From positions 1-32,744 of IMG/VR virus record IMGVR_UViG_3300017727_002534: a DNA stretch of 32,744 nt; one strand, 5' to 3'. The notes under the pieces are model-generated. The model ran no database searches and was not told where the DNA came from. It was given only the letters and a program-made list of their open reading frames with translations. Positions 1 through 32,744 of this stretch are shown here, in pieces (position 1 is the stretch's first letter; every line of letters starts with the position of its first letter). The DNA is from a virus. Taxonomy: Duplodnaviria; Caudoviricetes. The translations under genes were made by a program, and so were the position numbers.

Positions 1-2
1 AG

Positions 3-221
3 AAGATTATCTTCCAAGGCAAACCAGTAAATGAAGAGAATATGTTTCATTTAAAACGTGAACTTGGGGACATCATGTGGTATGTTGCTCAGGCATGTAT
101 GGGTCTGAATATTTCTCTTGATGAAGTCATTGAGATGAACGTGGATAAACTCAAGTCTCGTTATCCTGGTGGTGAGTTTGATGTCCACTATTCTGAAAAT
201 CGTAAAGATGGAGATCTGTGA
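3..221 (+). CDS. mazG: MazG-family nucleotide pyrophosphohydrolase, C-terminal part (5'-truncated by window)
   Basis: Manual translation of frame 3 gives KIIFQGKP...HLKRELGDIMWYVAQAC...MNVDKLKSRYP. The ELGD motif and N..KL..RYP are typical of cyanophage MazG. Stop TGA at 219-221. Confidence 0.9.
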   Translation, partial: KIIFQGKPVNEENMFHLKRELGDIMWYVAQACMGLNISLDEVIEMNVDKLKSRYPGGEFDVHYSENRKDGDL

Positions 222-457
222 AAGATTTAAAAGTTCCATTTGCAATTGTTTCTTTCCTATTGGTTCAGGGAGCAGGTGCAGTATGGTGGGCATCTCAAGT
301 TGATGGAAGAGTCAAGTCTCTCGAAGCAGAGAGTCTAAATCTTGCCAGAGAAAATCGTAGGTACATTGAGCAAGTAATTCAACCATCCTACGGGATCAGT
401 AAAAATTGGAACAATCAATACCATGACGAATGGGTTCTAAAGGGAGGATGGAAATGA
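218..457 (+). CDS. Hypothetical small membrane-anchored protein
   Basis: GTGA overlap with mazG stop; N-terminal hydrophobic helix followed by a short coiled coil. Confidence 0.7.
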   Translation: MKDLKVPFAIVSFLLVQGAGAVWWASQVDGRVKSLEAESLNLARENRRYIEQVIQPSYGISKNWNNQYHDEWVLKGGWK

Positions 458-460
458 ATA

Positions 461-1003
461 ATGTTTGAAGTTTATGATAATTTTTTAAATTCGAGAGATT
501 CTTCTGCTATAGCATCTGCTCTTGAACATAGTGAGTTTCCTTGGTATTGGAATTCATACATTACTCGTGAAGAAGAATTAAAAACATTTGGTCAATTTAC
601 GCATACACTTTATAAACAAAATCGTGGTATAATCAGTGAATGGCATAATACCTTTACTGGTTCCGTTATGAATGGAATAGAGAGACTCTATCCAGACAAA
701 AATATCTTGCTCCTTAGATCAAAAATGAATCTAAATTTGATGCGAGATATTAATGAACCTATCGGAGAATATCATACTGATTGGACTTTTCCTGGTTCAA
801 TACATAGAACAGCAATATATTATTGCAACACCAACAACGGATTCACTGAATTTGAAACTGGAGAACAATTTAATAGTGAATTTAATCGTCTAGTTATTTT
901 CGATGGTAGAATTAAACACATGGGATATACTTGTACGGACCAACAAACAAGAGTTGTTTTAAATGTTAACTATCTTCTAATGGAGTATGAAACCTATGAG
1001 TAA
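461..1003 (+). CDS. 2OG-Fe(II) oxygenase-like protein
   Basis: YHTD (HxD), distal H in FDGRIKH, and R in RVVLNVNY fit the DSBH facial-triad pattern. Confidence 0.75.
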   Translation: MFEVYDNFLNSRDSSAIASALEHSEFPWYWNSYITREEELKTFGQFTHTLYKQNRGIISEWHNTFTGSVMNGIERLYPDKNILLLRSKMNLNLMRDINEPIGEYHTDWTFPGSIHRTAIYYCNTNNGFTEFETGEQFNSEFNRLVIFDGRIKHMGYTCTDQQTRVVLNVNYLLMEYETYE

Positions 1004-1154
1004 AAAATCATTTAAGAACAAGCATAAACAGCAATGGGAGTGGGAAGAAACTCCTGAGACTAAGGCAGCAATTGCTGCTCTTCATGAAGGTATTCGTCAA
1101 CGTAAACTAAAAGACGAAGACGACAAATTTAATTACGATACATCAGGAAAATGA
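996..1154 (+). CDS. Hypothetical 52-aa protein (not in ORF track)
   Basis: MSKKSFKNKHKQQWEWEETPETKAAIAALHEG...; GGAG upstream; fills the gap and overlaps the next gene by ATGA. Confidence 0.65.
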   Translation: MSKKSFKNKHKQQWEWEETPETKAAIAALHEGIRQRKLKDEDDKFNYDTSGK

Positions 1155-1381
1155 AATTACTTACACTAGACGACTATCAAAAAGCAGGTGAAACATTCTG
1201 GCCAAAGTATTGGTACGTTGCCAGAGAACTTGGTGAAGGTGCTAAGACAGAAGATATTCTTAAATGTATGGAAGCAGTTGGTGGTATTGCACTGAAGGCA
1301 GCACTAGAAGAAAAGGCAGCAGGTCCATTTGGTTTTAATAAAGTAAAAGAGGGTTCGGATGATTCTTCAGATTCTGAATGA
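1151..1381 (+). CDS. Hypothetical cyanophage protein
   Basis: Coupled ORF with normal codon usage; FWPKYWYVA motif. Confidence 0.75.
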   Translation: MKLLTLDDYQKAGETFWPKYWYVARELGEGAKTEDILKCMEAVGGIALKAALEEKAAGPFGFNKVKEGSDDSSDSE

Positions 1382-1388
1382 CTAAATA
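1381..1388 (+). promoter_or_regulatory. T4-type late promoter variant (ACTAAATA)
   Basis: Resembles the gp55 consensus TATAAATA; ~20 nt upstream of ATG 1410. Confidence 0.55.
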
Positions 1389-1409
1389 ATAAAAAGTATC
1401 TAGATTAAT

Positions 1410-2165
1410 ATGGACAGCAAGACTTTCAACTCTCTTTCTGAAGCATATTCTGCGGTTTATACTGACAACGTAGAAGAAACGTATACTGTCACTGCTGCTG
1501 ATAAGAAAGGTAATACTAAAGCATATCAGAATTATAAGGCAGGAATGAAAAAGAAGGACGGTAGTCCTATGTACAAGTCTGCTGACCATATGGATGAGGA
1601 GAAGAAAGAACTCCCTAAGAACAAGATGTTCCGTAAAGCAGGTAATCTTGGACGTGATGGAAGTCCAGAGGCAATGGAACGTTCCAAGAAAATCACCAAG
1701 ACTTTGAATAAAGCAAATGAAGAAGTTGAGGCAGAAGGATACGAGCCAATGACTCCTGAGCGCAAACTGCGTGTTGATAGGGCAAAGAGAAATGCATATG
1801 ATAATGATCAACGTGCCCAACACAGTGGTGATAACAAAGAAGCAGATAAGCAGTTCAAACGCCGTATGGCAATGGACAGCAAAACTAAGATGAAAAAAGA
1901 AGAACTAGAAGCAACTGGCATCTTTACAGAAGAGGAGATCAATGCTATCCTAGAAGCTGATGAGCATTTTGACGAAGCAATGAGTTCTTATGACCGCAAT
2001 CGCAAGAGAGCAGCACAGAGAGCAGCAGATAGAAATGCTGCCAGAGCTGCTGGTAAGACTGGTGTAGTTCCTGGTGTAGGTTATGTAACTCCTAGAAGGG
2101 AGAAAGAATCATATACTGATGAGAAGGGAACCGAACGTCATAAGTCAGGAGCAAAGGCTGCCTAG
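1410..2165 (+). CDS. Modular Lys/Arg-rich protein, putative internal head protein
   Basis: Basic segments separated by VEE/MDEE/VEAE/ILEA/FDEA acidic junctions; late promoter upstream. Confidence 0.7.
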   Translation: MDSKTFNSLSEAYSAVYTDNVEETYTVTAADKKGNTKAYQNYKAGMKKKDGSPMYKSADHMDEEKKELPKNKMFRKAGNLGRDGSPEAMERSKKITKTLNKANEEVEAEGYEPMTPERKLRVDRAKRNAYDNDQRAQHSGDNKEADKQFKRRMAMDSKTKMKKEELEATGIFTEEEINAILEADEHFDEAMSSYDRNRKRAAQRAADRNAARAAGKTGVVPGVGYVTPRREKESYTDEKGTERHKSGAKAA

Positions 2166-2172
2166 CATCGTT

Positions 2173-2180
2173 CATAAATA
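2173..2180 (+). promoter_or_regulatory. T4-type late promoter (CATAAATA)
   Basis: NATAAATA in the intergenic gap, 12 nt before ATG 2193. Confidence 0.7.
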
Positions 2181-2192
2181 AAAATAAAAAAA

Positions 2193-3527
2193 ATGGCAAC
2201 TGTAGCAGAAACATTACTTGCCCTTAACGATATTCTTCAGGACTATGATACTGAAGTAAAGAGTGCTGGAACTAGAGTTACAACCCTCCATGTTCGCACT
2301 AAAGAAAGATCGGAAGCAAGGGAAGAAATTAAAGCAGCATTTGCTAAGAAAGGTATAAAGGTAGAACAAACCAAAGTTCCTGGATCTACTTTTGAAGGTC
2401 TAAAGGTATCTGAGAGTTCTTCCACATACTTAAATATTGTATTCAAACCAAAATCTGGTGGTGGATCTGGTGCTGGTGCAGCTGTCACTAAAATGGCAGA
2501 ATCTGCACAAGCAGTTTATGCTGCAGTAGCATTTGGTCTTGGAAGAAAGATAACGCACTCAGATATTACTCCAGATAATGTTAATGCAAATAAAGATAAG
2601 TTTGACATAGATGAAAATATTGAGAAGATCTTGAATGAACTTCCTGATGATTGGATTGAATCGTCAGTCCTGGGTGCCAATGAGTTATGGGAGAAATTTA
2701 AAGGTATTAAAAGTGGAATAGTATTTCATAGGGGATCAAAGACAGTAGATCATATTGAAAATCAATTTAAAAGAATTAAAAAGATTGAAGGAATAAGAAT
2801 TGATATTAATAAGTGGTCTCCAGCAGACATATATGCAACAACACCAAAGTACAATCCTGACTGTTTAGAAAATGAGAAATCAATCAAAGGATTGAATCAA
2901 TGTATGAATGAAAGAATCAATCCATCCGATCCAAAGATGTTTGGAGTTTCTCTCAAAAAGATGTCTAGAACTTCTAATCTAAAGGTTCTTAATTACGATA
3001 AAAAAGATTCTCTGGAAAAAGAGTTCACTAACTTCACCATGAATTATGATAGTATTGACACGTATTTGAATTTTAAAGATGGTACAAAGATTCAGTTTAG
3101 ATCTTTTGGTGGTGCTAATGCATTAACTGGATGGCAAGGTGAAGTGAAAGGTCAAAAGGCAAATCAAGGAAAAATATCTTTAGGACCAGTTAACCTTCTT
3201 CTCAAGATGCATGGTGTTCCTCAGATAGACACTACATATGCCAAAAAGATAAAGTCAGATCCAACAGATATTGTAAAATATGTTAGTGAGGGTCTAAAAA
3301 AATATGCAACAGGATACACAGTTGAAAAGTTTGCTAAATTGCAAGTAGAGAAGACTAAGAAAAAACAATTCGATTCTTGGTTATATTCAAAAGTCCATTG
3401 TATTGCAATCATAGATGCTATCAATGGTATAACAAATTCTGAAAAACAGAAGCAAGTTTGCGAGGATTTTTATCTCTATGCAAATTCTAGATCATCATTG
3501 TCAGCCCCGTACTGGAAATTGGAATAA
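2193..3527 (+). CDS. Hypothetical protein, putative PD-(D/E)XK-like nuclease
   Basis: The ORF is secure. The fold is inferred from AESAQ ... KWSPADIY ... GVSLKK. Confidence 0.55.
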   Translation: MATVAETLLALNDILQDYDTEVKSAGTRVTTLHVRTKERSEAREEIKAAFAKKGIKVEQTKVPGSTFEGLKVSESSSTYLNIVFKPKSGGGSGAGAAVTKMAESAQAVYAAVAFGLGRKITHSDITPDNVNANKDKFDIDENIEKILNELPDDWIESSVLGANELWEKFKGIKSGIVFHRGSKTVDHIENQFKRIKKIEGIRIDINKWSPADIYATTPKYNPDCLENEKSIKGLNQCMNERINPSDPKMFGVSLKKMSRTSNLKVLNYDKKDSLEKEFTNFTMNYDSIDTYLNFKDGTKIQFRSFGGANALTGWQGEVKGQKANQGKISLGPVNLLLKMHGVPQIDTTYAKKIKSDPTDIVKYVSEGLKKYATGYTVEKFAKLQVEKTKKKQFDSWLYSKVHCIAIIDAINGITNSEKQKQVCEDFYLYANSRSSLSAPYWKLE

Positions 3528-3530
3528 ATA
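3523..3530 (+). promoter_or_regulatory. T4-type late promoter (AATAAATA)
   Basis: NATAAATA overlapping the upstream stop codon, 23 nt before ATG 3554. Confidence 0.65.
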
Positions 3531-3553
3531 ATACATAAGGACTAATAACATAA

Positions 3554-4780
3554 ATGAAAAGTTTTCTACAGTTCCTAAAAGAAGCAGGTGAGGGTGCCTC
3601 AGCACAGGCAAAGAAACTCAACCTTAAGAGTGATGGACATGGTGGTTGGTATGACTCCCGTGGAGAATTTGTTGCGAAAACTGAAAGTGGCAAACTGAAG
3701 TTCTATAATAAAAATCAGAAGGTTGGTGAAAGGGACGGCAACCAGAATACTAATCAGGTTACACAGAAGCAAGACGAAACTAAAAATAAGCAAGGTAAAG
3801 AAGAACCCAAAGGTAGTTCTAAGAAAGAAGCACCACCAGAAGAAGGTGAGGAGCAACAGTCTGATACACTAACTATAGTGTTTGGTAGATTTAATCCACC
3901 AACAGTTGGACATGAAAAACTTTTGAGTATGGCAAAGAAATCATCTACTGGTGGAGACTATAAAGTATTTCCTTCACGTTCTCAGGATCCAAAGAAGAAT
4001 CCTCTTGACCCTGATATGAAGATTTCATTTATGAAGAAGATGTTCTCTGACTATGAAGAGAACATTGTCAATGATCCAGAAATGAAAAATATCTTTGATG
4101 TTCTTGTCGCAGCAAATGAAGATGGATATGGGAATGTAAATATCGTTGTTGGTTCAGATCGACAAGCAGAATTTGAAAATCTTGCTCAGAAATATAATGG
4201 TGAACTTTATGAGTTTGATTTGATTCGTGTCATCTCTGCTGGTGTAAGAGATGCAGATGCAGAAGGTGTAGAAGGGATGTCTGCATCTAAGATGCGTAAG
4301 GCAGTTATTGATGGTGACTTTAATTCATTCCGTAGAGGAACACCAAAGAAACTTGATGATGGTGATACTAAAGCACTCTTCAACGCAGTTCGTACTGGTA
4401 TGAAACTGAAGAGTAAGCAAAAGGTTACTGCAGAGATGTGGGAAATTGCTCCTAAGTATGATCATAAAGGACTTCGTGAGAACTATATCTCTGGGAAAAT
4501 TTTTAGTCTTGGAGATATTGTAGAGAATCTAAACACTGGATTGGTTGGTGAGATTATTCGTAGAGGAACTAATCATCTCATTTGTGTTACTAAAGAGAAC
4601 TATATGTTCAAGTCCTGGATTAAGGATGTGATGGAAGCAGTTGTAAATTATCCTGGTCCTTCTGGTGTATCTGGTCCAGAGAGGGAAGTTGGAACTGATG
4701 CAAATAGAAATTATACGATGAGAATGACTGGAACTAGTGCTATTAAGAATTTCATAAATAAGTATAAGGCTAAAAAGTAA
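3554..4780 (+). CDS. Cytidylyltransferase-like (HIGH-superfamily) nucleotidyltransferase of T4-like cyanophages
   Basis: FGRFNPPTVGHEKL (TxGH variant of HxGH), VVGSDR, and SASKMR motifs. Confidence 0.85.
   Translation: MKSFLQFLKEAGEGASAQAKKLNLKSDGHGGWYDSRGEFVAKTESGKLKFYNKNQKVGERDGNQNTNQVTQKQDETKNKQGKEEPKGSSKKEAPPEEGEEQQSDTLTIVFGRFNPPTVGHEKLLSMAKKSSTGGDYKVFPSRSQDPKKNPLDPDMKISFMKKMFSDYEENIVNDPEMKNIFDVLVAANEDGYGNVNIVVGSDRQAEFENLAQKYNGELYEFDLIRVISAGVRDADAEGVEGMSASKMRKAVIDGDFNSFRRGTPKKLDDGDTKALFNAVRTGMKLKSKQKVTAEMWEIAPKYDHKGLRENYISGKIFSLGDIVENLNTGLVGEIIRRGTNHLICVTKENYMFKSWIKDVMEAVVNYPGPSGVSGPEREVGTDANRNYTMRMTGTSAIKNFINKYKAKK
4753..4760 (+). promoter_or_regulatory. T4-type late promoter (CATAAATA) inside the 3' end of the upstream CDS
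   Basis: Same TTCATAAATAA context as 2171-2181; 34 nt before ATG 4795. Confidence 0.6.
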
Positions 4781-4794
4781 AACATTTTATACTC

Positions 4795-6294
4795 ATGTCA
4801 ATGAATCCTCTTAACGATATTTCTCAAGTATATCTTGAGAAGGTAGCAGCCATTGCTGAAAAGAAAAAGGACGATTCATATCTTGAACCCGATATGAAGA
4901 AACGTCAGGCAAATAATGAGAAGGCACGTAAAGAACTTGCTAAGGGTCCTCAAATGAAGAACCCTCACTTTGAGGAAAAGCAACTTGATCCTGTAGGACA
5001 AGAAGATTCTGATGTGAATAATGATAAGAAGGTTGATAAGACTGATAAGTATCTTCTAAAACGTCGTAAGGCAATTGCCAAAGCAATGAAAGAAGGGAAG
5101 AGTACTGATGTAGAAGTTCCTTCTACAGATCTTAAAGGTGCTGTTAAGAAAGCAGTTAAAAGAATTGACACCAATGTAAGTGGTGATGTCAATAAAAAAG
5201 ATAAATCCATGGGTGAATTTGGAGAATTTGTTCCTAGTCCCGATGGTAAAAAGAAAGTAACTACTAAGATTGGTGAAGGATATTCAAACTGGAGAGATGA
5301 TCTTCGTGAAGTTGTTGGTGAAGATAGTGAAGAGCAGAAGCAAGTAAAAGAAAAAAACGTAAAGAATACTATTAAGATCAATCCTAAGATTTCTGAGGAA
5401 GTTTCAATCTTAGAAAACACCGAGATGGATGAAGTAGATCTTGTTGCATATACTGTGTATGACGAGTTGGTTCAGGAAGGATTTGATGTATATGATGTAG
5501 AAGATGCTATTGAGTATGCACTTATTGAAGCAACAGTAACTTTTGGTCATGATACCGATAAACCACATGAGAAAGATACTTCTACTGGTCGTATGGTGAA
5601 GGCAGTTGGTAGACTTGCAAGACAAAAACTTAAGTCTACTGGTAAGAAAGCAAGACTAAAGTCTGCTCAGGCACAAGTTGCTGCTTACAATAAAGGTAGA
5701 GAAGCAGCACAAACTGCTGGTGATAAAGTTAAAAAGGCAAAAGCAACTGCAGCAGCAGCACCTAAAAAAGCAAAGAAAGGTGTTAAAAGTATAATTAAAA
5801 AAGCAGCACAAAAAGTTGTTAACCGTATGAGTGAAGAGACTTCTATGGAAATGTCTCCTCAAGAAATTGCTCTCCAGAAAAAGAAGGCAATGGTTGACCA
5901 GCAAATTGCACAGAAGAGAAAGCAGTCTTTAAGTAAAGTTGCAAAAGAAGAAGTTGAGATTGATGAAGCAGAGAAGAGAATCAAGGTAAAGGGTTCTGAT
6001 AAAAGCAAGAAGATCATGCCTGATGCTGGTCCCGCTTACTACAAGAAACCCAAAGATCATGTAAAGTATGAGGAAGTTGTTAATGAAGAAGGTGCAGATT
6101 CTCTAAGAGACCGTCGCATGGAACGTGGTGGTGTTGATGGTAACAATCGTTATAAGAAACCAGTCAGTAATACACCCAATACATTTGGTAAGAAAAAACC
6201 AAAGTATGATGGTATGTCTGCTGTCGAAAAAGTGAAAGCACAAATCCGTGCCAAGCATGGTCAAGGTGCAATCATAGATACCAAGAAGAAGTAA
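4795..6294 (+). CDS. Large modular Lys/Glu-rich protein, putative internal head protein
   Basis: 499 aa of alternating basic and acidic blocks; LDPVGQEDSDVNNDKKVDKTD loop. Confidence 0.75.
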   Translation: MSMNPLNDISQVYLEKVAAIAEKKKDDSYLEPDMKKRQANNEKARKELAKGPQMKNPHFEEKQLDPVGQEDSDVNNDKKVDKTDKYLLKRRKAIAKAMKEGKSTDVEVPSTDLKGAVKKAVKRIDTNVSGDVNKKDKSMGEFGEFVPSPDGKKKVTTKIGEGYSNWRDDLREVVGEDSEEQKQVKEKNVKNTIKINPKISEEVSILENTEMDEVDLVAYTVYDELVQEGFDVYDVEDAIEYALIEATVTFGHDTDKPHEKDTSTGRMVKAVGRLARQKLKSTGKKARLKSAQAQVAAYNKGREAAQTAGDKVKKAKATAAAAPKKAKKGVKSIIKKAAQKVVNRMSEETSMEMSPQEIALQKKKAMVDQQIAQKRKQSLSKVAKEEVEIDEAEKRIKVKGSDKSKKIMPDAGPAYYKKPKDHVKYEEVVNEEGADSLRDRRMERGGVDGNNRYKKPVSNTPNTFGKKKPKYDGMSAVEKVKAQIRAKHGQGAIIDTKKK

Positions 6295-6329
6295 TTGGAA
6301 TATATAGAATATACAACTTGAGGTTTATC

Positions 6330-6542
6330 ATGCTTTCATTCTTACTACCACTCGCATCAAAGGTAATCTCGGATGCTGTCAAAAAAATTCCAGAAAATGA
6401 AGAACTCGGTGAGAAACTCATTGAGATCTGTCTTGTTATTCTTGCTAAAGCAGTTAAGTTGACCAAGACTGATATGGATGATCAGCTTCTAGAGGTTGTC
6501 TCTAAAGCAATTCTTGCAAGAGAAGACGCACCTGCTGAATAA
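6330..6542 (+). CDS. Hypothetical small helical protein
   Basis: GAGGT SD before ATG 6330 (preferred to TTG 6318); T..DD motif. Confidence 0.75.
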   Translation: MLSFLLPLASKVISDAVKKIPENEELGEKLIEICLVILAKAVKLTKTDMDDQLLEVVSKAILAREDAPAE

Positions 6543-6543
6543 G

Positions 6544-6551
6544 TATAAATA
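6544..6551 (+). promoter_or_regulatory. TATAAATA late-promoter consensus upstream of a terminator hairpin
   Basis: Exact T4 late consensus, but immediately followed by a terminator, so function is uncertain. Confidence 0.35.
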
Positions 6552-6567
6552 AGAAAATAAATGATAC

Positions 6568-6595
6568 GGAGATCATTTTGTGGTCTCCATTTTTT
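6568..6595 (+). terminator. Intrinsic terminator
   Basis: GGAGATCA-TTTTG-TGGTCTCC stem followed by a T-run. Confidence 0.7.
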
Positions 6596-6602
6596 ATAAA
6601 TA
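6595..6602 (+). promoter_or_regulatory. T4 late promoter (TATAAATA)
   Basis: Exact consensus right after the terminator, 33 nt before ATG 6636. Confidence 0.8.
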
Positions 6603-6635
6603 TCTAATAGCAAATGTATTCAAAGGAAAAGAAAC

Positions 6636-7169
6636 ATGGCACTTTGGGGAAATAGTGATAATGTAACCTCTGCTGGCACCGTTAGTCTTAATTACACTAC
6701 CCGTGTTGTGACAGGTTCCACCACTGGGTTTGGTAATGCTGGATCTATTCAAGCAGGTGATGTCATCAGATTTGGTGATGATCCCGTATCTGGTGTTTAT
6801 TTTGGTGATGCTGTCGTAGCATCTATTCAGAGCACAACACAATTAACAATTGCATCTACTGCAGGTCTTAGTGGTGCTGCAATTGCTGCCACTAACTTCT
6901 CTGCAAGTCAGTGTCCTTCATACACTGTTGGAGACGTTAAGTACAGTGAGTCTTCTAGTGGCACTGCTGATGCTTATGTCTACGGTGTAGCAGCGCAAGG
7001 TGCTCAGAACGCAAATGGAACCGTCTTCGAGACTGGTGTTGGTTGGGTTGGAGTTACCACTTATAACGATACTCATGGTAACTACAGAGTTAAGAAAGAA
7101 GTTCTAGTTGCAATGTCTGGTATTACTACTGGCAATGCTCCAATCTATGACGCAGATCCACTAAGCTGA
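6636..7169 (+). CDS. Putative virion structural protein (Gly/Ser/Thr-rich, beta-rich)
   Basis: MALWG N-terminus, GWV and RVKKEVLVAMS C-terminal motifs recalled from cyanophage structural proteins; late promoter. Confidence 0.7.
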   Translation: MALWGNSDNVTSAGTVSLNYTTRVVTGSTTGFGNAGSIQAGDVIRFGDDPVSGVYFGDAVVASIQSTTQLTIASTAGLSGAAIAATNFSASQCPSYTVGDVKYSESSSGTADAYVYGVAAQGAQNANGTVFETGVGWVGVTTYNDTHGNYRVKKEVLVAMSGITTGNAPIYDADPLS

Positions 7170-7180
7170 TAACTTAAGAT

Positions 7181-7573
7181 ATGTTATTTGATGAATTGAA
7201 TGAGGAAAATTTTTTATTATTTGCTATAAAAAATTATGAGAATCCTCAAGCCATTACTAAAGATGATTTCCATCGTGACTTGAATCACTTCAAGTACATT
7301 AAACGGCTCATGAGGAAATATAAGAGCACTGGTGAATTAAAGGTACATTTGCTTCTTAATCACTTCATCATTTTGTATAACATATTTGATGATGCAACAA
7401 CACCAATGCTCTTCTATAAACTTGAGGAGGATCTTTGGTCAACAACAAAAACCTTTGTACACTTTTTAAATAGGTTGCCAGAGTATCCAAAATGTTATAT
7501 TCATGATATTGAAAGTGATGTTGATGCATTAGAAAAATTACAAATCTTATACAACGATAATGGAAAAGACTGA
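7181..7573 (+). CDS. Conserved T4-like cyanophage hypothetical protein
   Basis: FAIKNYENPQ...LLLNHFIILYNIF motif. Confidence 0.8.
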   Translation: MLFDELNEENFLLFAIKNYENPQAITKDDFHRDLNHFKYIKRLMRKYKSTGELKVHLLLNHFIILYNIFDDATTPMLFYKLEEDLWSTTKTFVHFLNRLPEYPKCYIHDIESDVDALEKLQILYNDNGKD

Positions 7574-7766
7574 TCGATTCATACAACTTATTCGTGAAAT
7601 GATCGCAGTCGGTTCTGGTGGATTTACTGGTTCTTCTGCTGCAGCAGGACCAACCGCAGGTTATGATCCTCTGATTAAATTTCAGAGACGTGGAAACACA
7701 GATTATAGAAAAGTCCCAAAGACTTATAAACAGTGGGTAAAATCATTAGATAAGAAAAAGGTATAA
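7560..7766 (+). CDS. Hypothetical protein
   Basis: Coupled ORF; IRE followed by Gly-rich GFTGSS..GP.AGYDP. Confidence 0.7.
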   Translation: MEKTDRFIQLIREMIAVGSGGFTGSSAAAGPTAGYDPLIKFQRRGNTDYRKVPKTYKQWVKSLDKKKV

Positions 7767-7771
7767 CTAAT

Positions 7772-8212
7772 ATGGCATTTGGTCTTGGTAGATTAGCAGT
7801 TTTAGAATCTAAACTTGACATTTATGAAGATCTCTCTAAAGAGATGCTTGACAAACTTGAAAGAGCAGTAGGTACAATCTCAGAAAATAGCAATAGAGTT
7901 GCTATAATCTTGGAGCGTCATGAAAATAGATTGGATGAATCTGATCGTTCCGATAAACTTATTATCGGTATGCTTGAGGAGATGAAGGAAAGACATGACA
8001 AGGATCATGAACTGGTTCAAACTAGGATCAGCAAGATCCAGAAAAAGGTAGATACCAATGCTAAGTTTGTTGTGGGTGCAGGAGCAGTGCTTGCAACCCT
8101 TGTAGCAGTATTACAAGTGATCCCACCAATGATTAGATTCTTGACACCAGCAGCAAATGCGAGTAATATGGTGGAAGCAGAAATCGTCTCTTTCGTAAAT
8201 GGATCAAATTGA
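7772..8212 (+). CDS. Hypothetical coiled-coil protein with C-terminal transmembrane helix
   Basis: Heptad-rich body followed by FVVGAGAVLATLVAVLQVI. Confidence 0.75.
   Translation: MAFGLGRLAVLESKLDIYEDLSKEMLDKLERAVGTISENSNRVAIILERHENRLDESDRSDKLIIGMLEEMKERHDKDHELVQTRISKIQKKVDTNAKFVVGAGAVLATLVAVLQVIPPMIRFLTPAANASNMVEAEIVSFVNGSN
8141..8169 (+). promoter_or_regulatory. Sigma70-type promoter for primase-nrdAB
   Basis: TTGACA-17nt-TAATAT, inside the upstream CDS, 29 nt before the primase ATG. Confidence 0.7.
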
Positions 8213-9170
8213 TGTCAAATATGTTAACCTAGTTTCTGTAAGACTACAAAAATTTAAAAGAGTAAAGGCAAATCTTTTTAACTTTAGGTGTCCCATTTGT
8301 GGAGACTCCCATAAGAATAAGAGTAAAACGAGAGGTTATCTATACTCTGTAAAAAATGATACTAACTATAAGTGCCATAACTGTGGTGCTAGTTTATCGT
8401 TGAATAATTTTCTTAAGCATATGGATGTTGCTCTGCATAAGAGTTATTGTCTAGAGAAGTTTAAGGAGGGAAAAACTGGAAGACGTGGGATGCAAACTAA
8501 TGAACCTAAGTTTGTTTTTGAAAAACCTAAGTTTGCACAGAGGATCGTTCTTCCTCTATGCAGTGAGGTGGAAGTTGCTAGAACCTATCTTCAAAATCGT
8601 AAGATCGATCCCACCAAATTTTATTATGCAGAAAACTTTGATAAGTTTGTGCATACGTTTAAGGGATTGGATCACGGGTATATGGGTAAAGAGCCTAGGA
8701 TCATCATCCCGTTATATTGCGACAAAGATCTCATCGGATTCCAAGGTAGGAGTCTAAATTCCAAATCTATTAAATATATTACTGTAATGCTTAAAGAGGG
8801 AGCACCGAAAATATATGGACTCGACAACATCACAAAAAGTAGCAGTGTCTACATTACAGAGGGACCATTCGATAGCACGTTTATTCGCAACTCAATTGCT
8901 ATGTGCGGAGCTGATCTTGATATCAGTAATTGGGGTATTAGCAATCCTGTTTGGATCTACGATAACGAACCACGTAATAGAGAAATCCTCAGTAGAATCA
9001 GTCGAACAATCGATAGTGGTGACTCCATAGTCATTTGGCCATCACATATTGATGAAAAGGACATAAATGATATGGTCCTTGCTGGACACGATGTCCAAAA
9101 TCTGATAGAATTAAATACTTATTCTGGTTTAGAAGCAAAATTAAAATTTACCACCTGGAAGAGAATATGA
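8199..9170 (+). CDS. gp61: DNA primase (T4 gp61 homolog)
   Basis: Zn ribbon CPICGDS...CHNCG; FQGR; TOPRIM motifs EGPFD, YDNEPRN, KDIND. Confidence 0.97.
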   Translation: MDQIDVKYVNLVSVRLQKFKRVKANLFNFRCPICGDSHKNKSKTRGYLYSVKNDTNYKCHNCGASLSLNNFLKHMDVALHKSYCLEKFKEGKTGRRGMQTNEPKFVFEKPKFAQRIVLPLCSEVEVARTYLQNRKIDPTKFYYAENFDKFVHTFKGLDHGYMGKEPRIIIPLYCDKDLIGFQGRSLNSKSIKYITVMLKEGAPKIYGLDNITKSSSVYITEGPFDSTFIRNSIAMCGADLDISNWGISNPVWIYDNEPRNREILSRISRTIDSGDSIVIWPSHIDEKDINDMVLAGHDVQNLIELNTYSGLEAKLKFTTWKRI

Positions 9171-11464
9171 GCAACGGTATCAAGGTTAAAAAACGTAGTG
9201 GGACTATTGAGGTACTGAACCTTGAAAAGATGCACAAGATGGTAGAGGCTGCCTGTGAGGGTCTCTCTGGTGTGTCTGCTAGTCAAGTAGAGATCCAATC
9301 TGGAATTCAATTCTATGATGGTGTTACTACTGATGAGATTCAAGAGATTTTGATTCGTTCTGCTTCAGATCTAATCGATCTAGAGCATCCTAACTATCAA
9401 TATGCAGCAGCAAGATTGCTCCTATTCTCTATCCGTAAGCAACTTGCGGTGAACTTTAAAAGAAGTCCTACCCTTCTAGAGCAGATTAGGTATGGTATTG
9501 ATAACAATGTATATGACGCAGAAGTGCTGCAAAAATATACTGAAGAAGAACTTGAAAAAGTAAATTCCTTTATCTACCATGATAGGGATTATTTGTTCAC
9601 GTATGCTGGGTTGAGGCAAGTTGTAGATAAATACCTAGTACAAGATAGAAGTAATGCTGAGGTATTTGAGACACCTCAGTTTATGTACATTTTGATTGCA
9701 CTAACGATATTCGCAGAATATCCTAAGGAGACACGACTTTCATATGTCAAAAGATACTACGACGCAATCTCAAAACACAAAATCAACATTCCCACACCTA
9801 TCATGGCAGGAGTGCGAACTCCACTTCGACAATTTGCTAGCTGTGTTCTTGTTGATGTTGATGACACCCTCGATAGCATCTTTAGTTCTGATATGGCTAT
9901 CGGCAGATACGTTGCACAAAGGGCGGGTATTGGTATCAACGCAGGTCGAATCCGTGGTATCAACAGTCGCATCCGAGGTGGTGAAGTACAACACACAGGC
10001 GTTGTCCCGTTCCTTAAGAAGTTTGAATCAACTGTACGATGTTGCACTCAAAATGGGATTCGTGGAGGTTCAGCCACAGTCCACTTCCCAATCTGGCACC
10101 AAGAAATAGAAGATATTATTGTTCTTAAGAACAACAAAGGCACAGAAGACAATCGGGTACGCAAACTTGACTACTCAATCCAGATTTCAAAACTTTTCTA
10201 CGAACGTTTCATCCAGGATGGAGAGATTAGCCTCTTCTCACCGAATGACGTACCAGGTCTCTATGATGCTTTTGGTACTGATACATTTGACGACATATAT
10301 GTTCATTACGAACGAGCTCAAGATGTTCCAAGAAAGACTATTGGGGCACAGGAACTAATCCTAAACATTTTGAAGGAGAGGGCAGAGACAGGTCGGTTGT
10401 ATCTTATGAACATCGATCATTGCAACAGTCACTCTTCGTTCAAGGATAAAGTGAATATGAGTAACTTGTGTCAGGAGATTACTCTACCAACAGATCCTCT
10501 ACAGCATATTGATGGAGAGGGTGAAATTGCTTTATGCATTCTGTCTGCTATCAATGTTGGTAAAGTTAAGTCTGATTCTGAACTAGAGAACCTTTGCGAT
10601 CTCTCCGTCCGTGGTCTAGAAGAACTCATTGATTACCAGAAGTATCCTATCCTTGCTGCAGAACTTGCTACAAAGGCACGTAGGTCCCTTGGAATTGGTT
10701 TTATTGGACTTGCACACTACCTTGCTAAACTTGGTTTTAGTTATAGTGATCAAGAGGCATGGGATGCTATTCATGGACTCTCTGAGTCTTTCCAATACTT
10801 CCTACTGAAGTCTTCTAATGAGATTGCAAAGGAGAAGGGTGCTTGCGAAAGTTTCTCACGAACAAAATATTCTGATGGAATTCTTCCTATTGATACATAT
10901 AAGAAGGATTTAGATGAAGTAACTTCTATTGCATTGCAGCATGATTGGGATTCTCTTAGGCAATCTATCAACGAACACGGACTCAGGCATAGCACTCTGT
11001 CCGCACAAATGCCTTCGGAAAGCAGTTCCGTTGTGTCAAACGCAACCAATGGAATCGAACCACCTAGAGGATACTTGTCCGTTAAAAAATCCAAGAAAGG
11101 ACCTCTTAAGCAGATTGTTCCTCAATACAATACACTGAAGAACAACTATACTTTACTATGGGATATGCCAGATAATGCTGGTTATATCAAAATTGTTGCT
11201 GTTATGCAGAAATTCTTCGACCAAGCAATTTCTGGTAACTGGTCCTATAATCCTGAGAACTATCCTGACAATGAAGTTCCAGTTTCTGTCATGGCAAATG
11301 ATTTTCTAACTACATACAAGTATGGTTGGAAGACTTCTTATTATCAAAACACCTATGATAATAAGACTGATGAAATTGATGAAGACAAAAAAGAACAATT
11401 AAATACAATCTTAGAAGAATTAAGTCAATCCGAGGAGGGAGAGTGTGAATCCTGTGCAGTTTAA
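9167..11464 (+). CDS. nrdA: Ribonucleotide reductase class I alpha subunit
   Basis: ATP-cone VKKRSG; FASCV; SNLCQEI; TSYY; C-terminal CESC. Confidence 0.98.
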   Translation: MSNGIKVKKRSGTIEVLNLEKMHKMVEAACEGLSGVSASQVEIQSGIQFYDGVTTDEIQEILIRSASDLIDLEHPNYQYAAARLLLFSIRKQLAVNFKRSPTLLEQIRYGIDNNVYDAEVLQKYTEEELEKVNSFIYHDRDYLFTYAGLRQVVDKYLVQDRSNAEVFETPQFMYILIALTIFAEYPKETRLSYVKRYYDAISKHKINIPTPIMAGVRTPLRQFASCVLVDVDDTLDSIFSSDMAIGRYVAQRAGIGINAGRIRGINSRIRGGEVQHTGVVPFLKKFESTVRCCTQNGIRGGSATVHFPIWHQEIEDIIVLKNNKGTEDNRVRKLDYSIQISKLFYERFIQDGEISLFSPNDVPGLYDAFGTDTFDDIYVHYERAQDVPRKTIGAQELILNILKERAETGRLYLMNIDHCNSHSSFKDKVNMSNLCQEITLPTDPLQHIDGEGEIALCILSAINVGKVKSDSELENLCDLSVRGLEELIDYQKYPILAAELATKARRSLGIGFIGLAHYLAKLGFSYSDQEAWDAIHGLSESFQYFLLKSSNEIAKEKGACESFSRTKYSDGILPIDTYKKDLDEVTSIALQHDWDSLRQSINEHGLRHSTLSAQMPSESSSVVSNATNGIEPPRGYLSVKKSKKGPLKQIVPQYNTLKNNYTLLWDMPDNAGYIKIVAVMQKFFDQAISGNWSYNPENYPDNEVPVSVMANDFLTTYKYGWKTSYYQNTYDNKTDEIDEDKKEQLNTILEELSQSEEGECESCAV

Positions 11465-12635
11465 GATGTCATCCGTAGAAGAATCAAAGACTAGAGTTGA
11501 AGGCATGACTGTCTTCAATACTGAACAAGTAAATACAAAGAAGCAACCAATGTTCTTTGGCAAACCTTTGGGAGTTCAAAGGTACGATTCCTATAAGTAT
11601 CCAATTTTTGATAAACTAACAACTCAACAACTTGGATATTTTTGGAGACCAGAAGAAGTTTCACTACAGAAAGACCGTGGGGATTATCAAACACTTCGTC
11701 CAGAACAAAAGCATATCTATACAAGCAACCTCAAATATCAGATTATGCTTGACTCCATACAAGGGCGTGGTCCTGGGATGGCTTTTATACCTTATTGCAG
11801 TCTACCCGAACTAGAGGCTTGTATGGAAGTGTGGGGATTTATGGAGATGATCCATAGTCGTTCATACACATATATCATCAAGAATGTCTATGCAGACCCT
11901 TCTGAGATCTTCGATAATATCGTCACCGATCCTCGCATCCTAGAACGTGCTGCGAGTGTTACAGGTGCATATGATGACTTTATCAATAGTGCCCAAACTT
12001 GGGGCAATGGTAATATGTGGCAAGAAGATTTTAGAGACTCACCTTCATCCAAATGGGAAATCAAAGATGTCAAACGTAAACTCTACAGAGCAGTTGCAAA
12101 CGTTAATGTTCTTGAGGGTATTAGGTTCTACGTTAGTTTTGCTTGTAGTTTCGCCTTTGGTGAACTCAAGCTCATGGAAGGATCAGCAAAAATTATTTCA
12201 CTCATTGCAAGAGATGAAAACCAACACCTAGCAATCACTCAGAATATTCTGAATAAGTGGAGGCAGGGTGATGATCCTGATATGAAGCAGATCATGAAGG
12301 AGGAAGAGGAGTGGACGTATGCTATGTTCGATCGTGCGGTTAATGAAGAGAAGAAGTGGGCAGAGTATCTGTTCAAGGATGGTTCGATGATTGGTTTGAA
12401 TGATAAACTACTCAAGAACTATGTTGAGTGGGTTGCAAATCGTCGTATGAAGTCTATTGGTCTAAAACCTACCTACGATATTCCAGCAAAGAATAATCCA
12501 CTACCTTGGACAGAGCACTGGATCTCTTCTAAGGGTCTCCAGGTGGCACCACAAGAGACGGAAGTCGAGTCTTATGTAGTTGGAGGCATCAAGCAAGATG
12601 TCAAGGCAGATACGTTCTCACAATTTAAACTATGA
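11445..12635 (+). CDS. nrdB: Ribonucleotide reductase class I beta subunit
   Basis: FWRPEEV, LDSIQ, EMIHSRSY, EGIRFYVSF, RDENQH, APQETE. Confidence 0.98.
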   Translation: MNPVQFKMSSVEESKTRVEGMTVFNTEQVNTKKQPMFFGKPLGVQRYDSYKYPIFDKLTTQQLGYFWRPEEVSLQKDRGDYQTLRPEQKHIYTSNLKYQIMLDSIQGRGPGMAFIPYCSLPELEACMEVWGFMEMIHSRSYTYIIKNVYADPSEIFDNIVTDPRILERAASVTGAYDDFINSAQTWGNGNMWQEDFRDSPSSKWEIKDVKRKLYRAVANVNVLEGIRFYVSFACSFAFGELKLMEGSAKIISLIARDENQHLAITQNILNKWRQGDDPDMKQIMKEEEEWTYAMFDRAVNEEKKWAEYLFKDGSMIGLNDKLLKNYVEWVANRRMKSIGLKPTYDIPAKNNPLPWTEHWISSKGLQVAPQETEVESYVVGGIKQDVKADTFSQFKL

Positions 12636-12784
12636 TGCAACAATGGGCAATTAAATTAATGTCAGATACTACTGTCGAACTGTCTGAAAGTGATCTTAGA
12701 TTGCTAAGATTTGGACCTCAACCCTGGTTGCCTCATGAAGTTTTGAGGTATAACGTATTAAGACTCAAAGTTAAACCTGAATAA
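12632..12784 (+). CDS. Hypothetical 50-aa protein (not in ORF track)
   Basis: ATGA overlap with the nrdB stop; MMQQWAIKLMSD...FGPQPWLPHE...KPE; ends just before the terminator. Confidence 0.6.
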   Translation: MMQQWAIKLMSDTTVELSESDLRLLRFGPQPWLPHEVLRYNVLRLKVKPE

Positions 12785-12788
12785 TTTT

Positions 12789-12809
12789 AAGACCTTCGGG
12801 TCTTTTTTT
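12789..12809 (+). terminator. Intrinsic terminator with cUUCGg tetraloop
   Basis: AAGACC-TTCG-GGTCTT followed by a T-run; classic T4-type terminator. Confidence 0.92.
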
Positions 12810-12849
12810 ATGAGTATAAACTCGTAGGCATAAATTTTTATTGCTAAAA

Positions 12850-12865
12850 TGTATTGATTTACACA
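12850..12865. promoter_or_regulatory. Possible NtcA/CRP-family binding site
   Basis: TGTA-TTGATTTA-CACA, one mismatch from TGTA-N8-TACA. Confidence 0.35.
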
Positions 12866-12954
12866 CAAACTGTATACATAGTACAGAATAACGGAGGTTA
12901 AGATGACTCTCTCTTGTCTACATTATGGATCTACTTTTTTACAGGAGAATGAAT

Positions 12955-13128
12955 ATGCACAACTTACTATCAAAATCTCAACTAGATCAGTGGAGATCTT
13001 TTGAATCTACATTAGATGCATCGGAGGTGGACAATCAAGCAATTAACGACTATTACGAATGTTTAATCGAGTGCGATACACTGAAACAAAACGAATGTAA
13101 ACGTATATGCAGGAGGATTTTAGATTGA
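12955..13128 (+). CDS. Small four-cysteine protein (Cx3C-x7-Cx3C), picocyanobacteria-like
   Basis: AGGAG SD 7 nt before ATG 12955; INDYYECLIEC...CKRICRRILD. Confidence 0.75.
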   Translation: MHNLLSKSQLDQWRSFESTLDASEVDNQAINDYYECLIECDTLKQNECKRICRRILD

Positions 13129-13140
13129 ATAATATATTTT

Positions 13141-13163
13141 GAGACCTTAGGGTCTCTTTTTTT
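13141..13163 (+). terminator. Intrinsic terminator
   Basis: GAGACC-TTAG-GGTCTC followed by T7. Confidence 0.9.
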
Positions 13164-13164
13164 G

Positions 13165-13172
13165 TCTAAATA
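13165..13172 (+). promoter_or_regulatory. Late promoter variant (TCTAAATA)
   Basis: Directly after the terminator and before ORF 13195; same arrangement as at 6595 and 21100. Confidence 0.5.
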
Positions 13173-13194
13173 TGCTAGACTATGGAAAATATGA

Positions 13195-13623
13195 ATGGTC
13201 GATTATGAAAATCCTTGGACTTTCTTGGAACGAGCTTTTGATAGTTGCGATGTTGGGGATTACTTTGGCTTTGTTTATCTCATTACCAATCTCACAAACC
13301 AACGACAGTACATTGGGAGAAAGTATTTTTGGTCATTTAGGACCCCAAAGGGAAAGAAACGAAAGGTAAAGCAAGAGAGTGATTGGAAAAAGTATTATGG
13401 GTCCTGCCCAGAATTGAAGGAAGATATAGGAAAGATTGGTAAAGATAAATTCAGGAGAGAAATTATATCTTTACACAAAACAAAAGGAAAAACAAACTTT
13501 GAAGAGACACGACAGTTGTTTCTTAACAATGTTCTTACAGAATCTCTTAACGGAGAACCAGCATATTACAATAGTAATATTTTAAGTAGATATTTTAGAA
13601 AGGATTATTATGGAAACGATTGA
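13195..13623 (+). CDS. GIY-YIG endonuclease, single domain (T4 endonuclease II-like)
   Basis: GFVYLITN...QYIGRK, downstream E (FEETRQ) and YYN. Confidence 0.8.
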   Translation: MVDYENPWTFLERAFDSCDVGDYFGFVYLITNLTNQRQYIGRKYFWSFRTPKGKKRKVKQESDWKKYYGSCPELKEDIGKIGKDKFRREIISLHKTKGKTNFEETRQLFLNNVLTESLNGEPAYYNSNILSRYFRKDYYGND

Positions 13624-14329
13624 TTCATACTTTAGATACTGTGCAGAGATAAGTGAAAAATGTACAGTCACGGACCATAATGAACATGTTCTTCACATTA
13701 AGAATGTTTTCAAAGATCCGTATAGGATGCTTAAGTTTCAATCTTTGATTAGTAAGTGGGAATCTTGCTCAAATGCCAAACCTGGAATTATGTCATTGAA
13801 ACTTCCTTACTGGACTGGTGAAGTTATTGCACAGGACATGCTACCAGACTTACCAAAACATGATGAGTTTATGAACGAGACTGAGTTTTATTATTTTTAC
13901 TATAATAATACTGGACTTGATGCTACTACAGATGACCTTAGAAGTAATAATTGTACGTTACCACACACTGATCCAGGTTCAGATAGATCAATACTCAATA
14001 TGATTGGTCTTATTAATTTAAATCAGAGAGATGTTTCTACTGGTTTTTGGGAATTTGATGGATCTTTGGTAGAAGATAGTGAAGAATTTGCTGATGATTA
14101 CAATGATTATTGTAGTGATATAACTCCCGATAACTATGAAGAGAAAACTAATGGTATATTAAAAAAAGCATTTGACGTTTCTTATGGATTTAATGAGGCA
14201 ATTATATATGACTCCAAGGCATTTCATCAACCAAATATAGATAAGTATTATACGAGAGAAAATCCACGTATCATGATGAGGTTGTCATATGTTCTTGACG
14301 AGGAGGATGATGAGTGTTATGATGACTGA
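13610..14329 (+). CDS. 2OG-Fe(II) oxygenase-like protein
   Basis: PHTD, FNEAIIYDSKAFH, and distal R in NPRI. Confidence 0.65.
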   Translation: METIDSYFRYCAEISEKCTVTDHNEHVLHIKNVFKDPYRMLKFQSLISKWESCSNAKPGIMSLKLPYWTGEVIAQDMLPDLPKHDEFMNETEFYYFYYNNTGLDATTDDLRSNNCTLPHTDPGSDRSILNMIGLINLNQRDVSTGFWEFDGSLVEDSEEFADDYNDYCSDITPDNYEEKTNGILKKAFDVSYGFNEAIIYDSKAFHQPNIDKYYTRENPRIMMRLSYVLDEEDDECYDD

Positions 14330-14343
14330 GTTGAAAGGGTACT

Positions 14344-14511
14344 ATGGAAGAGAAAGTCATCGATTGCGTTTCGGATGTTATTGATTGGGCTAACCAACGT
14401 ATAGTTTCTGAAGATATTGAATGGGAAGATGCAGCTGCACTATCATTAGAGTTTAAGGAATGGTTAGAAGAAGATGAAATTGATCTCCTATATCTTGACA
14501 GATTGGACTAG
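14344..14511 (+). CDS. Hypothetical acidic 55-aa protein (not in ORF track)
   Basis: MEEKVIDCVSDVIDWA...EFKEWLEEDEIDLLYLDRLD; AAGGGT upstream. Confidence 0.65.
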   Translation: MEEKVIDCVSDVIDWANQRIVSEDIEWEDAAALSLEFKEWLEEDEIDLLYLDRLD

Positions 14512-14523
14512 ATGATTTATAAT
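14495..14523 (+). promoter_or_regulatory. Consensus sigma70 promoter for the RNA/tRNA transcript
   Basis: TTGACA-17nt-TATAAT. Confidence 0.88.
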
Positions 14524-14528
14524 TTAAG

Positions 14529-14591
14529 AGTTGAGAAATCAACTGCGGTAACTCCCTTGGTAGTTTAGAGTTAGCGGCGATAGGAACTACC
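14529..14591 (+). ncRNA. Candidate structured RNA (5' hairpin plus pseudoknot) leading tRNA-Arg
   Basis: AGTTGA-GAAA-TCAACT hairpin; TAACTC/GAGTTA stem crossed by GGTAGTT/AACTACC. Confidence 0.6.
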
Positions 14592-14597
14592 ATTACT

Positions 14598-14671
14598 GGT
14601 TCAGTAGCTCAGATGGATAGAGCCACGCACTTCTAATGCGTTGGTCGCAGGTTCGAGTCCTGCCTGAATCG
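14598..14671 (+). tRNA. trnR: tRNA-Arg(UCU)
   Basis: Acceptor GGTTCAG/CTGAATC; anticodon arm ACGCA-CTTCTAA-TGCGT; GTTCGAG T-loop; CCA not encoded. Confidence 0.95.
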
Positions 14672-14687
14672 TTGCCACCTCTTCATT

Positions 14688-14882
14688 ATGAGTAAATATG
14701 ACTTTGGTGGACTTGAGAGACACCCTGCTAACATACTAAGATTGATTAGTGAGTTAGAGGGATCTTATCAACTTTGTAAGTATATGGGTTTTGAAGAGGA
14801 TATGAAAGTCCTTGAAGAAATGAAAAAACCATATTATAAACTCTACTTTAAAACGAAGAAAGAGTATGACAATCCTCTATAG
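14688..14882 (+). CDS. Hypothetical cyanophage protein
   Basis: 64-aa ORF between tRNAs; its stop lies inside tRNA-Asn. Confidence 0.7.
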   Translation: MSKYDFGGLERHPANILRLISELEGSYQLCKYMGFEEDMKVLEEMKKPYYKLYFKTKKEYDNPL

Positions 14883-14945
14883 CTCAGTTGGTAGAGCAGG
14901 TGACTGTTAATCACCCTGTCCCTGGTTCGAGTCCAGGTGGAGGAG
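14873..14945 (+). tRNA. trnN: tRNA-Asn(GUU)
   Basis: Acceptor TCCTCTA/TGGAGGA; anticodon arm GGTGA-CTGTTAA-TCACC; GTTCGAG. Confidence 0.95.
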
Positions 14946-14948
14946 TAT

Positions 14949-15019
14949 GCGGATTTAGTTTAGAGGTAAAACTAAAGGTTTCCAACCTTTCGTCAGGAGT
15001 TCGATTCTCCTAATCCGCT
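14949..15019 (+). tRNA. trnG: tRNA-Gly(UCC)
   Basis: Acceptor GCGGATT/AATCCGC; anticodon arm AAAGG-TTTCCAA-CCTTT; U73. Confidence 0.95.
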
Positions 15020-15063
15020 TTATAAGATATTACTAAATACAGTTATTGTTAATTTAATCTGAC

Positions 15064-15312
15064 ATGATATCTGTACAATGTAAGATCTGTAGAACAGAAT
15101 TATCAAGTACGTCTAAAGATCAATGCTGTGGTTGTTTAAATCAAATGGTATTGAAAGACGATAAGGTGACTGCAGTTAATTTAGGTGATGTAATCATAAC
15201 AAAAAATAATAAAAGTATTAACAATTACAGTTCTTTATCAAAATCAGATTTAGAATATCAAGAGAACCGTAGACGAAGAAAGGTTCGTAAACTAGACTTT
15301 GAGGTAAGATAG
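15064..15312 (+). CDS. Hypothetical Zn-finger-like protein
   Basis: CKIC...CCGC and basic tail RRRRKVRKLDFEVR; ACTAAATA at 15032-15039 upstream. Confidence 0.75.
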   Translation: MISVQCKICRTELSSTSKDQCCGCLNQMVLKDDKVTAVNLGDVIITKNNKSINNYSSLSKSDLEYQENRRRRKVRKLDFEVR

Positions 15313-15542
15313 TGAGTTCTGTATACTATACAATATATCTTGTCTTGTTAATTTTCCTTGCACTTATTGCAATTGGTGGTTACGAGTCTACACTACGGTT
15401 GATTCGTTATCTTGACTTACAACTTAGGATGGAGTTTATCCAAATCCGAGTATTCTTTATGAGGCGTAAATTAGAAAAGGACATGAAATCTTTTCACAAA
15501 AAATATGGAGTTAAAAATGTCTCAAAGCAAAAGCTGCACTAA
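15312..15542 (+). CDS. Hypothetical membrane protein
   Basis: GTG start; N-terminal transmembrane helix. Confidence 0.65.
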   Translation: MSSVYYTIYLVLLIFLALIAIGGYESTLRLIRYLDLQLRMEFIQIRVFFMRRKLEKDMKSFHKKYGVKNVSKQKLH

Positions 15543-15744
15543 GTGTGGTGCTACTTGGATAGAAGGACAACACTACTGGTCTGGCACAGGAGCACTTGGA
15601 AACGAGGATGATCTTGCTGGACTAGTATGCAACAAGTTAGGAAACGATGACTGTATTAACCCAAAACGTGGTTCTGAAGAAGGAATTACATGGGATGATA
15701 GACTAGACTCACTAAATACAAAGCAAAATGAATTGGACCTGTGA
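15517..15744 (+). CDS. Hypothetical Cys-containing protein
   Basis: GGAG SD before ATG 15517; CTKCGATW...DLAGLVCN...CINP. Confidence 0.75.
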   Translation: MSQSKSCTKCGATWIEGQHYWSGTGALGNEDDLAGLVCNKLGNDDCINPKRGSEEGITWDDRLDSLNTKQNELDL

Positions 15745-15745
15745 A

Positions 15746-15913
15746 ATGCCAAGAAGTAGAATGAATAAGATCGATCTTGAAGCAAGAGTGTATAGATTAA
15801 AAAATGAATTGTACGGTAAAGAAACGGACTCATCAATGACAGGTCAATGGTATGACGGTGCTCACTACACTTTAAATAAAGTTCTAGACATTCTACAAGA
15901 ATACAGCAATTAA
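15746..15913 (+). CDS. Hypothetical protein
   Basis: Start at 15746 (MPRSRM) directly follows the upstream stop; W.DGAH..LNKVLD.L.EY. Confidence 0.7.
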   Translation: MPRSRMNKIDLEARVYRLKNELYGKETDSSMTGQWYDGAHYTLNKVLDILQEYSN

Positions 15914-15920
15914 TGATGAT

Positions 15921-15949
15921 TTGACACAGACTTAAAAACGTCTTATAAT
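15921..15949 (+). promoter_or_regulatory. Consensus sigma70 promoter
   Basis: TTGACA-17nt-TATAAT, 25 nt before ATG 15975. Confidence 0.9.
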
Positions 15950-15974
15950 TAGTACAGTAAAAAATTGGATAATA

Positions 15975-16559
15975 ATGGACCCTAGTAATAAGCATCAAAT
16001 TGCCGATGATCCTTGCATTTTTTATGAGCAGATCATTCCCGAAAAACTAATAGATCTAATGGTAGAAGAACTACCAAAGTATGATGAATCATATGCAGAA
16101 GCGCATATTGGAGATCGTCAAAGTGGTGCATTATTTGAAAACCAAAGAAACTCTAAGGTCTCTTGGATGTATGAGGATGATTGGGTTTCTTCTATGTTTG
16201 CACATTACTTTCATTTAGCAAACAAAGAGTATTGGGAGTATGATCTTAATTGTCTAGATGGTATTCAAATTACCAAATATGATGTTGGTGATCATTATAC
16301 TTGGCATTCTGATTATGGAACTGCAGAAGATAATCGATACACCAGGAAACTAAGTGCAACTCTTCTAGTCACTGACCCTAGTGAGTATGAAGGTGGTGAA
16401 CTAGAGTTTATTGATTATCATAATAATCTAGTTGTTTCACCTTCTATTAAGGGAACAATGATTGTATTTGATTCACGTATTCCACATCGTGTTCGACCTG
16501 TGACTAAGGGTACTAGAATTTCTCTTGTAACATGGATGCTTGGTCCTAAACTACGATAA
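15975..16559 (+). CDS. 2OG-Fe(II) oxygenase (prolyl-4-hydroxylase/PKHD-type)
   Basis: WHSD, RKLS, YEGGEL, PHRVRPVTKGTRISLVTW. Confidence 0.92.
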   Translation: MDPSNKHQIADDPCIFYEQIIPEKLIDLMVEELPKYDESYAEAHIGDRQSGALFENQRNSKVSWMYEDDWVSSMFAHYFHLANKEYWEYDLNCLDGIQITKYDVGDHYTWHSDYGTAEDNRYTRKLSATLLVTDPSEYEGGELEFIDYHNNLVVSPSIKGTMIVFDSRIPHRVRPVTKGTRISLVTWMLGPKLR

Positions 16560-16560
16560 T

Positions 16561-17700
16561 ATGGTTAGATATATTTCTTTTAGTCCTTACTATTCTGGAC
16601 TAGTGAACATCATTATGTCATATGAAATGTTCCTAGCAATTGCTGCAATTACTAAGAGGAAGGTTATTCTTCCTCCAGATTGTTGGATGCTCTTTTTATC
16701 TAAGAGTCAGAAGAAAGAAGACTGGATTGACTTCTGGAAAATCTTTGATAAGGAAGTTCTTCTAGAAGAATTTGACTGCATTGAACATAATGATGTTCCC
16801 GAGTTTAAAGGAAAACTTGGAAAGATGCAGGGAAAAAATTCTTATACAAAACAAATTAAAAACTGTGAATTAGATCTTGCTGAAATCTTTTTTGAATCAT
16901 CTACAGTTTCTGATCAGCACACAGTATTTGTTAATAAAGAAATTGACACTCAAGATTATCATGATTTCTGCCACAATCGAACTGTGATGGAACTTGACTG
17001 TGATGAGCAGTTTATTCACTTTGAGAATAATCTTTTTGGTCACTACTGGTATCATGTTTATCCTGGTGGTGAAAACCTTAGGAATAAGTTAAAAGATAAA
17101 GTAAATCGAGTTCTAAGGTATCACGATAAATTTTACTTTTATGCAGATGCAGTTCGCAAAGAACTTGGAGAATTCAATTCAATTCATGTTAGAAGGAATG
17201 ATTTCTTAGAAGCAAGAGAGGATGATATTGCATGTGTAAATGCTCCTGAGAAGATACTGGAGATGGTAGACAGACTTCCATTTTATGACAAGTCTCTACC
17301 TCTTTATATTGCTACCGATGAGCAAGATAGATCATTCTTTAATTTGCTTGGGGAACAGTATAATATCCACTTCTACGAAGATTTTAAATATCAGTTTGGT
17401 GATGACTTTGAGGAAGATGATCTTCACATCGCAGTCTTAGAGCAAACTATATGTTCGCAATCTGAAAACTTCTTTGGAACATACCTCTCAACGTTCTCAA
17501 AAAGAATTAATATTATGAGAGGTCTTGAAGGTAGACAAGCAGAAGATCATTTTGGAATTAATCATCTACCAGAAGAACCTGATGAAAATTTAGATGATGT
17601 TTTTCCTTGGAGAAAAATGGCAGATGATACCTGGCAATGGAACTCATCTTCACATCTACAATGGATGCACGAAGAAAATGGTGAGTTAGTTGGAGTATGA
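16561..17700 (+). CDS. GDP-fucose protein O-fucosyltransferase-like glycosyltransferase (O-FucT/GT-B)
   Basis: GLVN...R..ILPP; SIHVRRNDF; LYIATDE; EQTICSQSENFFGTYLSTFS. Confidence 0.8.
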   Translation: MVRYISFSPYYSGLVNIIMSYEMFLAIAAITKRKVILPPDCWMLFLSKSQKKEDWIDFWKIFDKEVLLEEFDCIEHNDVPEFKGKLGKMQGKNSYTKQIKNCELDLAEIFFESSTVSDQHTVFVNKEIDTQDYHDFCHNRTVMELDCDEQFIHFENNLFGHYWYHVYPGGENLRNKLKDKVNRVLRYHDKFYFYADAVRKELGEFNSIHVRRNDFLEAREDDIACVNAPEKILEMVDRLPFYDKSLPLYIATDEQDRSFFNLLGEQYNIHFYEDFKYQFGDDFEEDDLHIAVLEQTICSQSENFFGTYLSTFSKRINIMRGLEGRQAEDHFGINHLPEEPDENLDDVFPWRKMADDTWQWNSSSHLQWMHEENGELVGV

Positions 17701-18392
17701 AAGACGTTTTACAACCCATATTTAATGATGTTCCTTTTAAGAAAGTAAAGGTTCCTGATAATCTTTATTCATTCATGATGGATGAATATGAGACCTTGGT
17801 TTTTGATATTAAAGATCAGGATATTGAATATGATAGAAACTATCAAACTTATACTAGTGGTGGAATTTCAATCAAAGGTTCCAGATCACCTTTCTGTATG
17901 AAGACTGAGATATCTCAGGAACTTTATAATATGTGTTATGATGAGATCACTCCTATGATTGAGGATTGGTCTGGTCAAGAGTTGGAGATGACTTGGGCAT
18001 ATGGGATTAGAAATTATGTTCGGGATTCCATACTACATCTTCACAGAGACCGAATTGAAACTCATATAATTAGTTGTATAATTTATGTTGACCAACAATC
18101 ACAAGAGAATTGGGCATTAGATTTCTTTGATCATGAACATAAGCATCATAAAGTTCTTTTTGAACCTGGTGATATGCTCTTCTACGAAAGTCTATGTTTG
18201 CATGGAAGAATTGATCCTTTCCAAGGAGATTATTATCGAAACATGTATTTCCACTGGAAACCGATTGATTGGTGGTATGACGACTTACACGACCTAAGAA
18301 CTGATTTTAGAGATGCAAGAGAATTTAGAAACTATTACGGAAAAGAATACCTCTACAACAGAGAAGAAAGAGTCATCCCTAGAATCTTTTGA
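17697..18392 (+). CDS. 2OG-Fe(II) oxygenase-like protein
   Basis: YGIR.Y...L.LHRD, PGDMLFYES...HGR; ATGA-coupled to the fucosyltransferase-like gene. Confidence 0.75.
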   Translation: MKDVLQPIFNDVPFKKVKVPDNLYSFMMDEYETLVFDIKDQDIEYDRNYQTYTSGGISIKGSRSPFCMKTEISQELYNMCYDEITPMIEDWSGQELEMTWAYGIRNYVRDSILHLHRDRIETHIISCIIYVDQQSQENWALDFFDHEHKHHKVLFEPGDMLFYESLCLHGRIDPFQGDYYRNMYFHWKPIDWWYDDLHDLRTDFRDAREFRNYYGKEYLYNREERVIPRIF

Positions 18393-18450
18393 ACCACCTG
18401 ACGAACTGGCACAGGAGGAACATGATGAGGACTATATTCTATGGTATCAT
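18391..18450 (+). promoter_or_regulatory. Putative early promoter: CCA-N10-TGGCACA upstream motif plus extended -10
   Basis: GAACCACCTGACGAACTGGCACA at 18391-18413; TGGTATCAT (TGn-TATCAT) at 18442-18450; weak -35. Confidence 0.5.
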
Positions 18451-18478
18451 AATCATAATCAGGGTTCCTGATACCACT

Positions 18479-18551
18479 GCTTCCTTAGCAATCTGGTGAA
18501 TGCAGCAAACTCATAATTTGCCTAAGGTGAGTTCGATCCTCACAGGAAGCA
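18479..18551 (+). tRNA. tRNA with CAU anticodon (elongator Met or Ile2)
   Basis: Acceptor GCTTCCT/AGGAAGC; anticodon arm GCAAA-CTCATAA-TTTGC; G1-C72 paired, so not an initiator. Confidence 0.9.
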
Positions 18552-18557
18552 TTGGGA

Positions 18558-18586
18558 TTGACTTTCAGTCCCAAATCTGATAAACT
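18558..18586 (+). promoter_or_regulatory. Sigma70-type promoter
   Basis: TTGACT-17nt-TAAACT, 23 nt before ATG 18610. Confidence 0.65.
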
Positions 18587-18609
18587 ACAAGAGTAACTTA
18601 CACAAGACA

Positions 18610-18825
18610 ATGACTATCACTGCTAAGTTCAAGAAGGATATCAATACCCTTCGTTCTGCTGCAAACGGTGAAATTCTTCTAGACGTGAAGAATCCAAAAC
18701 TTTTCAAAAAAGTACGTCGTTATTACGAGAACACTGGTGTCGTATTCTCTGGTGATCCACTTGATGATTATGATATTCTGATGGAACAAGTTGCTATTGA
18801 TCTTGAGTCTGTGGAGGTTGCATGA
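18610..18825 (+). CDS. Conserved cyanophage hypothetical protein
   Basis: LDVKNPKLFKKVRRYY...FSGDPLDDY. Confidence 0.8.
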   Translation: MTITAKFKKDINTLRSAANGEILLDVKNPKLFKKVRRYYENTGVVFSGDPLDDYDILMEQVAIDLESVEVA

Positions 18826-19097
18826 ACGATCTGGATCCTAAGTCGGTTGCTACCACTAAGACTATTGTAATTCACGAACGATTTCCCTATCGGTTCGTTC
18901 AAAGAGGTTACATTCAACTGAATGGTAAACCAGACTTTCGTATGCAAAAAGCAAATGAGTATACTAAAAAATACTCTGATGTTTATTTGTTTGACAATGG
19001 TGATCAAATGCTTCTTGCTATTGAAGACCCAGAATATCCTAAATGGTTAGATCCAGAAGGTGTTCCTTGTTATGTTACAGACTCGGTAAGTCGTTAA
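18822..19097 (+). CDS. Conserved cyanophage hypothetical protein
   Basis: ERFPYRFVQ.G...NG.PD.R.QK...KWLDPEGVPCY; ATGA overlap. Confidence 0.8.
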   Translation: MNDLDPKSVATTKTIVIHERFPYRFVQRGYIQLNGKPDFRMQKANEYTKKYSDVYLFDNGDQMLLAIEDPEYPKWLDPEGVPCYVTDSVSR

Positions 19098-19103
19098 TAA
19101 AAT

Positions 19104-20651
19104 ATGTTTAACCTAGGTATTCATGGTTCTCACAATGCAACACTTGTATTGTCCTATGAAAGTGAAGTTTTAGAAGTAGTAGAACTTGAGAGATTTATCT
19201 CTCATAAAAATGCTGCTCTATATTTTTATGAGAATCCTCCTCGCAGAACTGAGTATGTGAGAGAGATTAGTGAATACTTTAAAACAAAGTATAACTTCAC
19301 TGAATACGATGTAGTCATTGCTAATTCAATGCCTGAAGAAGTATTCCCTTGGAAAGATGTATTTGGTAATGCCGATATTGAGTATTGTGATCATCACGTT
19401 GCTCATGCTTGTTCTGCCTTCTATCAGTCACCATACAATGAAGCACTAGTTGTTTCTTTTGATGGTGGTTCTGATGAGGGTTTTTTTAATGTCTATACCA
19501 TTGAGAGAGGTGAAGACCCAGTAAAGTTGTATTCTGGTAAGAAAGATTATGCTGTCTCTTATATGGCAGCTGCTCATTTCATTCCTGCTATTCGCAACGA
19601 AGATGATATTTACAAAGGTAATCTAGTTTATCCTGGTAAATTGATGGGTTATGTTGGTTATGGTAAATATCGTGCTGATATTGCTAATAAGTTGATTCAA
19701 TTTTATGAATCAAATACTTATGATGATGTTCCAGATGCCGTCTGTAGATTTGTAAAAAAGTTTGGACTAGAAGACTGGTCTGAACAATTTGGATTACAGT
19801 TTGCACAAGACATTGCAACAACAAATCAAATTGTATTTGAGAAGTTGTTCAGGGAAGAGATACAACCATTTCTAGATAAGTATCCAGAGTTACCTTTGGT
19901 TTTGACTGGTGGTTGTGCATTGAATATTATTAACAATACTAACATTGCACGTGAACGTGAACTGTATGTACCACCAAATCCCAGTGATTGTGGTATTGCT
20001 TTAGGAGCATTACTATCTCTTGTTAGACCTGGTTATCAAATTGATGTAACTTATGCTGGTTCTCCCGTATGGGATAGAATGAATATAGGTAGACATCTAC
20101 GTGAAAGAACATCATGGGCAACTAATGCTAAAGAAATGGCAGAGATTATTTCTGGTGGTGGTATTCTTGGTGTAGTTCGTGGTGGATCTGAACATGGTCC
20201 TAGAGCACTCGGGAATAGAAGTCTCTTATGTGATGCGACTAATCCTGACATGAAAGATATTATGAATCTTGATGTGAAGAATCGGGAATCGTTTAGACCT
20301 TTTTCTCCTATTGTAAGACTTGAAGATTTAAACAAGTATTTTGATTGGGAGAAGGAGTCTAGACATATGTCCTTTTCACCTGAAGTAAGACCAGAGTATC
20401 GTAAATTACTATCTTCTGTTACTCATGTAGACGGAACTGCAAGAGTTCAAACAGTTACTAGAGATCAGAATGAATATATCTATCAGATCCTAGGTGAACT
20501 AGATACTATGACTGGTCATGGAGTTCTACTCAATACTTCTTTTAACGTAGCAGGTAAACCAATCCTGAATACATATAAGGAAGCATTTGAAGTTCTTGAT
20601 GCAAAACCCATAACTGGGTTACTTTTAGAAGATTACTATTTTCCAAAATGA
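19104..20651 (+). CDS. O-carbamoyltransferase (NodU/CmcH/TobZ family)
   Basis: HHVAHA, DGGSD, GKLMG, GGCALN, PSDCG, EHGPRALGNRS, RESFRPFSP, HVDGTARVQTV, LNTSFN. Confidence 0.95.
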   Translation: MFNLGIHGSHNATLVLSYESEVLEVVELERFISHKNAALYFYENPPRRTEYVREISEYFKTKYNFTEYDVVIANSMPEEVFPWKDVFGNADIEYCDHHVAHACSAFYQSPYNEALVVSFDGGSDEGFFNVYTIERGEDPVKLYSGKKDYAVSYMAAAHFIPAIRNEDDIYKGNLVYPGKLMGYVGYGKYRADIANKLIQFYESNTYDDVPDAVCRFVKKFGLEDWSEQFGLQFAQDIATTNQIVFEKLFREEIQPFLDKYPELPLVLTGGCALNIINNTNIARERELYVPPNPSDCGIALGALLSLVRPGYQIDVTYAGSPVWDRMNIGRHLRERTSWATNAKEMAEIISGGGILGVVRGGSEHGPRALGNRSLLCDATNPDMKDIMNLDVKNRESFRPFSPIVRLEDLNKYFDWEKESRHMSFSPEVRPEYRKLLSSVTHVDGTARVQTVTRDQNEYIYQILGELDTMTGHGVLLNTSFNVAGKPILNTYKEAFEVLDAKPITGLLLEDYYFPK

Positions 20652-20995
20652 ATCACGTAGATAAACCATGGGGTTGGTATAAAGATCTTGAAAGACATCA
20701 TAATGTGGTGATTAAAAAGATTTATGTTAAGCCCTTCAAGAGAATTTCTCTTCAAAAACATGCTCATAGAGACGAGTTTTGGTATATTCTTTCTGGTTCT
20801 GGGGAGGTAATTGTTGGTAATGAAAATTTACTAGCAAATCCAGGTGTATCTTTTATTATTGGTAGAGGTGAAGTTCATAGAATTACAGCAAAGTCTGATG
20901 GTATTACTTTCCTAGAAGTTCAAGAAGGTGAATGTAGAGAAGATGATATTGTCCGTTTAGAGGATGATTATAATAGAGTCACGGATGGACTGTAA
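20648..20995 (+). CDS. Mannose-6-phosphate isomerase type II cupin domain, stand-alone
   Basis: KPWGWY, SLQKHAHRDEFW, HR, EVQ.G...EDDIVRLEDDYNR. Confidence 0.88.
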   Translation: MNHVDKPWGWYKDLERHHNVVIKKIYVKPFKRISLQKHAHRDEFWYILSGSGEVIVGNENLLANPGVSFIIGRGEVHRITAKSDGITFLEVQEGECREDDIVRLEDDYNRVTDGL

Positions 20996-21064
20996 CAGAA
21001 CTGGTGGAGTCAATTTTGACCCTATTAGGTTTCTTGTTTCCTTAAAAAACAAGTGGCGAGCCTG
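20977..21064 (+). ncRNA. Candidate cyanophage structured RNA (wcaG/manA motif-like)
   Basis: Several hairpins and two UGGYG boxes (21002-21006, 21054-21058), in a sugar-gene context. Confidence 0.6.
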
Positions 21065-21073
21065 CAAGACCCT

Positions 21074-21097
21074 GAGGGAATCTTTCCCTCTTTTTTT
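21074..21097 (+). terminator. Intrinsic terminator
   Basis: GAGGGAA-TCT-TTCCCTC followed by T7. Confidence 0.85.
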
Positions 21098-21099
21098 AT

Positions 21100-21107
21100 T
21101 CTAAATA
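21100..21107 (+). promoter_or_regulatory. Late promoter variant (TCTAAATA)
   Basis: Right after the terminator, 26 nt before ATG 21134. Confidence 0.55.
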
Positions 21108-21133
21108 TTACATGACGTTTAAATCAAATTAAC

Positions 21134-21451
21134 ATGGCATACAAAGGACAAGCAGCAAAGTCTGCAAGTGGTGCATCTATGTCAAAGTATGACGTAGAAG
21201 TCGAAGCAAGACTAACAGCACTAGAAACAGAATCACATACAAAACCAACTGGTGCTACTGCAGCAAAGGTTGAAGAAAGACTATCTGCTTTAGAAGCAAA
21301 AGCACACACACCTTGCACTGGTGGTGGTAAAGGTGCTAAAGTAGATGCATCAAAACTTCCTGCAATGCCTCCTAGAAAATCAACTCCTGATACTAAGAGA
21401 ATTGATGCACTAGAAGCAAAAATTGAAGCACTAATTGCACAACTTTCCTGA
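21134..21451 (+). CDS. Small repeat-containing coiled-coil protein
   Basis: Three R(L/I)xALE repeats with Pro/Thr/Lys-rich linkers. Confidence 0.75.
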   Translation: MAYKGQAAKSASGASMSKYDVEVEARLTALETESHTKPTGATAAKVEERLSALEAKAHTPCTGGGKGAKVDASKLPAMPPRKSTPDTKRIDALEAKIEALIAQLS

Positions 21452-21457
21452 TGACTT

Positions 21458-22072
21458 ATGTCAATTGAATTGATTCCTTTATTTTCTGTCCCTGTTATTA
21501 AATTTAAGTTTAGTAAGCATAGCAATTATAACTTCCCAACCATCGAAAGGAAAGAACGTATTCCTGATGGGTGGGAACTTTCGCTTAATAGTACTTATCC
21601 AGAGATAGAAGATCATGACTCATATGTTTCTCCTCTTGTTAGAGACACTATGGAAAATGATCTATTCAATGATGTGCGAGCAGTCTTGAAAAGACTTGAT
21701 ATATCTTATGACAACATCTTTATGAAGGATTTTTGGTATAATATTTACCATGAAGATCAAGGACAAGAACCGCATGACCATCTAGGAAATGCTGGAGACC
21801 CAAATTCATATTGGTCATGTATCTATTATAATAGAGGAGCAACACCAACAAAGTTTCATAATGCTCATAGATATATGAAACTATGTCAACCAATTCATAT
21901 TGGAGAAGATTCTCCACTGTATGATATGTACGTTGATATGCATGATCAAGAAGTAGATGATGGAGATGTAATTTTATTTCCACCCTGGATGGTTCATGAA
22001 GTTGTTCCTCAGAAGAGAGTTGATGAAATGAGATTGACATTTACATTTAATATAGGATATAATCATGAGTAA
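21458..22072 (+). CDS. 2OG-Fe(II) oxygenase-like protein
   Basis: [34 protein letters not shown]. Confidence 0.8.
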
Positions 22073-23093
22073 TGCGAAGAATAAAATGAAGACAGCATTA
22101 ATTACTGGTATCACTGGACAGGATGGTTCTTATCTTGCCGAGTTGCTACTTGAAAAGGGATATATGGTTCATGGTATTGTTAGGAGAGCATCTCTGATTA
22201 ATACTGCTCGTATCGATCATATCTTTGATCATGAACGAGTTAAGTTGCACTATGGTGATCTATCTGATTCCGCAAATATTGTTCACATCCTTCAGAAATG
22301 TAAACCTGATGAGATTTACAATCTTGCTGCACAGAGTCATGTGAAGGTATCTTTTGAGATGCCTGAGTATACTGGTAATGTTGATGGTTTAGGAACACTT
22401 CGTATCCTTGAGGCAGTTCGTATTTTGGGTATGGAGGAGAAGTGCCGTATCTATCAAGCATCAACTTCTGAGATGTATGGTCTTGTTCAGGAATCTCCTC
22501 AGACTGAGACTACACCCTTCTATCCACGTTCTCCCTATGGGTGTGCAAAGGTTTACTCCTATTGGATCACAAAGAACTATCGTGAGTCCTATGGAATGTA
22601 TGCTTGTACTGGAATTTTATTCAATCATGAATCACCTCGTCGTGGTGAGACCTTTGTAACTCGTAAGATTACTCGTGGTCTTTCTCGTATTTCTGTTGGA
22701 GAGCAGAAGGTTCTCTATCTTGGAAACCTAGATGCAAAACGAGATTGGGGACATGCAAAAGATTATGTCCGTGCTATGTGGATGATGTTGCAGCAGGATG
22801 AACCTGATGACTTTGTAATTGCTACTGGCAATCAGTATTCTGTTCGTGAATTTGTGGAGAAGGTTGCTCCTTACTTTGGAATTACAATTGAATGGGTTGG
22901 TGAAGGTGATGATGAAATTGGTATGGATAAGCATACTAGAAAAACAATTATTGCAGTCCATCCTAAATATTACCGTCCTGCCGAAGTTGAAACTCTTCTT
23001 GGTGATCCAACCAAAGCAAAAGAGAAACTAGGATGGGAACCTGAAATTTCTTTCGATGAACTAATTGAGGATATGTGTATCTATGGACAATGA
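22065..23093 (+). CDS. gmd: GDP-mannose 4,6-dehydratase (start may be 22086)
   Basis: [56 protein letters not shown]. Confidence 0.97.
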
Positions 23094-24084
23094 TTCCAGA
23101 ATTTTTCTTGCTGGTCATAATGGTTTAGTTGGATCAGCAATTCTTAGAAAATTAAAGAAGGAAGGATATAATAATGTTATTCTTGCCGATAGATCAGTTG
23201 ATCTTAGGAAATATAATGAGGTAAGTTCATTTATTAGTGAATCACGACCAGATTATATTATCTGTGCTGCTGCAAAAGTTGGTGGTATTCTTGGTAATAG
23301 GGATTACAAAGCAGAGATCATCTTCGATAATCTAATGATTCAATCGAATATGATTGATCTGGCATGGGATTGGAGAGTTAAAAAACTTCTTTTCCTAGGG
23401 TCATCTTGTATCTATCCAAAACATGCTCCGATTCCAATTAAAGAATCTTCTCTATTGACTGGTCCTTTGGAACCAACGAATGATGCTTATGCAATTGCAA
23501 AGATTGCTGGTATTAAGATGTGTCAGTCATATCATGAACAGTATGGATGCAACTTTATTAGTGCAATGCCTTGTAATCTATATGGACCTGGTGATAACTT
23601 TCACCCAGAAAAGTCTCATGTTCTTCCTGGAATGATTCGTAGATTCCACAAAGCAAAGGAAGAAAATCTACCAACAGTAACTTGTTGGGGTGATGGATCA
23701 CCTTTACGTGAGTTTTTACATGTGGATGATCTTGCGAGTGCATGTATACACTTGATGAATAACTATGATGATCCTCAGCAAATTATTAATGTTGGAACAG
23801 GAATTGAAGTTTCAATTAAAGAACTGGCAGAGACCATTGCTGATGTAGTAGGATATGAGGGTCTCATTATGTGGGACACTGAAAAACCAAATGGAACTAT
23901 GCGTAAAGTAATGGATACTTCCAGAATCAAAGCAACTGGATGGGAACCAAAGGTTAGTTTGCGTGAAGGTATTGAGTTTACTTATGCTTGGTTTGTTGAT
24001 TCCATGGGTGGAATTAGAGGCATGGATGATGAAGTGAATGAAATACTTAAAAAAAATTGTTGTGAAGGGTGTGGTGGAGAATGA
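23083..24084 (+). CDS. fcl: GDP-L-fucose synthase
   Basis: [54 protein letters not shown]. Confidence 0.96.
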
Positions 24085-25070
24085 AATCAGCATTAGTATG
24101 TGGAGCAGGTGGATTCATCGGAAGCCACATGGTTCGTCGTCTTAAGAAAGAAGGATATTGGGTTCGTGGAGTCGATCTAAAGTACCCAGAGTTTTCAGAA
24201 ACAGAAGCAGATGAGTTTATTATTGGTGATTTGACTGATGATGCATTAGCATTGAATGTTTGTAATCGATCCTTTGATGAGATCTATCAGTTTGCTGCTG
24301 ACATGGGTGGTGCGGGTTATCTCTTTACGGGTGAGAATGATGCAAATATTATGCACAATTCCGTTCAGATTAATTTGAATGTTTTAAGAGCAGCATCAAT
24401 TACTTCGATTGATACTACAAAGATTTTTTATTCATCTTCTGCTTGTGTCTATTCAGAACTCAACCAGGAGGATGTAAATCACATTGATACATCTGAGGCA
24501 AGTGTATATCCTGCACAACCAGACTCTGAGTATGGGTGGGAGAAACTATTCAGTGAGAGACTGTATTTTGCCTTTGCGAAGCAGTATGATATGGATGTAA
24601 AGGTTGCTCGTTATCACAATGTATTTGGTCCTGAGGGAACTTGGACTGGTGGTAAGGAGAAAGTACCTGCTGCTATGTGCCGCAAGGTTGCAGAGGTTCC
24701 TGAAGTTGGTGGACATGTTCAGGTTTGGGGTAATGGAGAACAGACTCGTTCTTTCCTATTCATTGATGAATGCATTGAAGCAACATATCGTTTGATGCAA
24801 TCCGATTGGAGTGGACCAGTTAATATTGGTTCTGAAGAGATGGTTAGTATCAATGACCTTGTAGATATTGTTTCTAGTGTTGCTGGAAAACCAGTTCGTA
24901 GAGTTCATAAGATTGATGCCAATTGTATTGGTGTAAAGGCACGTAACTCAAACAATGATTTGATTCGTAAGATGTTAGAATGGGACTATACAATGTCCTT
25001 AAGAGATGGTATTGAAATTACTTACGATTGGATTAGTACACAAGTTCGGGAGTCTAATAAATGTTCTTAG
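24081..25070 (+). CDS. GDP-mannose 3,5-epimerase-like extended SDR
   Basis: GAGGFIGSH, AADMGGAG, SSACVY, YGWEK, GPEGTWTGGKEKVPAAMCRK, WGNGEQTRSF. Confidence 0.85.
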   Translation: MKSALVCGAGGFIGSHMVRRLKKEGYWVRGVDLKYPEFSETEADEFIIGDLTDDALALNVCNRSFDEIYQFAADMGGAGYLFTGENDANIMHNSVQINLNVLRAASITSIDTTKIFYSSSACVYSELNQEDVNHIDTSEASVYPAQPDSEYGWEKLFSERLYFAFAKQYDMDVKVARYHNVFGPEGTWTGGKEKVPAAMCRKVAEVPEVGGHVQVWGNGEQTRSFLFIDECIEATYRLMQSDWSGPVNIGSEEMVSINDLVDIVSSVAGKPVRRVHKIDANCIGVKARNSNNDLIRKMLEWDYTMSLRDGIEITYDWISTQVRESNKCS

Positions 25071-25909
25071 TAGCAACTACACGGTCAGTATTATATGTCC
25101 GTGAAGATAATGTAGTTACTCCTGTGGATCGTGGTAAAGGTCTTTACTTTGGACTAGCAAAAAGTTTTGGTAAGTATTATGTTGCTTGCCGTAATAGTGA
25201 TCCAACTCATACTAATACTTTTATTCCACCAGAAGAAGAATCTGGTGATATTATGGTCTTAGATAATAAACTAAGGTCTGAAGCAATTATTGAACCAGAA
25301 GATTTTAAATTGCAAGATCTTCATGGTATTGGATTCTGGTCTGGTAAACTTCTCTGCACATCAAGTTATGGTGACTACATTGCAATCTATGATGGTGAGA
25401 AATGGGATCGTTGGCAACCGATTCCACCAAGAAGGAATTGTAGTTATCGAGATAGTCATCATCTAAACACTGTTTACGGTACTGACGATCGTTTATATAT
25501 CCTTGCACACAACTGGGACAACGGTAGTTATATTCTTGAGTTCGACGGTATTGGTCAACCACCAAGACAGATCTATAATAATATGGGTATTCAGTGTCAT
25601 GATCTGTGGAGTTATAAAGGTGACATCTATACTTTGAGTTCTAAGGAAGGATTCGTAAGATCTACTGGTGGTTTTGCAAAAGATCTAGGTGGATGGGTAC
25701 GTGGTTTTGCTCATGTAGATGATCATTTCTGGGTAGGTGTTTCACCCACAGCAAAGAGAAGTGATCGTGCATTTGGTGATGGTATTATCCGTAAGTATGA
25801 TGAAGATTGGAATCAAGTTAGTGAACTCGTTTTAGAAGACGAGGGTCAAATTTTATCAATCCTTGACATTGGACGCAAGGCATCAAACCCACAATTAGCA
25901 ATGATATGA
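25061..25909 (+). CDS. Hypothetical protein, probable beta-propeller
   Basis: Repeated blade-like segments YFGL, LHGI, HLNTV, CHDL, WVRGF. Confidence 0.65.
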   Translation: MFLVATTRSVLYVREDNVVTPVDRGKGLYFGLAKSFGKYYVACRNSDPTHTNTFIPPEEESGDIMVLDNKLRSEAIIEPEDFKLQDLHGIGFWSGKLLCTSSYGDYIAIYDGEKWDRWQPIPPRRNCSYRDSHHLNTVYGTDDRLYILAHNWDNGSYILEFDGIGQPPRQIYNNMGIQCHDLWSYKGDIYTLSSKEGFVRSTGGFAKDLGGWVRGFAHVDDHFWVGVSPTAKRSDRAFGDGIIRKYDEDWNQVSELVLEDEGQILSILDIGRKASNPQLAMI

Positions 25910-25915
25910 ATTGTA

Positions 25916-26047
25916 ATGATTAAAGTAAAATATCAGATTAAAGAGTATTCAAATACGACACTCTTTAAATTCTTTAAAACTGAAGAGCAAGTAGAAATGT
26001 TTAAATCTCAAAACCCACATTATATTTTTGAAAGACCTTTGGAGTAA
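25916..26047 (+). CDS. Hypothetical 43-aa protein (not in ORF track)
   Basis: MIKVKYQIKEYSNTTLFKFFKTEEQVEMFKSQNPHYIFERPLE; fills the gap between two genes. Confidence 0.55.
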   Translation: MIKVKYQIKEYSNTTLFKFFKTEEQVEMFKSQNPHYIFERPLE

Positions 26048-26052
26048 ATGAT

Positions 26053-26922
26053 ATGAAGATTTATATTTGGGGGCACAAACTCCACGAACACACTCACAGT
26101 TATATCCATAGTTCTTATTACAAAGCATTTGATTATCTTGATCATGAAGTCTATTGGATTGATTCACGAGATGATCTAAGTCAGTATGATTTTAGTGATT
26201 CCGTCTTCTTTACAGAAAATTTTGTAAAGAATGGAATGCCACTTCGTAATGATTGTAAGTACATTACTCATCATATCGATACCAAATATCTAACCGATGC
26301 TGGTGTTCCCTATGAGAATGTTTTGAAGTTGGGAAACTACTTGCCAAGTTTGGAGGTTCATGAAAAAGTAGATCACTTGGCATATTGGGATGAATCTACT
26401 CGTACTCTTTATCAACCTTGGGGAACAGACTTACTACCTCATGAAATTGATGAGAATAATCCTGCAAAGTTTGACAGGAATAAAAGAGAGTTAAACTATA
26501 TTGGAATGCTTTATGAGCAAGGACCTTGGTGGGCACAATCATTTGCAGATATTATTTGGAATAAAGACAATGTAGCATTCAAAGTCTTTACACAAAATGC
26601 ATCCGATGAGGAGAATAGGAACCTAGTTAGATCTTCATTCTTATGCCCAGACTTTAGAAGTGATTGGCACTTGCAATGTGGGTATATTCCGTGTAGAATG
26701 TTCAAGAATATTAGTTATGGTAGAGTAACTGGAACTAATTCACCATCTGTAAAACGTGCATTTGGAGATTATGTTGCATACGGTGGTACACCAGACACAT
26801 TATATTCAAATCTACTAGAAGCAGATGCTGGTGGAAATATAGACATTAAAGAAGCAATGCTTTTTGTCAAAGAAAAACATACGTTTATTAACAGAGTCAA
26901 CACTATCTTGAAGTTATTATGA
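26053..26922 (+). CDS. Putative GT-B glycosyltransferase
   Basis: PWGTD, YIPCRMFKNISYG and HTFINRV resemble CgeB/GT4-like C-terminal domains. Confidence 0.65.
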   Translation: MKIYIWGHKLHEHTHSYIHSSYYKAFDYLDHEVYWIDSRDDLSQYDFSDSVFFTENFVKNGMPLRNDCKYITHHIDTKYLTDAGVPYENVLKLGNYLPSLEVHEKVDHLAYWDESTRTLYQPWGTDLLPHEIDENNPAKFDRNKRELNYIGMLYEQGPWWAQSFADIIWNKDNVAFKVFTQNASDEENRNLVRSSFLCPDFRSDWHLQCGYIPCRMFKNISYGRVTGTNSPSVKRAFGDYVAYGGTPDTLYSNLLEADAGGNIDIKEAMLFVKEKHTFINRVNTILKLL

Positions 26923-27704
26923 TCGGTTTTAATCATCTAGGTCAGCACGGAAGACTTGGAAATCAAATGTTTCAATATGCTGCACTCCGTGGTATTGCTG
27001 CAGCACATGATTATGATTTCTGTATTCCCCAATCAGATTTTGTAGATGAGTGGAAGGATCATCAGTTGTTTGAAACTTTTAAACTCCCGCATAATAATAA
27101 TCGTGGGTATCAACTTCAACCAGATTATTATCAGGAAAAGCAATTTCATTATGACCAGGAGTATGTAGATAATTGTCCTGATCAGATTTGTCTATTTGGA
27201 TACTTTCAAACTGAAAGATATTTTGAAAATATTACTGACAGTATTAGAGAAGACTTTACTTTCCATGATGAGATTGTAGAGACTTGCACTGAATTTATTG
27301 GACAAGTAGATAATCCTCTTGCACTTCATGTTCGTAGAACTGATTATGTTTCTAAGGCAGCAGATCATCCACCATGTAGTGCTGAGTACTATCAAGAAGC
27401 ATTGAGTAAGTTTGATGATGATCGCAGTGTAATTGTATTCTCCGATGATGCTGAATGGTGTAAGGAACAAAGTATCTTCTCTGCAGATCGTTTCATGGTT
27501 GCTGAAGGAAATGATAATCGTTATGATCTATGTTTGATGTCTCTATGCAAAGACTTCATTATTGCTAACTCTTCTTTCTCATGGTGGGGTGCTTGGTTGG
27601 CAAATCGTGGAGGAGTAGTTGCTCCTGCTCGGTGGTTTGGTGAAGGATATACTGCAAAAAATGATACTCGTGACATTGTTCCTAGTAACTGGTTGAAAGT
27701 ATGA
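26919..27704 (+). CDS. Alpha-1,2-fucosyltransferase-like protein (GT11)
   Basis: GRLGNQMFQYA, GYFQTERYF, HVRRTDY, FSDD, IANSSFSWWGAWL. Confidence 0.93.
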   Translation: MIGFNHLGQHGRLGNQMFQYAALRGIAAAHDYDFCIPQSDFVDEWKDHQLFETFKLPHNNNRGYQLQPDYYQEKQFHYDQEYVDNCPDQICLFGYFQTERYFENITDSIREDFTFHDEIVETCTEFIGQVDNPLALHVRRTDYVSKAADHPPCSAEYYQEALSKFDDDRSVIVFSDDAEWCKEQSIFSADRFMVAEGNDNRYDLCLMSLCKDFIIANSSFSWWGAWLANRGGVVAPARWFGEGYTAKNDTRDIVPSNWLKV

Positions 27705-28429
27705 TTGATCTATCCGTTGCTATTCCTACCTACGAAATGGGTGGTGTAGGACCAGACTATCTTAGAGAACTATTTGAAAGTATTGCAAAGCAAACATTCA
27801 AGAATTTTGAGGTTTGTATCTCAGATCATTCTAAGGACGATTCTACTCTTGAAGTATGCGAGGAGTATTCTCAAGACTTTACTATTCAATATTTCAAGAA
27901 TGTAGAAGATCGTGGCAATGGTCCAGCAAATACAAACTCTGCAGTTGATATGTGTTCTGGTAAATATACCAAACTCATCTTCTCCGATGATCTTTTTATT
28001 AATGAGAATGCTTTCGATATCATTGTTAGAACACTTGGAGAAACTGATTGTAAGTGGTTATTCAGTGGGTTCAAACATACATCAGATGGCAGAAATTTTG
28101 TAAGACCCATGATTCCTAGATGGTGTGATATGATGTTAGAGGGTAGAAACCTTCTTGGTTCACCTTCTTGCGTTGCATTTGAAACTGAGAGTTTTGTGGG
28201 ATTTGATTCTAAATTAAAATTGCTAATGGATACCGACTTCTATCACAGAATGAAGTGTCAAAATGGTGATCCTGGATTAGTTGAACAATACTTAGTTGCT
28301 AATCGTGAACACCCAAATAGAATTAGTTCTTCTAATGTGGACTACAACTATCGATTTGATCATCCAGAAGGATCATGGGTTGTAAATAAAGAGGAATTGG
28401 ATTACGTTTTAGAAAAAAATAAAAGATGA
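27701..28429 (+). CDS. Glycosyltransferase family 2
   Basis: SVAIPTYE, QTFKNFEVCISDHSKD, FSDD. Confidence 0.88.
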   Translation: MIDLSVAIPTYEMGGVGPDYLRELFESIAKQTFKNFEVCISDHSKDDSTLEVCEEYSQDFTIQYFKNVEDRGNGPANTNSAVDMCSGKYTKLIFSDDLFINENAFDIIVRTLGETDCKWLFSGFKHTSDGRNFVRPMIPRWCDMMLEGRNLLGSPSCVAFETESFVGFDSKLKLLMDTDFYHRMKCQNGDPGLVEQYLVANREHPNRISSSNVDYNYRFDHPEGSWVVNKEELDYVLEKNKR

Positions 28430-29259
28430 AAAAGATCGACCTATCTAATGCAACCTTCATTGTTCCAATCAGATTAGAATCTGATGATCGATTGAGGAAT
28501 GTAATTACGAGTTTGTGTTATATTCTTGCAAACTTTAAAACAAATGTCATAGTACATGAAGTTGATTCCGAGTCTGTATTTGCAAAAAGTGCTTTACCAC
28601 AGATTACGGAATTTCTTGATGGGGATGTAGGAGATCTTAAACATATTTTTGAGCAGTCTGATGCACCATCATTTCATAGACAGAGAGTTCTCAATGATAT
28701 GATTATGATGTCAACTACTAAAGTGGTTGTGAATTATGATTGTGATGTTCTACTTCCTAGAGAAACATACCAACATGCATATGAGATTATCAACAATGAT
28801 CATGCGGATGTAATCTATCCATATGGTGATGGTAATTGGCAATATCAAGTCTTTGCTGACGATGAACTTGTTACGGAATTCCTTACCAATGATTTTAACA
28901 TGAAGATTCTAAATAAGAAGACTAAAGTCTACATGTCTAAGTATGGATTTTGTCAGTTCTTCAATAGGGATATCTATATTGAAGGTGGACTGGAAAACGA
29001 AAACTTTGTAGCATATGCTCCAGAAGATGTAGAAAGATATCATAGGTTTACAACACTTGGTTATAGAGTTGGTAGAGTTCCTGATTGGGTTTACCATTTG
29101 GAACATGCCAGGACTCCAAATTCATGGGTCAATAACCCACACATGCAAGAAAATAATGCAGAGTGGGAAAAGATACAGAAAATGAAACCTGATGAATTGA
29201 GAAAGTATATCGATAGTCAAGAGTATTATCAAAAGAGGTTATGTCAAACGCAACAATAG
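28426..29259 (+). CDS. GT-A glycosyltransferase (GT2/GT7-like C-terminus)
   Basis: YDCD (DxD), GG.ENENF..Y.PED.ER, YHLEH. Confidence 0.82.
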   Translation: MKKIDLSNATFIVPIRLESDDRLRNVITSLCYILANFKTNVIVHEVDSESVFAKSALPQITEFLDGDVGDLKHIFEQSDAPSFHRQRVLNDMIMMSTTKVVVNYDCDVLLPRETYQHAYEIINNDHADVIYPYGDGNWQYQVFADDELVTEFLTNDFNMKILNKKTKVYMSKYGFCQFFNRDIYIEGGLENENFVAYAPEDVERYHRFTTLGYRVGRVPDWVYHLEHARTPNSWVNNPHMQENNAEWEKIQKMKPDELRKYIDSQEYYQKRLCQTQQ

Positions 29260-29933
29260 CAGTAATTACTTCGTCCATCGGAACGAATAATTTAATTACT
29301 CCAGAAAAATGGTTGGATAAAGTTGACTATCATGCATTTGTAGAACCACATCAACTGTCTGTTGATGATATGTGGCATAGACATGAGTACGTTAGTTTTT
29401 CATTAGATCCAAAATATAAAAATAGGAGAGACGCAAAGATTTATAAGATATGTCCTCACCTATTTCTTCCTGGATATGATTACTATATTTGGATGGATGC
29501 TACTCATACTTTAGAAGCAGATCCAGAAGAACTGATTGAAGAGTATTTGAAAGGTTCTGAGATCGCAGTCTTTCAACACCCCGAAAGAGATTGTGTATAT
29601 GAAGAAGCAGAGCTAGTCAAACAGATTGGGTTTGATCATGCTAACTTAATAGAAGATCAACTTGACTTCTACAGGGAGATGGAGTATCCTGAACACAATG
29701 GTTTATATGAACTTCCTGCACGAATTCAAAAGAATAATGGTCGAACAAAACAACTTGGTTTGATGTGGTGGGAGCAAATCTGTATGTTCTCGTCAAGAGA
29801 TCAAATTAGTTTTCCTTTTGTTTGCGAGCAGTTAAATATTAAACCAAATATTATTCCTGGAAGAGCAAACACGATTCGAGGAAACAAATATATACCACAA
29901 GTCATAAGTTCTCATCATAGTAGAGTTGGTTAA
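29241..29933 (+). CDS. DUF616 (TOD1/MUCI70-like) putative glycosyltransferase
   Basis: K.YK..PHLFLP.YDY.IWMD, HPERDCVYEE, SRDQISFPFV. Confidence 0.78.
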   Translation: MSNATIAVITSSIGTNNLITPEKWLDKVDYHAFVEPHQLSVDDMWHRHEYVSFSLDPKYKNRRDAKIYKICPHLFLPGYDYYIWMDATHTLEADPEELIEEYLKGSEIAVFQHPERDCVYEEAELVKQIGFDHANLIEDQLDFYREMEYPEHNGLYELPARIQKNNGRTKQLGLMWWEQICMFSSRDQISFPFVCEQLNIKPNIIPGRANTIRGNKYIPQVISSHHSRVG

Positions 29934-31258
29934 TGTGCAGTTTTCTTTTTACGGATAAGGAAGTAAATGATTTTGATTATACAAATCATTATATGAGATT
30001 CCGTGGTCCTGATACCACAAACAGTATTAACGTCAATGAGTATACAATTGCTCATAATATTCTCTCCATCACTGGAGACTTTACACCACAACCATTTGTA
30101 GATCATGATGATGAGATTGTGTGTGTCTACAATGGGCAGATCTATAACTATACCGACTTTGGTGATTATGGATCTGATGGTGAATGTATTATTCCCACGT
30201 ATAAGAAGTTTGGTGAACGGGCATTTGTTACATTAGATGGTGAGTTTGCTATTGTCTTAGCAGATTTTAAGAACAATCTCCTACATCTCGTTACCGATCC
30301 CTTTGCAACTAAACCATTGTGGTATGGGATTGAGGATGGCAAGATTGGTGTGGCAAGTTATGAGTCTGCTGTAAAGTCTCTTGGTTTCCGTAAGGTAATC
30401 AAGCAAGATGCAAATAAGATTCTCACATTCAATCTAGAAACAAAGGAACTAGTCAATGAATTGACTACTTATGAGTTTATTCTGCATCAGTTTACTGAAT
30501 CATTTGATGGGTGGATTGGTGCATTTAGGGAATCTATTCGTAAGAGGACTAAGGGCATTCGTGAAAAAGTATTCATTGGGTTGTCTAGTGGATATGATAG
30601 TGGTGGCATTGCATGTGAATTGAACAATCAACATGTTCCATATAAAGCATATACTGTTGTTGGTAATGAAAATCAGGATGTGCTTCGTAAGAGATATCAA
30701 ATGTTCAATGAAAACTCTTGTGGTGTAAATCTACAGGACAATCGTTGGGCATATAAGGATTACATCAATAAGAATGTGGAGGAGTTTAAGTATCGCATCT
30801 ATTCCTCTAGTAGTGATTACAATGAGTTCAATACTAGACTGCAGGATGATAATGGATCTTGTGGTCTTTCTATGATTTGTGATAATGCTCGTAAGGAAGG
30901 GCATAAAATCTATCTTTCTGGATCTGGGTCAGATGAAGTCTTCTCTGACTATGGATTCAATGGTGAGAAGAAGTTTATGCATAGTAACTTTGGTGGATTG
31001 TTCCCTGAAGATTTGTCAACAATTTTTCCATGGGCTTCGTTTTATGGGAGCACTATGGTATCATATCTTGCGAAGGAAGAGTATGTTGCTGGTTCCTATG
31101 GTATAGAAACACGTTATCCATATTTGGATAAATACGTCGTCCAAGAATTCTTATCATTAAAACATACATTAAAGAATTCAAAGTATAAGTCTGTGCTTGA
31201 TGAGTATCTGACTAGATCAAACTATCCATTTGAAAAAAATATTAAGAGAGGTTTTTGA
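29933..31258 (+). CDS. Asparagine-synthetase-like glutamine amidotransferase
   Basis: N-terminal Cys2, RGPD, YNGQIYN, LDGEFA, LSSGYDS, SGSGSDE, ETRYPYLD. Confidence 0.88.
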   Translation: MCSFLFTDKEVNDFDYTNHYMRFRGPDTTNSINVNEYTIAHNILSITGDFTPQPFVDHDDEIVCVYNGQIYNYTDFGDYGSDGECIIPTYKKFGERAFVTLDGEFAIVLADFKNNLLHLVTDPFATKPLWYGIEDGKIGVASYESAVKSLGFRKVIKQDANKILTFNLETKELVNELTTYEFILHQFTESFDGWIGAFRESIRKRTKGIREKVFIGLSSGYDSGGIACELNNQHVPYKAYTVVGNENQDVLRKRYQMFNENSCGVNLQDNRWAYKDYINKNVEEFKYRIYSSSSDYNEFNTRLQDDNGSCGLSMICDNARKEGHKIYLSGSGSDEVFSDYGFNGEKKFMHSNFGGLFPEDLSTIFPWASFYGSTMVSYLAKEEYVAGSYGIETRYPYLDKYVVQEFLSLKHTLKNSKYKSVLDEYLTRSNYPFEKNIKRGF

Positions 31259-31803
31259 TGTCGTCCACATTATCTAAAGAAGTTCTTCTAAAGCATAAGA
31301 AGAATAATGTATTCGTAGAAACTGGAACACTTTGGGGTGATGGAGTCGCAGTTGCTCTAGAGTGTGGATATGATAAGGTGATTAGTATTGAGATCGATCC
31401 TGAACGTGTTGTAGCAAACTCTGAAAGGTTTGCTGATGAGATTGCAGATGGTCGTGTGGAATTGGTTGAGGGTGATACCTTTGATGTATTTGAAGGTATC
31501 GTTGAGGGTTTAGGAGAACCAGCAACTTTCTGGTTGGATGCTCATTGGGATAATGATGGAGCACCGATTGGTGAATACAAGTGCCCACTTCCATTTGAAC
31601 TCAGTGCAATTGCAAAGAGTAGTGTCAAAACTCATACTTTGATGATTGATGATCGTAGACTATTTGGTGACACTGGCAGCACTTGGGGAAATACAATTAA
31701 TGAGAATGAAATTTATGAGCAGGTAACTGCTATTAATAAGTCCTACTTTATTGCTTATGAGGATGGACATGTAGAAGATGATGTTATTGTTGCACATTGT
31801 TGA
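31258..31803 (+). CDS. Class I SAM-dependent methyltransferase-like protein
   Basis: FVETGT..GDG, SIEID, EGD, FWLDAH, IDD.R. Confidence 0.72.
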   Translation: MSSTLSKEVLLKHKKNNVFVETGTLWGDGVAVALECGYDKVISIEIDPERVVANSERFADEIADGRVELVEGDTFDVFEGIVEGLGEPATFWLDAHWDNDGAPIGEYKCPLPFELSAIAKSSVKTHTLMIDDRRLFGDTGSTWGNTINENEIYEQVTAINKSYFIAYEDGHVEDDVIVAHC

Positions 31804-31805
31804 TT

Positions 31806-32606
31806 ATGAAATATAATGTTTTTACTACGGCTAACAAGTCGTACTTTCCTTTCGTTGATGTACTTGTAAATTCTCTAACTGAAAATTGCCCAAACCTTAA
31901 TCGCATTTACATTGCAGATTGTGGTTTAGGTAATTATCGTAAGTATCTACAAGATAAAAATAATGTATCAATTATGGATACTGATGTCATTGATGAATAC
32001 TCTGGTGTTCATTCTGAAGGTTGGGTAAAAGCAACACAGCAGAAGACTAGAGTACTCAGTAAACTACTGACGATGATAGACTTTGAAGAACCACTCATTA
32101 TGATTGATAGTGATGTATGTGTTCTAGAAGATCTAGCACAAGTCATTGATAGTGAATTTGATATGCAGGCAACAACCATGAATACAGGTGGACACACCCG
32201 TGCCGATGGAATCTTTATTAGTGAGATTGCAAGTTTCTTGATTATTAATAACAGTAGTCTTGGTAAGGTTTTTGTCCGCAATTGGATCAAGCAGATGGAA
32301 GAATTTGCTGAGAATGATACTCCATTCCCCCATGAAACTCCTGCACTAAATATCACATTGCAGAATAACAAACTACTTAACGTTGGTTATCTAAAAGAAT
32401 TGGAAGTGTGTGCAGATCAAGAGTTGACTTCCAATACTCTTTCGGTACACTTTAAGAGTAATGGTTCTACAAGTGACAACCCTGTGGTAAACTTTGAGAA
32501 GAGAGTGATGTCTGTTGATAACAAAACAGAGACTGACCTTGATGTTGACAAATACTTGAATGAAGAAATGTACGATCAATGGAGATCTGAATATGAAACT
32601 AACTGA
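31806..32606 (+). CDS. GT-A nucleotide-diphospho-sugar transferase (GT8/GT77-like)
   Basis: TTANKSYF, IADCGL, MIDSD (DxD), HFK. Confidence 0.7.
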   Translation: MKYNVFTTANKSYFPFVDVLVNSLTENCPNLNRIYIADCGLGNYRKYLQDKNNVSIMDTDVIDEYSGVHSEGWVKATQQKTRVLSKLLTMIDFEEPLIMIDSDVCVLEDLAQVIDSEFDMQATTMNTGGHTRADGIFISEIASFLIINNSSLGKVFVRNWIKQMEEFAENDTPFPHETPALNITLQNNKLLNVGYLKELEVCADQELTSNTLSVHFKSNGSTSDNPVVNFEKRVMSVDNKTETDLDVDKYLNEEMYDQWRSEYETN

Positions 32607-32744
32607 CATCCACACACAATTTAAGACTGATAAGGGAACTGCCCATGACTACATTGGTTGGTATGAGCAGACATTTTCTGATCGTAGAACTGATGAACTG
32701 AATTTTCTTGAAGTTGGTGTTTTATTTGGTGGATCACTCAAGAT
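32593..32744 (+). CDS. Sugar O-methyltransferase-like protein (MycE/TylE-like), 3'-truncated by window
   Basis: MKLTDIHTQFKTDKGTAHDYIGWYE...FLEVGVLFGGSLK contains TDK..H.Y...Y and LEVGV motifs. Confidence 0.72.
   Translation, partial: MKLTDIHTQFKTDKGTAHDYIGWYEQTFSDRRTDELNFLEVGVLFGGSLK

Follow-up and report, generated by a model that had tools for sequence, protein, structure and literature searches.

An uncatalogued, optional pseudoknot RNA behind a sigma70-type promoter in T4-like cyanophages

A structured element between a promoter and a tRNA gene

The window analysed here is a whole 32.7-kb virus record (32,744 nt) carrying nrdA, nrdB, 2OG-Fe(II) oxygenase and carbamoyltransferase genes, together with four tRNAs identified by ARAGORN. 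On its plus strand, a sigma70-type promoter (TTGACA-17-TATAAT; 14495-14523) matches the consensus at 12 of 12 positions, with its -35 box inside the end of a 55-aa ORF (14344-14511), and is followed by a tRNA-Arg(UCU) gene (14598-14671). A preliminary description of this DNA had pointed to the promoter and to a pseudoknotted RNA, richer in GC than its surroundings, ending 6 nt before the tRNA. The promoter and the 6-nt distance were both borne out, and GC content is 0.51 in the core of the element against 0.33-0.36 in its flanks. Elsewhere in the window, a second perfect sigma70-type promoter (15921-15949) lies 1.3 kb downstream, ahead of the 2OG-Fe(II) oxygenase gene, and a tRNA-Met(CAT) called by ARAGORN at 18478-18552 is absent from the gathering-level matches to Rfam and may be degenerate.

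The predicted mature RNA (14530-14597, plus strand, approximately 62-68 nt) is bounded by the predicted +1 and by a putative RNase P cleavage site ahead of tRNA-Arg. It would open with a 5'-terminal hairpin, P0, of 5 bp with a GAAA loop (14530-14543), to which A14529-U14544 could add a pair. The transcript had been proposed to start on this hairpin at about 14529; the hairpin folds at a z-score of -4.5 (14529-14544), but the distance between the -10 box and P0, exactly 7 nt in 228 of 278 homologous contexts, places the start at G14530. P0 is followed by a conserved UGCGG (14544-14548), comprising a linker and the 5' strand of a basal extension (C-G, G-C and then G opposite G), by the 5' strand of the 6-bp stem P1 (14549-14554, pairing with 14568-14573), by loop L1, CCUU (14555-14558), and by the 5' strand of P2 (14559-14566, pairing with 14584-14591), a stem of 8 bp here and of 8-10 bp in homologs. 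L2, one conserved A (14567) located where the two helices meet, leads into the 3' strands of P1 and of the basal extension (14568-14576), and loop L3 (14577-14583), with the pattern G-C-N-A-N-A-G, precedes the 3' strand of P2 (14584-14591), which contains a purine run.

Distribution of the element and independent gain and loss

BLASTN searches identified homologs in the Synechococcus phages ACG-2014f, S-SM2, Bellamy, S-SKS1, S-B05/S-B43/S-H68/RB11-B, S-SCSM2R and SynMITS9220M01, and in the Prochlorococcus phages P-SSM2/P-SSM5. Pattern scans yielded an estimated 710 matching stretches in IMG/VR, about nine in ten of them real where checked, and an estimated 880 in metagenomes. Among the matches listed by these scans (approximately 120 per scan), 244 viral loci were parsed, and both stems were present in 228 of them; the others comprised 15 chance matches and one locus whose P2 was damaged. 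De-duplication left 283 contexts (numbered loci below carry the prefix L) and 167 cores. A covariance model returned one strong match (62-73 bits) in each of seven positive genomes, and nothing above 14 bits in eight other genomes picked as relatives or references. The element is hence single-copy in each positive genome and optional.

The comparison with S-SCSM1, the closest to the window among 15 cultured cyanomyoviruses (nrdA 92.7%, nrdB 95.5%), outlined this optional character. S-SCSM1 retains the upstream gene, the same promoter and the tRNA-Arg, with a few bases between promoter and tRNA, and lacks the element. This layout indicates that the promoter belongs to the locus, that the tRNA can do without the element and that the latter represents an insertion at +1. 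Single-gene FastTree phylogenies place genomes with and without the element as sisters in four cases for nrdA (window/S-SCSM1, ACG-2014f/S-CAM7, SynMITS9220M01/P-TIM68 and S-SCSM2R/S-SSM7), of which window/S-SCSM1 and ACG-2014f/S-CAM7 are also supported by nrdB. At other loci, the element is retained ahead of a small ORF that follows tRNA-Pro in S-SM2. Gain and loss of the element are thus independent of the tRNA. No comparable divergent pseudoknot was found before tRNA-Arg or tRNA-Pro in the negative genomes.

Searches in bacterial sequences did not return a host homolog. The two stems were present in none of the 120 bacterial pattern matches listed from the 40 of 64 parts of the genome contigs that were scanned, and covariance-model searches of 151 genomes from the family of a Cyanobium MAG, with 38 candidates scored per genome, identified no host copy; three weak matches (23-32 bits) lacked L1 and P2. 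We also searched for a phage protein tracking the element, taking the 1011 ORFs of three positive genomes as TBLASTN queries at E 1e-4, a search that may miss small proteins, and no family was distributed 7/0, 7/1 or 6/0 among the seven positive and eight negative genomes. An ORF of about 60 aa often follows the element or its tRNA-Pro (the S-SM2 piece L756:2288-2479, and L187, L207, L222, L247, L616 and L697); it is present in five of the seven positive and none of the eight negative genomes, and is annotated as an antitoxin in S-SCSM2R.

A pseudoknot supported by covariation

The preliminary description had recognised a TAACTC/GAGTTA stem (14549-14554/14568-14573) and the pairing of its GGTAGTT loop with a downstream AACTACC. 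Both helices covary among homologs, and define an H-type pseudoknot in which the second, P2, gains an eighth pair, U14566-G14584, that is C-G in 106 of 110 homologs (14559-14566/14584-14591). To assess covariation, 110 of the 167 cores, all from T4-like cyanophages, were aligned; they had been selected to be diverse, from cores with no fewer than 5 pairs in each stem. Changes on both sides were observed in 12 of 17 pairs, including all six pairs of P1 and five of nine in P2, where the junction-proximal pairs are nearly invariant, and pairing holds in 99.4% of the 1812 alignment cells. The covariation score was 0.537, compared with 0.198 in shuffled alignments (0 of 500 reaching the observed value) and at most 0.087 in slid registers. 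The compensatory changes by which the proposal was to be judged are hence present.

The circularity introduced by the filter and by the search pattern was countered through scans leaving each part of the element free. When only the flanks were specified, a perfect 6-bp P1 with a P2 of at least 8 bp was recovered in 82 of 84 distinct cores, and CCTT and the L2 A in all 84. With the 3' half left free, 107 of 119 loci were canonical, the rest comprising nine with a G-C to G-U change, two with one extra L3 base and one that was cut off; freeing the 5' side instead gave 113 canonical loci of 117. A pseudoknot of 6 and 8 bp arose by chance in 6 of 2000 shuffles.

RNAalifold independently chose P1 together with the basal extension. 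The basal pairs are C14546-G14576 and G14547-C14575 (the latter U-A in 11 of 110 sequences), with G14548 opposite G14574, and the extension is bordered by G opposite G on both sides; the CTGC/GCGG register suggested earlier is not supported. A further pairing that had been considered possible, CCT/AGG (14555-14557/14582-14584), showed no double changes in 110 sequences, and G14584, which it would require, is also claimed by P2. Taken by itself, the nested fold of 14525-14597 does not reach significance (z-score -1.4), as expected given that pseudoknots are not modelled in that fold. Outside the stems, the P0 loop varies widely in length and sequence, with 141 different loop sequences in the automatic P0 call, the L2 A changes to G in one variant (L016), and two variable positions of L3 alternate with conserved A's. 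Overall, the two pseudoknot stems and the basal extension are real and supported by covariation.

A predicted triplex in the pseudoknot

Most H-type pseudoknots have L1 placed in the major groove of their second stem, while the minor groove of the first is occupied by the long loop (PMC4627078). The same arrangement can be predicted for the element, with L1 as a third strand in the P2 major groove, and the purine run of the P2 3' strand as its presumed acceptor. CCUU would run parallel to GGAA and form C.G, C.G-C, U.A-U and U.A-U major-groove triples, placed where the junction-proximal pairs of P2 are fixed while distal ones covary; the position of these putative triples would account for that difference. 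The support for the triplex comes from invariance, apart from a few variants of the junction pair: C.G is replaced by U.A in a single lineage (L021/L022), with no further case found by a targeted scan, is U.G in a second (L151) and is broken to C.U in a third (L016). L3 is predicted to cross the P1 minor groove, and its alternating conserved A's suggest A-minor docking. A triplex in the pseudoknot is likely.

Catalogue and literature status

At the gathering threshold, Rfam 15 matched only tRNAs in the window. With E-values of up to 10, the best matches overlapping the element were chance matches of 12-20 bits, none of them to a riboswitch or ribozyme. The Rfam search called for in the preliminary description hence assigned no family, in agreement with its account of a compact RNA that it could not place, and searches of an open-access library, with few subscription papers in it, returned no description of the motif. 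The work of Fremin 2023 (PMC10690425) reports 10,006 unnamed candidates, among them DNAVirus_1017, which is 51 nt long, similar in length to the element, and comes from Synechococcus phages. Motif searches in the readable files of that work returned nothing, and the element may be among its unnamed candidates. Taken together, the data indicate that the element is real, that it is absent from RNA catalogues and optional in cyanophages, and that its pseudoknot is well supported.

Promoter position and downstream context

A salient feature of the element is where it lies with respect to the promoter. A sigma70-type promoter is followed, after 6-8 nt, by a hairpin of 4 bp or more that closes on the first base of the core in 258 of 278 contexts, compared with 49 of 2780 shuffles. 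A late promoter was rejected as the general driver, with TAAATA preceding P0 in only 2 of 278 contexts. Boxes resembling T4 late promoters, as judged against the T4 late consensus, were seen just ahead of the hairpin in L174, L633, L694 and L726, and constitute the sole promoter in L726; judging from these boxes, some phages may express the RNA late.

What follows the element is more variable. Eleven of the 283 contexts were too short for a downstream call, and in the 272 usable ones the next gene was tRNA-Arg(UCU) in 135, tRNA-Pro(UGG) in 51 and tRNA-Lys in one, with no intact tRNA in 85, a few of which hold degenerate tRNAs. The structure is conserved and the downstream context is not. In 161 of 187 cases, 3-4 nt separate the element from the tRNA (by ARAGORN starts, which may be one base early), and tRNA-tRNA spacers in the same phages are 0-4 nt in ARAGORN coordinates; given these similar distances, the element is packed like a stable-RNA gene. 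The tail after it is AT-rich (75% AT), and no terminator of its own was detected.

In the contexts without tRNA, the next ORFs are, from their N-terminal sequences, what we take to be gp32-like, psbA-like, purM-like, purH-like, deformylase-like and Sm-like proteins, besides unknown ones, and a second promoter occurs within 45 nt after the element in 18 of the 85. Autoregulation by gp32, as with the T4 gene 32 pseudoknot, was discarded as a role, since a gp32-like ORF follows in only 5 of these 85. Several of the individual contexts have features of their own. In L037, L062 and L178 the element is intact and the tRNA-Arg is broken after the D-loop. The ORF that comes next begins with a Cys-rich segment and may encode a homing endonuclease that has invaded the tRNA-Arg. 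L692, L694 and L716 share an apparently structured leader between the element and the psbA-like start, which did not match PhotoRC-II or any other Rfam family. A short palindrome recurs between the element and the next promoter in L036, L057, L130, L140, L143 and L148.

Expression data

Evidence of expression was sought in assembled Logan contigs, among which no discrete transcript was observed. Copies of the element from relatives were present, at a depth of 2-7, in three of seven runs labelled as RNA (X3, X6 and X10). Among the contigs with the element, one continues downstream and two include upstream sequence; extending beyond the element, they are compatible with carry-over of DNA. One X10 contig, which continues downstream, gives way to what looks like a library adapter some 10 nt into the element from its predicted 5' end. 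Near-identical RNA contigs in X1 and X2 end at 14513 and 14506, before the element, and bear on its transcription in neither direction.

Proposed role and competing explanations

The functions put forward in the preliminary description were a ribozyme, a nuclease-blocking element, a ligand sensor and a decoy. Of these, a decoy or other protein-binding role is the best fit, nuclease blocking is weakly backed, and the ribozyme and ligand sensor fit poorly. We tentatively favour, at somewhat less than an even chance, a stable trans-acting small RNA, released by RNase P and stabilised by the triplex, that is predicted to bind a protein of the host, serving as its decoy or inhibiting it. Such an RNA would be transcribed early by the host polymerase from the strong host-type promoter, giving a paired, triphosphorylated 5' end that would protect that terminus. 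Its 3' end would be freed by RNase P where a tRNA follows, a plausible route in 187 of 272 contexts that had already been suggested for this locus; in the 85 without an intact tRNA, an endonucleolytic cut in the AT-rich tail and trimming back to P2 could have the same outcome. The triplex would then protect the remaining 3' end, and the invariant tertiary surface would bind the host protein. The invariant bases lie in the predicted tertiary core and the sole free single strand, the P0 loop, is variable, which argues against antisense pairing; given that no phage protein was found to track the element in the seven positive and eight negative genomes, the partner would be the host's.

A bolder reading, which we regard as possible but doubtful, is that the RNA is a stand-alone effector of host takeover or counter-defence, which would either block an enzyme of the host that binds RNA (RNA polymerase, RNase E/J or a defence nuclease) or sponge up a signalling nucleotide. 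If this were true, the element would constitute an RNA counterpart of the protein inhibitors and sponges of phages, swapped between lineages like a tRNA gene.

The location at +1 in 258 of 278 contexts is predicted equally well by a cis-acting modifier of the polymerase, in which the nascent RNA, like put, would bind host RNA polymerase and suppress pausing or termination in the operon that it heads. The length of approximately 62 nt, the two domains and the lack of a terminator also agree with this explanation, which is absent from the preliminary description and is the main rival to ours, but which we nonetheless consider unlikely. In seven of eight genomes a promoter with a match of at least 11/12 precedes the first predicted terminator (one of the seven has no terminator within 9 kb), and some terminators overlap new promoters, a layout that argues indirectly against a need for antitermination. 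Furthermore, each genome has 16-44 such promoters and one element, S-SCSM1 does without it at the same locus, and the fold, an H-type pseudoknot with predicted major-groove triples, is a different one.

Two further proposals appear improbable, and to a similar degree. The first is a cis-acting 5' stabiliser akin to xrRNAs that would block entry of RNase J or RNase E and protect the transcript behind it. The long P1 and P2 might encircle the 5' strand, and the element does head mRNAs in part of the 85 contexts without tRNA. Bacterial RNase J1 is blocked by xrRNAs (PMC8374639) and RNase J is present in cyanobacteria (PMC10989914). In 187 of 272 contexts, however, the RNA to be protected is a tRNA, which would be cut off at once; there is one occurrence per genome, and the primary 5' end is already closed by a hairpin, whereas xrRNAs make new 5' ends inside transcripts.

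The second is a binder of small molecules, either a riboswitch or a free aptamer soaking up a signalling nucleotide. The compactness of the pseudoknot, the invariance of its junction bases (C14555, A14567, A14582 and G14583) and two G-opposite-G positions recall the anatomy of aptamers, of which SAM-II and preQ1 are examples. The element lacks, however, an expression platform, the genes behind it form no consistent regulated class, the Rfam searches described above matched no riboswitch at E up to 10, and the predicted triplex seems complete without a ligand; these points bear on a riboswitch, and less so on a free aptamer.

A self-cleaving ribozyme, possibly helping tRNA processing, is very improbable: high conservation and adjacency to tRNAs recall the theta ribozymes (PMC10879173), and in L3 an invariant C precedes a variable base and then an A, but the element lies 5' and not 3' of the tRNA, its single H-type knot has no room for the P3/P1.1 of a nested double pseudoknot, an RNA beginning at +1 has no leader to cut, sister phages make their tRNAs without it, and no Rfam ribozyme matches. 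A mimic of the tRNA acceptor was rejected on inspection, with P2 length and terminal pairs varying.

Significance

The element constitutes an uncatalogued and strongly conserved RNA family for the model cyanophages P-SSM2, S-SM2, S-SKS1, ACG-2014f and Bellamy, whose hosts are culturable, and natural sister pairs with and without it (window/S-SCSM1 and ACG-2014f/S-CAM7) make its function directly testable. Should it bind a host enzyme, it would be relevant to the means by which cyanomyoviruses seize control of gene expression in their hosts or escape defence. As a compact natural pseudoknot with a likely triplex, it is also suited to structure work.

Comparison with known systems

Phages are known to carry pseudo-ToxI decoys. 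The antitoxins ToxI and CptI are small H-type pseudoknots with loop-stem triplexes that act by protein binding (PMC4627078). The H-type pseudoknot is common to the element and to the type III antitoxins ToxI, CptI and TenpI, but the element has neither tandem repeats nor an adjacent toxin gene, its neighbours being tRNAs and unrelated ORFs. It is also longer than ToxI and CptI, with a 5' hairpin and a promoter position of its own.

HK022 putL, as described in PMC9378689, is an RNA of approximately 70 nt located just behind an early promoter, with two stem domains and a short triplex, that works untethered to the transcript. The element is similar to put in length, in its two domains and in lying directly behind a promoter (258 of 278 contexts). 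The put RNAs of lambdoid phages, in contrast, are two stem-loops arranged in a V with a minor-groove triplex, whereas the element combines a hairpin with an H-type pseudoknot, is mostly followed by a tRNA and has triples predicted in the major groove.

Structured non-coding RNAs have been described in T4-like cyanophages, namely manA (RF01745), wcaG (RF01761) and PhotoRC-II (RF01717) (PMC2864571), and the element matches none of these models. In ACG-2014f, manA lies right behind the same tRNA-Arg as the element; it was dismissed as a partner, being present in three of seven positive and two of eight negative genomes. It was also observed between two tRNAs, at L001:1632-1842 (ACG-2014f, with 1-nt spacers) and at 64012-64222 of the RB11-B record, a placement more in keeping with a processed stable RNA than with the catalogued role of manA as a 5'-UTR regulator.

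The theta (minimal HDV-like) ribozymes are small pseudoknotted phage RNAs located 3' of tRNAs and folded as a nested double pseudoknot (PMC10879173). The element, on the other hand, lies 5' of the tRNA (187 of 272 contexts), begins at a promoter and forms a single knot; in 84 of 84 cores, just one nucleotide separates the 5' strand of P2 from the 3' strand of P1.

For the processing that we propose, the nearest likenesses lie elsewhere. T4 species 1 and 2 (rnaC/rnaD) are stable RNAs released from tRNA-type precursors, and the MALAT1 triple helix precedes mascRNA, where RNase P leaves a 3' end protected by the triplex. The element differs from these in fold, being a pseudoknot, and in forming the predicted first part of its transcript.
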